A stretch of 64,000 bases of DNA, from the NCBI RefSeq assembly GCF_030684315.1, contig NC_081362.1:95649187-95713186 (forward strand), written 5' to 3'. This document shows positions 1 to 64,000 of the stretch, in pieces. The translations under genes and the position numbers were made by a program. The notes below the pieces were generated by a model. That model did no database searches, was not told the DNA's origin, and saw nothing but the letters and a program-made list of their open reading frames with translations. Every line of letters starts with the position of its first letter. The first letter of the stretch is position 1. The DNA comes from Stegostoma tigrinum (Eukaryota).

Positions 1-825
1 AGGGATCGATTGGGTAAATGCCAGAAGATTGCATCGCTCAGGGAATCTAAAACATGGAGATGCAGTCACAGGATAAAGAGCCAGGCGCTCAGTCCAGAGT
101 TCAGTCAAAGGATTGTGAATCCCTGGAATTCCCTGTCTCAAATGGTTTCAGAGTTTCAGCCCAAGATCAGCCATGCTTGTATCGAATGGTGGAGCAGTTA
201 GTCTTCTCCAGCCCCCATCCCTTTGTGTATTTCATACATTCAATCTGAAACTTTACAGCTGCACATCGTGTACTGGACACATTTTATGAGTTAAATTCCA
301 GCACCTCAGGAAGGACATACTAGCCCTGGAGCGTGTCCAGTGGAGATTCACACCGATGATCCCTGGAATGGTAGGTTTAACATATAATGAACGGCTAAGG
401 ATCCTGGGATTGAACTCATTAGGGTTTAGAAGGTTGAGGGGAGATCTAATAGAAACTTACAAGATAATGTATGGCTTAGAAGGGGTGGACGCTAGGAAGT
501 TGTTTCCATTAGGAGGGGAGACTAGGACCTGTGGGCACAAACTTAAAATTAGAGGGGGTAAATTTAAAACTGAAATGAGATGACATTTCTTCAGCCAGAG
601 AGCGGTGGGCTTGTGGAATTCATTGCCGCAGAGTGCAGTGGAGGCCGGGATGTTGGAAGCCTTCAAGGCAGAGGTCGACAAATTCTTGATCTCTGAAGGA
701 ATCAAGGGCTATGGGAGAGTGCAGGGAAGTGGTGTTGAAATGCCCATCAGCCATGATTTAAATGGCGGAGTGGACTTCATGGGCCGAATGGCCTTAGTTC
801 TACTCCTATGTCTTATGGTCTTATG
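1..825 (+). mobile_element. Degenerate CR1 LINE 3' fragments
   Basis: ORFs 356-583 and 605-874 carry CR1 ORF2 C-terminal motifs ([23 protein letters not shown]). The segment ends in an ATGTCTTATGGTCTTATG-type tail. Confidence 0.85.
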
Positions 826-896
826 CAAGAATTATTTAATGAGAAAACACAGTCTTTTTTTGACAATAAGCTAATGTTTGTCAGTTCACTCATTAG

Positions 897-999
897 GCAA
901 CTGATGTTCTTGAAGAATTTCTAAAACAGAGAAAGGGTGAATCTGAAAAAAGTCGTATGATGGATCAGAACCTCACGGACAGAGAGAGGGAAATGGAAG
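897..999 (+). CDS. Guanylate-binding protein (GBP) family, penultimate coding exon (103 nt)
   Basis: Acceptor cattag|, donor GAAG|gcaagt. Translates ATDVLEEFLKQRKGESEKSRMMDQNLTDREREME, which aligns without gaps to the GBP1 segment AEEILQTYLKSKESMTDAILQTDQTLTEKEKEIE (recalled sequence). Confidence 0.85.
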
Positions 1000-1185
1000 G
1001 CAAGTTATTTTTGATTAAAACCTTTTATTCAATTGGCTGAGAATTTCTTGCAGCATTTCCCACTCTGCTCCCATGAAGAGGTTAGAGATATTAATAATGT
1101 AATCTCAGTTCCATGTCAATGTGCTGCATTGTTCCTGGCTGATTGTCTACTTCAGACAAACTCGACAAATACAAACAGAAATCTT

Positions 1186-1812
1186 CACCCCTACTCCCAC
1201 CACCCGTCCCCCCGCCCCCCATTTCCCCCACCATACTCTCCTCGTACTCCTTCCCCATACTATCCTGCTCCCCCCCACCGAGGTATAACCTGCACGTACT
1301 CCCCTTCTTCCGCCTCATACTCCCACCCCACACCCCCTTCCTGTACTCCCACCCCGTACTCCCCTACTGAACTCCCCCTCCATACTCCCTTGTCTTCCCC
1401 CTCCTGTAATCTACTTGTCTCTCCCAACCCATTCACTCTGTCTCGCCCTCCTGTACTCCTCTGTCTCTGCCTCCTGTTCTCTCCTGTGACCAACCCCACC
1501 CCCACCATGCTCCCTTGTCTCTCCCCCTTTCTCCCCCCACTTCACACTCCCTTCTCTTCCCAACCCATTCTTGCTGCCCTCTACTCTGTAGATCCTGCCC
1601 TCCTCACTCTAAGGGAGAAAAGACTGCTGTTTCCTGCTGAGGCATTGCACAATGTCTCCTTGCCACTTCCCCACCTTCGCTCCCAGCCGTGGCAAAATGC
1701 TTCCTTGAGCACAGCCTCCTTCTCACTCCTCTTAATTCCTCCAATTCCCTCCTTTCCTTTTTTCCACCACCCACCCAATTCCCTATTCCCCCTTTAGCCC
1801 CCATCCACCCAT
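1186..1812. repeat. C/T-rich low-complexity tract inside the GBP intron
   Basis: Strong pyrimidine bias with recurring TACTCCC/CTCCCC motifs. Confidence 0.75.
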
Positions 1813-1903
1813 TTATGTCTTCATTACTTCAAAACAAATTGCAAACTGAATCATAGTCGCTGCAGACAATGGTGTTAAAAATTTAACTTTTCAAACTTTG
1901 CAG

Positions 1904-2142
1904 TTGAGAAAGAAAGACAGTCCCTGGTAGAGCTACAAAAGGCTGCGATGGAGCAACAGACGAAAATGATGAAAAGCATTTTGGAAGCTGTGGCACAAAA
2001 TAATAATAACAATCTGAAAAAAATTATGGAAATGCTGAGACAAGAAAGAGAATTACAAATGAAACAACAGGAGCAAATTACAAGAAGACAACATCAAGAA
2101 ATTGAAAATATGTCAAACAAAACATCATGTGTTATACAGTAA
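1904..2142 (+). CDS. GBP family, terminal coding exon: coiled coil plus CaaX prenylation box
   Basis: Acceptor tttcaaactttgcag|. Phase 1 joins the previous exon (G|TT = V), giving VEKERQSLVELQKAAMEQQTKMM...NKTSCVIQ*. E/Q/K/M-rich helix ending in CVIQ. Confidence 0.85.
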
Positions 2143-2334
2143 AGAAACAATGGATTGGGAAACAAGACAAAATTGTGCCCATATGCATGAATCTTTTATT
2201 TGTTTTCAAATTTTAATGAATGGATAGGTCGGGGTCTGAAAGATTTTTTGGTTTCCCAATCGCTTTATTATTCCTTTTCCGGAATGCACATCCTTATCTC
2301 ACAAGTGCACATGACTACCAATGACTTCTCAATT

Positions 2335-3205
2335 TACTCCTGGGATGTGGGAGGCACTAGTTAGGCCAACATTTATTGCCCGTCCCACATTGCCCCTTCA
2401 CAAGGTGGTGAGGTGCCTTTTTTGAACCCTGCAGTCCATGTGCTCTGGATTGACCCACAATATACTTAGGCAGGGAATTCCAGGATTTTGACCCAGCAAC
2501 ACTGGAAAAAAACAGCGCTATATTTCCAAGCCAGGATGGTGAATGGCTTGCAGAGAAATTTGCAGGGGTTGGTGTTCCCATGTATCTGCTGCCCTTGTCC
2601 TAGATGGAAGTGGTCATGGGTTCGGAAGGTGCTGTCTGAGGATTTTTGGTGAATATCTGTGGTGCATCTTGTAGATAGTACACACTGCTGTTACTGAGCA
2701 ACGGCAGGGCTGGGCAGAGTGGCTTTTGGATGTGATGCCAATCAATTGGGCAGCTTTGTCCCTGATGGTGTCAAGCTTAGTCTGTTGGTGAACCTACACC
2801 CATCCAGGCAAGTGGGGAGTATTCCATCATACTGCTGACCTGTGCCTTGTAGATGGACAGGCTTTATGGAGAGAAGAGGTGAGTTACTTGCTGCAGGATT
2901 CCCAGTCTCTGACCTGCGAATGTAGCCATTGTACATGTATGGCCAGCCCAGTTGAGATTCCAATCAATAGTAACCGCCAGGGTTTGATTCTGGGGAATTC
3001 AGTGATGCTAATGCATTGAATGTAATGGGGCAGTGGTTAGACTGGAGATGGTCATTGTCTGGTATTTGTGTGGCATAAATATTATTTGCCACCTTTCAGC
3101 CCATTTCTGGATGTTGCCCAGATCTTGCTGTATTTGGACATGGACTGCTTCAGTACCTGAGGAGTCGCGAATGGTGCTGAACATTGTGCAATTATCGGCA
3201 AACAT
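2335..3205 (-). mobile_element. CR1/L2-group LINE 3' fragment (second LINE family)
   Basis: ORF 3008-3205 (-) MFADNCTMFSTIRDS...QQDLGNIQKWAERWQ is RT motif C plus thumb. The 3' end reads GGGCAATAAATGTTGGCC on the - strand. Confidence 0.75.
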
Positions 3206-5639
3206 TTCGTCTCACCCTGTCCATGCAGTTCTGCACAGGTACGATGCACCTGTCCTGGATGCTATGGGTGATTTAGCCAGTCTGCCTCACCTGCACATGT
3301 TTGGGCACCAGCCTAAGGAACTCACGCAGAGACTCCCTGTTTGACATGCACATAATCCCGTGTTGCAGCCTCAGCGGGCTGACAGAGCATTTACAGGTTT
3401 ACCTTGTGCTCCTTTTGGACTGTGGTCCTGCACTCTCCATCAAAGTGAGCAATAAAAGAACGCAGAAAGCCAAAAGTATGACTTCAGCTTTGTATGATTT
3501 GTCTTTTGGAACACCAAAAACATACTTTTTAACTTGAAAAGACTTTGCTAAATCCAACTTCTAAAAGGGTATCATAACATGAGCTGCACTTTATGCTCAC
3601 TGCTGGAAAACACATGATACAGCCCTGAGCATGTAGACAGTGCTTATAGTGGGAGGTTTAAAAACCTGCCCTTCTCTTTTTGGCTACAAGAAAGGCCAGG
3701 CAATCTCTTCCCTGCCAACAGAGACTATGGACAAGATTCTGCCCTTTTAATTTTGAACTGTGGGGTTGGGGGAAAGTGTGCTTTGGTGGCACCGAAAACA
3801 TCAACCCCCCAACAAGTTAACCACCTCAACACCTGCCAATCAGCTTATTAAGAACTGACAGGTGCCCATGGACGACCACGTTAACCAATCACAGGCCTCA
3901 ACCCTGATGTCTCCAGCTACCAAAGTGTGCCAGCCAATTGCAGTGTGAGGAGAGAAGGGGTTGTGAGGGGGATTGGAGGCAAGGGACAAGCCCCTTTCCT
4001 TCTCCCATCCATTCTATTGAATGTCCTGAGACTTGGGTCATTAGAGACCCTTAGCCACCAAGCCGTACCACGAGCCTGGCAGGCTGGTCACCCTGGCACC
4101 TCACCTTTCCCAATCAAAGCTACATTTCCCACCCACCAAGCATGCAGGTGACCAGGGATGTGGTGAGTTGAGGTCTCTGAGCGGTGATGAACTGAGCACA
4201 TCTGGACCTCCATTAGGCCATCGCAAGAAAATGGCTCATGGATCTTCTTGCCTGGACCTTAATGAGACTAGATTTGATCCGAAAAGATGGGATTTCTCTC
4301 CAGCATCCACTCGCCACACTATTTCCTTTCTCACCACAAGTCCTGAATGAGGGGGAAGTCATGGTGACATGATAACAAACTGATGGTACAGCAGGCCTTT
4401 GCTCAATCACTCAGGATTTCACCAGGATTCATTTGTTACCATGTGAGACAGAAGGTAATATTACTTTCAATCAATTCTTCGAGGCAGATTTTTTTTAATT
4501 GGTAAAGTTATAGACAGGGAAAACGGAGAACAACACAGTTAACCATAGCTGTACTGTTCCTCATGTACAATTACTCAGTCCCGGATCGATTAAGAATGAC
4601 ATTTTTGCAAATATGTGAGGAAAATGTTGGAGGAAGCCATTCAGCCCCTCAGCCTACTTCTCCATTCAATAAGACCTTGAGATTCCTTTTTTGCATGTTA
4701 CTATTGAATTGTATCACATGAATGTTTGTCATGAATTTAATACTTTATAACATATACAACTGTGCTCCTCCTTTTACTCAACAGCCTGTTGTTTCCAGCC
4801 AATAAAGCTTGTAATTGAAACACGTGCTGGTGTTTTAGAGCTTTGCCTGTCTGCAGACACATTGTTGTCACACAGCTCATACCCACTGGAATATTCCACA
4901 GTGAAAGTTAGTTCCAAGCTGGTTTCAGGTCAGTTCCCTGCAATAGAAGGGCAATTTGTTCAATTAGCTGGAGAGCTGGTATGCATTGCGGATTGAAATA
5001 AAAATGTGGGTTCAATTCCCACTGATCACAAAGAAAAAAGTACAAAGACAACTACAGAACAGGGACAGGCCCTTCAGCCCTCCAAGCCTGCATCGATATG
5101 CTGCCCGTCATAACTAAAACCCCCTACCCTTCCGGGGACTGTATCCCTCTATTCCCATCCTATTCATGTATTTGTCAAGATGCCCTTTAAAAGTCACTAT
5201 CGTATCTGCTATAGTCACTCCCACCACCCTCTGTGTAAAACTTGCCTTGTACATTACCTTTCAACCTTGCCCCTCTCACTTTAAACCCATGGCCCCTGGT
5301 CACTGACTCTTCCACCCTGGGCTTTTGACTATCCACTCTGTCCATGCCGTTCGGTAACCTTGTGGACCTGTGTCAGGTCATCCCTCAACCTCCATTGTTC
5401 CAGTGAGAACAATCCAAGTTTCTCCAACCTCTCCTCATAGCTACTTCCCTTCCTACCAGGCAACAGCCTGGTAAATCTTTTCTGTACCCTATCCAAAGCC
5501 ACTAAATCCCTCTGGTAGTGTGGCGACCAGAATTGAACACATTATTCCAAAGGAGGCCTCACCAAGGATCAATAAACATTCCCTGCCAATTTTTAAACCT
5601 AATGCCCTAGCTGATGAAGGCAAGCATGCCGTATGCCTT

Positions 5640-6424
5640 GATAATAAAATGTGAGGCTGGATGAACACAGCAGGCCAAGCAGCATCTCAGGAGCACAAAA
5701 GCTGACGTTTCGGGCCTAGACCCTTCATCAGAGAGGGGGATGGGGGGAGGGAACTGGAATAAATAGGGAGAGAGGGGGAGGCGGACCGAAGATGGAGAGT
5801 AAAGAAGATAGGTGGAGAAGGTGTGGGTGGGGAGGTAGGGAGGGGATAGGTCAGTCCAGGGAAGACGGACAGGTCAAGGAGGTGGGATGAGGTTAGTAGG
5901 TAGCTGGGGGTGCGGCTTGGGGTGGGAGGAAGGGATGGGTGAGAGGAAGAACCGGTTAGGGAGGCAGAGACAGGTTGGACTGGTTTTGGGATGCAGTGGG
6001 TGGGGGGGAAGAGCTGGGCTGGTTGTGTGGTGCAGTGGGGGGAGGGGATGAACTGGGCTGGTTTAGGGATGCAGTGGGGGAAGGGGAGATTTTGAAACTG
6101 GTGAAGTCCACATTGATACCATATGGCTGCAGGGTTCCCAGGCGGAATATGAGTTGCTGTTCCTGCAACCTTCGGGTGGCATCATTGTGGCAGTGCAGGA
6201 GGCCCATGATGGACATGTCATCAAGAGAATGGGAGGGGGAGTGGAAATGGTTTGCGACTGGGAGGTGCAGTTGTTTGTTGCGAACTGAGCGGAGGTGTTC
6301 TGCAAAGCGGTCCCCAAGCCTCCGCTTGGTTTCCCCAATGTAGAGAAAGCCGCACCGGGTACAGTGGATGCAGTATACCACATTGGCAGATGTGCAGGTG
6401 AACCTCTGCTTAATGTGGAATGTC
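5640..6424 (-). repeat. Left arm of a 785-bp inverted repeat (partner 7648-8432)
   Basis: Direct reverse-complement match. The mirrored ORFs (5975-6343 vs 7729-8097; 6063-6383 vs 7689-8009) have identical translations. Confidence 0.95.
5704..5731 (-). ncRNA. Minimal hammerhead ribozyme motif (copy in the inverted arm)
   Basis: Exact reverse complement of 8341-8368. Confidence 0.8.
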
Positions 6425-8116
6425 CTTCCCAAAATCCACAAACCTGCCTGCCCTGGTCGACCCATCGTCTCAGCCTGCTCCTGCCCCACCGAACTCATCT
6501 CCACCTATCTGGACTCCATTTTCTCCCCTTTGGTCCAGGAACTCCCCACCTATGTCCGTGACACCACCCACGCCCTCCACCTCCTCCAGGACTTCCAATT
6601 CCCTGGCCCCCAACACCTCATATTCACCATGGACGTCCAGTCCCTGTACACCTGCATTCCGCATGGAGATGGCCTCAAGGCCCTCCGCTTCTTCCTGTCC
6701 CGCAGGCCCGACCAGGCCCCCTCCACCGACACTCTCATCCGCCTAGCGGAACTCGTCCTCACACTCAACAACTTCTCTTTTGACTCCTCCCACTTCCTAC
6801 AGACTAAGGGGGTGGCCATGGGCACCCGCATGGGCCCCAGCTATGCCTGCCTCTTTGTAGGTTACGTGGAACAGTCCATCTTCCGCACCTACACAGGCCC
6901 CAAACCCCACCTCTTCCTCCGGTACATTGATGACTGTATCGGCGCCGCCTCTTGCTCCCCAGAGGAGCTCGAACAGTTCATCCACTTCACCAACACCTTC
7001 CACCCCAACCTTCAGTTCACCTGGGCCATCTCCAGCACATCCCTCACCTTCCTGGACCTCTCAGTCTCCATCTCAGGCAACCAGCTTGTAACTGATGTCC
7101 ATTTCAAGCCCACCGACTCCCACAGCTACCTAGAATACACCTCCTCCCACCCACCCTCCTGCAAAAATTCCATCCCCTATTCCCAATTCCTCCGCCTCCG
7201 CCGCATCTGCTCCCACGATAAGACATTCCACTCCCGCACATCCCAGATGTCCAAGTTCTTTAAGGACCGCAACTTCCCCCCCACGGTGATTGAGAACGCC
7301 CTTGACCGCGTCTCCCGCATTTCCCGCAACACATCCCTCACACCCCGCCCCCGCCACAACCGCCCCAAGAGGATCCCCCTCCTTCTCACACACCACCCTA
7401 CCAACCTCCGGATACAACGCATTATCCTCCGACACTTCCGCCATTTACAATCCGACCCCACCACCCAAGACATTTTTCCATCCCCACCCCTGTCTGCTTT
7501 CCGGAGAGACCACTCTCTCCGTGACTCCCTTGTTCGCTCCACACTGCCCTCCAACCCCACCACACCCGGCACCTTCCCCTGCAACCGCAGGAAATGCTAC
7601 ACTTGTCCCCACACCTCCTCCCTCACCCCCATCCCAGGCCCCAAGATGACATTCCACATTAAGCAGAGGTTCACCTGCACATCTGCCAATGTGGTATACT
7701 GCATCCACTGTACCCGGTGCGGCTTTCTCTACATTGGGGAAACCAAGCGGAGGCTTGGGGACCGCTTTGCAGAACACCTCCGCTCAGTTCGCAACAAACA
7801 ACTGCACCTCCCAGTCGCAAACCATTTCCACTCCCCCTCCCATTCTCTTGATGACATGTCCATCATGGGCCTCCTGCACTGCCACAATGATGCCACCCGA
7901 AGGTTGCAGGAACAGCAACTCATATTCCGCCTGGGAACCCTGCAGCCATATGGTATCAATGTGGACTTCACCAGTTTCAAAATCTCCCCTTCCCCCACTG
8001 CATCCCTAAACCAGCCCAGTTCATCCCCTCCCCCCACTGCACCACACAACCAGCCCAGCTCTTCCCCCCCACCCACTGCATCCCAAAACCAGTCCAACCT
8101 GTCTCTGCCTCCCTAA
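6368..8116 (+). CDS. Penelope-like RT + GIY-YIG endonuclease (582 aa, N-terminally truncated, chimeric start)
   Basis: Motifs LPKIHK..GRPIVS, TMDVQSLYT, GVAMG, RYIDD, TFLDL, Cys linker CNRRKCYTC (Neptune-type), and NVVYCIHCTRCGFLYIGET..RFAEH. No internal stops. Confidence 0.9.
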   Translation: MQYTTLADVQVNLCLMWNVLPKIHKPACPGRPIVSACSCPTELISTYLDSIFSPLVQELPTYVRDTTHALHLLQDFQFPGPQHLIFTMDVQSLYTCIPHGDGLKALRFFLSRRPDQAPSTDTLIRLAELVLTLNNFSFDSSHFLQTKGVAMGTRMGPSYACLFVGYVEQSIFRTYTGPKPHLFLRYIDDCIGAASCSPEELEQFIHFTNTFHPNLQFTWAISSTSLTFLDLSVSISGNQLVTDVHFKPTDSHSYLEYTSSHPPSCKNSIPYSQFLRLRRICSHDKTFHSRTSQMSKFFKDRNFPPTVIENALDRVSRISRNTSLTPRPRHNRPKRIPLLLTHHPTNLRIQRIILRHFRHLQSDPTTQDIFPSPPLSAFRRDHSLRDSLVRSTLPSNPTTPGTFPCNRRKCYTCPHTSSLTPIPGPKMTFHIKQRFTCTSANVVYCIHCTRCGFLYIGETKRRLGDRFAEHLRSVRNKQLHLPVANHFHSPSHSLDDMSIMGLLHCHNDATRRLQEQQLIFRLGTLQPYGINVDFTSFKISPSPTASLNQPSSSPPPTAPHNQPSSSPPPTASQNQSNLSLPP

Positions 8117-8340
8117 CCGGTTCTTCCTCTCACCCATCCCTTCCTCCCACCCCAAGCCGCACCCCCAGCTACCTACTAACCTCATCCCACCTCCTTGACC
8201 TGTCCGTCTTCCCTGGACTGACCTATCCCCTCCCTACCTCCCCACCCACACCTTCTCCACCTATCTTCTTTACTCTCCATCTTCGGTCCGCCTCCCCCTC
8301 TCTCCCTATTTATTCCAGTTCCCTCCCCCCATCCCCCTCT

Positions 8341-8368
8341 CTGATGAAGGGTCTAGGCCCGAAACGTC
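8341..8368 (+). ncRNA. Minimal type I hammerhead ribozyme motif in the Neptune 3' end
   Basis: CTGATGA-A-GGGT(CTAG)GCCC-GAAA-CGTC: conserved core, helix II, palindromic ACGT helix III and GUC cleavage triplet. Helix I is only 2 bp (CT/AG). Confidence 0.8.
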
Positions 8369-9976
8369 AGCTTTTGTGCTCCTGAGATGCTGCTTGGCCT
8401 GCTGTGTTCATCCAGCCTCACATTTTATTATCTTGGAATCTCCAGCATCTGCAGTTCCCATTATCTCTCATGCCGTATGCCTTGTTGACTACCTTTTCCA
8501 ACTATGTTGCCACTTTCAGTGACCTGGGTAGCCATACACCCAGATCCATCTGCCTATCAGTACTCTTAATGGTTCTCCCATTTACTGTCTATTTTCCATC
8601 CGGATCAGACCTTCAAAAATGCATACCTCACATTTTTCTGGATTAAACTCCATCTGTAATCTCTCTGTCCAAGTCACCAACTGATCTATATCCATCTGTA
8701 TCCTTTGACGGTCCTCATCGCTATCTGCAATTCCAGAAACCTCGTGTCATCGGCAAACTTACTAATCTGACCAGTTACATTCTCCTCCAAATCATTTGTA
8801 CATAATACAAACAACAAAGGTTCCAACACTGATGTCTGAGGAACGCCACATGTCACAGCCCTCCATTCAGAAACACACCCTTCCACTACTACCCTCTGTC
8901 TTCTATGACCGAGCCCTTTTTTTTAATCCATCTTGGAAGCTCACCACTGACCCCGTGCGACATTACCTTCTGTATCAGCCTGACGTGAGGGACCTTCCCA
9001 AAGGCCTTACTGAAGTTCATGCAGACAACATCCACTGCCCTACTCTCATCGATCATCTTCATCACTTCTTCAAAAAGCTCAGCCAAGTTAGTGAGGCACG
9101 ACCTCCCCTTCACAAAACCATGTTGCCGCTTGCTAATTCACCCTATGACTTCCACGTGCGAGTAAATCCTGTCTCGAAGAATTCTCTCCAGTAACTTCCC
9201 TACCACTGACGTAAGGCTCACCAGCCTGTAATTAGCTGGGTTATCCTTGCAATTCTTCTTAAATGAAAGAACAACATTGGCTATTCTGCAATCCTCTGGG
9301 ACCTCCCCCGTAGCCAGTGAGGGTACAAAGATTTTCCTTTTGGCCCCAGAAATTTCCTCCCTTGCCTCTGTCAGTATTCTGTGATATATTGATCAGGCCC
9401 TGGGGACTTGTCGACCTTAATGTTTTTCAAGACCCCCAATACCTCCTCCCTTTTCATCTCAATATGACCCCAACTATCTACACTCCCTTCCCCAGATTCA
9501 TCATCCACCAATTCCTTCTCTATGGGGAATACTGATGCAAAGTACTCATTTAATACCTCACCCATTTCTACAAAAAATAACTTCCCTGTCCTTGAGTGGG
9601 CCAACCCTCTGCCTGGCTACCCACTTATTCTTTATGTATGTACAAAAGACCTTGGGTTTTCCCTTAATCCTGTCGACCAATGACTTTTCATGACTCCTTT
9701 TAACCCTCCCGACTCCTTGCTTAATTTTCTTTTGACTTTCCTTGTATCCTACCCTCGCTTCATGCGTTCCCAGCCTCCTAGCCTTAATAAATGTTTCCAT
9801 TTTTTCTTTTTGATCAGACTTACAAAATCTCTTGTTATCCAAGGTTCCCTAAACTTGCCATACTTATCCTTTATCCTTACAGGAACGAGCTGGTACTGAG
9901 CACCAAGCAATCTACACTTGAAAGCCTCCCACAAACCATACGCTGATTTGCGCTCGAACATCTGCCTCCAAGGGAG

Positions 9977-11226
9977 GGTAGGTCGTGCCTCACAAACCTG
10001 ATTGAGTTCTTTGAGAAGGTGACCAAACAGGTAGATGAGAGTAAACCGGGTGATGTGGTGTATATGGATTTCAGCAAGGCGTTCGATAAGGTTGCCCACA
10101 ATAGGCTATTGAACAAAATGCAGAGGAATGGAATTGTGGGAGATATAGCAGTTTGGATCAGAAATTGGCTTGCTGAAAGAAGACAGAGGGTGGTAGTTGA
10201 TGGGAAATGTTCATCCTGGAGACCAGTTACTAGTGGTGTACCGCAAGGGTCAGTGTTGGGTCCACTGCTGTTTGTCATTTTTATAAATAACCTGGATGAG
10301 GGCGTAGAAGGATGGGTTAGTAAATTTGCAGACAACACTAAGGTCGGTGGAGTTGTGGATAGTGACGAAGGATGCTGTAGGTTGCAGAGAGACATAGATA
10401 AGCTGCAGAGCTGGGCTGAGAGGTGGCAAATGGAGTTTAATGCAGACAAGTGTGAGGTGATGCACTTTGGTAGGAGTAACCAGAAGGCAAAGTACAGGGC
10501 TAATGGTAAGATTGTTAGTAGTGTAGATGAGCAGAGAGATCTCGGTGTCCATGTACACAGATCCTTGAAAGTTGCCACCCAGGCTGACAGGGCTGTTAAG
10601 AAGACATACAGTGTTTTAGCTTTTATTAATAGAGGGATCGAGTTTCGGAACCAAGAGGTTATGGTGAAGCTGTACAAAACTCTGGTGCGGCCGCATTTGG
10701 AGTATTGTGTACAGTTCTGGTCACCGCATTATAAGAAGGATGTGGAAGCTTTTGGAAAGGGTGCAGAGGAGATTTACTAGGATGTTGCCTGTTATGGAGG
10801 GAAGGTCTTACGAGGAGAGGCTGAAGGACTTGAGGCTGTTTTCATTAGAGAGGAGAAGGTTGAGAGGTGACTTAATTGAAACATATAAAATAATCAGAGG
10901 GTTAGATAGGGTTGATAGGGAGAGTCTTTTTCCTAGGATGGTGACGGCGAGCACAAGGGGGCATAGCTTTAAATTGAGGGGCGAAAGATATAGGACAGAT
11001 GTCAGAGGTAGTTTCTTTACTCAGAGAGTAGTAAGGGAATGGAACGCTTTGCCTGCAACAGTAGTAGATTCGCCAACTTTAGGTACATTTAAGTCATCAT
11101 TGGACAAGCATATGGACGTACATGGAATAGTGTAGGTTAGATGGGCTTCAGATCGGTATGACAGGTCGGCACAACATCAAGGGCCGAAGGGTCTGTACTG
11201 TGCTGCAATGTTCTATATGTTCTATC
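9977..11226 (+). mobile_element. 5'-truncated CR1 LINE nested in the older CR1
   Basis: ORFs 10019-10780 and 10707-11135 (YMDFSKAFDKV, GVPQGSVLGP, KFADN; one frameshift), followed by a TTCTAT tail. Confidence 0.92.
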
Positions 11227-12526
11227 TTCTATATTCCAATCTTCATTCTTCAATTGATACCTAATATTGTTACAATTAGCATTCCCTCAATTTAGCACCT
11301 TCATCTGACAACTACACCAATCTTTATCCATCAGTCCCTTAAGGCTTACTGAACTGTGATCACTGTACCCGAGCTGCTCCCCTACTGAGACATCGACCAC
11401 CTGGCCAGGCTCATTCCCAATACTAGGTCCAGTACAGCCCCCTTCCTAGTTCGTCTATCTACATACTTTTACAAGAAGCCCTCCTGGATGCTCCTTACAA
11501 ACTCTGCACATCCGAGCCCCAAGCACTAAGTGAGTCCCAGTCAATATATGGGAAGTTAAAATCACTCACAACAACAGCCCTGTTACTTTTATATCTTGCC
11601 AAAATCTGCCCACATAACTGTTCTTCTATTTCCTGCTGGCTGTTGGGAGGCCTATTGTAAACCCCAAACATCCTTCCTGTTCCTGAGCTCTACCCATGTT
11701 GCCTCGCTGTATGAGCCATCCGAGGTGTCCTCCTGCAGTACTGCTGTGATATCATCCTTAACAAGTAGTGCAGCTCCCCCACCTTTTATATCCCCCGATG
11801 CCACCTGAAACATCTGTATCATGGAACGTTAAGGGGCCAATCCTGTCCCTCCCTTAACCAAATCGCTGTAATAGCAACAACACCGTAGCTCCAAGTACTA
11901 ATCCAAGCTCTAAGCTCAACTGCCTTACCTGTTACACTTCTCACATTGAAACAGATGCACTTCAGTCCACCATATCTGCTTTGTTTCACAACCACACCTT
12001 GCCTCCTCTTCCATTGGATTTTACTGGCCAATTCCCTTGTTCCCTTTTAGTCCATTCACCTTTCCTTTGGTTCCCATCCCCCTGCCGAGATAGTTTAAAT
12101 CCTCCCGAGTGATGCCAGCAAACCGCCCAGCCAGAATATTTGGGCCCCTCCAGTTTAGATGCAACCATCCTTCTTGTACAGGTCACCCCTGCCCTGGAAG
12201 AGATCCCAATGGTCCAGATATCTGAAACTCTCCCTCCTTCACCATCTGTTTCGCCAGGTGTTGAGCTGTTCTATCCTCCTAATTCTACCCCTACTAGCAC
12301 CTGGCACAAGGAGTACTCCTGAGATTACAACCTTGGAAGTCCCTTAACTTTCGACCTAACTCCCTGAACTGCTGCTGCAGAATCTTATCACTCATCCTAC
12401 CTATGTAATTAGTACCTATATGGGCCACAACCTCTGGCTCATCACCCTCTCTCTTCAGAATACTTCCTGCCCATTCAGAGACATCCTGGACCCTGGCACC
12501 AGGGAGACAACATACCATCATATATA

Positions 12527-13515
12527 AGAGATAATGGGAACTGCAGATGCTAGAGAATCCAAGATAACAAAGTGTGGAGCTGGATGAATATAGCAGGCCA
12601 AGCAGCATCTCAGGACCACAAAAGCTGATGTTTCGGGCCTAGACCCTTCATCAGAGAGGGGGATGGGGTGAGGGTTCTGGAATAAATAGGGAGAGAGGGG
12701 GAGGAGGACCGAAGATGGAGAGAAAAGAAGATAGGTGGAGAGGAGAGTATAGGTGGGGAGGTAGGGAGGGGATAGGTCCGTCCAGGGAAGACGGACAGGT
12801 CAAGAAGGTGGGATGAGGTTAGTAGGTAGGAAATGGAGGTGCAGCTTGAGGTGGGAGGAAGGGATGAGTGAGAGGAAGAAAAGGTTGGGGAGGCAGAGAC
12901 AGGCTGGGCTGGTTTTGGGATGCAGTGGGTGGAGGGGACGAACTGGGCTGGTTTTGGGATGCGGTGGGGGAAGGGAAGATTTTGAAGCTGGTGAAGTCCA
13001 CATTGATACCATTGGGCTGCAGGGTTCCCAAGCGGAATATGAGTTGCTGCTCCTGCAACCTTCAGGAGGCATTATTGTGGCACTGCAGGAGGCCCAGGAT
13101 GGATATGTCATCTAAAGAATGGGAGGGGGACTGGAAATGGTTCGCGACTGGGAGGTGCAGTTGTTTATTGCGAACCGACGGAGGTGTTCTGCAAAGCCGG
13201 GTCCCTGGCACTGTGCCATTGGTTTCCCCAATGTAGAGGAAGCCACGCCGGGTACAATGGATACAGTATACCACATTGGCAGATGTGCTGGTGAACCTCT
13301 GCTTAATATGGAAAATCATCTTGGGGCCTGGGATAGAGGTGAGGGAGGAGGTGTGGGGGCAAGTGTAGCATTTCCTGCGGTTGCAGGGGAAGGTGCCGGG
13401 TGTGGTAGGGTTGGAGGGCAGTGTGGAGCGAACAAGGGAGTCATGGAGAGAGTCGTCTCTCCAGAAAGCAGACAAGAGTGGGAATGGAAAAATGTCTTAG
13501 GTGGTGGGGTCAGAA
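12527..13515 (-). mobile_element. Neptune-type Penelope-like element 3' fragment (GIY-YIG region, hammerhead at 12627-12654)
   Basis: ORFs 13062-13475 and 12819-13058 closely match the 6368-8116 C-terminus but are frameshifted. Same 3' tail. Confidence 0.92.
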
Positions 13516-13589
13516 CCACTCATCATAGAGCCACTTATATATCCACAGAAGCGCCAATCTGTCACTTGACAACAGCCCCTCCACAAACC

Positions 13590-14630
13590 ACCTTCTGGAA
13601 GCAGTGACTGCACTGATGCAGATCTTCTCCACGTCAGCCAATCAGCATCACCATCCTGCTGCCCTTTCCAGTCAGTAAGAATAGGTGACATGAAGCTCCT
13701 CCACCATACTCCTCAACTCCGGCACTACACAATGCTGTCTACTCAGCCCCTTCCTATACTTCTTTTCTACTCATGACTGAGCGGCCAAATTCCGCACCAA
13801 CTCCATTGACAAGTTTGCTGATGACACAATTGTTGTAGGTCAGATCTCAAACAATGACGAGACAGTACACAGGAAAGAGATTGAGTGGTTAGTAGCATGG
13901 TGTAAAGGCAGCAATCTCTCTATCAACGTCAGCTAAATGAAGGAGTTGGCCATTGACTTCAGGAAGCGGAATGGAGAGCATGCCCTGTGTGTATCAACGG
14001 TGCTGAAGTGGAGATGGTTGAGAATGTCAAGTTCCTTCGTGTGACGATCACCAACATTCTGTACTGGACCTCCCATGTCAACCCAATGTTCAAGAAAGCA
14101 CATCCTCAGGATACTAAGGATATTCAGCATGTCCACAAGAATATTACCCATTTTTATCGATGCTCCATAGATAGCATTCTATCTGGATGTATCACAGCTA
14201 TGTATGGCAAATGTAGTTCTGAAGACTGCAAGAAAATACAAAGCTATGAACATAGCCCAGACCATCACACAAACCAGCCTTCCATCCATTGACTCCATCT
14301 ATGTACCCTGCTGCCAACATAATCAGAGACCCCTCCCACACCAGCGATACTCTCTTCCACCCACTTCTGTCAGGCAGAAGATAAAGAAGTTCCTATACAG
14401 GTATGAATAGATTCAAGTAACGCTCCTTCCCCACTATTATTGTACTTTTGAATGGAACTCTCAAATATTAATTCTGATTTCTCTCTCCCTCTCTCTGTGC
14501 ATCTTCTCTGTGGTTGTAATAGTGTATTCTGCAATCTGTTCTGCTACCCTGATGCACTCCGTATGGTACGATCTTCCTGTAGAGCACACAAAACAACATG
14601 TTTAACTGTATCTCGGTACATGTGACAAAT
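13590..14630 (+). mobile_element. Rex1/Babar-type non-LTR retrotransposon 3' fragment
   Basis: Decayed LSPFLY..THD, KFADDTIVVG and INGAEVEMVENVKFL..ITN motifs. 3' end TCGGTACATGTGACAAAT. Confidence 0.75.
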
Positions 14631-14631
14631 T

Positions 14632-14945
14632 GGGGCGGCCCAGTGGTTAGCACTGCAGCCTCACAGTGCCAGGGACCCGGGTTTGATTCCAGCCTCGGGC
14701 GACTGTCAGTGAGGAGTTTGCACATTCTCCCCGTGTCTGCGTGGGTTTCCTCCGGGTGCTCCAGTCTCCTCCCACAGTCTCAAAGATGTGCAGGCTAGGT
14801 GGATCGGCCATGCTAAATTGCCCGTAGTGTTCAGGGGTGTGTGGGTTATGGGGGATGGGTCTTGGTGGGATGCTCCAAGGGGCAGTGTGGACTTCTTGGG
14901 CCAAAGGGCCTGTTTCCATACTGTAGGGAATCAAATCTAATCTAA
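14632..14945 (+). mobile_element. HE1-like V-SINE (tRNA-derived)
   Basis: A/B-box head (GTGGTTAGCACTGC...GGTTTGATTCC), V-domain GGAGTTTGCACATTCTCCCCGTGTCTGCGTGGGTTTCCTCCGGGTGCTCC, and CR1-like tail GGGCCAAAGGGCCTGT. Confidence 0.9.
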
Positions 14946-15892
14946 ATAAACCAATCAATTCTGTAAACCTACACTGTACTCCCTCCAAGGCCAATATATC
15001 CTTCCCAAGGTGTGGGACCCAGATCTGCTCACAGTATTCCAAGAGAAGTCCACCCAGCGTTTTTTTTATAACTGCAGCATAACTTCAGCATCCTTGTATT
15101 CCCATCCTCTGGACATAAAGGCCAATATTTTGTTAACTTTCTTGATTATTTTCTGCACCCAGCCACGACAGTCATTCTTCTTCCACTCTGTGAGCTCAGA
15201 CCATCAAACAATAAGATACAGGGGTAGAAACATGTTCCTCTAATTCCATTGTCCTACCTTATCTGTGTGACCTTTGATCCCTTTACTAATGAAAGTCACG
15301 TACATCTCTGTTTTGAAACACTCCATGAATTTGCCCCCACAGCCACTTGCGGCAACATTTCCCACGGATTCACCAGCCTCTGGCTGATAAACCTCCTCCT
15401 CACCTCAGTTTTAAAGGGCCGTCCCTTCACTCTGAGGCTGTGTCCTTGGGTGCTAGTCTTTCCTATTAGTGGAAACATCTTCTCCGCATCCGGTATGTTC
15501 CGGACTCTCAGAGTCCTGCAGGTGTCAATGAGATCCCCCTTCATCCTTCTAAACTCCATCGAGTATCGGCCTAGAACCCTCAACCACTTCTCATATGATA
15601 AACCCTTCATCCCTGGGATCACTCTTGTACACCTGCTCCAGGGCTCCTCCAAGGCCAGCAAATCCTTCCTTTGATACGGTTCCCAAAACTGCTTACAATA
15701 TTTCAACTTCAATATGGCCAGAGGCTTATACAGATTCATCTTTACATTCTAGCTCTCTCGAAATGAATGCTGACTTTGCATTTGCCTTCCCAACTGCCAA
15801 CTGAAATTAAGACAATCCTGAACTAAAACCCCCAAGTCAGCTTTGCACATCAGATTTCTTTCCCCATTCACAAAACAGATGACACCTCTGTT

Positions 15893-17745
15893 CTTGCGAG
15901 TTTTGAGAAGATTTGTAGCTCAGTTTGAGGTTCTGCATGTGAGTTTGCTTGCTGAGCTGGAAGGTTAGTTTTCAGACGTTTCATCACCATTCTAGGTAAC
16001 ATCATCAGTGAGCCTCCGACGAAGCGCTGGTGTTATGTCCCGTTTTCTATTTATCTGGTTAGGTTTCCTTGGGTTGGTGATGTCATTTCCTGCATTGGTG
16101 ATGTCATTTCCTGTTCTTTATTAAACAAGAGAGACTTCCAAAAAATGAAACCTGATGGATCCAACACACCACGCTTCTACGGACTACCAAAAATTCACAA
16201 ACCAGGAGCCCCCCTCAGACCCATAGTGTCGCTACCTGGAACACCAACCTACAGGTTAGCCAAGGAACTACACCAAAGACTAAAACACCTAGTAGAAGAC
16301 TCCCACCACTCCATTCGCTCCACCCAAGAATTCCTGAACACCATCAAAGACACCAAGATAGAAGTGGATGAAATAATGGTCTCGTTTGACATAACAGCCC
16401 TGTTCACATCCATCAACATCAACCTGGCCAAAGAAACACTGACTACAGTATTAGAAGAGCCGAAGACACATACACCAGACACCAGCAACCTCATCAGCAA
16501 GGACAACGTCATCAAGCTAGTGGGCCTATGCCTCACCACCCACTTCACTTTCAATAACAAAACCTACAGACAAACCAACGGTACACCCATGGGATCTCCG
16601 ATATCAGGGTTCTTAGCAGAGGCAGTAACGCAGAGACTCGAACAAACAGCTCTGCCAATCATCCAACCCAAACTTTGGGTCCACTACATATATGACACCT
16701 TTGTCATCACTAAACAAATCAAATTAGAGGAAATCTTCGAGACCATCAATAATACCCTTACTGGCATAACATTCACAAAAGAGGAGGAAAACAACAGCAA
16801 ACTGCCATTCCCAGATGTCACAGTAGAGCGAACAGCCAATGGGTAACTTCATATCAGCGTCTACAGGAAAACAACACATACGGACCAAATACTGAACTAC
16901 AGGACCAACCATCCCAACACCCACAAACGAAGCTGCACTAGAACATTATTCCAACGAGCCACCACACACTGCAGCACAGAGGAACTACGAAGAGCAGAGG
17001 AAAATCACCTATACAGCGTATTCAAAAAGAATGGGTACCCTATGAACACAGTCCGCCGATTCCTCAGCAATAAACCCAAACAAACAGACAAAACGGTCCC
17101 AGAAACCATAACCACTTTCTGCTACATCAAAGACATTTCCGAAATGACTGCCAGACTACTCGGACCCCTTGGCATCAGGGTAGCCCACACACCCACCAAC
17201 ACACTAAAACAGCAGCTAATGAACTTAAAAGACCCGATACAGACAACAAGCAAAACGAATGTCATCTACAAAATACCTTGCAACAACTGTGACAAACACT
17301 ACATTGCACAAACAGGCAGAAAGCTAGCCACCAGGATACGTGAACATCAACTAGCCACAAAACGACATGACCCACTATCACTAGTATCCTTACATACAGA
17401 TGAGGAAGGACACCACTTTGATTGGGACAACACATCCATCCTAGGACAAGCCAAACAGAGACATGCACGAGAATCCCTAGAAGCATGGCATTCCAACCGG
17501 AACTCCATCAACAAACACATTGATTTGGAGCCAATCTACCATCCCCTGAGAAAAAAAACAGGAAATGACATCACCAACGCAGGAAATGACATCACCAACC
17601 CAAGGAAACCTAACCAGATAAATAGAAAGCGGGACATAACACCAGCGCTTCGTCGGAGGCTCACTGATGGTGTTACCTAGAATGGTGACGAAACGTCTGA
17701 AAACGAACCTTCCAGCTCAGCGAGCAAACTCACATCCAGAACCTC
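15893..17745 (+). mobile_element. Penelope/Poseidon-type element, 5'-truncated, with an inverted pseudo-LTR (~15927-16118 vs ~17553-17745)
   Basis: ORFs 16145-16846 (FYGLPKIHK..LRPIVS, SFDITALFT, GTPMGSP) and 17042-17680 (NVIYKIPC..C..HYIAQT..RIREH). No Cys linker. Internal stop and a damaged YVDD (YIYD). Confidence 0.92.
15975..16008 (-). ncRNA. Minimal hammerhead motif in the Poseidon-type pseudo-LTR (partner at 17664-17697 + has core change CTGATGG)
   Basis: - strand CTGATGA-T-GTTACC(TAGAAT)GGTGAT-GAAA-CGTC, flanked by a TCA/TGA helix I. Confidence 0.75.
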
Positions 17746-18149
17746 TATCCTTCCTACTAAAGGAGATAATGTCCAATTTCCCCACATTGTACTCCATCTG
17801 CCCCTTCTTCGTCCACTCTCCCAGACTATCCTCATCCTTCTGCAGCCTCCCCACTTCCTCAACATTATCTGTCCCTCCACCTATCTTTGTGTCATCTGCA
17901 AACTTATTTTGTAATTAAATTTCTCAAAACTTATTTTGCAAACTTGAGAATGTTTTATGATATTTGTGAGCTCCAAGTAAATATAGAGTAAATAGAGTAA
18001 ACATAGAATAAAGTTTCCAGGCAAAGACTTGAAGTCATAATTACCATAAGCCTAACAAAGATTTTTCTTTTGGTCTGAGTAATGTACAAAGCAGTATTTT
18101 TGAGATCTCCAAAGGAGTAATTTGAGATTATACTTTTTTTACATTCTAA

Positions 18150-18622
18150 AAAATTGCAGAGAAGGTTTACAGGGATGATCCCTGGTATGGAGGGATTGTT
18201 TTATGAGCAAGGGCTAAACAGGTTGGGACTCTACTCACTGGAGTTTAGAAGAATGGGAGGTAATCTCATTGAAACTTATAGGATTCTTAAGGGGCTTGAC
18301 AGGGTCAATGCTGAGAGGATGTTTCCTCTCTTGGCAGAGTCTAGAGCGAGAGGGTACAGCCTCAGAATAAAGGGGTAACAAGTTATGACTGGGATTAGGA
18401 GGAATTTCTTCTCTCAGAGGGTTGTAAGTCTTCAGAACTCCTTGCCACAGTGGTCTGTGGCACAGAGTATATTTATGGCTGAGACCGATAGATCCTTGAT
18501 TGGACAGAGAACAAGGGTTGCAGGGAAATGCAGGAAAGTGGACGTGAGATCAATGTCGTATCAGTCGTGATCCTGTCAAGTGGTGGAGCAGGCTTGAGGG
18601 GCCAATTGGCCTATTCCTGTTA
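18150..18622 (+). mobile_element. CR1 3' fragment
   Basis: QRRFTGMIPGMEGLFYE..LGLYSLEFRRM. Confidence 0.85.
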
Positions 18623-18639
18623 TTGTTTGCTTTCAGGCA

Positions 18640-18935
18640 ACCCCCTTATCATGTCTCTAACCTCTCTTCTTTCCTGGCTTATAATCAAACATCACTTTGC
18701 CTGTCTACTTTTCTCTATCTCTCTCTCTCTCTCTCACTCTCTGTGCTCCATCTCCATCTATCTGCTCACTCTTCCATCCCATTCCCCCCCAAAAAATGGC
18801 AACCATTGTGATAAAGTTCACTTTTTTCTCTATGATATTGGCTCTGAAGAAGGGTCACTGGACTTGAACATTAACTCTGCTCTGTCTCCATCTGACGCTG
18901 CCACATCTGCTGAGTTCCTCCAGCAGTTCCTGTTT
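18640..18935 (+). mobile_element. Non-coding Penelope-like 3' remnant with a degenerate hammerhead (~18844-18873)
   Basis: CT-rich stretch, then CTGAAGA-AGGGTC(ACT)GGACTT-GAAC-ATTAAC, then a GCTGC..CTGCTGAG..CCAGCA tail like the other PLE ends. Confidence 0.55.
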
Positions 18936-19528
18936 TTCTTCATCACGACAGATGTCTATCCATGGTGGGCATATTCGTTTCATGCCGTGGGGTTTGCTGA
19001 CAAAACAGCTGCGTGATCCCTTTCAGAAACACCTCTTGGAAGTCCATGTGACATCATCACAGAATGAGAATTAGTCGAGACCAGAACGAGGTCTTTCAGC
19101 CCATTGTTTGAGTCCCAGCTCTCCAAATGAACAATTGACTTTGTACCATTGTCCTGACTTCTCCCTGTGACCCTGCTGCACAGGAAGTTCTTTTCAGCAG
19201 ATAATCCAATTCCATCTTGAAAGCTATGCTCGAATCGTTCTTCACCGCACCTGCAGGAGGGCGTTTCAGATCCTTGGCACTTGTTCCCTGAGATAGCTTC
19301 TGCTTTCTTTACGAATTGGTTAAAATCATTGACCACTTAGTCACAATCCTTTCATGAATAGGAACAGTTTCTCCCTGTTCGATTCTACCCAGATCTCTTG
19401 ATTTTGAAAACACCCTCTCAAATGTTCTTCTCCAAGGTGAATCCTTCCAGCCCTCTCACCTGGTGCTAGCCTAATTCCCCTACCTCCTACAACCAGGTGT
19501 AGCTGCTGCTGGGATATACTCTTTCTTG

Positions 19529-22500
19529 CCACTTTAAAAAGCTTACCTCAAGCGGGAGCAGTCTTCATTTTTGCGAGGAGAGCGAGAGAGCCAGACGGAG
19601 AGAGCACCAGGAAGCTGCCGGGAAGGTAACTTTTTTTTCCCACTTTAAAAAGCTTACCCCGAGCGGGAGCAGTCTTCATTTATTTGGGCAGCAGCTGAAC
19701 CCGAGACACTACGCATGTAGCGTCTCCCACCCGCCCTCCTCCTCTAACCAACAAAAAGACTCGGTGGTGTAGGTAAGGTAAGGCTTTTTCTGTTTCACGT
19801 TTCTTTATATGTATCGTGTGATTGCCAAAAACTTTTTTGGTTCCTTTTTCATTTATCTAAGTTAAGTTTAATAATCTCAGGAGATCTCACACCTGTGTTG
19901 TGCTCGTCTTGCTCAATGTGGGAGCTCAGGGACACGGCTGATGTCCCCGACTCCTTCACGTGTAGGAAGTGTGTCCAGCTGCAGCTCTTGTTAAACCGCA
20001 TGACGGCTCTGGAGCTGCGGATGGACTCACTTTGGAACATACGCAATTCTGAGGAAGTCGTGGATAGCACGTTTGGCAATTTGGTCACACCGCAGATTAG
20101 GATTGCTGAGGGACAAAGCGACCAAAAGGCAGAGGAAGAGCAGGAAGGCCGTGCAGGTGTCCCCTGCAGTCATCTTCCTCCAAAACAGGTATACGGTTTT
20201 GGATACTGTTGGGGGAAATGGCTCACCAGGGGAAGGCAGCAGTAGCCAGGTTCACGGCACCATGGCTGGCTCTGCTGTACGGAGGATGGAAAAAGAGTGG
20301 AAGAGCGATAGTCATTGGGGATTCAGTTGTAAGGGGAGTAGATAGGCGGTTCTGTGGTTGAAAACGGGACTCCCGAATGGTATGTTGCCTGCCAGGTGCA
20401 CGGGTCAGGGATGTCTCCGATCGGCTGCAGAACATTCTGAAGGAGGAGGGTGAACAGCCAGTTGTCGTGGAGCATATAGGGACCAATGATATAGGCAGAA
20501 AACGGGATGAGGTCCTACAAGCAGAATTTAGGGAGTTAGGAGCCAAGTTAAAAAGTAGGACCTCAAAGGTAGTAATCTCAGATTTGCTACCAGTGCCACG
20601 TTCTAGTCAGTGCAGAAATGAAAGAATATCCAGGATGAATGCATGGCTTGAGAGATGGTGTAGGAGGGAGGGGTTCATATTTTTGGGACATTGGAACCGT
20701 TTCTGGGGAAGGTGGGGCTATTACAAATTGGACGGTCTACACCTGAACCGGACTGTAACCAATGTCCTAGGGGGTGCTTTTGCTAATGCTGTGGGGGAGG
20801 GTTTAAACTAATTTAGTTTAAACTAAAGGGGGATGGCAACCAAATGTCCCAAAAATATTGGACAACCAAATATTGGACAGAAAAGAGGTAGTAACGAAAG
20901 CCTGTAGGGAACTAGATAATGGAGTCAGTGTGACTAAAGGGAATAGTTGTCGGGGAGCAGATGAACACAAAGGGACAGGTGGTCTGAGGTGCATTTGTTT
21001 TAATGCGAGAAGTGTAGTAGGTAAGGCAGATGAGCTTAAGGCTTGGATCGGTACCTGGAGGTATGATGTTATTGCTATTACTGAGACTTGGTTGACGGAA
21101 GGGCATGATTGGCAACTAGCTGTCCCAGGATATCGATGCTTCAGGCGGGATAGAGAGGGAGGTAAAAGGGGTGGAGGAGTTGCAGTACTGGTCAAAGACG
21201 ATATCACAGCCGCACTGAAGGAGGGCCCCAGGGAGGACTCAAGCTTTGAGGCAATATGGGTAAAACTCAGAAATAGGAAGGATGCAGTAACAATGTTGGG
21301 GCTGTACTACAGGCCTCCCAACAGTGAGCGTGAGATAGAGGTACAATTATGTAAACAGATATTGGAAAGGTGTAGGAGAAACAGGGTGGTGGTGACGGGA
21401 GATTTTAATTTTCCCAACATTGACTGGGATTCACTCAGTGTTAGGGGTCAAGACGGAGCAGAATTTGTAAGGTGTGTCCAGGAGGGTTTTCTAGAGCAGT
21501 ACGTATGTAGTCCAACTCGGGAAGGGGCCATACTGGACCTGGTGCTGGGGAATGAACCCGGCCAGGTGGTTAATATTACTTTGGAAATAGCGACCACAAT
21601 TCTGTAAGTTTTACAATACTCATGGACAAGGAAAGGAGTGGTCCTAAAGGAAGAGTTTTAAACTGGGGGAAGGCCGACTATACCAAGATTCGGCAGGATC
21701 TGAGGAATGTAGATTGGGAGAAACTGTTTGAAGGTAAATCCACGTTTGATATGTGGGAGGCTTTTAAAGAGAGGTTGATTAGCGTACAGGAGAGACATGT
21801 TCCTGTGAAAATGAGGAATAGAAATGGCAAGATTAGGGAGCCATGGATGACAGGTGAAATTGTGAGACTAGTCAAGAGGAAAAAGGAAGCATACATGAGG
21901 TCTAGGCAACTGAAGACAGACGAAGCTTTGCAAGAATATCTGGAATGTAGAGCGAATCTGAAAAAAGGGATTGAGAGGACATGAAATATTGCTGGCAAGC
22001 ATGGTTAAGAAAATCTCAAAGCCTTTTATTCATATATAAAGAGCAAGAGGGTAACTAGAGAAAGGATTGGCCCACTTAAGGACAAAGAAGGAAAGTTACA
22101 CGCTGAGTCAGAGAAAATGGGTGACATTCTTAACGAGTACTTTGCATCGGTTTTCACCAAGGAGAGGGACATGATGGATGTTGAGGTTAGGGATAGATGT
22201 TTGCTTAGTCTAGGTCAAGTTGACATAAGGAAGGAGGAAGTGTTGGGTATCCTAAAAGACATTAAGGTGGACAAGTCCCCAGGTCTAACATAGAACATAG
22301 AACATTACAGCACAGTACAGGCCCTTTGGCCCTCGATGTTGTGCCGACCTGTCATACCGATCTCAAGCCCATCTCACCTACACTATTCCATGTACGTCCA
22401 TATGCTTATCCAATGACTGCTTAAATGTACCTAAAGTTGGTGAATCTACTACCGTTGCAGGCAAAGCATTCCATTCCCTTACTACTCTCTGAGTAAAGAA

Positions 22501-25452
22501 ACTACCTCTGACATCTGTACTATATCTTTCACCCCTCAATTTAAAGCTATGCCCCCTCGTGCTCGCCGTCGCCATCCTAGGAAAAAGGCTCTCCCTATCA
22601 ACCCTATCTAACCCTCTGATAATTTTATATGTTTCAATTAAGTCACCTCTCAACCTTCTTCTCTCTAATGAAAACAGCCTCAAGTCCCTCAGCCTTTCCT
22701 CATAAGACCTTCCCTCCATAACAGGCAACATCCTAGTAAATCTCCTCTGCACCCTTTTCAAAGCTTCCACATCCTTATAATGCGGTGACCAGAACTGTAC
22801 ACAATACTCCAAGTGCGGCCGCACGAGTTTCGTACAGCTTCACCATAACCTCTTGATTCCGGAACTCAATCCCTCTATTAATAAAAGCTAAAACACTGTA
22901 TGTCTTCTTAACAGCCCTGTCAACCTGGGTGGCAACTTTCAAGGATCTGTGTACATGCACACCGAGATCTCTCTGCTCATCTACAGTACTAATAATCTTA
23001 CCATTAGCCCTGTACTTTGCTTTCTGGTTCCTCCTACCAAAGTACATCACCTCACACTTGTCTGCATTAAACTCCATTTGCCACCTCTCAGCCCAGCTCT
23101 GCAGCTTATCTATGTCTCTCTGCAACCTACAGCATCCTTCGTCACTATCCACAACTCCACCGACCTTAGTGTTGTCTGCAAATTTACTAACCCATCCTTC
23201 TACGCCCTCATCCAGGTCATTTATAAAAATGACAACAGCAGTGGACCCAACACCGACCCTTGTGGTACACCACTAGTAACTGGTCTCCAGGATGAACATT
23301 TCCCATCAACTACCACCCTCTGTCTTCTTTCAGCAAGCCAATTTCCGATCCAAACTGCTATATCTCCCACAATCCCATTCCGCCGCATTTTGTACAATAG
23401 CCTACTGTGGGGAACCTTATCGAACGCCTTGCTGAAATCCATATACACCACATCAACCGGTTTACTCTCATCTACCTGTTTGGTCACTTTCTCAAAGAAC
23501 TCAATAAGGTTTGTGAGGCACGACCTTCCCTTCACAAAACCGTGCTGACTATCCCTAATCAATTTATTCTTTTCTAGATGATTATAAACCCTATCCCTTA
23601 TAACCTTTTCCAACACTTTACCAACAACTGAGGTAAGGCTCACTGGTCTATAATTACCAGGGTTGTCTCTACTCCCCTTCTTGAATGGGGAGCAACATTT
23701 GCTATCCTCCAGTCATCTGGCACTATTCCTGTAGACAATGACGAGTTAAAGATCAATGCCAAAGGCTCGGCAATCTCCTCCCTGGCTCCCCAGAGGATCC
23801 AAGGATAAATCCCATCCGGCCCAGGGGACTTATCTATCTTCACCCTCTGAAGGATTTATAATACCTCTTCCTTGTGAACCTCAATCCCACCTAGTCTAGT
23901 AGTCTGGATGGGATCTATCCCAGGGTACTGAGGGAAGCGAGAGAGGAAATAGCGAGGGCCTTAACAGATATCTTTGCAGCATCCTTAGACACGGGTGAGG
24001 TCCTGGAGGACTGGAGACTTGGTAATGTTGTCCCCTTGTTTAAGAAGGGCAGCAAGGATAATCCAGGTAATTATCATCCGGTGAGCCTGACGTCAGTGGT
24101 AGGGAACCTACTGGAGAAGATGCTGAGGGATAGGATCTATTCCTATTTGGAAGAAAATGGGCTTATCAGTGATAAGCAACATGGTTTTGTGCAGGGAAGG
24201 TCATGTCTTACCAACTTAATAGAATTCTTTGAGGACGTGACAAAGTTGTTTGATGAGGGAAAGGCTATAGATGTCATATACATGGACTTCAGTAAGGCAT
24301 TGGATAAGGTTCCCCATGGCAGGCTGATGGAGAAAGTGAAGTCACATGGGGTCCAGGGTGCACTAGCTATATGGATAAAAAAACTGGCTAGGCAACAGGA
24401 GACAGAGAGTACCAGTAGAAGGGAGTTTCTCAAATTGGAGACCTGTGATCAGTGGTGTTCCACAAGGATCTGTGCTGGGACCACTGTTGTTTGTGATATA
24501 TGTAAACGATTTGGAGGAAAGTGTAGGTGGTCTGATCAGCAAGTTTTCAGATGACACTAAGATTGGTGGAGTAGCAGATAGCGAAGGGGACTGTCAGAGA
24601 TTACAGAAGAATATAGATAGACTGGAGAGTTGGGCAGATAAATGGCAGATGGAGTTCAATCCGGGAAAATGCGAGGTGATGCATTTTGGAAGATCAAATT
24701 CAAGGGTGAAATATACAGTAGATGGAAAAGTCCTAGGGAACATTGATGAACAGAGATCTGGGTGTTCAGGTCCATTGTTCCCTGAAGGTGACAACACAGG
24801 TCAATAGGGTGGTCAAGAAGGCATATGGCATGCTTTCCTTCATTGGACGGCGTATTGAGTACAAGAGTTGGCAAGTCATGTTGCAGTTATATAGGACTTT
24901 GGTTCGGCCACATTTGGAGTATTGTGTGCAGTTCTGGTCGCCACATTACCAAAAGGATGTGGATGCTTTGGAGAGGGTGCAAAGAAGGTTCACCAGGATG
25001 TTGCCTGGTATGGATGGTGCTAGCTATGAAGAGAGGTTGAGTAGATTAGGATTATTTTCATTAGAAAGACGGAGATTGAGGGGGGACCTGATTGAGGTCT
25101 GCAAAATCATGAGGGGTATAGACAGGGTGGAAAGCAAGAAGCTTTTTCCCAGAGTGGGGGACTCAATTACTAGGGGTCATGAGTTCAAAGTGAGAGGAGG
25201 ACAGTTTAAGGGAGATATGTGTGGAAAGTTCTTTACACAGAGGGTGGTGGGCGCCTGGAACGCATTGCCAGTGGAGGTGGTAGATGCAGACACGTTAGCG
25301 TCTTTTAAGATGTATCTGGACAGGTACATGGATGGGCAGGGAGCAAATGGACACAGACCGTTAGAAAATAGATGACAGGTTAGACAGAGGATCTTGATCG
25401 GCGCAGGCTTGGAGGGCCAAAGGGCCTGGTCCTGTGCTGTAGGTTTCTTTGT
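19529..25452 (+). mobile_element. Near full-length CR1 LINE (5'UTR, ORF1, ORF2, 3' tail), disabled and split by a nested CR1
   Basis: ORF1 Zn-finger/zipper (CSSC..CRKC..LELR) plus SGNH esterase (IVIGDS, HIGTND, DGLHL) at ~19870-20811. ORF2 EN (LRCICFNARS, AITETW, GDFNFP) and RT at ~20980-25375 with several frameshifts. Confidence 0.93.
22287..23900 (-). mobile_element. 5'-truncated CR1 inserted antisense at the DKSPG|PDG codons of the host CR1
   Basis: ORFs 23640-23843, 23221-23643, 22775-23152 and 22378-22824 (-), with an (AACATAG)n tail at 22287. Same subfamily as 9977-11226 (both end MDVHGIV). Confidence 0.93.
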
Positions 25453-25734
25453 TCTTTGTTCTTTATACCTCTCGCCCTGGTGCTGGCAACATCTTTAATG
25501 CTCCAGCAGTGAAAGAGCGGAGCTGGCCCAGCATTTAGTCCAGACCACGCCGAGAAGGAAACAGCAACTTCCCATTCTGTGGACATTGCCCTGGAAACCC
25601 AGTTTGATCGGGTGGTAAAGAGGAGGTCACCAGAGCAGATCCTCTCAGCAGATCCCCCGAGGGGACCAGCAGCTCAGTGCCACCTCAGTGTCTAGAAGAT
25701 CAGCTGATTGTTCTCCAGGGCAGGGGAGTTTTAG

Positions 25735-26445
25735 GTATGTACCCAAGATGGCAGCAGAATAAGATGCTCCAGTCGGAAATGCTGGCCAGTTCCATTTACA
25801 TATTTATCTTTTCTTCCCTCCTTGCAGCATTTTTTCCTGAATTCCATCCTTCGCCTTTTAACTTCTTAAAGTACCCTACCCTACCTGGAGAACAGAGGTG
25901 AGACAAACAGAGACAAGGCATGGCCAGAGCCCAGGCAGGAGCGGGGCGTCTGGGCCGGATCCCAGAGCTGGAGCAGGGAGTGTGGACCTGGTCTCGGAAC
26001 AGGAGCAGGGAGTGTGGACCTGGTCTCGGAACAGGAGCAGGGAGTGTGGACCTGGTCTCGGAACAGGAGCAGGGAGTGTGGACCTGGTCTCGGAACAGGA
26101 GCAGGGAGTGTGGACCTGGTCTCGGAACAGGAGCAGGGAGTGTGGACCTGGTCTCGGAACAGGAGCAGGGAGTGTGGGTTGTGTCCCAGAGTGGTCTGTG
26201 TAGTGGCCTCCCAGCCTCCTAATCCTCAAGGTGAAGCCCAGCACGACCTGGAGTCCAGGGCTTGGTGTGGCCTGGAGACAGGGTGCCTGTTGCTCTGAAG
26301 TGTTATTTCTGCAACTCTGGATATTTCATTTCTCTATTGTCGAAGATCTTGTAACTAAAGGAGCGGAACCTGGGTACCTTTTTATGTAAGTTGACGCTGT
26401 CAGTGGTGACATGTGAACGTTTCACTGTACTCATTGGGTGTCTGG
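25735..26445 (+). mobile_element. Probable non-autonomous retroelement carrying the minisatellite
   Basis: Begins CCCAAGATGGCAGC and ends ...GTTTCACTGTACTC, resembling the Rex1 3' end at ~14600. No coding capacity. Confidence 0.4.
25971..26177. repeat. Minisatellite: ~6.5 identical copies of a 32-bp unit
   Basis: GAGCAGGGAGTGTGGACCTGGTCTCGGAACAG starting at 25971, 26003, 26035, 26067, 26099 and 26131, with a partial copy at 26163. Confidence 0.97.
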
Positions 26446-27339
26446 TTTCACACCCAGAATGTGCCCCTGATCTTTGTTTTACTGAGGCAAGTCTGTCCCA
26501 TGTACCCGCTGGGGATGTCTCTGTCAGGAAATGTCAAACTGCTCTTTTACACTTGCTCATGTATTCTGGTATCTCTCTGGTTTTCAATTGTCTAGGTTCG
26601 AATATTGCAAGGAGCTGTCTCTGTACAGAATTGTCTCTGGGTTTGTGTGTCCTGGACTGAGGTATTCCCAGCATTCCTTGCTTTTTACCCAATTTCTGTG
26701 CCCTCTTTATTTCAGTTGCTGTTCCTGTACTTCTGGCTTCCTGTTTTAATGATTTTAGTTTACATCAGTAGTTGCAGGCTTTTACACTGGTTTGGTCTAC
26801 ATATGTCTACAAATCCCAAAATATGGTTGATTTTTAACTGCCCTCTGGGCAACTGGGAATTGTCAGTAAACTCTGGTCTAGCCAGTGATGCTCACATCCA
26901 TGAGCAAATGGTTTTTAAAGTACACTTTTCTCTTGACTATTGATCCTAGCAAAATATTTCGTTCAAGTGTCACATTTGCTGCTTCTTTCACACATCTGGG
27001 TGACTGGCTAAATAATTGTTGATTAGATAAGTTGCAGTGGAACTTGCTCTCAATGGTTTTCCAGAGACAGGTATCGACATCAGCATTTTGTCTCCCGCAA
27101 TGATATTTCAAACTTTGACCTTTTTTGAATGCTCAGGTTTCATTGTTTGTCAAGCCACTATCAATTTATTTTCAGGCAACGCACATACGTTGTTGAGTTT
27201 TGTTTGCAAGTTCAAGACTGGCCCGAGTCGCACAGAGAGAACGCAAGATTATTGAAGAGTTCAGTGAAGCCTTTCTCTGTAGCCAGAGCAAATCACTGCA
27301 TCTCTTATGCATTTAGCAAATGACATAGTTCAATATTTC

Positions 27340-27975
27340 CCTCAATGTCATCAAAACGAAGGAGCTATCGTTGTCTTCCGGAATTGGAGTTCATCACATA
27401 CCTGGGGCATTCTCCACATAGTCAGGTAGATGCCAGCGCTGTAACTATAATGGAACAGCTTTGCCAGGGGTGCAGCAAGTTCTGGCGTGCAGTCTTCAGT
27501 ACAATTGCCAGAATGTTGTCAGGGCGAAAGCCTTTGTAGTATCCAGTGCCTTTATCCCTTTCTTAGTATTGCATGTAGTGAATCAAATTGGCTAAAGACT
27601 AGCATCTGGTGATATCCAGAGGAGACTGAAATAGATCATGAACTCATCACTTGTGGCTGAAGATTGTGGTGTCTAATGCTTCAGCCTTGTCTTCCCAACA
27701 ACATGCTGGGCCTACCCATTATTAAAGATGCAGATACTTGTGGAACCTGCTCCTCCAGTGAGTTGTTTAATTGTCCGTCACAATTCACAACTGGATGTGA
27801 CAGGACTCCAGAGTTTAGATCTGATCAGGTGGTTGTGGAGTTGCTTAGCTGTGCCTCTCACTTGCTGCTTATATTCTTTGGCAAGCAAAGTAGTCCTGTT
27901 TCATTGCATCACCCAGGTTGACAGCTCACTTTTCAGTCTCCGTGGTGCTGTTCTTGGCATGCCATCCTGCACTCA
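27340..27975 (-). mobile_element. Decayed CR1/L2-group LINE fragment
   Basis: Antisense EN-linker type sequence, similar in character to 39530-40790. Confidence 0.5.
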
Positions 27976-29238
27976 ACAATTTGATTGGATATAGTCAGCA
28001 TGGATTTGTCAAGGGCAGGTCATGTCTCACAAACCTCACTGAGTTTTTTGAGAAGGTGACCAAGCATGTGGATGAGTGTAGGGCAGTTGACATGGTGTAC
28101 ATGGACTTCAGTAAAGCCTTTGATAAGGTTCCACATGGTAGGCTATTGGAGAAAATACAGAGGCACGGGATTGAGGGAGATTTAGCAGTTTGGATTAGAA
28201 ACTGGCTTTCTGTAAGAAGGCGGGTGGTAGTTGATGGGAAATTTTCAGCCTGGAGTCAGGTCACTAGTGGTGTGCCTCAAGGATCTGTATAAATGATTTT
28301 TATAAATGACTTGGACGCAGGCATAGGTGGATGGGTTAGTAAATTTGCAGATGACACTAAAGTCGGTGGAGTGGTGGACAGTGTGGAAGAATCTTGCAGG
28401 TTGCAGGGAGACATGGATAAATTGCAGAATTGGGCTGAAAGGTGGCAAATGGAGTTTAATACGGATAAACGTGAGGTGATTCACTTTGGGAAGAATAATA
28501 GGAAGGCAGAACACCGGGTCAATGGAAAGATTCTTGGTAGTGTGGATGTGCAGAGGGATCTTGGTGTCCACGTACATGGATCCCTGAAAGTTGCCACCCA
28601 GGTTGATAGTGCTGTTAAGAAGGCTTACGGTGTGTTTTATTGGTAGAGGGATTGAGGTCCGGAGCCGTGATGTCATGCTGCAACTGTACAAAACGCTAGT
28701 GCGGCCTCACTTGGAATATTGCGTGCAGTTCTGGTCGCCCCATTACAGGTGGGATGTGGAAGCATTGGAAAAGGTGCAGAGGAGATTTACCAGGATGTTG
28801 CCTGGTCTGGAGCGCAGGCCCTATGAAGAAAGGCTGAGGGACTTGGGTCTGTTCTCATTGGAGAGAAGGAGGCCAAGAGGGGATTTAATAGAGACATACA
28901 AGATGATCAGAGGATTAGATAGGGTGGACAGTGAGAGTCTTTTTCCGAGGATGGTACAAGGGGGCATAGCAACAAATTGAGGGGTGATAGATTTAAGACA
29001 GATGTCAGAGGCAGGTTCTTTACTTAGAGAGTGGTAAGGACGTGGAACGCCCTGCCTGCCAACGTAGTTAACTCAGCCACATTAGGGGCATTTAAACAGT
29101 CCTTGGATAAGCATATGGATAATGATGGGATAGTGTGTGTGTGTGGGGGGGGGGGGGGGGTGCTTAGGTTAGTTCACAGGTTGGTGCAACATCAAGGGCC
29201 GAAGGGCCTGTTCTGCGCTGTATTGTTCTAAGTTCTAT
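27976..29238 (+). mobile_element. 5'-truncated CR1 LINE
   Basis: SQHGFVKGRSCLTNL, KFADD and [15 protein letters not shown] in broken ORFs, with a GTTCTAAGTTCTATG tail. Confidence 0.92.
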
Positions 29239-29735
29239 GACATGCCCCATCTGTGACAATAGTGCTCAAGTGGAGGTGATCAAGAGCTTCAAGTTTCTCA
29301 GAATAAATATTACCAACAATCTGTCCTGGTCCATTCACTTCAACCCTATATTCAAGGAAGCACACCAACCTCTCTACTTCCTCAGAACTTTAAGGAGATT
29401 AGGCATGTCCACAATTACTCTTACCAAATTTTATAGATGCACTGTAGAAAGCATCCCGTCTGGATGCAGCACAGCTTGGTATGGCAACTGCCCTGCGCCC
29501 AAGACTGCAAGAAATAACAGAGGGTTGTGAACACAGCCCAGTCCATCATGCACACCAGTCTTCCTTCCAATGACTTTTTCTATACTTCCCAATGCCTCAG
29601 GAAGGTGATCAACATAATCAAGGCCCCTCCCACACCCAGTTATCCTCTCTTCCACCATCTTCTATGGGGCAGAAGATGCAAAAGTTTGAAAACATGCACC
29701 AACAGAGTCATGAACAGCTTCTTCCCCGCTGTTAT
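29239..29735 (+). mobile_element. Rex1-type 3' fragment
   Basis: VEVIKSFKFL..ITNNLSW..LYFLR.LRR..FYRCTVES..AWYGNC. Confidence 0.8.
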
Positions 29736-30290
29736 ATGGAGTTAGGAAGGAAACTGAAAACTAGGACCTCAAAAGTAAGTGATTTCGGGATAATGACCCA
29801 CACCACATACTGGTCAGAGGAGAATTAATGCGATTTAATGGATGGATATGCAGCTGGGAAGAAGGTGCGAAAGGGGGGGGGGTTCCAATTCCTGGGTCTT
29901 AGCGACCAATTCTGGGGGAAGGTGGGACCAGTACAAATTTTGGGATAAACCTGAGCAGGAATGGGGCTGATGTCCAAGGGGATGTATTTGCAAGTGTGGC
30001 TGGGACAGTTTTAAACAAGGATGGCAGGAGGGGAACCTCAGCAAAATGGCAACAAAAAGAGAAACAATGATAATAACAAAATAAAGAACAACAAAATGTA
30101 TACAGCAGGGGAATCAAGAGAGGCAAAGAGGGTCACTGTAGAAGGAAAGTTAGAATCACTAAAAACAGTCATAAAAACGAGCCTATAGGCTTTGTATCTA
30201 ATGCACCAAAAATTTGAAATAAGGGAGAATGAACAAATTATGCAAATTGAAGTCAATGGATGTACAATTGTAGGCATTACGGAGGCTTGG
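29736..30290 (+). mobile_element. CR1 ORF1/ORF2 junction fragment, decayed
   Basis: ELGRKLKTRTSKV, then an LYLNA..VGITEAW-like EN start. Confidence 0.6.
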
Positions 30291-30294
30291 ATTT

Positions 30295-30770
30295 TTTAAA
30301 ATTCACTCATAAGATGGGATGTTGCTGGTTGGGCCAGCATTTATTGCCTGTCCCTAGTTGCCCCTTGAGAAGGTGGGGGTGAGCTGCCTTCTTGAACCGC
30401 TGTAGTCCAGGAGCTGTGGGTCAACACACAATGCCTTTAGGGAAGGAATTCCAGGATTTTGACCCAGAGACACTGAAGGAACTGCAATATGTTTCCAAGT
30501 CAGGATGGCAAGTAGATTGGAGGGGAACTTTCAAGGAGTGGTGCTCCCATTGTGTCTGCTGCCTTTGTGCTTCTAGATGGAAGTGGTTGGGTCTTAGCAA
30601 TGTCTTGTCTAAGAATATTGGCAAATTTCTCCAGTAGCTCTTGGAGATGGTATACACTGCTGCTACAATGCACTGGTGATGGAGGGATTAGATGCTTGTG
30701 GCTCTGGTGCCAAACAAGATTCCAACCTCGATGACTGTCTGTGTGGCATTTGCACATTCTCTCCATGTCT
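30295..30770 (-). mobile_element. CR1/L2-group LINE 3' end, followed by a short + strand V-SINE remnant (~30725-30770)
   Basis: Same 3' end as 2335-2700 (GGCCAGCATTTATTGCC). TTTGCACATTCTCTCCATGTCTG is a V-domain piece. Confidence 0.7.
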
Positions 30771-31305
30771 GAGATAACGTGTAGAGTTGGATGAACACAG
30801 CAGGCCAAGCAGCAGGAAAGCTGGCGTTCTGCTAGCGGGAGGAGAAATTGTGAAGCTTGTGAAGTATCCCCTCCCACTACTGCATCCCAAAACCAGCCCA
30901 CCCCCACCTCCCTAACTTGTCCTTCTTCCCACCTATCCCCGCCTCCCACCTCAAGTTCCACCGCATCTCCTACCTACTAACCTCATCCCACCTCCAGGAC
31001 CTGTTCGTGCTCCCTGTATTATCGCCTCCCCACCTACACTCACCTTAACTGGTTCCATCACCGCCTCTTTGACTGGTGTCTCCTCTCCACTTATCTTCTC
31101 CTCTATTGCTCTTCTATCCACTTTCCCCTCTCTCCCTATTTATTTCAGAAACCCCTTCCCCTCCACCCCACCATTTCTGATGAAGGGTCTAGGCCCAAAA
31201 CATCAGCGTTCCTACTCCTAAGATGCTGCTTGGCCTGCTGTGCTCATCCAACTCTACACCTTGTTATCTCAGATTCTCCAGCATCTGCAGTTCCTACTGT
31301 CTCTG
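30771..31305 (+). mobile_element. Non-autonomous Neptune fold-back derivative (short inverted arm plus 3' end; hammerhead 31177-31204 with GAAA->AAAA)
   Basis: Left arm GAGATAACGTGTAGAGTTGGATGAACACAGCAGGCCAAGCAGCA is the reverse complement of ~31225-31270. The remainder matches 7970-8468. Confidence 0.85.
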
Positions 31306-32015
31306 AAATAACTGCTTTGGTTAGTTCATTTGCCTTGGTTTCCAAATCAGCTATGGACCCTTACGCAAGTTTGTCTGATTCACAAATATTGCATTCCGTT
31401 CAGAATGTGCCTCTCAGTTTTTGCTTCTTTTTGTCTGCAGACACCAGGACACTTTTCACAAGTGACAAAAAGCTAGCAAATACATTAAACTAAAAGAATA
31501 TATTTATACTTCTAGAAAAGTGATAAAAGTAGATTTTGTTTAAAAAGTTTTAATCTTTTTTATTGTGCATGTGTGGAATGAGGAGAATTGGAAGTTAGTG
31601 TGTGCAATTATCAGTGGATTGTTCGTTAAACTCTTCCAGCTTATCCATCAGCTCCTCATTCTATTCCGTTAATTTGTTCCAATTGCTTTTAAAGTCTTCC
31701 ACTCTGCACACAGCACGTTCTTGATCTCCAGTTTGCATCAGAGTTCAAACATTCATCATTCTTAAGATGAAACTGCAAATGTTCATCAGTCTTGACTGTT
31801 AATTCTACATTCACACAACTGTTAGAATTCATCAGCAATTCAGTTTCCAGCCCAAGCCATTTTTGTTGCCTTTTTTTTGGAAAATTTCAGTCAGATGTTT
31901 CAATTCTTCATTTAAGCTTTTTTTAAAGAAATATGCAGTTACTACCGTGCAAGTGTCACAGCTCATATTTTGATCAGCAAACCCCTCCTTGTGTAGAATT
32001 TGCTTCTTGACACTG

Positions 32016-34915
32016 AACCAAGGGATCGGTTAAAGTGTGTTTGCTAACCAAGGGATCGGTTAAAGTGTGTTTGCTTTAATGCAAGGAGTATCAGGAATAA
32101 AAGTGATGAACTTAGAGCATGGATCAGTACCTGGTGCTATGATGTTGTGGCCATAACAGAGACATGGGTTTCTCATGGGCTGGAATGGTTGCTGGATATT
32201 CCAGGGTTTAGAACATTTAAAAAGAATAGGGAGGGGGGAAAAAGAGGAGGGGGTGTAGCACTACTAATCAGAGAGGGTATCACAGCTACAGAAGCTTCCA
32301 TTGTCGAGGAAGATCTGCCTACTGAGTCAGTATGGGTGGAAATTAGGAGCAGCAAGGGAGTAGTCACCTCGTTAGGGGTTTACTACAGGCCCCCCAATAG
32401 CAGCAGGGAGATTGTAGAAAGCATAGGTCGACAGATTTTGGAAAAGTGTGGACGCAGTAGGGTTGTTGTAATGGGTGACTTTAACTTTCCTAATATTGAT
32501 TGGAACCTCCTTCGAGCAGAAGATTTGAATGGAGCTGTTTTTGTAAGGTGTGTTCAGGAGGGTTTCCTAACGCAGTACGTTAACAGGCCGACGAGGGGAG
32601 AGGCCATTCTAGACTTGGTGCTCGGAAACGAGCCGGGGCAGGTATCAGATCTTGTGGTGGGAGAGCATTTTGGTGATAGTGACCATAACACTCTCTCATT
32701 CTACATAGCTATGGAGAAGGAGAGGATTAGGCAGAATGGGAGGATATTTAATTGGGGAAGAGGAAACTATGATGCGATTAGACACGAGTTAGGAAGCATG
32801 GACTGGGAGCAGTTGTTCCATGGTAAGGGAAGTATAGACATGTGGAGATTGTTTAAGGAACAGTTGTTGGGAGTGATGAGTAAATATGTCCCTCTGAGAC
32901 AGGCAAGAAGGGGTAAGATAAAGGAACCTTGGATGACGAGAGCGGTGGAGCTTCTAGTGAAAAGGAAGAAGGTAGCTTACATAAGGTGGAGGAAGCTAGG
33001 GTCAAGTTCAGCTAGAGAGGATTACATGCAGGCAAGGAAGGAGCTCAAAAATGGTCTGAGGAGAGCCAGGAGGGGGCACGAGAAAGGCTTGGCAGAAGGA
33101 ATCCGGGAAAACACAAAGGCATTTTACACTTACGTGAGGAATAAGAGAATGGTCAAAGAAAGAGTAGGGCCGATCAGGGATAGCATAGGGAACTTGTGTG
33201 TGGAGCCTGAGGAGGTAGGGGAAGCCCTAAATGAGTTTTTTGCTTCTGTCTTTACGAAAGAAACGACCTGTGTAGTGAATGAAACCTTTGAAGAGCAGGT
33301 GTGCATGCTGGAATGGATAGAGATAGAGGAAGCTGATGTACTGAAAATTTTGTCAAACATTAAGATTGACAAGTCGCCAGGCCCGGATCAGATTTGTCCT
33401 CGGCTGCTTTGGGAAGCGAGAAATGCAATTGCTTCGCCACTTGCGAAGATCTTTGCATCCTCGCTCTCCACTGGAGTCGTACCTGAGGACTGGAGAGAGG
33501 CAAATGTAATTCCTCTCTTCAAGAAAGGAAATAGGGAAATCCCCGGCAATTATAGACCGGTAAGTCTCACGTCTGTCGTCTGCAAGGTGTTAGAAAGGAT
33601 TCTGAGGGATAAGATTTATGACCATCTGGAAGAGCATGGCTTGATCAAATACAGTCAACACGGCTTTGTGAGGGGTAGGTCATGCCTTACAAACCTTATC
33701 GAGTTTTTTGAGGATGTGACTAGTAAGGTTGATGAGGGTCAAGCTGTGGATGTGGTGTATATGGACTTCAGTAAGGCATTTGATAAGGTTCCCCATGGAA
33801 GGCTCATTCAGAAGGTCAGGAGGAATGGGATACAGGGGAACTTAGCTGCTTGGATACAGAATTGGCTGGCCAACAGAAGACAGCGAGTGGTAGTAGAAGG
33901 AAAATATTCTGCCTGGAAGTCAGTGGTGAGTGGGGTTCCACAGGGCTCTGTCCTTGGGCCTCTACTGTTTGTAATTTTTATTAATGACTTGGACGAGGGA
34001 ATTGAAGGATGGGTCAGCAAGTTTGCAGACGACACAAAGGTCGGAGGTGTCGTTGACAGTGTAGAGGGCTGTTGTAGGCTGCAGCGGGACATTGACAGGA
34101 TGCAGAGATGGGCTGAGAGGTGGCAGATGGAGTTCAACCTGGATAAATGCGAGGTGATGCATTTTGGAAGGTCGAATTTGAAAGCTGAGTACAGGATTAA
34201 GGATAGGATTCTTGGCAGCGTGGAGGAACAGAGGGATCTTGGTGTGCAGATACATAGATCCCTTAAAATGGCCACCCAAGTGGACAGGGTTGTTAAGAAA
34301 GCATATGGTGTTTTGGCTTTCATTAACAGGGGGATTGAGTTTAAGAGTCGTGAGATCTTGTTGCAGCTCTATAAAACTTTGGTTAGACCGCACTTGGAAT
34401 ACTGCGTCCAGTTCTGGGCGCCCTATTATAGGAAAGATGTGGATGCTTTGGAGAGGGTTCAGAGGAGGTTTACCAGGATGCTGCCTGGACTGGAGGGCTT
34501 ATCTTATGAAGAGAGGTTGACTGAGCTCGGTCTCTTTTCATTGGAGAAAAGGAGGAGGAGAGGGGACCTAATTGAGGTATACAAGATAATGAGAGGCATA
34601 GATAGAGTTGATAGCCAGAGACTATTTCCCAGGGCAGAAATGGCTAGCACGAGGGGTCATAGTTTTAAGCTGGTTGGTGGAAAGTATAGAGGGGATGTCA
34701 GAGGCAGGTTCTTTACGCAGAGAGTTGTGAGAGCATGGAATGCGTTGCCAGCAGCAGTTGTGGAAGCAAGGTCATTGGGGTCATTTAAGAGACTGCTGGA
34801 CATGCATATGGTCACAGAAATTTGAGGGTGCATCCATGAGGATCAATGGTCGGCACAACATTGTGGGCTGAAGGGCCTGTTCTGTGCTGTACTGTTCTAT
34901 GTTCTATGTTCTATG
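32016..34915 (+). mobile_element. Young CR1 LINE truncated just upstream of ORF2; 30-bp tandem duplication at the 5' end
   Basis: AACCAAGGGATCGGTTAAAGTGTGTTTGCT x2 (32016-32075), an uninterrupted ORF2 and a (TTCTATG)3 tail. Confidence 0.97.
32048..34825 (+). CDS. CR1 ORF2: APE endonuclease + reverse transcriptase, open frame of ~925 codons
   Basis: Frame is open from 32048 (PRDRLKCVCFNARS...) through AITETW, GDFNFP, SDH, GNYRPVSLTS, DFSKAFD, GVPQGS and KFADD to the stop at 34825. Confidence 0.93.
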   Translation, partial: PRDRLKCVCFNARSIRNKSDELRAWISTWCYDVVAITETWVSHGLEWLLDIPGFRTFKKNREGGKRGGGVALLIREGITATEASIVEEDLPTESVWVEIRSSKGVVTSLGVYYRPPNSSREIVESIGRQILEKCGRSRVVVMGDFNFPNIDWNLLRAEDLNGAVFVRCVQEGFLTQYVNRPTRGEAILDLVLGNEPGQVSDLVVGEHFGDSDHNTLSFYIAMEKERIRQNGRIFNWGRGNYDAIRHELGSMDWEQLFHGKGSIDMWRLFKEQLLGVMSKYVPLRQARRGKIKEPWMTRAVELLVKRKKVAYIRWRKLGSSSAREDYMQARKELKNGLRRARRGHEKGLAEGIRENTKAFYTYVRNKRMVKERVGPIRDSIGNLCVEPEEVGEALNEFFASVFTKETTCVVNETFEEQVCMLEWIEIEEADVLKILSNIKIDKSPGPDQICPRLLWEARNAIASPLAKIFASSLSTGVVPEDWREANVIPLFKKGNREIPGNYRPVSLTSVVCKVLERILRDKIYDHLEEHGLIKYSQHGFVRGRSCLTNLIEFFEDVTSKVDEGQAVDVVYMDFSKAFDKVPHGRLIQKVRRNGIQGNLAAWIQNWLANRRQRVVVEGKYSAWKSVVSGVPQGSVLGPLLFVIFINDLDEGIEGWVSKFADDTKVGGVVDSVEGCCRLQRDIDRMQRWAERWQMEFNLDKCEVMHFGRSNLKAEYRIKDRILGSVEEQRDLGVQIHRSLKMATQVDRVVKKAYGVLAFINRGIEFKSREILLQLYKTLVRPHLEYCVQFWAPYYRKDVDALERVQRRFTRMLPGLEGLSYEERLTELGLFSLEKRRRRGDLIEVYKIMRGIDRVDSQRLFPRAEMASTRGHSFKLVGGKYRGDVRGRFFTQRVVRAWNALPAAVVEARSLGSFKRLLDMHMVTEI

Positions 34916-36761
34916 ATCAATAATTTTTCAGCATACTCTTGGCACCACCTTTGATGTACTTGCATTTCTGAAGCTAACTTTTTTGGCTTTTGGGTTCATT
35001 GATTTTTCATTCATTCAGTCGTTCTCTTTCCTTACCTCTTTCCTCCATTGCTAACTTCTGTCCGTGGAGATCAAGCTCAAATGTTTGTCTTTCTCTTCAA
35101 GTTTTCTCATTTCTTTTTCCTCATCCATTTCAAGCTGCTTCATCTGTCATTGAATTCCAACTAATTCAAGCTGTGTTCCACTTGGGTTAAGCTTCTTCTT
35201 CCACTCCCAGATGTGCTGTCACCTTAACTAGTTCAGCTTTTTAGCCCCAATTATTAAACCTGTAAATTTTTTGCCAATATCATTAGCCTTGCCTTGGCTA
35301 ATTTTTGCAATTCATTCAGGCATAACTCTTCCTTTTCCAAAACATTCATGACTAGGGAAGTAATTATTTAACTGTTCAACATGTTTGATAAAATTTAGAA
35401 TGAAAATCTGATCAACTTTAACCTCAGCAAGTCGCAGCATTCTCAGGTCCTTAAAGCCTGTGAGACAACACATTATGTTATGATGCAGAATCACACTGTC
35501 AAATTTGTGTTACAATCTGGCTGGGAAACAGTAAAAAAAAAGGACCAAAAGTGAGTGAGATCTGGGTATTTAGTAAGAGAAAGCTCCAGCTTTCAATGGC
35601 TTTGAATCAACAATAAACTTTACGATACAAAACAACAGTAATACAATCTTAATACTACACACCCAACATATTAATGAGAATCCAACATATTAATCAGAAT
35701 TAATGAGGCAAACATTGGCGATGAGAAATTACAAACACCCCACTGGCTATATCAAATAGAAAATGCCATTAAGACAGAGCCCACAGACTTCTCAGCAAGC
35801 CAGGCATTAAGGATCAAGTGGGTCCTCAAATCTCATTAAAACTTTACAAGGCTTGCCAAACCTTCTCTTTCAAAGATCCAGCTTCAGAAATCCACCAAAA
35901 AGACACTCCATCACAGACAAGCTCAACAATTTGACAAACCCTTGCTGGGGCGGATGTAGAAAGACTGTTGACTCTTGTGGGAGAGTCTAGGACCAGAAGG
36001 CATAATCTCAAAAGAATAAATCACCCTTTTTCAGAGATGAGGAAGTTTCTTCTCTCAGAGGATAGTACATCTGTGATATACTTTACTGCATAGGTCTTTT
36101 TCATTAAGGATATTCAAGTCTAAGAGAGAGAGAGATTTTTAATCAGTAAGGCAATTGAGGGCTATGGGGAAAAAGGCAGTGGAGCTGAACTTTCAAATGA
36201 GTCATATTGTCACTGAAGAGTACAGCAGACTTGATAGGCCACAGTTGTACCTATGCCACGGTCTTCCTGATTGTTAACCCTCCTTTCCTGGAATTCTTCC
36301 CCTTAATATTGTCTCTTGATTTCAGCTCCGAAATGTCAGCACAGCTCCAGCTTTTCACTGATAATTAGCTTCAACAAGCTTGTACTACCCTTGGGTTTCT
36401 CCAGGCTCTGATGTTTCTCAGCTGCAAATATTGTTTGTGGGCTGTGATTTGAAATGTAATACCAACACTGTCACTTCAGTTCCTGATCCAGCTGAGATTA
36501 CCACAAAAGTCCCACCTTCTCGACCTCTCCCCTATCTGAGGTGGAGTGAATGCTTGATTAAACCATCACCACTTATTGCCCTCTAATGAGAAAGCAGGCC
36601 TACAGACCCCTGAGTCACCGGTGACATTAACTTACTATTAGTTACTATGCTGATGGGTTAAATTAAAAACAAATAGACAGAAGTTTCTGGAACAGTGATG
36701 TAATCCCGTATGTATGAGGGAGCAGGCAACTGCAAACTGCTGGAGTCAATGGCGAGAGAGA

Positions 36762-36892
36762 GAGAGATAATGGGAACTGCAGATGCTGGAGAATCCAAGA
36801 TAACAAAGTGTGAGGCTGGATGAACACAGCATGCCAAGCAGCATCTCAGGAGCACAACAGCTGACGTTTTGGGCCTAGACCCTTCATCAGAG
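36762..36892 (-). mobile_element. ~130-bp Neptune terminal fragment beginning at the hammerhead (36863-36890)
   Basis: Matches 8339-8468. Core GAAA->AAAA. Confidence 0.88.
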
Positions 36893-38999
36893 TATCACAG
36901 TTAATGGCAAACTCTTTATAGTGTGGGGCCCAGAAAAGGGGCATTGAAAGCATTGGCTTGCTTTTGTTTTAGACTAAGGATTGATTTTAGTTAGAAAGCA
37001 GCTTTTGGAGCCGTTTTTGATGAAAAAGGCTGAGGTCAGAAACAAGTATTGTTTCTCTCCTGGATAGGAGTACAGGGCAACTGAAGGGAAGTGTACCTTG
37101 ATGTGTGTACATGTTTAGTTATAAATCTGCACATTTTTAAAAGACTGATAAATTCTAAAGTTTATTTTTATTCTATAATAAATTATGGACTTAAATGAGA
37201 AAATAACATCTTTGTAACCATGGATTACTGCATGGCTTGAAAGCAAGTAAACTGACACTCGTTGGAAACAATGTTTACAGAGGTGCCGTTTCCAGCAGTG
37301 GTTTAAGTATTGTTTGCAGTCGTCAAAGGGTTGTGCACAAACGAAGCCTTGGTTAATAACAACACCCGAGAGGTCTGTAAACTAGGGACTCACTAATGAT
37401 TGAAAAAGCCTTCTGCCTGCCAGAACTTTTAGGTTTGGTTCTCAGATAGCAGAACAGCTTGAGACTGTGAACAAGATACAGAGAAGCCTTTAGACATCAA
37501 GCAGCTCGGGAGCTCTCTCCAGTTTCTGCAGTAAAAACTAATTTAAGCCTCAAAAAAAGGTAATTTTCATTCAGCAATTGCTGCCAGCTATAATTTTTAA
37601 AAAATAAGTTTTTAGGGGTGAATCAACATCTGTACATTTTGCAAACTGGTGAAACACCTGGAGGATAACCACCAAACAGCACTCCGATTAGCACAGGAAC
37701 CATCTCAGCAGATCCTGTGAGCAAAGGCCACTGACTTGCTTTGTTTTCCCTCCTTCAACGATGACACCCATGCTTTATTATGTGCGTGTACACGTGAGTG
37801 TTTATAAAGGGGATTAGAGATTTAACTTGCATTTCTATGCAAACTTTCTATTTTTATTTCAAAATTTCCAGCATCCACAGAATTTCACTTTTACTTGAGA
37901 CTCTCATTATCTGACTGTCCCATTATATCAGCATTTTTTAAACAGTGACTGCAGATCAACAAACAGATATTAGAATAAATTTAAATTGCTCCTTAAATTA
38001 GTCAAAAAAAAACTCAATTTTACATTACTTATTTGATTGACACTACTAAAACAAAAATGTAGTATATTAAATGTTCCTCTTTTAATCAAGTGTACTTGCA
38101 GGTCAGCTTTTACCTGAAAATATTCCGCTGAGTCATCTTTGGACAGTTCATTAGAAAAGTTTTGTTAATTAAAATTAGAACTATATAAACTCAGTGCAAC
38201 AGGAGGCCATTCAACCCATTTTCCTGTCCTGGGTCTTTGAAAGAACCATTGTGCTTCGCTTCACAGCCCCACATTATTTCCCTGCAAGATCTTTGTCTTC
38301 AAATGTCTGTCCAATTCATTTTCAGAAATTATTGATGGAATCAGCTCCCAACATATTTTTAGGTTGAGTGTTCCATTCCTACCAAACATTTTGGTTTCAT
38401 CTCTGCTTTTACCTCAATGAACTCAGGTATTGATCTACTTACCAGAATACCTTTGATCACGTTGAAAATGTTGATGCAGTCTTAACCTTCACCGTTCCAT
38501 GAACAATACAAATTCTCCCCATTCTGTAGCCTGTCTACAGCTTCTACACCTTTTAGAGGGTATTGTCCAAAACTGTACACAATTCTCTGGCTAACACTTG
38601 AGTGTTTCAGTGAATTCCACTCCTCAGTTCCAAAATCAAATAATTCAAGTGTTGTTTTTACTTAACCACTCAATCAACTTGAAGCGCCACCAATTTAAGG
38701 ATGTGTGTTAATGGACACCAAGATGTTTCTGTTCAACACTTTTCAAAGTCACTTTATTGTCCCATATTTCTAGTAACCTTAATGTGCCCAATTTTCCAGT
38801 TGGTCTATGCCATTCTGGTGTTTGTAACTAGCCTCAATGATCAACTATTTCACTTTCATATCACCTTTAAACTTTATGTAGGTGCAACAGGCAGCATAGT
38901 TTGGGTCATTTTAACTTTTTACAAAAATGACCACACTAAGATTGCAGTTGCAAGGGTATGTGAGAGAGACTAAAAGGAACAGTGACACAGCTGCAAAGA

Positions 39000-39278
39000 T
39001 AGTAGGAACTGCAGATGCTGGAGAATCTGAGATAATGTGAAGCTGGATGATCACAGCAGACCAAGCAGCATCAGAAAAGCTGACATTTCTGGCCTAGACC
39101 CTTCTTCAGAAATGGGGTTCTGAAATAAATAGAGGGGGGGGGTGAACAGAAGATGGATAGAGAAGATAAGTGGAGAGGATACAGACAGGTGAAAGAGGTG
39201 GGGATGGAGCAAATAAAGGTGAGTGTAGGTGGGAAGTTAGGGAGGACGTTCAGATCGGGGGGGGGGGGGTTAGTAGGT
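39000..39278 (-). mobile_element. Older Neptune-family 3' remnant with a hammerhead-like motif (39082-39109)
   Basis: - strand CTGAAGAAGGGTCTAGGCCAGAAATGTCAG plus the tail CCAGCATCTGCAGTTCC. Confidence 0.8.
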
Positions 39279-39529
39279 TTGAGCAGTTGCATATACAGCT
39301 GCAAGTCAGCTTAGTGTCAGACTCGGTCTTCCCATACATCCACTGCTCTCGTCCCTCTGGATGGTTGGGGTTGTCAGTCTGGAACGTTGTTGAAGGAAAC
39401 TTGATGAGTTGCAGTGTATCTTGTAAATCACACTCACTACTGCAACTGTGCATCTGTTTGAGCACTTCCGACATTCACTTTCTCCACACCAATGTGCCAT
39501 CAATAAAATCTGACGCTCAAAGCTGAATG

Positions 39530-40790
39530 GTGTCAAATCAAGTTACTTGAATATTTTTGGAACTTCACCCATTCAGGCAACGAGGAGGAGTAGTACTCCA
39601 TCACTATCCTGACGGTCCCTTGTTGGTTTTGGACAAACTTTGGGGGAGTCAGGTAGTGCAGCAGAATTCCCAATCTCAGATCTGCTCTTGGAGTCATGGT
39701 GTTTATGTAGTTGGATCAGTTACAACTCTGGTCACTAGCCAGAAATATTTGGTCATTGCCAACTACAACAGGCATGTTACACACCATACAAGAACTGAAG
39801 CTTGGCTATTATCCAGGTGTTGTTACACAAACTGCTCCAGTATCTCAGGAACTGCAAACTGTGCTGAACATCATCTAATGATTAGCACACAATGCCAATT
39901 CTACCATACTGATGGAAGCAAGTGTAGCCTGGAAGCAGCTGAAGATAACTGGGCCTAGGTCACTAGCCTGAGGAACAGGTGCAGAGATATCATGGAGCTG
40001 AGATGACTGACCTCCAACAACCACATCCAGCTTCTTCTGAGCCAGGTATAACACCAACCAGCAAAGAGTTTGCCCCGCTTCCCTTGGATTCCAGTTTTTC
40101 TAGGGCTCCTTGATGCCACACTCGACCAAATATGCCCTTGATGTCACTCTAAGCCCACGTGACGTTCTGCTTATAGCTTTTTTCAACATGTGAATAATGA
40201 GATTTGATACCATATTATTTTGATGGAAGCCAAACTGACTGTGATCTGCAACTCATTGGTGACTATATGTCAATGGCAGCACTGTCAGCAATCACCATTA
40301 TATTATAGAAACAGGCCAATCAGCTTGTTAATGACCACACCAACGCTCCCACCCAAACCCTATTCGTGTCACCCTGCATTTGCCATGGCTAACCCACGTA
40401 GTCTGCACATCTTTGGACTGTGGGAGGCAACTGGAGCACCTGGAAGAAACATGCAGATATGGGGAGAAAGTACAAAACCCACACAGACACAGTCAGTGCA
40501 ATCAAACCCAGTTCCCTGGTACTGTGAGGCAGCAATGCTTAACCACTGAGCCACTGTGCTGCTCAATGATCAAGATTGGCTGAATTGGATTTTTTCCTGC
40601 TTTTGGTAGGACATACCTCACAATTATCACTTGGTCAGTGTTGTTGTGGTGCTTGGACAGAGTGCAGCCATTAGTGGAGTGAGCCCTGATTAATACAGCT
40701 GAGATACTACCAGGGGCCTCTGCCTTATCACCACATGAAGTGAACTGGCTGATAAGTGACACCTGTGGTTAATGGGAATCTCAGCAGGAG
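39530..40790 (-). mobile_element. Decayed CR1/L2-group LINE fragments with a nested HE1-like V-SINE (~40330-40562, -)
   Basis: VVVGGQSS..VPQAS.LGP.IFSCF on the - strand. SINE head GCACAGTGGCTCAGTGGTTAAGC and a V-domain remnant. Confidence 0.7.
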
Positions 40791-41533
40791 TTAGATATAT
40801 GCGGTCATTCTCTCTCTAACAAAAGGATCTGGAAACATGTTAACAGCAAATACAGCTACCAACTCTCTGTGGTTTTCCTTTAGGAATTAAACATCTCCAG
40901 GAATACACCACAAGCAAATCACAGACATTAAAAATAATTACTATTTGTTTGGAACACTCATGAACAGTTTAAAAAAATGGTTCAAGAAATTGGTTAGATG
41001 ATTTTTGACTAACAATCAATTTTGAGAGTTATCATTTTCCAATTGGCAGGGTGAAAGATGAGCAAAACTGAAGATCAGCAAATGTTGTGCATCATTGACA
41101 GGAACACTGAACAGCTGGGCATGGGATGGTTGGAGGAGGGAGGTCACTGGATGGGACATTCTGGAATGGGCCTTTCCAGAGATGGCAACCTTATCAGGGA
41201 CTTCAGGTCAATCACAGTGAGAACGCACCAGAGTCGTGGTTTTTACAGAATTTTTCATTTTTATAGATATTATCATGAGTATTAACAATGGACATTAAAA
41301 CAAGTATATACAATAATGAGGGTCAATATCAGATTTTTTCCTGATAACTTCACCTGAGCAAACAACCAGGTGACCGAGATCTCCAAACTGATAACTTCTG
41401 TTTGCAGCTTGAACCACTTGACCTGGGACATCAACAATGTCTGGGCTTCTGTGACTAAGCTAAAAAGCATTAAGTTTGAAGCTGGAACTGAGCAGAAGCA
41501 ATTAGTAATCTATCAAGTAGAAAAACTGTGTGC

Positions 41534-41739
41534 TTAACACAATGAGTCAGTCATGGAGATTTTGGCCAGGGTACATTTCTTATTGAAAAGGGATTGAGGG
41601 GCAGGTTTGCATTCAATTGGAAGATGCCGATGAAGTTTGTCAAGTGTTCTACCGGGTGAATTCTGCAAGGAGCAACTCCTTGTCTGAACCTCAGTGCATC
41701 CCATTTCTTGCACTCCCAATTTTCTGCTGCCGTCCCCAG
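41534..41739 (-). CDS. Candidate cytoplasmic terminal exon of the butyrophilin/B7-like gene
   Basis: Acceptor gggtatgttttgtag|. Phase-1 open frame (A)GDGSRKLGVQEMGCTEVQ...MTDSLC* in non-repeat sequence. No recognisable domain. Confidence 0.3.
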
Positions 41740-41974
41740 CTACAAAACATACCCAACACTTATCACAAGAACAACAGAGTTATCAGCCACTCACTCCCAA
41801 TAAAAAGAACATCAAATGGAATTGAGTGGTTAAATTTAAATTGTAAACATGATTCACGAACTCGACCTTTAAGCAATGAAGTGAGAGCTAAATTATTGCA
41901 TTGGCCTTCAGTAGAAGATGGATTGCAAGTGGTGCACCCACAAGTCAGTGCTGAGTTCACCACTGTTTTCCAAA

Positions 41975-42270
41975 AAAGGCTGCATTTGTATAGTACCATT
42001 AAGGGCCCAGAACATCCCAAACCACTTCACAGTGAATTAAGTTTTTTCAAAGTGTAATCACTGTTGTAACGATAGTGTGCAGGACTTTTTATTTCCAGAG
42101 GGAATTTAGAGCTTCGGTTTAACATAGATCCAAAAACTAGCACACTTATGGCCAGTGTTCCTTCATTACTGCACTCAAACATCAGCTTCAGAGGTGTCCT
42201 CATCATTGGATGTGAAGTTAATGTCTTTCTCTCTCTCTGAGGAGCAGGCTACCAAGCTGGCCAACAGCTG
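41975..42270 (-). mobile_element. DeuSINE-like (SacSINE1/AmnSINE-type) relic
   Basis: Tail TTGTATAG..ACATCCCAAACCACTTCACAG..AAGTGTAATCACTGTTGTAA and central CGGTTTAACAT..CCAAAA match the reverse of the recalled DeuSINE layout. Confidence 0.5.
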
Positions 42271-45249
42271 TAAATGCAAGAACATTCTTAACGTAGGTGA
42301 TTATTTGCATGAGACAGTGGAACCTCACCTCAAAGTTCAGCAATGGCACAAAAATAGGGGGCTTGATAAAAACAGTGAGGTAGGCTGCAAAAGATTTCAG
42401 GAAGACATAGAATGGGAAGACATATACAGAAGTACAGAAGCATGAGGGAATATACCTTTGTGTAGTCTGAGTACAGAATGAGAAGGAATAATATAACAAC
42501 TGTAAGTGTGGCACAAAGATGCCATTGTAAAAATGCATAAGGTGCTGAGTGATAGGGCTGGTAGATAAGGCAGAATGGGAGGCAACAAAAACTGGGGTTT
42601 TAAAATTAGCAGTGTGGAGTATTAGTGTCGTGGTTAGGTATTGGGCTACTGAGCGGAAAACCCAGGTTGAAATCCTAACATGGAAAGATGATTTTATTTC
42701 CAAACTAAATCCATAAATAAAAAAAGGGGATATCAGTAGAAGCGAAGCTGAAGCTTTAAACTGTCAGAAAAACTGATAAATTTATGTGCACTTTAAGGAA
42801 GAAAACCTGGAATCCTTTCACAATCCGCCTGTCTGCAGTTGACTCAAACTGCCGTCCAACTGGGTTAGCCAACTGGTCTGTTGTTCTAAACTGCCTGAAT
42901 ACTCCACCATCACCACCTTTGAGCTAACTGGGAATGGCAATACCTATTTGCCCTGCCAGTCAAACCCACATCTCAAGAATTAATATTGAATTTCCTTAAC
43001 CTAGTGAGAAATTTGATGAGTCCCAGTCCAAGCTCAGTCTTTGGTCTTGGGGATATCATTGTAGATTATTAAAGTGGTGGGGAGTGTCATTTACTAGAAA
43101 CCATTGCTGTAAGGAGAGACGTCAGATACACATTTTTCACTTGTTTTAAAATATTACACAATTTTCTGGTTCCCATTCAGATGAGTTAATGATCTGTATC
43201 TCAATGCCAGCTGTCTGCCTTGTTTTCATAAACCATAACAACAGACCTGAAATTCTGAGTTGACTCAGAGCATCGTTGTTTAGCAAATATGCTCCAGGTT
43301 TCCAACAATTTGCATGCAAAGATGTGCTTCCCACAATCAGCCTTCAACAACTTAACTCTAAACACAAGTTTGTGGTATTTTGTTTCGGACCTCTCCGTAG
43401 GTGGAAACAGGATCTCTCTATGCCATATAACTTTTAATAATCTTAAATAGCCAATCAGAATCACAATTTAATCTTTAAACTCAAGGAAATACAAAATCTA
43501 AACTATGCAACCTGTTTTCATCATTACAGATTAACTAAAACTGTCAAGGGGATAAATGGCCTTTTCTTGTTCTTATACAGGGACTGCTTTCAATGAAGCG
43601 TGAACAGATTATCCATAAATTACTTCAATAAGGGAATTGGGGAAACAGAGTTTCCATTGTTGAAGAGCCAGTGATTAATTAAATCAATCACAGATGGTCG
43701 GACAAGTTAGTTGTTTCAGAATTGGTGCAATGTCGTTGGGAATGGCTGGTGCTTCCTTTGTATAAAAAAACTGGGTAAACATTAGATGCAAAGTAAGGTA
43801 CAGGGGTATGGGAATAGAGAGGAGAGCAGTTGGATTAGTTTTACAACAGGCTACAAAACTGACTGCAAACAGAATGAGATAAATGGCCTCCTCCTGTGCT
43901 GAAATCACCAAACAATTAAGCTCATCGCAACATGATGTAGTGGTGCATGCAGCTCGTATAACAATCTGTGAATTTGGAGCCAGATTATACCCGTATGAAG
44001 AAATTTCACAAGAATTCTCACTCGCAAATGGTCACAAGCAAAAAAAGGTGAGGCAGATCCACCAGGAAAAATAACGGGCTGCCTGACAATTAAACTCCAA
44101 AAACTGTGTGGACGGGACTGACGTGGTATTGATGGAAAGTGTAACAATTGCAGGGAGAAAATGATCACCCCACAAGTGTTTTCCAGCTGGCATCATGGGA
44201 CCTGCCCATCTCCGTGATACAGACTTGAACAAAACAGCAACACCTTAATGGATTTGCCTGGATTAGTTGCAAGGATTTGTCAATGTACAAGTTTAACATT
44301 CCTCAGGGTAAGAAGTAATTTGACTGGAACCCGGTGAAATCCATTCATGGCCCCTTGGAACTGGGAAACTCAATGCTATAAAACAGACTTTCATCAGTGT
44401 ACTTAACAATGTTGTTTAAAAGGAAAATAGTAAAGCGATTGCTATACAACATGCTAGATAGAAAGTGAGAATTGACCGGTTAAATTATATGCTCAACCTG
44501 CAAAATCCCTGATTGTAAAAGTCAGTTTTTTTTTTTCCTTTTGCAGCAATACATCATTGAACTCTTACACAGCGCAAGGACCACACTGTAAAGTGCAAAA
44601 AAAACAAACCCATTAAAATAGCACCAGTCATTTTGTTCCTTTCTGACTGCATGACAGCCTGTGCGGAGCAGAACACTGTAACGCCTGCACTCGAAGGTTG
44701 AACACTGGAACTCAGTTGGCACTGGTGTCTTCTAATAGGAAAGAGGCGGCAGCATCCTCATCGCATACAGGGTGGAAACAATGTCCTTTTCACCCTCTCC
44801 AGCTCATCTTGTGTTCACACCTTTAAACCAACAGAGTCTTCAGTGATAGTTACACAGGGGGAACCTGGCCAAAAAAAAGTTTTAAAGTCAGTCCATTACA
44901 TGCCAGAACAACACATGGGGGTTACTCGCATCAAATGTTTTCTCTTGGCTGCAAAGAAACTGGGAAACCGTTGCACAGGAAATGAAGAGCCCAAGCTAAG
45001 GAATGGATTGGCTGTCTGGTACAGAGTTGGGATAAAGGGTTCTTTTTCAGGGTGGCGGTCAGTGACCAGTGCAGTTCCATAAGGGTCAGTGACGGGACCA
45101 CAACTATTCACATTATCCATTAATGATCTGGACGAAGGAACTGAGGGCATTGCATCATCTGCAAACTCAGAAACAAAGTTAGACGGTGGGACAGGTAGTG
45201 TTGGAGAAGTGGGAAGAGTGCAGAAGTACTCGGACAGGCTAAGAAGCGG

Positions 45250-46290
45250 CAATTGGCCACTGGGGGGGAAAGCGTGGGATTATAGATCTATGCACTAAAG
45301 CAGAAGCACTGCAAAGGGTTAATGTCATTCTGGAGAAAGAGAGCTGAGGAGCTGACTGAAAAATCAAAACTGGCCAGTTGGGTGGATAATGCACGTAGGC
45401 GAGGGATCAGTGCCTGTGATAATGAGGGAAAACCAAAAGCCTGGGTTTTAAAACTGCACTGTGAGGATCATGAGACGAATGAAAGGGGAAGAGTTAACCA
45501 AGAAAGGTAGGAGAGAGAGCAACAAGACAGAACAGGGGCTAGAGCGGCAGGCCACGTTGACAGAAAAAAAAACGGAGGTAACTCCTGACATATCGATGTT
45601 GTTCCAAATTAATGACACGGATGCACAAGACCGAGGGGGACTGGGGAAGGCATCCCTCTGCCTCATCGGAACTGCTACCCCCTCCAGAACCCTACCCGTC
45701 CTTGGCCAATCTACATCTGCAGGCACCCCAATACTGCCATCAGTCCTAGCAACTGCCACCGCATGCTGACCAAACTGAACCTCCCATAGAATCTCCAAGC
45801 CCTTCAGTAGGCAGCCCACATGGATCCCCTGACAAGCCCACGGCTTGTACAGACCCTACCTCCTGTCATACCAGATCTAAAACAAAACAGACAAACAGGA
45901 AACAGGACGCAGACCAGACGGTCAGTGAACAAAAGGAGGGACGACAGGATCCTTTTAAAACACATGAGAAGCCCAGGAAGACACAAGTCCCGGGTGCAGC
46001 CTCCTTGACCCTCTGACACCTGTTTACTGTTTCCTGGCGATTCCACAAGTAGCAAAGAACATGATCGTCCCAACTCACATGCAGAGGATAGTGAATGTGA
46101 GGACAGAGTTTGGAAGAGACCCTTGAATAGCCATCCCCTAAAAGAAGGACCCCTGTAAGAAAAAAAAAATCACCGGCAATTCCCTAATCGCACGGTGCCT
46201 CACCCAAGGGGGTCAAAATGCAATGCAAGTCGATGCCCCTTGGAAGCCACAAAAGGGGTGTTTAATTATGTCAAGGGCCCCTGATCGAAA
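45250..46290 (+). mobile_element. Possible decayed retroviral gag region
   Basis: WPLGG..WD / IDLCTKAE matrix-like start, followed by charged and proline-rich stretches. Adjacent to the RT fragment. Confidence 0.35.
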
Positions 46291-46292
46291 GA

Positions 46293-46670
46293 CTAACAGA
46301 AGATTTTATAGATTACATCCTGGGCACTATTCAAATGTACCAAGCCACCCCACAAGCTCTCTTTAGCCTGTGCCGCATCTGTGCTGCGCTCTCCAGCCCT
46401 CGGGGTCAGTCCCAGGAACTTGACCTCCCTCAACCCTATCTGTGCCTTCTTAGGGTTTACCTTCAACCCGCTCTTGCACGCGAGGTGTAACAACTCACTA
46501 AGTAGGGGGCTATGTTCCTCACTATTGTCTGTGAACAACAGCATGTCATCCACGTACTGTACAAGCCTGTGTGGCTCACTGAAATCTTTTAAACAGTCTG
46601 CCACACGCTGGTGGAGAATTACTTGCAAGACTCTGCACTCTGTGCCGGGTTGAGTACAGTGATTCTCCAC
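46293..46670 (-). mobile_element. Endogenous retrovirus pol (RT) fragment
   Basis: LVQYVDDMLL...LLHLACKSGLKVNPKKAQIGLREVKFLG, a class I retroviral-type RT motif C-E pattern. Confidence 0.8.
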
Positions 46671-48865
46671 ACCTTGTACTTGCTTGGTAATAAAAGCATT
46701 TGTGTTTTTCTAAATAGGTCAGTGTCTTGTTATTGCAGCAAGTCCGTGAGGGTCTCCGAAAACAAACTTGACAGCAGATGGAATACAATGAGAGAAAATG
46801 TGAGGTTACAAGAAAAGCAGGCACAGACTACTTCCTAAACAGGTAAAGGCTTCAGAAATCTGAAGAACAAAGACTTGGAACGCCTAGTTCAAGATTCTCT
46901 AAAGGTTAACAAGCAGATGCAGCTGGCAGTCAGCAAGGGAAATGTAACTTTAACATTCATTTCAAGAGGGCTAGACTACAAGAAGAGGGATATAATACTG
47001 AGTCCGTACAAAACTCTGGTCAGACTGCATTTGGAATATTCTGAACAGTTGAGCTCCATTACCTAAGAAAGAAAAGCTGGTATTGGAGTTCAGAAGAGGT
47101 TTACAAGAACAAACCCAAGGATGAAGGGCTGTCAACGAGTTGTGGGTGAACATACAGGGTCGGTACTCAATGGAATTTAGAAGGATGAAGGACGATCTGA
47201 TTGAAACTTACAGAATACTGAGAGGCCTGGATACTGTGGGCATGGAGAACATGTTTCCACTAGCAGGAAGTCGGAGTTTTGGATACTGAGGAATGCAGCA
47301 GCATAGAGATCAACTGCAAAGTTGGGCAGAGAAATAGCAGATGGAATTTAATCTGGCCTAGTGTGAGGTGAAGCATTTTGGGAAGTCAAATGCAAGAGGA
47401 AAGTATAGAGTAAATGGCCAGACCCTTATGAGCACTGATATACAGAAAGATCTTGGGGTCCAAGTCAACAGCTCTCTGAAAGTTGCAACACAAGCGGATA
47501 AGATGGTAAAGGTGGTGTATGACATGCTCCGTGATTGGAGCACTGACTATAGAAGGTGGCAAGTCATGTTGCAGCTGTATAAACCTTTGGTCAGGACACA
47601 TTTAGTCACCACTCTATAGGAAGGATGTGGAGGCTTTGAAGAGGGTGCAAAAGAGGTTTACGGTTTCGAATGGATAGAACCAAACAAAAATATGAAGGGA
47701 ATGGATACGGTGGACAGTCAGAGTCTTTCTCCTAAGATGGAAGTGTAAAATGCTAGGACACATTGGCTTAAAATGAGATGGGAGCAGTTTAAAAGGAGAT
47801 GTGCCAGGTAAGTTTTCTTTGTAAAAAGTACAGGTGGTGTTCGGTGCTGGGAACATGCTGCCAGAGGTGGTAAAAACAGCAAAGTTAACAAGGTATTTAG
47901 ACAGACACATGAAGGAGCAGAGAACAGAGGGATGCAGGCTGTGTGCAGGCCGATGGGATTAGTCTAGAACAGCATTGTGGTTTGCACAGACAGGGTAGGC
48001 TGAAAGGCCAGTTCCTGTGTGCACTGTTTGATGTTTTAGGAGAAATTAGGACCCAAGGGAACAGACTCAGACTGAGGAGATGACCCTTTAGAAAGAAGAT
48101 GAGGAATTTCTTCAGCCAGAGGGTGGTGGCTCTGTGCAACTAATTGCTGCAGAGGGCTGTGAAGGTCAAGTCACTGGAACATTGGTTAAGACAAAGGCAG
48201 ATTCTTGATGTGCAAAGGGATCAAAGGTTACACAGGGAAGGCAGGAGAATGGGCTTCAGAAACGTATCAGCCATGATCAAATGGCACATCTGACCTCGAT
48301 GGGCCAAAAGACCCAATTCTGCTTCTATAACTTATGGTTTGCTTGACAATGCATGGATGACATTATAGCAGTAATCTTGTTGAGTGACATGGTGACACGG
48401 AGCCAAAGGCTACCACAGCAGCTGATTAATTGAATTTGGACTAAATTATATTTATTAATTGATTTAGTGTTGCTAAAAAAAAAAAGCATGTGACAAAGCT
48501 TTCCATCATGTATTCATCAGGACAATCTGCAAGAATACCAACAGTAAAAAGGGAACAACATTTAGACTGAGATGAGAGTACTAGTTGGTTGACAACTGGG
48601 ACTCTCATTAGTCAAGGTGCTGTCTTGGATAATGAGGATTGACAGGCAAGTGCCAGGATTTGTTTATATTTAAACCAAGCAGGTTGATGCTGATCATTAA
48701 AAACATTACTCAGTGGCTTTTTTAGGGAAATTACATTCCCATGAAATAGCACAGAAACGAAATGAACCAAGCAGACAGACAGAGGAAAGATCATATGTAA
48801 TTTCAGCTTTTCAGTTTGCACAGCAGTGAAGGGAAAGGGTGTGTGTGCACGTCTCAGATGCTTAC

Positions 48866-48990
48866 CGTAAAATCCCAAATCATATCGCTTTCTTGTTACC
48901 ACCAACTCCAACAGACAGCGACAATCAGTACGAAAGCACAAACACTCGCACCAGTCGCACCGATGACTGTACCCAATGATACCCTGTGAA
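48866..48990 (-). CDS. Transmembrane exon of the butyrophilin/B7-like gene (125 nt; in-frame stop at 48896-48898)
   Basis: Acceptor tgttttgcag|, donor TACG|gtaagc. Phase 1 reads (I)HRVSLGTVIGATGASVCAFVLIVAVCWSWW*. Confidence 0.65.
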
Positions 48991-49734
48991 CTGCAAAACA
49001 TTCAGACATTGCTGTGACATTCACATATTCTCTCAGTCCCACAACGCAAGAACCTCAGAGATGCTTTCTGACTATCGCAGTTTAAACATTTATGTCTTAA
49101 ATCAACAATCTATTCTGCTGAATGTCAGGAACAAGGATTCTCAACCTTGTTCTGAAATGCCTCCAAGGCCCTCGTTCCGTCTTGTGATCTCGTTCGCGCC
49201 TACAACAATGTTCGCTGCCATCTTGTGCATCCTTGAGTTTAATTGCTCCTGCAATGCTGGCTAAGCCTTCAAACTGCTTAGGGTTTAACCTCTGGAAATT
49301 CCCTCTCGGCTCTGCCTCCCACTTTCCTTAAGTGTTTCCTTGTCTCTTTGGCCAAGTTTCCGTACGTGACTATTTCATTCTTTGCTGGATGATATTCTTT
49401 GCTGCTAGTGGTTGCTGCCCTCCCGGACTCCTCCCAAAACAGACAGGCACAGAGGGTCTCCAAGTGGCTGAAGCAAAGCAAGACAGGAATCGTGAAGAAG
49501 TCTCAGCACAGAGTGCTGGAGCAGGGGAGGATGTGGTCAATTTCTTTCATCAAGTTTCTGGCTTCCAACTCATTGGAACATCACTGCCAGTTCCAAATGA
49601 TACAGTTGCTCTAAGAAACGATGGTTTAATACAACTTCCATTCTCAATAACTAAGATTACAGTTACTGTTGGAAGCTAGGTATAATCCAGACACCAAAAG
49701 AGACCAACTGATACCAAAGACTGCCAAATAAACA

Positions 49735-50040
49735 ATGAGACTAGGACCTGGGGACATAGCATCAGAGTGAAGGGATGAACCTTTCAAACTGCAATGTGGA
49801 CAAATTTCTTCAGCCAGAGGCTGGTAAATCTGTGGAACTCACTGCTGCAGAGGGCTGTGGACGCCAAGTCATTTACTGTCTTTAAGACAGAGATAAGTAG
49901 GTTCTTGATTAAGGACGTCAAAGTTTATAGGGAGAAGGCTGGCAAATGGGATTGAGAAACATATCAAGCTGTGATCGAATGGCGAAGCAGACTCAATGGG
50001 TCGAATGACCTAATTCTGCTCTTGTATCTTATGGTTTTAT
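49735..50040 (+). mobile_element. CR1 3' end
   Basis: TRTWGHSIRVKG..FFSQRLVNLWNSL, with a TCTTATGGTTTTATG tail. Confidence 0.8.
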
Positions 50041-50471
50041 GAATGACTTTCAATAGAAAATGTTTTGTTGGCAAAAAGTCAGACCATAGAAAGCCAGTCT
50101 GCCTATTTAATCTGTGCTAGCTCTTTGAAAGTGCTGTCCAATTGGTCCCACTCCTCCATTTTCTCTCCCTAGACTTGGGAACGCTTCCTTTTCAAGTATT
50201 TATCCAACTCACTTTGCCCCCTCCACTTGTGCATGCAGTGCATTCTAGATCATCATAACTCAGAGTAAAACAAAATTCTTATCCTTAGCCGTCATTATTA
50301 CCAATTGTCTTATAAGCTTTGAGAACAGACCCCCAGAACAGGCTATGAAATATCAGAATAGAGCAATCCACTGAATAAAAGCTGGATTTAATTTTTCAGG
50401 CTGCATTAGACAGTTTCACTTATGTTACGCATTTCACACACTTTTACCGCAATACCATTTGCCATACTCAC

Positions 50472-50753
50472 TCAGCGTGAAAGTAGACGACAATCCCTCA
50501 TCCAGCTCCTGGTCCCACATCGTGCATGTGTAGTTGCCAGTGGGCCAGTTATCCATTTCTAGCGTGCTCTTCACACAGACACTGCCACCTGTGCAGTTAG
50601 TTAGCTGTGTGTGCGAGTAGCTGGTCAGATTCTCGCCTAGTCCATTTTCCCAGATCACGCTAGGAGCCGGGTACCACCCTGAGGACTCGCAGACCAGCAC
50701 CAATAGACCCAGGTCATCGGAAGGTGAATGAATGACAGGCTGCGTGCCAAGAG
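50472..50753 (-). CDS. Butyrophilin/B7-family IgC exon (282 nt, phase 1-1)
   Basis: tttttcctttgcag| (A)LGTQPVI..LVLVCESSGWYPAPSVIW..GNYTCTM..TFTL A|gtgagt. CxSxGWYPxP is a BTN/B7 hallmark. Confidence 0.9.
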
Positions 50754-51204
50754 CTGCAAAGGAAAAAGCAAACAATCTGAACTGAGTCAGCAAGGCAGAT
50801 GAAACCTTACCTCATTGAGTCCTCTTTAAAACACCAACACTGCTGTCCTTTGGGGCTCTCACAGGACAACTGCTTGAGAATCGATGACCCTCTATGGTTA
50901 CAGTTATGAGGTGGGAATAGGGCAGGGAAGGCCAGAAGAGAAGGGGACGGAAGCAGACTCTTGTTGAAGTTGAACTGGCTTCAGTAACTGCCTTTAACAA
51001 CAAGTTGACGTGCCATGTGATCCTGGGCTTTACGAACAGGGACAAAAGAAAGGAAATTATGGTTAACCTTCAAAAAAATAACAGTTAGGCATCAACTAGG
51101 ATCATGTGTCCAATTCAGGCAATTAATCTCAAGGAAGCATAAAAAACCCTAAACGAGGTGCAGAGGAGATTTACTTAAAATGAGACCACGGTTGACACAA
51201 ATAA

Positions 51205-51430
51205 ATGCTAAATTCTGCAGATGCTGAAAATCTGGAATAAAAGCGATGGGCTGGAGAAACTGAGCAGGTCCATCAGCATCAGCAAAGAGAGGTCCAGAAC
51301 CAACGTTTAGAGTTGAGTGTGGGTTCTGAAGAAAAGCAATACTGGACTCAAAACGTTAACTCAGGTTTTCCTCTCTCCAAAGATACTACCAGATCTGCTG
51401 AGCATCTCAAGCATTTTCTGTTGGTATTCC
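51205..51430. mobile_element. Old fold-back non-autonomous Penelope-like derivative with a degenerate hammerhead (~51326-51357)
   Basis: Imperfect inverted ends (GCTGGAGAAACTGAGCAGGTC / GATCTGCTGAGCATCTCAAGC) around CTGAAGA...AAAACGTTAAC. Confidence 0.55.
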
Positions 51431-52454
51431 ACAAATGACACACCCCAGTTTTGTATGTGGAGAAGACAGGGGTGTTTTCCTTTGAATGGAGAAGACCAAG
51501 GCAGGGTGGGGAAAGTGGCACGGATTCTCAAACTTAAGAGTTTGTGTGAAGGAGCTACTGCTTCTGGAGGCAAAAGGATCAGAGGCCAGAGTTGGGATAA
51601 CTGGGAACAAATTGAAAAGGAGAACATTTTCTTAATTGTAGCACATTATGATTTGGAATGTGCTGCTTGAAAGGGAAGTGGAAGCAGATTCTATGTTTAC
51701 AATCAGTAAGCAACTGGATAAATACACAATAGGAAGATTTGCAGAGATATGGACAATTAAGCAGGTCAGTAGGACCAAATGGAGAGTCAATTTTCAAAGA
51801 GTCAAAGCTAGTTCCAGTGGGAGGAATAGCATCTTCCTGTGCTGTACAATTCAACATAATTCACATGCATATAAAAGATGGTGACACTGGCAGATGAGTT
51901 AATTCAAGTTCAATATTCTTCAGCAAACAATGTCCTTATTCTCTCAACGTTTCTGATACATGCCACCACATAGCTGGCTGATCTTGTGGTCAAATTAAAT
52001 TCCAAGAGATTTAATAACAACATCAGGTAGTCTGTGGCAGCAAATGAAAAGTTCAGAAGTGAGAACCCGGTTGCTGTACTTTTCAGCAATAGCCAGCTAA
52101 AAAAATACTTGATATTAAGATTTCTGCGCGTTGTTCAATCACAATCTTTTGCCAGGACCCACCCTCTTCACTGTGCTCTGAAAACTTGGCCCTTTGAATC
52201 TTACAGCCATGGCTCAGGGACAACTCTTTCATCTCCCAAGTCAGAAAATCAGGAATCAATGTGGCAGGTGACCTGGAGCAGACAGCTATCTTTGCTCCAG
52301 TACAAATCACAGTTAAAAACCTAAAGGGAAATAAATTCCTTCTATCATTGATTATTTTTCTATTATTTCATAGACTGATTGCACTGCAACTGACGAGAAG
52401 CAGTCAATTTCCCACCACTCACTTGCATCTTTAACAATCCAGTCGCCATAATGG

Positions 52455-52775
52455 TCCCCACAGAATCCCTTCAGTGTGGAAGCAGGTCATCCAGCCCATC
52501 ATGTCCACACCGATCCGCCAAGGAGCATCCCACCCAGACCTACCCCCCTAACCTATCCCTCTAATGCTGCATATCTATGGGTAATCTATGACAGATAATA
52601 TATGACATTATGAGCAATTTAGCAATGGCCAATCCACTCTAACCCGCACATCCTTGGGCTATGTGATGAAACCAAAACACATGGCAGAAACCCGCACAGA
52701 CGTGAGGGTGGAATCAAACCCAAGTCCCTGGCGCTGTGAAGCAGCAGTGCTACCCACTGAGCCACCATGTCGGCC
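52455..52775 (-). mobile_element. HE1-like V-SINE, internally deleted
   Basis: - strand head GGTGGCTCAGTGGGTAGCACTGCTGCTTCACAGCGCCAGGGAC and CR1-like tail. Confidence 0.8.
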
Positions 52776-53309
52776 CAAAACCATAAGTGTGGGACCATAA
52801 GAAGTAGGAGCAGAAGTAGACCATTTAGCCCATTGAGTCTATTACATCATTCAATGAGATCACAGTTGACCTGATAATACTTCCATTTTCCTGCCTTTTC
52901 CCTATAACCCCTGATCCCCTACTGATTTAGGTATATTCAAGGCTGGGATACATTTTAACAACACAGCGTCTACCGTAAAGAATTGCACAGATTCACTACC
53001 CTCACAGGAAACCTCTTATCTCTGTCTAGAAATGACGACCCCTTATTCTGAAAGTGTACCCTCTGGTCAAGCACCAGTGTACCAGATGCTCCTGCTTGGG
53101 GAAACAACTTCTCCATAGCTGCCCCAGAACTTTACTTATGCTGCTTGGCAGATGGCAGAAGCTTCACACAGTGCTCAAACCCTCCACCTCCAGAACTTCA
53201 CCATCATCTGTAACCTAATTAATTGAATTTGTTAAGAAACGTGAGGGGTTTTAAAGAAATTCTCATTGCAAACGGTGTGCTTGCAGGTTCCAGCCATATC
53301 CAAGTGAGC

Positions 53310-53700
53310 AACATTCTCATCTCACTGTCAGAATGTTGTAACTTTGAAGCTTCAGAGACCAGAGTACTACTCTGAGACAACACTCCCAGTGCAACACTGA
53401 GGTAGAGTTCCACTGCCGGAAGAGCTATCTTTCAAATAAGGAATAAAACCAGTGTCCAACTTGCCCCCTCAGTTGGAGTTACAGAAATCCCACAGCCACT
53501 ATTCTCAAAAGCTGGTGGAGAAACTCTTCTCGGCTGTCTTGGCCAGGACATGACACGGTTATCAAATGCTACTTGTGAGACCTTGCTGAGTGTCAACTGC
53601 CTGCTACACATGCTACGCTACAACAACCACGACAACTCAAAAATCTCTCATTATTCTGCAAACTGCTTTGTTCATAATAAAAGATGCCATATAAATTCTC
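53310..53700 (+). mobile_element. DeuSINE-like relic
   Basis: CTCCCAGTGCA..CTTTCAAATAAG..TAAAACC..CCCTCAG.TGGA..ATCCCA..CACTATT and a 3' ATGCCATATAAAT tail. Confidence 0.55.
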
Positions 53701-53979
53701 TCTCTCATTTGGCTCCAAAAGGGACTCAGAAACTATCCCCTGACAAGGAGTTATTCAGCTATCTCATTAAGACCACAGTGTGTCTCAACTCCACACCCCA
53801 TCCAACTCTGAAAATTGACCGGAGAAGCTCAGTGCATCCAGGTAACTATGTGGCACTCGGCAAATATATGTCTCCTGTGACGATGCTCTGGCTTTAAAAG
53901 GGGTATTTTGTGCTGGTTTATTCAAGAGAACGCTTGGAGGACACGAACTGAACAGTCTACTAGAAGACGAACAACTTAA

Positions 53980-56900
53980 GAGACATATAGCATGGAAACA
54001 GACTGTTCGGTCCAACTTGTCCATGCTGATCAGATATTCTATATAAAATCGAGTCCCATCTGCCATTAAAACCTTTCCAAACGCATACCCATCCAGATGC
54101 CTCTTAAATGTAACTATATCAGCCTCCACCACTTTCTCTCATCGCATATATGCGCCACCTTCTACATGAAGAAGTTGCCCCTTAGGTGCCTTTTATATCA
54201 TTCCCCTGCCACCTTAAACCTATGTCCTCTAGTTTTGAACTACAACACCCTGGGGAAAAGACCTAGTCTATTTATCCTATCCATGCCCCTCATGATTTTA
54301 TAAACATCTACAAAGGTCACACCTCAGCCTTCGACTCTCCGGGAAACAGCGCCAGCCTATTCAGCCTCTCCCTGTAGCTCAAACCCCCCAACCCTGGCAA
54401 CATCCTAAATCTTTTCCGAACCTTTTCTAGTTTCACAACTTCCTTCCTAATGGCAGAGAGACCAGAACTGCATGCAATACTGCAAAGGTGGCTGAGCCAA
54501 AATGTCCTGTGCAGCTGCAACATCCCAACTCAATACACTGAACAATAAAGGCATGCATACCAAACGCCTTCTTCACTGTCTTGTCTACCTGCGACCCTAC
54601 TTTCAAGTTTCACTTGCAAGGTCTCTTTGTTCAGCACCACGCTTCAGGACATTACCATTAAGTGTATGCAAATCAGGGCAGAATGTCTTTCCAAAATGCA
54701 GCACTTATTTATCTAAATTAAACTCCACCTACCACTCCCTGGTCCACTGGCCCCTCTGAACAAGATTTCATTGTACTTTGAAGTAACCTTCTCCACTGTC
54801 CACCACATCTCCAATTTTATGTGTCATCTGCAAACTTACTAACCATATGTCCCATGTTCACATGCAAATCATATAGAAAATGACAAAAGGCAGTGGACCT
54901 AGCATTGATACTTGTAGTACACTGCTGGTCACAGGCCTTCAGTCTGAAAAGCAACACCCATCACCATCCTCTGTCTTTGACCTTCGAGCCAGTTCTGTAT
55001 ACAAATAGCTACCTCTCCCTGTATTTTGTGTGATCTAACTTAGTTCACCAATCTACCACGAAGAACCTTGTCAAATGCCTTACTGAAGTCCATATAGATC
55101 ATATCCACCACTCTGCCCTCATCAACTTCTTCAAAAAAAACTCAATCAAGCTAGTAACACACGATTTTCCATGTACAACGCCATGTTGACTATCCCTAAG
55201 CAATCCTTGGCTTTCTAAATACATGTACAGCCCATCCTTCAGGACTCCCTCGAACAACTTGCCCATCGCCGATGTCAGGCTCACTGGTCTATAGTTCCCT
55301 GACATTTCCTTTCCACTTTCCTTAAATAGTGGCAACACGTTAATCAACCTCCAGACTTCCGGTACCTCACCTGTGGCTGTCAATGATAAAAAAGTGTCTC
55401 AGTAAGGGGCTCAACAGTCTCTTCCCTAGCTTCCCAGAGTTCAAGCATACACACCGAGTTGGCTTGCTTCCGTTCAGACGTTTCTTCACCATGCCAGGTA
55501 ACATCATCAGCGAGGCTTCCTACAAAGCAATGTTGTTTCACTCTGCTTGGGATTTATATTGTCCGGTCTGTTACGGTGAGTTGTGTCATTCCTGGTTTTG
55601 GTTTGTATATAGGTTCAATTCTAAAATGTTTATTGATTGCATTATGGGTTGAGAACCATGCCTTTAAGAATTCCTGCCCATGTTTATGTTTGGCTTGGGC
55701 TACTATGGTTATGGCGTCCCAGTTAAACTGTTGGCCTTCACTGTCCAAATGTATGATATTAGGGAAAGTTAATGGTGTCATTTTGCTGCTAGCTGATGTT
55801 TCGTGTATTCTGGTGGCTAGTTTCCTTCCTCTCTGTCTGATGACATGTTTGTGGCGATCGTTGCGTGGTATTTTGTAAACCATGTTGGTTCCACATGTTG
55901 TGGGAATGGGGTCTTTAATCCTTGCGAGTGTTTGTCATAGAGTGGCTGTGGGCTTGTGGGCCACCGTGATTCCTAGTGGTCTTAGAGACTTGTTGTCAGT
56001 CCTGATAGGTTCTTCATGTAGGGCAGTGTGGCCAGTGTATTAGGGTGTACTGTGTCCTCTTGTTGTCTATTTAGTAGGCACTTACAGATGAAGTTGCAGG
56101 ATAATCGTTTGTAGCGAAGATTTTGTATAGGTACTCTTCCTCTTTCCTGCATAGTTCTGGCATGTTACAGTGAGTAGTGGGGCGTTTAAATAGTGTCCTA
56201 ATACAGCTTTGTTTGTGGACGTTGGGGTGGTTGCTGTGGAAGTTGAGGATTTGTTCAGTGTGGGTTGCTTTTCTGCAGAGTGAGGTTTGGAACTCTCTTT
56301 TGGCCATATGATCAACTCTGATGTCCAGAAATGGAAGCAGATTGTGGTTTTCTTCTTGTGAATACGTTGATGATGAGGTGGTGGGTCTCCAGTTTGGTGC
56401 TTTTAATGATGACAAACGTGTCATCCATGTACTGGGTCCACAGTTAGGTTGAAGGAGGTAGGCTAGTGTGTTCTAATCTTTGCATGACTGCCTCTGCAAT
56501 GAATCCTCAGATGGATGACCCCTAGGTGTGCCATCGATCTGTTTGTATGCTTGGCCATTAAAGACAAAGTGTGTGGTGAGGCACAAGTCTCGTTACTTAA
56601 CTATGTTGTCATTGCTGATGGAGCTGCTGCTTTCTCTAATAATGTGGCCACACAGTTTCCTTTAGCTAGTGGGATGTCGAATGATGTGTTTAGAGCTATG
56701 ATGTCAAAGGAGGCCATAACCTTGTTGTCACCGATTTTTATCTTCTTTAGGGTATTGAGGAATTCTTGGGTTGAGTGGATGGAATGGCATGATCCATCGA
56801 CAAGGTGTTTCGGTCTCCGTTGTAGGTCCTCAGCCAGATTGTGTGAAGGTGTGCCCGTAAAACATGAGACAATGCATCTGAGGGGGATGTCTAGTTTGTG

Positions 56901-58170
56901 TATTTTAGGGAGTATGTAGAAGTGGGGGAGATGGCATGGGGGTGGTGGTGTTTGTATTTTCTGGTTTCATTCACATGTAGTTCATCTTGGTTATCTGTCC
57001 TGCATCCTTTCATCTCTTCAGTGTCTGGGTGACCCTACTTCCCAGCTGTAATGTTGGGTCTATCGCCCCCTGTTGGTAAGTGAATTCCTAGAGGCATGGC
57101 TCTCAATCCATAATGCAAATCAACAAAGAATTGGACCCCATATACAAACACATACAGGGCAAAACTGGAAGTGACAATTCACCATAACAGACCAGCCAGT
57201 ATAAATTCCAAATGGAGTAGAACAACATCGCTTCATCAGAGGCCTCACTGGTGAGTTTACCTAGCTTGGTGACGAAACATCTGAACGAAAATAAGCCAGC
57301 TCAGCAAGCAAGTCAATAGCCTCACCCACAACCCGAGCTATAAATCTTTTCAAAAACCTTCCAGCGTACACCTTTATGCATTTTAAGATGTTCAGCACCT
57401 CCACTTTTGAAATATGGACATTTTTCAAGTTATTGCTACTTTTCCCCATGATCTATGTTCCAGATCCTTCTCCACAATAAACAATGATGGAAAATGCTAG
57501 TTTCGTATCTCACCCATCTCCTGGGTTCCACACGTAGGCAGCCTTGCTGATCTTCAAGGGGCTCTTCTCCCCCCCCTCTCCCCCCCCAACCCCGAGTACT
57601 CTTTTGCCCTTAATGTACTTATAGAATCCCTTTGGATTCTCCTTAATTCTATTTGTCGAAACTATTTCATGTCCCTCTTTTTATCCTCCTGATTTCCCTC
57701 TTAAGTATACTCCTACTGCCTTTACACTCCTCTGGGACTTCACTTGATCCCTGTTGTCTGTACCTGACATTAACTTCCTTCTTTTTCCTAGACCAAAACG
57801 TCAATTTCTCTAGTCATCCAGCCTTGCTCTTCACCTTAATGGGACCATATTGTCTCTGGACTCCTGTTATCTCATTTGTGAAGGCTTCCCATTTTCCAGC
57901 CATTCTTTTACCTGCAAACATCCGCCCCCGATCAACTTTTGATCGTTCTTGCCTAATACCTTCAAAATTGACCTTCCTCCAATTTAGCACTTGAATTTTT
58001 AGATCCCATCTATCCTTTATTATCACTATTTTAAAACTAGTAGAATTATGATCACTGGCTCCAAAATATGCTCCACCATCGACAGCTCAGTCACCGGCCC
58101 TGCCTTATTTCCCAGGAGTAGGTCAAGTTTTGCACCTTCTCCAGTAGGCACATCTGCATACTGATTCAGA
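53980..58170 (-). mobile_element. Decayed CR1 (53980-55440 and 57361-58170) interrupted by a Poseidon-type element
   Basis: GNYRPVSLTS, SQHG, LNWRKVNFEGIRQE and GAKLDLLLGN on the - strand. Confidence 0.85.
55455..57360 (-). mobile_element. Decayed Penelope/Poseidon-type element with an inverted arm (~57083-57360, +); hammerhead motifs at 55477-55510 (-) and 57248-57281 (+)
   Basis: LPFLDI..SNHPNVHKQSCIRTLF and VYKIP..GRKLATRIHE..QEFLKAW. The + strand arm repeats the 3' end including the terminal extension. Confidence 0.85.
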
Positions 58171-60143
58171 AACTTGTGAAGCTTGAGTTTTTGTTTTAAG
58201 AAATTTTGAACAATAGAAGCACCCTGAGTGGGTGTGATCATGCTCCCACCCACAGTTCCAGGATTTTTAGCTTTCAGTGGCAGTTGCTGTTCAGGTCTTG
58301 AAGTGGAAGCTACCTTTCCCCCCCACCCCCTCTCAATCACAGCCAAAAGCAGGGTGTTCTCTTCCTGGGCTGCTGGATTGCACAAAACAAATCTGTTTGG
58401 CAAATGTGCCTTTTTGCCAAAAAGGTGTGTTAATGGAATGTTACTATACTAAATAGTTAATTAGTAATTGTTAGTGTACCCAGTATTCTGTTAATTTTTC
58501 CAACAGAGTCAAGTTATCCTGAATTCCTCTTTCTTTGCGTATATTTTAACTACAGTCTTTGAATAAAATGTGTTTTGCTTAACGTCAAGTAGTTCAACAA
58601 GCCGAACTGTATCTGAAACACCACACCTAATGTTTTACCTTTAAAGTAAGAAAAGGTTAGGGTCTAGGCTACCTTCTTAATATATTGCGAGGGGTCTGGT
58701 CTGGTCCATAACACCACCCTAGCTTAGGCCCCGTGATCAGTATCCCAGGCCATAAAAGGAAACAGATTCACAAGAGCTGCTGTTCTATATCCTCAGTGAC
58801 TGGGAAAGACTTGAAACAGTTATATTGGACAGAAAGAACTCTCACGATTATTACAAAGCAAAACAAAAAGGCAGGATGAGTAAGCTGTAGAGATATGACC
58901 CTAACCTGAGCTGCTCACCCCAAATCCCTTAAGACTGAAGATGCCTACTTCTGCTCCTGCATAGTATAAACCATCTCCACACTTCAGTTCAATTGGCTAC
59001 ATGGCCAGAGGATGAGGCAGAATGACTTTTACTGTGGAAATTGAAGGCCCGCATAGCTCCTTGTCTTGTCCCTAGCTTAACATGCAGACCCTCTCAAGTT
59101 GTGTAATCAATTCACACTTTCTCTGTTCAACAGGGGTAGACGCGATCACTTGTGAACTATGCAGTTACCATACAAATCAGCCCATTTGCTGGGGGAAAGT
59201 GGCCCATGGTTGTGTTATGTCCAGGTACAACTTGTTTGAGACTATTGTGGTCAGACCCACAATCTCCATAAATCTGAGCACCTACAAAACTGGGCTGCCC
59301 AAATCTTAACTCATCCAAAATCAAAAGTCCCATTCTTCAATTATCCTTCCAGGAAAGAAATCTAGGTGTGCAAGGGACTCCAACATGACTGATCCTCAAC
59401 TGGCTCACTTCAGAGGGTAGTTATCAGCCCGATCTGCAGGCAACCAGGGAGATGGAAAATAGAAATCCACCTTGCCAGAAACCCCTCCACTGCACGAAAA
59501 AGAGGGTAATAATAATTATAATTTCTAAAAACTCCACCCACAGAGGAGTCACCACCCAGGAACCAATAACATTTAGTAGATCAAATGTGCACTGTATAAC
59601 AACCAATGAGACGATTACGGTATATACGTTACTTTTATCAGCCCAACGAGATGACAGACAATGCATTCCAAGGCAGAGGCATCATACACGTTTTAAATTA
59701 CCTTGTCCAGATGGGAGCAGCAGTACTTCCATTGAAAGTACTCCTCTCCAGATCCCTTCTGCTTTTAAAAAGCACTGATGAATAAGGAGGCAGCAATGTG
59801 GCACATTGTGTTAGAGCTCTGACATACGACCACAAGTAATAGCAAATGTCTCAAGCCATGATCCCAATCCCACACACGATGATTTCCTGGACTCGCTTGA
59901 GCTGCTGTGGAAAGATGCTGGGCGCAGATTGAGGGAAGGAACACAAACAAAGCCCAGGACAGGATTTAATTTTGATTTTTAAAAATATATATATATATCT
60001 GTATAATAAATGCTTTTAGTATCCAAGTTTAAATACTGCTTTTCTCCAATCATGATCAGACTGACACCTGTACAAGAGTTTCTGAAAGAAGCAATGAATC
60101 CATTTTTGTTTTCGTCAATGAGATGAGAGTTACCTATTCTTAC

Positions 60144-60491
60144 CTCTTATACTGAGCAAGACTTGCATCTCAGTGCTTTGGGAACGGGTGGCAACGGAGA
60201 GTTTGTAGATACCAGAGTCAGAGAGAGTAATGTTCCTCAATCTCAGAGACACATTCCCTTTTGGAATCTCATTGTCAAAGACCTCGACTCTGTCACGGTA
60301 GCTGGGCTCCTGCTCCTCCAGGCTGCTGTGCCTCATTGTGTAATTGTAGATAATCCCTGCAGCATCCTCCTTCTTCCAAACGAAAGCCACGCTGCCAGCC
60401 TTGTTTCTGGAATAAAACCGGCACTGGATGATGTCATCTTCCCCAGCCTTGGCCGTGATTTGCTCCTCTTTGCACTTCACTTTAACAGGAC
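60144..60491 (-). CDS. Butyrophilin/B7-family IgV exon (348 nt, phase 1-1)
   Basis: tcaatctacag| GPVKVKC..GEDDIIQCRF..FVWKK..QEPSYRDRVEVFDNEIPKGNVSLRLRNITLSDSGIYKLSV..LSIR G|gtaaga. Splices in frame to the IgC exon. Confidence 0.9.
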
Positions 60492-60529
60492 CTGTAGATT
60501 GAGACAGCCAAGAGGGATGATTAGTAGTC

Positions 60530-60867
60530 ATTCATTCACGAGATGAGGGCGTCATTGACCAGGCAGCATTTACTGCCCATCCCTAATTGCCCAGAGGTCA
60601 ACCACACTGCTGTCAGTCTGGAGTCACACATGGGCCAGACCAGGTAAGGTCGACAGTTTCCTTCCCTAAAGGGTATTAGTGAACCAGATGGGTTTTTCTG
60701 ACAATTGATAATGGATTCATGCTCATCATGAGAACCTTAATTCCAGATATTTACTGAATTCAAATTCCACCATCTGCCATGGCAGGATTTGAAGCCGGGT
60801 CCCCAGAATGTTATCTGGGTCTCTGGATTAACAGACCCGCGATAATACCACTAGGCCACTGCCTCCC
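60530..60867 (-). mobile_element. tRNA-derived SINE whose 3' end matches the CR1/L2-group LINE
   Basis: - strand head GGGAGGCAGTGGCCTAGTGG...GGCTTCAAATCC (A/B boxes) and tail GGGCAGTAAATGCTGCC. An older + copy probably lies at ~42625-42980. Confidence 0.75.
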
Positions 60868-61689
60868 CTCATTGCTGTGGGCAACACACCAGCTGTAACT
60901 TCAACTCCTGATCCCTTACAGTAAGCTCGGGACCCTCAGCATGTGGCCATTCAGTCCCTTGGGACTGGCCCGCCATTCTCTCCAATCATAGCAAATTTGT
61001 ACCTCAAGCACACAATCAAGGTGCGTGAGCTGGCCATTTGGCCACTCTAGCCTACTCCATCATCAACAAAATGACGGTGTGAGAGAGGAGGACTCTACAC
61101 CTCAAGCTGAAGGCATTCCAAGATTTAGGGATACAACAGTTTTTTTTTAAATTTACTTGTGTGAAGCGAGCTACTCTGGTTAGGCTAGCAGTTCTTTGTG
61201 GCCCCGAGTTGCCCCCGAGAAGGTGGTGGTGGTGAGCTGCTTTCTTTAACCGCTGCAGTCCACTTGCTGTATGTCGATCCACTATGCCCTGGTACACAAA
61301 ATGAAACAGCCAGAATGTCTCTGCAGTTGGAAGAATTCAATGTGGCCAGTGTGGGCCCTGCGTTGGAGAGATTAATTAGCAACTCAACACAAAAAGAAGT
61401 GTCAATGGATATGTTTCGTACTCAAGATTGGGTTCAAGCAACATTACTTTGTATCGCAACGTAGGAAAAATGATCCACTGAGACTTTTAAGGTTAGGCAG
61501 GGACTTGGGGCTTGATCAGATCAAGAAACCCGACACCATCCAGGACAAAGTAGCTCACTTGATTAGTGCCAACACAAACATCCACTCCCTTCACCACCGA
61601 TGTGGAGTTGCAGCAGTTAGCACAAATCAGAAGATGGGCTGCAAAAATTCAAAGATCCTTACACAGCACCTTCCAAAGCATGACCGCCT

Positions 61690-62511
61690 TAGAACATAGA
61701 ACATAGAACAGTACAGCACAGAACAGGCCCTTCAGCCCACAATGTTGTGCCGACCATTGATCCTCATGTATGCACCCTCAAATTTCTGTGACCATATACA
61801 TGTCCAGCAGTCTCTTAAATGACCCCAATGACCTTGCTTCCACAACTGCTGCTGGCAACGCATTCCATGCTCTCACAACTCTCTGCGTAAAGAACCTGCC
61901 TCTGACATCCCCTCTATACTTTCCACCAACCAGCTTAAAACTATGACCCCTCGTGCTAGCCATTTCTGCCCTGGGAAATAGTCTCTGGCTATCAACTCTA
62001 TCTATGCCTCTCATTATCTTGTATACCTCAATTAGGTCCCCTCTCCTCCTCCTTTTCTCCAATGAAAAGAGACCGAGCTCAGTCAACCTCTCTTCATAAG
62101 ATAAGCCCTCCAGTCCAGGCAGCATCCTGGTAAACCTCCTCTGAACCCTCTCCAAAGCATCCACATCTTTCCTATAACGGGGCGACCAGAACTGGACGCA
62201 GTATTCCAAGTGCGGTCTAACCAAAGTTTTATAGAGCTGCAACAAGATCTCACGACTCTTAAACTCAATCCCCCTGTTAATGAAAGCCAAAACACCATAT
62301 GCTTTCTTAACAACCCTGTCCACTTGGGTGGCCATTTTAAGGGATCTATGTATCTGCACACCAAGATCCCTCTGTTCCTCCACACTGCCAAGAATCCTAT
62401 CCTTAATCCTGTACTCAGCTTTCAAATTCGACCTTCCAAAATGCATCACCTCACATTTATCCAGGTTGAACTCCATCTGCCACCTCTCAGCCCATCTCTG
62501 CATCCTGTCAA
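61690..62511 (-). mobile_element. Young 5'-truncated CR1, same subfamily as 32016-34915, inserted into a + strand LINE fragment (61500-61689, 62512-62570)
   Basis: ORF 61778-62503 differs from the 32 kb ORF2 C-terminus at 3 of 241 residues. (TAGAACA)n tail. Confidence 0.95.
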
Positions 62512-62574
62512 TAACCTAGAAGGACCAGGGCAGCAGATACATGGTCACGCTACTTCCTCAAGTTCCCCTTGAAA

Positions 62575-64000
62575 CAAATATATAAAACAAAAAAAAAGTG
62601 GCTAAGGTCAACATTGGTCCTTTAGAGTATGAGAAGGGAGATTTAATAATGGGAAATAAGGAAATAGCTGAGGCATTGAACAGGTATTGTGTGTCGGTCT
62701 TCACAGTGGAGGGCACAAGTAACAATGCCAGTAATTGATGACTAGGAGACTAAGGTAAGCGAGGACACAATCATTAACACGAAAGAGGGAGTTTTGGGCA
62801 AGATAATGGAGCTAGAAAGTAGACTAGTCTCCTGGCCTTGATAGAATGCACCCCAGGGTACTAAGAGAGATAAGTCGGAGAAATAGCAAACATGCTCGTG
62901 GTAATTTTCCAAAATTCACTGGACTCTGGGCAGCTCCAGCAGATTTTTAAACAGTGGTGTCACATTTGCTGTTTTTCAAAGGAGGTAGACAAAATATGGG
63001 GAATTATAAGCTGGCTAGCTTAACTTCTGTGGTGGGGACAATGCTTTCAATTATCAAGGAAGAGACAGCAAGACATCCAAGTGGAAATTGTCCCATTGTG
63101 TAGACACAGCATGGGCTCACAAAAGGCAGGTCATGCTTAACTCACTTACTGTTATTCTATGAGAACGGTATGAGCAGTGGACAACAGGGGCCCAGTAGAT
63201 GTAGTGTAACTGAATTTCCAAAAGGCATTCAACAAGATGCTGCACAGAGGCTGCTGCATAAGATAAAAGGTGTTACGGGCAAGTATTAGCATGGATAAAG
63301 AACTGGTTATTGAACAGAAAGTCAACAGTGGGGATAAATGAGTCCTTTCATGGTTGGCTATCAGTGGCTAGTGGTCTGCTGCAGGGATCAGTGTTGGGGC
63401 CGTAATTGTTTACAATTTACATAGATGATTTGGAGTTGGGAACCATTTGTAGTGTGTCAATGTTTGCAGAGGGATATAGATAGTTTAAGTGAGTAGATAA
63501 AAGGTCTGGCAGATGGAGTACAATGTTGATAAATTTGAAGTCGTCTAATTTGGGAGGAATAAGAGTGAAAAGGACGATTGTTCGAAAAGTAAAAAAAATT
63601 GCAGTATACTGCTGCGCGGAGGGACCGGTGTGTCCTTACTCACGAATTGCAGAAGGTTGGTTTTCAGGTATACCAGGTAATTAAGAAGGCAAATGGAATT
63701 TTGACCGTCATTGCTAGACAGATTGAGTTTAAACACAGGGAGATTATGCTGCAGCTGTATAGGGTGCTGGTGAGGCCACACTTGAAGTACTGTGTGCAGT
63801 TTTGGTCTCTTTACTTAAGAAAGGATGTATTGGCACTGGAAGGGGCGCACAGTAGATTCACTAGGTTGATTCCAGAGTTGACAGCGCTGGCTTATGAGGA
63901 GAGATTGAGTAGACTGCGATTATATTCTTTGGAATTTAGAAGCGTGTTGGGGGGGGGGGGGGAAGAGCTGATCTTATACAAACATGTAAAATTCTTAAGG
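62575..64000 (+). mobile_element. Decayed CR1 ORF2 fragment running off the window
   Basis: NYKLASLTSVVG, GRSCLT, QGSVLGP and LYRVLVRPHLKYCVQFWS with many disruptions. Confidence 0.85.

What the first reader, a model, noticed from the sequence alone, without database searches (positions are those of the whole stretch)
5625..8484. Very recent Neptune insertion forming a 785-bp perfect fold-back with a hammerhead on each strand
Seen: arms 5640-6424 and 7648-8432 appear identical, the spacer is 1223 bp, the TSD is a perfect 16 bp, only the right end has a 36-nt extension (8433-8468), and the ORF is uninterrupted. Established: Penelope-like elements form inverted pseudo-LTRs with a short 3' extension and carry minimal hammerheads. 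Inference: the family is currently active. Read-through from either direction, including the GBP gene whose stop lies 3.5 kb upstream, would give a 785-bp dsRNA stem (siRNA source, ADAR or MDA5 substrate), and the DNA is prone to hairpin or cruciform formation.
Basis: partly seen in the sequence, partly recalled or inferred. Interest (0 to 1): 0.7.

Follow-up and report, generated by a model that had tools for sequence, protein, structure and literature searches.

The report
Ordinary young inverted Penelope-like insertion
This mirror-image insertion is real and young, but it is a half-length, likely non-autonomous copy of a very abundant Penelope-like jumping gene, laid down in the published head-to-head pattern that likely hundreds of its sister copies in this genome share, and nothing here shows that it affects the neighbouring immune gene.

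Summary
The anatomy is confirmed to the base: 785/785 identical arms, 1,223-bp spacer, 16-bp TSD, one-sided 36-nt tail, one hammerhead-like motif per strand. The reading needs three corrections. (1) The ORF has no stop but is 5'-truncated: it holds 563 of about 1,085 codons and has no upstream direct pLTR, so the copy is likely non-autonomous. (2) It is not exceptional. Its subfamily gives 2,080 exact 47-nt hits; 27 head-to-head pairs lie among the first 100 listed, and 4 of 26 sister pairs have longer perfect arms. (3) The subfamily is young (0.27% mean divergence, one copy with an open 1,085-codon frame), but identical arms cannot show present activity. The GBP dsRNA idea has no support here: four AATAAA lie between the GBP stop and the insertion, and no transcript was shown. 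Best mechanism, inferred: both strands of a staggered cut prime reverse transcription from two fixed start sites. All 27 of 27 pairs have one tailed and one tail-less end, and paired arms share rare variants about 28-fold more often than unpaired arms. The architecture is published, and the scan has noted it many times elsewhere in this genome.

The parts
5625..5640 (+). Left target-site duplication (16 bp; last base shared with the arm)
   Evidence: empty site colinear with a CR1 paralog
5640..6424 (-). Inverted, 5'-truncated copy of the element's 3' 785 bp, beginning at the tail-less end
   Evidence: tail-less end class seen in all 27 pairs
5702..5731 (-). Minimal hammerhead-like motif in the inverted arm
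6423..6424 (+). Central junction; 2-nt microhomology (TC) with the element sequence upstream of 6425, not above chance on its own
   Evidence: compared with L031
6425..8468 (+). Forward, 5'-truncated copy (2,044 bp) ending at the tailed end
6425..8116 (+). C-terminal 563 codons of the roughly 1,085-codon ORF, no internal stop; N-terminal half missing
6563..6991 (+). Reverse-transcriptase core (RVT_1, E=2.2e-5, below Pfam's cut-off), YIDD motif
7580..7606 (+). C-X4-C-X2-C linker (CNRRKCYTC) between RT and endonuclease, typical of Neptune and Nematis
   Evidence: definition in PMC8557442 passage
7691..7813 (+). GIY-YIG endonuclease core (E=2e-4, 22.0 bits against a cut-off of 22.6)
7648..8432 (+). 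Right arm, identical to the reverse complement of 5640-6424
7985..8101 (+). Three 39-nt tandem units at the ORF end
8341..8370 (+). Minimal hammerhead-like motif: core CUGAUGA...GAAA, bulged A, 4-bp helix II, palindromic ACGU helix III, only 2-bp helix I
   Evidence: 90,316 exact copies genome-wide
8433..8468 (+). 36-nt tail; in complete copies it runs on into the 5' part of the element
8469..8484 (+). Right target-site duplication
5030..5640 (-). Old CR1-type LINE fragment that hosts the insertion (continues 8469 to about 9400); the CR1 label is recalled from its translation
1904..2142 (+). Likely last coding exon of a GBP gene, ending in CaaX (CVIQ); context only

Best explanation
This is a single young, 5'-truncated and likely non-autonomous insertion of a Neptune-type Penelope-like retrotransposon, likely made when both strands of a 16-nt staggered cut each primed reverse transcription on the same element RNA (or RNAs of one source copy), one from the tailed and one from the tail-less start site, and the two unfinished cDNAs were joined head to head. 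Shown: the anatomy, the truncation, the subfamily, the one-tail rule and the variant sharing between arms. Inferred: the priming of both strands and the joining step. It is most likely neutral cargo inside an old LINE, downstream of the likely 3' end of the GBP gene.
For: Both element 3' ends abut the TSD and both 5' break points meet centrally. Among subfamily pairs, 27 of 27 (26 sisters plus this one; complex L098 left out) have exactly one tailed and one tail-less end, tail left in 13 and right in 14, with TSDs of 13-17 bp in 26 of 27. The 11 more diverged inverted loci with both ends readable show the same rule. All 27 close opposite-strand pairs among the first 100 listed hits are head to head and none is tail to tail. 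Paired arms share derived variants at 1.21 per kb against 0.043 per kb for arms of different loci, and 15 of the 25 shared variants occur at that locus only (26 pairs). In vitro, an anole Penelope protein cuts and extends both strands, has two RT start sites that bracket the tail, and is predicted to be a dimer (PMC11167929). Truncation. Abundance.
Against: The focal arms carry no derived variant, so the shared-template test says nothing about this locus itself. Shared variants could also come from arm-to-arm gene conversion. PMC11167929 saw no difference in start site between top and bottom strands, and worked on a Poseidon element, not a Neptune. The pairs were chosen by an exact 47-nt match in both arms, which favours young, perfect copies, and come from one contig only. 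The junction microhomology is 2 nt. No read spanning either junction of this locus was seen.
Confidence: 0.72

Rival explanations
1. The inverted arm arose from one priming event followed by fold-back or self-priming and template switching, as proposed for rotifer Penelopes on an antisense template.
For: PMC3846280 (passages) explains head-to-head repeats with junction palindromes by self-priming. It would also give arms that share variants. Some sister pairs have spacers of only 5-8 bp.
Against: There is no palindrome at this junction and the spacer is 1,223 bp. Spacers range from 5 bp to over 3 kb. A single start does not by itself explain why the second end always stops at the other fixed site and why the tail sits on either the longer or the shorter arm.
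Confidence: 0.15
2. The insertion is a functional dsRNA source: GBP read-through makes a 785-bp stem that feeds siRNA, ADAR or MDA5 and regulates the gene.
For: GBP is on the same strand, with its stop 3,483 bp upstream. Any transcript crossing both arms would pair them fully; a shortened model with the outer 161 bp of each arm folds into a perfect stem.
Against: Four AATAAA lie between stop and insertion (3451, 4801, 4997, 5571; about 1.5 expected by chance, my arithmetic). A second GBP 3' end in the same cluster shares 1682-5025 at 98.6% but has neither the host LINE nor this insertion. Likely hundreds of equivalent inverted pairs exist, so this locus adds no unique dsRNA sequence. In such a transcript the sense hammerhead would be buried in the stem.
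Confidence: 0.06
3. The perfect inversion is an assembly or library artefact (fold-back chimera).
For: The arms are 100% identical, and no sequencing evidence across this locus's junctions was obtained.
Against: A fold-back artefact would not create a 16-bp TSD inside a colinear CR1, an unduplicated 1,223-bp spacer, or ends at the family's two fixed positions. Sister pairs show arm identities from 88% to 100%.
Confidence: 0.03
4. The insertion is older and its arms were made identical by gene conversion.
For: Paired arms share locus-private variants in some sister loci.
Against: The focal arms equal the subfamily's commonest letters at every column and are 100% identical to arms at unrelated loci; the unpaired spacer has only 2 private changes in 1,223 bp.
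Confidence: 0.04

Closest known systems
Canonical endonuclease-bearing Penelope-like insertions with inverted pLTR and one-sided 30-40 bp tail (PMC8557442 Fig. 2 legend; PMC3846280 Pen2a_Av; passages read)
   Same: 5' truncation, adjacent inverted 5'-truncated copy, tail at one end, short TSD, RT plus C-terminal GIY-YIG, hammerhead in the pLTR.
   Different: No upstream direct pLTR here and half the ORF is missing; TSDs of 13-17 bp against 8-10 bp in the rotifer examples; the inverted part reaches 466 bp into the ORF.
Neptune clade of Penelope-like elements
   Same: C-X4-C-X2-C linker between RT and endonuclease, absent from the C-terminal frame of the second PLE in the window (16847-17677).
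   Different: Clade placement by tree was not tested; Nematis shares the linker.
Anolis Poseidon PAc (PMC11167929, main text read)
   Same: The tail is the stretch between two fixed ends and continues into the 5' part of the element.
   Different: PAc is Penelope/Poseidon, and its ORF starts inside the hammerhead; here the long frame begins just after the tail. In vitro no strand bias of start sites was seen, whereas genomic pairs here always hold one end of each kind.
Minimal hammerheads of metazoan PLEs (PMC4209133, results and discussion read)
   Same: Conserved core, extra base before helix II, palindromic 15.2-16.2, no stable helix III, opposite-strand pairs.
   Different: Helix I is only 2 bp here (4-5 bp in their consensus, 2 bp in D. 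virilis); cleavage untested.
L1 twin priming (recalled, not read)
   Same: Both target strands prime cDNA and are joined at a microhomology.
   Different: L1 twin priming inverts the 5' part without duplicating it; here the 3' 785 bp are present twice.

Membership tests
Endonuclease-bearing Penelope-like element | Single ORF with RT followed by a C-terminal GIY-YIG endonuclease | tested here: met
   RVT_1 E=2.2e-5 and GIY-YIG E=2e-4, both just under Pfam's curated cut-offs
Endonuclease-bearing Penelope-like element | pLTR in direct or inverted arrangement with an optional 30-40 bp tail | tested here: met
   inverted 785-bp arm and 36-nt tail; direct pLTR ahead of the ORF in L107
Endonuclease-bearing Penelope-like element | Telomerase-like RT by phylogeny | not tested
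   no tree against named references was built
Neptune clade | CX2-5CxxC linker between RT and endonuclease | tested here: met
   CNRRKCYTC at aa 386 of the 563-aa piece; definition from PMC8557442
Neptune clade | RT tree placement apart from Nematis | not tested
   no named reference sequences on hand; a 35-species survey reports Neptune and Poseidon as the widespread groups and lists no Nematis (bioRxiv 10.64898/2026.07.22.740005 section 14)
Minimal type I hammerhead | Core CUGANGA...GAAA...NUH, helix II, palindromic 15.2-16.2 | tested here: met
   no Rfam hammerhead hit
Minimal type I hammerhead | Helix I of 4-5 bp | tested here: not met
   2 bp only; the hammerhead fold (-3.6 kcal/mol) loses to an alternative hairpin (-11.4)
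Minimal type I hammerhead | Self-cleavage as a dimer or with protein help | not testable with these tools
   needs an RNA assay
Autonomous, active PLE copy | Full-length ORF with an upstream direct pLTR | tested here: not met
   starts at codon 523 of 1,085; no direct pLTR
Currently active family | Insertion polymorphism or de novo insertions | tested here: inconclusive
   contigs of one sample did not bridge or exclude the junctions; youth shown by 17 of 69 arms or copies with no change

The most novel reading that the evidence does not exclude
Penelope-like elements integrate by obligate asymmetric double priming: one ribonucleoprotein dimer extends both strands of a roughly 14-16 nt staggered cut from one RNA source, one subunit always starting at the tailed site and the other 36 nt upstream, so that every inverted insertion carries exactly one tail. 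This genome's young subfamily, with intact full-length copies, would be a ready system to test it.
Probability: 0.55. Interest if true: 0.45.

Novelty: new member of a known kind. Interest (0 to 1): 0.2.

Why it matters
The locus itself matters little: it is one of likely several hundred young inverted insertions. The family matters more. How Penelope-like elements finish integration is still open (PMC11167929 says the later steps await validation), and the strict one-tail rule with shared variants between arms constrains that mechanism. A subfamily with near-identical copies and an open 1,085-codon frame is a candidate for an active vertebrate Neptune element. If GBP transcripts did cross the insertion, it would be a polymorphic dsRNA beside an interferon-type gene, but nothing here shows that.

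Tried and rejected
Rfam scan: no hammerhead family matched; the motif rests on sequence features. Free folding of the hammerhead region was no better than shuffles (z from -0.44 to 0.82). Sequencing runs: no RNA holder listed. Laying four runs on 1500-7640: element columns were swamped by other copies, and no listed contig bridged 5640 or 6424/6425. Run X5 (kind not on record) has contigs over 1838-4782, three of four matching this GBP copy rather than its paralog, and none listed from 4783 to the insertion apart from repeats. This is one study of unknown kind and its first contig runs into the presumed intron, so I do not count it as evidence on the transcript end. Laying four runs of one sample on 8446-8800: fragmented, neither filled nor empty site shown. 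The GBP paralog gave no empty site, because its homology ends at 5025. Apparent allelic differences in runs X1 and X3 largely match the paralog's letters, so they say nothing about the individual. Two variants that looked private to the focal arms turned out to mark a 2,080-hit subfamily, which removed the case for gene conversion here. L039 was checked as a full-length tandem and is two separate insertions. Paper searches for Penelope with shark and Neptune, with elasmobranch and with twin priming listed nothing on this family or this mechanism by title or abstract start; the library lacks most subscription papers and Repbase was not available, so this is no proof of absence. No tree, protein homolog search or structure prediction was run.

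Full report
Observation. The arms 5640-6424 and 7648-8432 are perfect reverse complements over 785 bp, with 1,223 bp between them. The 16-bp TSD lies at 5625-5640 and 8469-8484, and its last base is shared with the arm. With the insert removed, the flanks align without a gap at the site to another CR1-type copy in the window, so the duplication was made by the insertion. The 36-nt extension is on the right only. The hammerhead-like core lies at 8341 (+) and 5731 (-). Rfam does not recognise it, and the region folds no better than shuffles.

What it is. The forward part encodes an RT core (RVT_1, E=2.2e-5), a C-X4-C-X2-C linker and a GIY-YIG endonuclease (E=2e-4); both Pfam scores fall just under the curated cut-offs. 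The linker defines Neptune and Nematis according to PMC8557442 (passages), and the second Penelope-like element in the window lacks it in its C-terminal frame. I file the element as Neptune-type by motif; no tree was built. The frame has no stop, but it begins at codon 523 of the 1,085-codon frame in sister copy L107, which also has a direct pLTR in front. The focal copy has lost the N-terminal half and has no direct pLTR, so it is likely non-autonomous. The junction happens to be in frame with two ATGs in the inverted arm, but the product would lack the N-terminal region.

How common it is. The genome (3.2 Gb, 835 contigs) holds 90,316 exact copies of the 30-nt hammerhead motif. A 47-nt stretch that marks the focal subfamily has 2,080 exact hits. 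Among the first 100 listed, all on contig C1, 27 are close opposite-strand pairs, all head to head; scaled up, that is roughly 560 pairs (my extrapolation). I fetched those 27 pairs and 13 unpaired hits. One pair is complex and was left out. Of the other 26, 8 have perfect arms (a ninth, L090, only up to an indel), and 4 are longer than 785 bp: 1,881, 1,597, 929 and 788 bp. The exact-match filter favours young copies. A broader first sample gave arm identities of 88-99%.

Age. Across 69 arms or copies the subfamily differs from its commonest letters by 0.27%, and 17 of 69 show no change. The focal copy differs at 2 of 2,044 columns, both in the spacer. It is young, and among the younger members. 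It is not shown to be of the present: zero differences in two 785-bp arms bound divergence to 0.19% per arm, about 2.7 million generations at 7e-10 per site per generation. That rate is borrowed from the epaulette shark (PMC10587355, passages). That the host is a cartilaginous fish is my recollection of such repeats and the wording of earlier notes, not a call result. Copying errors would make the true age lower. Attempts to find a filled or empty allele in public contigs were inconclusive.

Mechanism. Both element 3' ends touch the target duplication and both 5' break points meet in the middle, at a 2-nt microhomology. In 27 of 27 pairs exactly one end carries the tail, on the left in 13 and on the right in 14, with TSDs of 13-17 bp in 26 of 27. 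The 11 older inverted loci with both ends readable agree. Paired arms share derived variants at 1.21 per kb against 0.043 per kb between loci, and 15 of 25 shared variants are private to their locus (26 pairs). The tail runs on into the 5' part of the element in 1,378 places, so the template extends past both ends. In vitro, the anole element PAc cuts and extends both strands from two internal start sites that bracket the tail (PMC11167929, main text). The simplest reading is double priming from one RNA source with the two starts used once each. This is inferred. Against it: that paper saw no strand bias in start sites, conversion can also make arms share variants, and the focal arms carry no derived variant. 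Self-priming, proposed in PMC3846280 (passages), remains a rival.

Hammerheads. The motif fits the minimal type of PMC4209133 (results and discussion read), which reports no cleavage by a monomer and opposite-strand pairs 100-700 bp apart. Helix I is only 2 bp here. 'One on each strand' follows from the inversion: a transcript through the locus holds one sense copy, and in a shortened model that copy is fully paired with the other arm.

GBP. A GBP gene lies upstream on the + strand, and its likely last exon ends 3,483 bp before the insertion. Four AATAAA hexamers intervene. A paralogous GBP 3' end about 175 kb away shares 1682-5025 at 98.6% and lacks both the host LINE and this insertion. No transcript across the arms was shown. 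A 785-bp stem would form if one existed, but likely hundreds of sister loci offer the same sequence. Cruciform extrusion across a 1.2-kb spacer is unlikely (recalled general knowledge); sisters with 5-8 bp spacers are better candidates.

Verdict. The architecture is the published typical form (PMC8557442 Fig. 2 legend), and earlier notes of this scan describe it, the double-priming reading and the tandem arrays at many other places in this genome; those notes are unchecked and I relied on my own counts. Supplements were not read for any paper; they may hold named Neptune sequences or shark families. New member of a known kind; interest 0.2.

Noticed in passing
L142-L149 (e.g. G000:C1:104860300-104863600, C1:140328300-140330800): Head-to-tail arrays of 166-362 bp units, mostly one hammerhead motif per unit, 97-100% identical to the young subfamily and ending at the usual element ends. 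L143 has six hammerheads on one arm and two on the inverted arm, with the same 329-bp unit. They look like retrozyme-type non-autonomous derivatives; earlier notes report the same.
   Followed up: partly
L107:1020-4843 (G000:C1:132142600-132147900): Complete-looking subfamily copy: direct pLTR with hammerhead and tail, open 1,085-codon frame, inverted arm and 15-bp TSD; a candidate source element.
   Followed up: partly
L085, L097, L100, L084: Young sister insertions that are near-perfect palindromes: arms of 384-614 bp with spacers of 5-30 bp, retained in the genome.
   Followed up: no
L013-L030: One older head-to-head insertion (about 92% identical to the focal copy, arms about 2 kb) appears at 18 of the 30 best loci on many contigs, so it was likely multiplied inside a larger amplified unit.
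   Followed up: partly
G000:C11:95478158-95481499 (L127): Inverted paralog of the GBP 3' end (98.6% over window 1682-5025) with a one-codon deletion in the last exon; an independent, older copy of the same element family lies 2.3 kb downstream of it.
   Followed up: partly
window 15956-17680: Second Penelope-like element without the cysteine linker (Penelope/Poseidon-type by motif), broken by a stop at about 16845.
   Followed up: partly
window 32048-34825: CR1-type LINE with an open 925-codon frame; a 99% identical 823-bp piece lies at 61690-62512, so this LINE family is young too.
   Followed up: no
window 12524-13514, 30867-31304, 36762-36892, 38997-39176: Older fragments of the same Penelope-like family, 72-95% identical to the focal copy; the one at 36762-36892 is itself a short inverted pair.
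   Followed up: no

What the first reader, a model, noticed from the sequence alone, without database searches (positions are those of the whole stretch)
60144..60491. Butyrophilin/B7-like IgV domain lacking the canonical F-strand cysteine but carrying an A-strand cysteine
Seen: the DxGxYxC motif reads DSGIYKL (codon CTC, two substitutions from TGC). The B-strand Cys (IIQC) and core Trp remain, and an extra Cys sits near the N-terminus (VKVKC). The frame and splice sites are intact, with three N-glycosylation sequons (NYT, NVS, NIT). Established: B7/BTN IgV domains normally use the B-F disulfide, whereas CD2-type V domains lack it. Inference: a divergent shark B7/BTN subfamily with an alternative A-B disulfide or free cysteines for dimerisation.
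Basis: partly seen in the sequence, partly recalled or inferred. Interest (0 to 1): 0.7.

Follow-up and report, generated by a model that had tools for sequence, protein, structure and literature searches.

The report
Shark B7 protein, relocated disulfide
This is the outer-domain exon of an intact, spliced B7-type immune surface gene, one of three neighbours kept across sharks and rays, in which one of the two cysteines that normally staple the immunoglobulin fold is replaced by leucine and a new cysteine on the neighbouring strand likely forms a sideways bond instead, a layout already reported for human SECTM1.

Summary
Observation confirmed. The exon encodes the IgV domain of an intact gene (leader–IgV–IgC–hydrophobic end, no tail) that matches RefSeq XP_048391825.1 and is found as spliced contigs. 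Two paralogues lie 58 and 91 kb away. In 47 distinct shark and ray IgV domains of this clade, none has the F-strand cysteine, and 45 carry an A-strand cysteine exactly 17 residues before the B-strand one (the other 2 are truncated). dN/dS is about 0.1, so this is not decay. The clade is well supported, lies outside the butyrophilins, and is not at the B7-H4 or SECTM1 locus. Best reading: an A–B cross-strand disulfide replaces the B–F bond in a tailless B7-type ligand. The bond was not measured; it rests on co-conservation, strand register and precedent (KIR2DL4 crystal structure, SECTM1 model). The layout is therefore not unprecedented; I found no description of the subfamily, but the main B7 evolution paper was unavailable. 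Extra finding: genes A and B have repeatedly exchanged the C'–F part of this exon by gene conversion. This scan noted the same feature twice before in other genomes.

The parts
60144..60491 (-). IgV exon of gene A (115 codons, phase 1/1)
   Evidence: splice joint 60144/50753 in contigs
60472..60474 (-). A-strand Cys (C6 of the exon, C43 of XP_048391825.1), 17 residues before the B-strand Cys
   Evidence: present in 45 of 47 distinct clade domains; last residue of strand E40-43 in the model
60421..60423 (-). B-strand Cys (C23 of the exon, C60 of the protein)
   Evidence: invariant in alignments
60376..60378 (-). Core C-strand Trp (W38)
60199..60201 (-). Leu codon CTC at the position of the canonical F-strand Cys; the same codon stands in all three paralogues
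   Evidence: Leu in 40 and Val in 7 of 47 distinct clade domains
60175..60354 (-). Approximate gene-conversion tract (codons 46-105, strands C' to F) shared with paralogue B
   Evidence: 89-91% nt identity to gene B against 44-58% in codons 1-45; segment tree groups by lineage
50472..50753 (-). IgC exon (B7/BTN-type C domain) with the canonical Cys pair and an extra C-x5-C pair near the D-E turn
   Evidence: extra pair in 19 of 19 gene A proteins and 0 of 38 gene B/C proteins
48864..48990 (-). Exon with the hydrophobic C-terminal segment and the stop codon (48898-48896); protein ends WSWW with no cytoplasmic tail; a further intron follows in the 3' UTR
   Evidence: helix 252-276 in the model

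Best explanation
The exon encodes the membrane-distal IgV domain of an intact, spliced, tailless B7-family surface protein of an elasmobranch three-gene clade, in which the F-strand cysteine is replaced by leucine and the B-strand cysteine likely bonds instead to a new A-strand cysteine beside it in the same sheet. Shown: gene structure, splicing, conservation, purifying selection, the clade, a confident B7/BTN-type predicted fold. Inferred: the A-B bond; that Leu/Val fills the core left by the lost Cys; that the change went through a three-cysteine stage (A+B+F), of the kind still seen in the shark gene at the B7-H4 position, followed by one loss before the three genes arose; and that the protein works like B7-H4, as a ligand displayed on the cell surface that signals through a receptor on lymphocytes rather than into its own cell. 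My odds: functional gene 0.97, A-B bond 0.75, lymphocyte co-regulatory ligand 0.6.
For: Gene: four exons read in one frame and equal RefSeq XP_048391825.1; V-C and C-TM joints with GT-AG ends in contigs of 3 and 4 of 4 runs laid. Conservation: orthologues of gene A at 65-93% identity from carpet sharks, lamniform, ground, horn, sevengill and saw sharks, skates and rays; 47 distinct clade IgV domains, 0 with F-Cys, 45 with C-x16-C, 2 truncated before the A-Cys. Selection: 5:2, 5:2 and 13:5 synonymous to non-synonymous among the listed differences in three relatives, dN/dS 0.09-0.10. Contrast: outside the clade an A-Cys at -16/-17 occurs in only about 13 of 164 proteins or loci, so its fixation where the F-Cys is absent is not a family default. 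Fold: pLDDT 86.9, about 98 over residues 41-60, C43 on strand A and C60 on strand B; best matches PD-L1 and BTN ectodomains, Z about 20, rmsd 2.5-3 A over about 210 residues. Register: an engineered Cys4-Cys25 A-B bond forms in V domains (PMC10641266); 6-23 is the next pair on that ladder (inference). Precedent: KIR2DL4 Cys10-Cys28 A-B bond in crystal structure 3WYR; SECTM1 Cys38/Cys55, also 17 apart, modelled as a same-sheet bond. Three-Cys domains exist in the same genome (L051, L017). B7-H4 has the same V-C-TM plan with a very short tail.
Against: No Cys-Cys distance was obtained: the folding tool returns no coordinates. In the exhaustive VH cysteine scan the A-B library covered positions 6 and 23, yet Cys6-Cys23 was not among the enriched pairs, although pooled panning could lose pairs and VH differs from this domain. 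The SECTM1 bond is a restrained model, not a structure. dN/dS rests on partial lists (7 of 10, 7 of 10, 18 of 25 differences) and two non-synonymous counts fall in one codon. The sister group is unresolved (76/2 with the B7-H4-position gene), so the three-cysteine route is not shown. No receptor, tissue or function data exist here; the runs are not on record as RNA. Four clade domains carry a third, unconserved Cys.
Confidence: 0.72

Rival explanations
1. The A-B bond is not merely structural but a strained, reducible allosteric switch (RHstaple type) that would tune receptor binding or trafficking, as in KIR2DL4.
For: The KIR2DL4 A-B bond is an -RHstaple reduced by PDI, also in the Cys74Ser mutant that has only the A and B cysteines (abstract and section 6). 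Cross-strand bonds are often strained (established knowledge).
Against: KIR2DL4 switches between two bonds using a third Cys; this clade has no third conserved Cys in the IgV. A buried Leu core and fixation across sharks and rays fit a structural role equally well. Nothing here measures lability.
Confidence: 0.12
2. One or both IgV cysteines are unpaired within the domain and would serve for interchain dimers or stay as buried free thiols, the domain being held by its hydrophobic core as in CD2-type V domains.
For: V domains without a B-F bond fold (CD2 type, recalled; 27 teleost-type domains lacking the B-Cys). Cys6-Cys23 was not recovered in the VH scan.
Against: Both Cys are fixed together at one spacing in 45 of 45 complete domains; an unpaired buried B-Cys would be expected to drift. 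By alignment the A-Cys sits at an inward-facing position (V in CD276; inference). The gene A ectodomain has six Cys that fall into three pairs.
Confidence: 0.1
3. The clade is the shark counterpart of mammalian SECTM1 (the CD7 ligand), and the shared cysteine layout is inherited rather than convergent.
For: Same 17-residue spacing and no F-strand Cys in SECTM1. No IgV exon was detected in 800 kb around the shark UTS2R/CYBC1 locus, so no other candidate orthologue was seen there.
Against: SECTM1 has one Ig domain and Trp at the F-Cys position, and was judged eutherian-specific by BLAST. Its neighbours UTS2R and CYBC1 are on contig C26, this cluster on C11. No SECTM1 cluster was among the rows shown by either Atlas search. 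A-Cys at this position has arisen in several separate branches. No SECTM1 sequence could be compared directly.
Confidence: 0.08
4. The Leu is decay in a pseudogene or a sequencing or assembly error.
For: Loss of an otherwise near-invariant Cys.
Against: Intact frame and splice sites, identical independent contigs, dN/dS about 0.1, same state in all 47 clade domains.
Confidence: 0.01

Closest known systems
B7-H4 (VTCN1, B7x)
   Same: Best single-domain sequence match in the PDB (4GOS, E=3e-15); leader-IgV-IgC-TM plan with almost no tail.
   Different: B7-H4 keeps YKC. The shark gene between a MAN1A-type gene and TRIM45, the recalled position of VTCN1, is another gene on C14 with A+B+F cysteines.
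Butyrophilins / BTNL / MOG
   Same: Same IgV-IgC fold (Z about 20); IgC matches Pfam PF22705; NCBI names several orthologues 'butyrophilin-like'.
   Different: No B30.2 domain or tail; separate branch from shark, bony-fish and mouse BTNs (95/93); the shark BTN-like cluster is on C44 and keeps YxC.
SECTM1 (K12), CD7 ligand
   Same: Two invariant Cys 17 apart near the N-terminus, none on the F strand, predicted same-sheet bond (PMC4603632); T-cell co-stimulatory ligand (PMC3769348).
   Different: Single Ig domain, Trp at the F position, reported as eutherian-only, different genomic neighbourhood. Kinship not shown.
KIR2DL4 D0 domain
   Same: A-strand to B-strand disulfide (Cys10-Cys28) seen in a crystal structure.
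   Different: Not a V-set B7 domain; keeps the F-strand Cys74 and switches between two bonds; spacing 18.
CD276 (B7-H3)
   Same: Top full-length PDB score because it has two V-C repeats; NCBI name of this gene is 'CD276 antigen homolog'.
   Different: A more CD276-like exon lies on C47 (L030) in another branch; CD276 keeps the B-F cysteines.

Membership tests
B7 family in the wide sense (B7/BTN IgV-IgC proteins) | Leader, IgV, B7-type IgC and a membrane anchor, each on its own phase-1 exon | tested here: met
B7 family in the wide sense (B7/BTN IgV-IgC proteins) | Sequence and fold closest to B7/BTN ectodomains | tested here: met
B7 family in the wide sense (B7/BTN IgV-IgC proteins) | Canonical B-F cysteine pair in the IgV (usual, not strictly defining) | tested here: not met
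   0 of 47 distinct clade domains have the F-Cys; hence filed as a variant
B7 family in the wide sense (B7/BTN IgV-IgC proteins) | Binds a CD28-family or other lymphocyte receptor and modulates T or NK cells | not testable with these tools
   no binding or cell data
B7-H4 / VTCN1 orthologue | Position between TRIM45 and MAN1A2 (human order recalled) | tested here: not met
   That position holds another B7 gene on C14; this cluster is on C11 beside GBP-, IRG-, NDK- and FAD-binding-type genes
B7-H4 / VTCN1 orthologue | Groups with the VTCN1-position gene in a tree | tested here: inconclusive
   support 76/2 in the V+C tree; no human B7 sequence could be put in the tree
B7-H4 / VTCN1 orthologue | Very short or no cytoplasmic tail | tested here: met
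   genes A and B end at the hydrophobic segment; gene C has a short tail
Butyrophilins (BTN/BTNL) | Cytoplasmic B30.2/PRY-SPRY domain (typical) | tested here: not met
   stop codon right after the hydrophobic segment; none in Pfam scans of A, B, C proteins
Butyrophilins (BTN/BTNL) | Falls inside the BTN branch | tested here: not met
   BTN 95/93 and this clade 99/98 as separate branches; AU p=0.034 against pairing with the A-Cys-bearing BTN1-like row
SECTM1 | Two invariant Cys 17 apart and no F-strand Cys | tested here: met
SECTM1 | G-x-Y-x-W-x-L-x-G-x-Q motif and a single Ig domain | tested here: not met
   motif; here G-I-Y-K-L-S-V-A-T-R-S and an IgC follows
SECTM1 | Locus beside CD7, TEX19, UTS2R | tested here: not met
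   UTS2R and CYBC1 on C26, cluster on C11
SECTM1 | Direct sequence or profile kinship | not testable with these tools
Siglec V-set domains (B-E bond) | E-strand Cys pairing with the B-strand Cys | tested here: not met
   E strand reads GNVSL, no Cys; sialoadhesin-like control P0104 has GKNCS

The most novel reading that the evidence does not exclude
An undescribed, roughly shark-and-ray-wide B7 subfamily records the migration of the immunoglobulin core disulfide from B-F to A-B through a three-cysteine intermediate still present in the shark gene at the B7-H4 position; the A-B bond is a redox-sensitive switch on a lymphocyte ligand, genes A and B keep a common receptor-binding surface by repeated gene conversion, and mammalian SECTM1 is a truncated descendant of the same lineage.
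Probability: 0.1. Interest if true: 0.78.

Novelty: new variant of a known kind. Interest (0 to 1): 0.45.

Why it matters
The B-F disulfide is the most conserved feature of the immunoglobulin fold. A natural B7-type V domain that has swapped it for an A-B bond, kept in three genes across sharks and rays, with three-cysteine relatives in the same genome, gives a compact natural series (B-F, A+B+F, A-B) for testing how a core disulfide can move and whether A-B bonds are structural or allosteric. It also adds a B7 branch that automatic annotation scatters under CD276, VTCN1, BTN and MOG names, which matters for reconstructing co-stimulation in the earliest jawed vertebrates. The interest is moderate: the layout has precedents, and no receptor or function is known.

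Tried and rejected
Single-sequence fold: pLDDT 35, discarded. Cys-Cys distance: not obtainable, the tool gives no coordinates. Homodimer prediction of the ectodomain: no verdict, score 0.00, no evidence either way. Run search: no RNA holder listed on record; only the spliced joints were used. IFT57 as a marker of the HHLA2 locus lies on C2 and did not identify L029; the GRF zinc-ribbon search did not find TTF2 on C14. ESM Atlas gave only generic B7/BTN/V-set clusters. No IgV exon found in 800 kb of C26 around UTS2R/CYBC1, but my profiles were not positive-controlled on CD7 or SECTM1, and short recalled CSNK1D motifs found nothing in the last 200 kb, so the interval is not bracketed. No chimaera or bony-vertebrate member among 41 profile hits, which is limited by word matching. 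Ten literature searches found no description of this clade; Flajnik et al. 2012 (PMC3709836) and Ohta and Flajnik 2015 (PMC4594805) were not held and were not seen, and no supplements were read, so a prior mention there is possible. Rejected: pseudogene, assembly error, butyrophilin, B7-H4 orthologue by position, Siglec-type B-E bond.

Full report
Observation. The stretch 60491-60144 on the minus strand is a 348-nt exon between AG and GT, phase 1 at both ends, with 115 open codons. It is a V-set domain (Pfam E=2.3e-11). The best solved relatives by sequence are B7-H4, CD276, MOG and butyrophilins.

The gene. tblastn with shark and ray homologues placed an IgC exon at 50753-50472 and a last coding exon at 48990-48896 in the window, and a leader exon 15 kb beyond the window end (G000:C11:95728244-95728187). 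The four exons read as one 260-residue frame contained in RefSeq XP_048391825.1 of Stegostoma tigrinum, named 'CD276 antigen homolog'. The protein ends in WSWW straight after the hydrophobic segment. Contigs of public runs join 60144 to 50753 (3 of 4 runs laid) and 50472 to 48990 (4 of 4) with GT-AG ends; two of these runs match with no differences. The runs are not on record as RNA, but only one 100% copy of the exon was found in the genome, so spliced transcripts are the simple reading.

A three-gene clade. The genome search gave 36 matches; the best two after the exon itself lie 58 kb (gene B, 65%) and 91 kb (gene C, 37%) away on the opposite strand. B is leader-V-C-TM without tail; C is V-C-C-TM with a short tail. 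All three have the A-strand Cys 17 residues before the B-strand Cys and CTC at the F position. Homologue searches returned members only from sharks, skates and rays, plus unnamed Logan records that cluster with skate proteins. Among 61 clade IgV domains, 47 distinct, none has the F-Cys (Leu 40, Val 7); 45 have C-x16-C, and the other two begin after that position. The clade has 100/100 support on the V domain (59 rows; bootstrap not fully settled) and 99/98 on V+C (24 of those rows); butyrophilins of shark, bony fish and mouse form a separate branch (95/93). The sister group is unresolved. No human B7 sequence could be placed in the trees.

Selection. Differences listed for three related organisms give 5:2, 5:2 and 13:5 synonymous to non-synonymous changes, dN/dS 0.09-0.10, binomial p 0.007, 0.007 and 1e-5. 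These lists are partial (7 of 10, 7 of 10, 18 of 25) and two changes share a codon, so the figure is rough, but it excludes neutral decay.

Where it sits. The neighbours on C11 are a GBP-type exon, an IRG/IIGP-type frame between B and C, an NDK-type gene (NME6-like by recalled likeness) and an FAD-binding exon. The recalled position of VTCN1, between MAN1A2 and TRIM45, is filled on C14 by another B7 gene (L051): glycosyl hydrolase 47 exons at 38.65-38.75 Mb, L051 at 39.04 Mb, TRIM45 at 39.12 Mb. The BTN-like cluster is on C44. UTS2R, a neighbour of SECTM1 in mammals, and CYBC1 are on C26. So the cluster is not the positional orthologue of B7-H4, the BTNs or SECTM1.

The cysteines. A model folded with a 74-row alignment has mean pLDDT 86.9 and about 98 over residues 41-60; C43 ends strand A and C60 lies on strand B. 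It matches PD-L1 and BTN ectodomains. The tool gives no coordinates, so the distance is not measured. The argument for an A-B bond is indirect. First, co-fixation: both Cys in 45 of 45 complete domains, with no other conserved partner. Second, contrast: of 164 non-clade proteins and loci, 154 have a plain B-F domain, 11 an A+B+F domain and 1 an A+B domain without F (a protein can count under several types). Third, register: counting as in a kappa V domain (my inference) the two residues are positions 6 and 23, on the same A-B ladder as the engineered Cys4-Cys25 bond confirmed by mass spectrometry in PMC10641266 (passages and section 5 read). Against this, that screen covered 6-23 and did not enrich it. 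Fourth, precedent: the KIR2DL4 D0 crystal structure shows an A-B bond, Cys10-Cys28, of strained -RHstaple type (bioRxiv 10.64898/2026.02.18.706601; abstract, sections 6 and 13 read), and SECTM1 has two invariant Cys at 38 and 55, none on the F strand, modelled under restraint as a same-sheet bond (PMC4603632, passages read). Both leads came from earlier notes of this scan and were checked in the papers.

A possible route. Three-cysteine domains stand in the same genome: L051 (spacing 16) and the BTN-like L017 (spacing 17), and in teleost BTN-like proteins, some of which add a G-strand Cys. They do not form one branch, so the A-Cys appears to arise repeatedly. Gain of the A-Cys, then one loss of the F-Cys before the triplication, explains the shared CTC codon, but the order is inferred, not shown.

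Gene conversion. The V exons of A and B are 44-58% identical over codons 1-45 and 89-91% over codons 46-105; among codons for the same residue 46 of 56 are identical in that tract against 7 of 14 before it and 18 of 47 in the IgC exon. Across 10 A/B pairs (nine species and one genus-level pair) the N-terminal part splits A from B (1 change, 99), whereas the C'-F part needs 6 changes and groups carpet-shark A and B together (97) and sawshark A and B together (87) (quick trees on 44 and 61 columns). Repeated conversion between the inverted genes is the likely cause; it may keep a shared binding surface, or simply follow from the arrangement.

How it works. With no tail the protein cannot signal inward by itself; like B7-H4, which has a very short tail without motifs (PMC13212089, passages read), it is most likely a surface ligand for a lymphocyte receptor. 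Sharks have the CD28-family repertoire (PMC11599192, passages read). Whether the hydrophobic end is a transmembrane helix or a GPI signal was not tested. Receptor and sign of the effect are unknown.

Novelty. The gene is annotated automatically under inconsistent names; the cysteine layout has precedents; ten searches found no account of this clade, but the main B7 evolution paper (Flajnik 2012) was not held and no supplements were read. Other papers looked at by term search only and without bearing: PMC10751288, PMC3964593, PMC13262535, PMC11926128, PMC3769348. Two earlier notes of this scan report the same feature in other genomes; they are not independent evidence. Verdict: a real, conserved new variant of the B7 family, interest 0.45.

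Noticed in passing
window 60175-60354 and G000:C11 about 95767290-95767470 (L002): Gene-conversion tract between the inverted paralogues A and B over strands C' to F, recurring in several lineages.
   Followed up: yes
window 50472-50753: Extra C-x5-C pair at the D-E turn of the IgC (C206, C212), present in 19 of 19 gene A proteins and 0 of 38 B/C proteins; C206 lies inside an N-C-T sequon. Intrachain hairpin bond or dimer link, untested.
   Followed up: partly
L051:4981-5439 (G000:C14 about 39.04 Mb): The B7 gene at the recalled VTCN1 position has A-, B- and F-strand cysteines, a KIR2DL4-like triad that could switch bonds.
   Followed up: partly
L017:1474-1884 (G000:C44 about 21.76 Mb): A BTN-like V exon with the same three-cysteine pattern; a sawfish relative with B30.2 shares it (P0157).
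   Followed up: partly
window 59734-59886: Intron sequence 260 bases after the V exon matches the alternative C-terminus of a stingray V-only isoform (P0007) at 75% over 51 residues, with a stop here; conserved element, repeat or alternative last exon that would give a soluble form.
   Followed up: no
window 48864: An intron begins 32 bases after the stop codon; one contig runs on for about 4.5 kb beyond it, suggesting a long 3' UTR.
   Followed up: no
L039:739-1504 (between genes B and C): IRG/IIGP-type GTPase frames, apparently in pieces; RefSeq model XP_059504844.1 fuses gene B, this piece and gene C into one protein, probably an annotation artefact.
   Followed up: partly
L058:8083-8331, L044:2761-3276, L048:4467-4610, L041:6430-9998: Neighbours: GBP C-terminal exon, NDK-type gene (NME6-like), FAD-binding exon (GULO-like by recalled likeness), and an unidentified coiled-coil gene. 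Two interferon-inducible GTPase families flank or interrupt the cluster.
   Followed up: partly
L011:2857-3288 and L053:6540-6902: Two other shark B7-like genes have IgC exons that lack both canonical cysteines.
   Followed up: no
proteins P0036, P0151, P0027 and others: Teleost BTN-like V domains with A+G cysteines besides B-F, a Sparus repeat protein with A+B but no F, and 27 domains lacking the B-strand Cys: cysteine patterns in this family are more fluid than usually stated.
   Followed up: partly
window 46296-46709, 55099-58448, 61778-62515, 63593-64000: Retroelement-like open frames; the first matches Pfam RVT_1, the others look like LINE fragments by eye.
   Followed up: no
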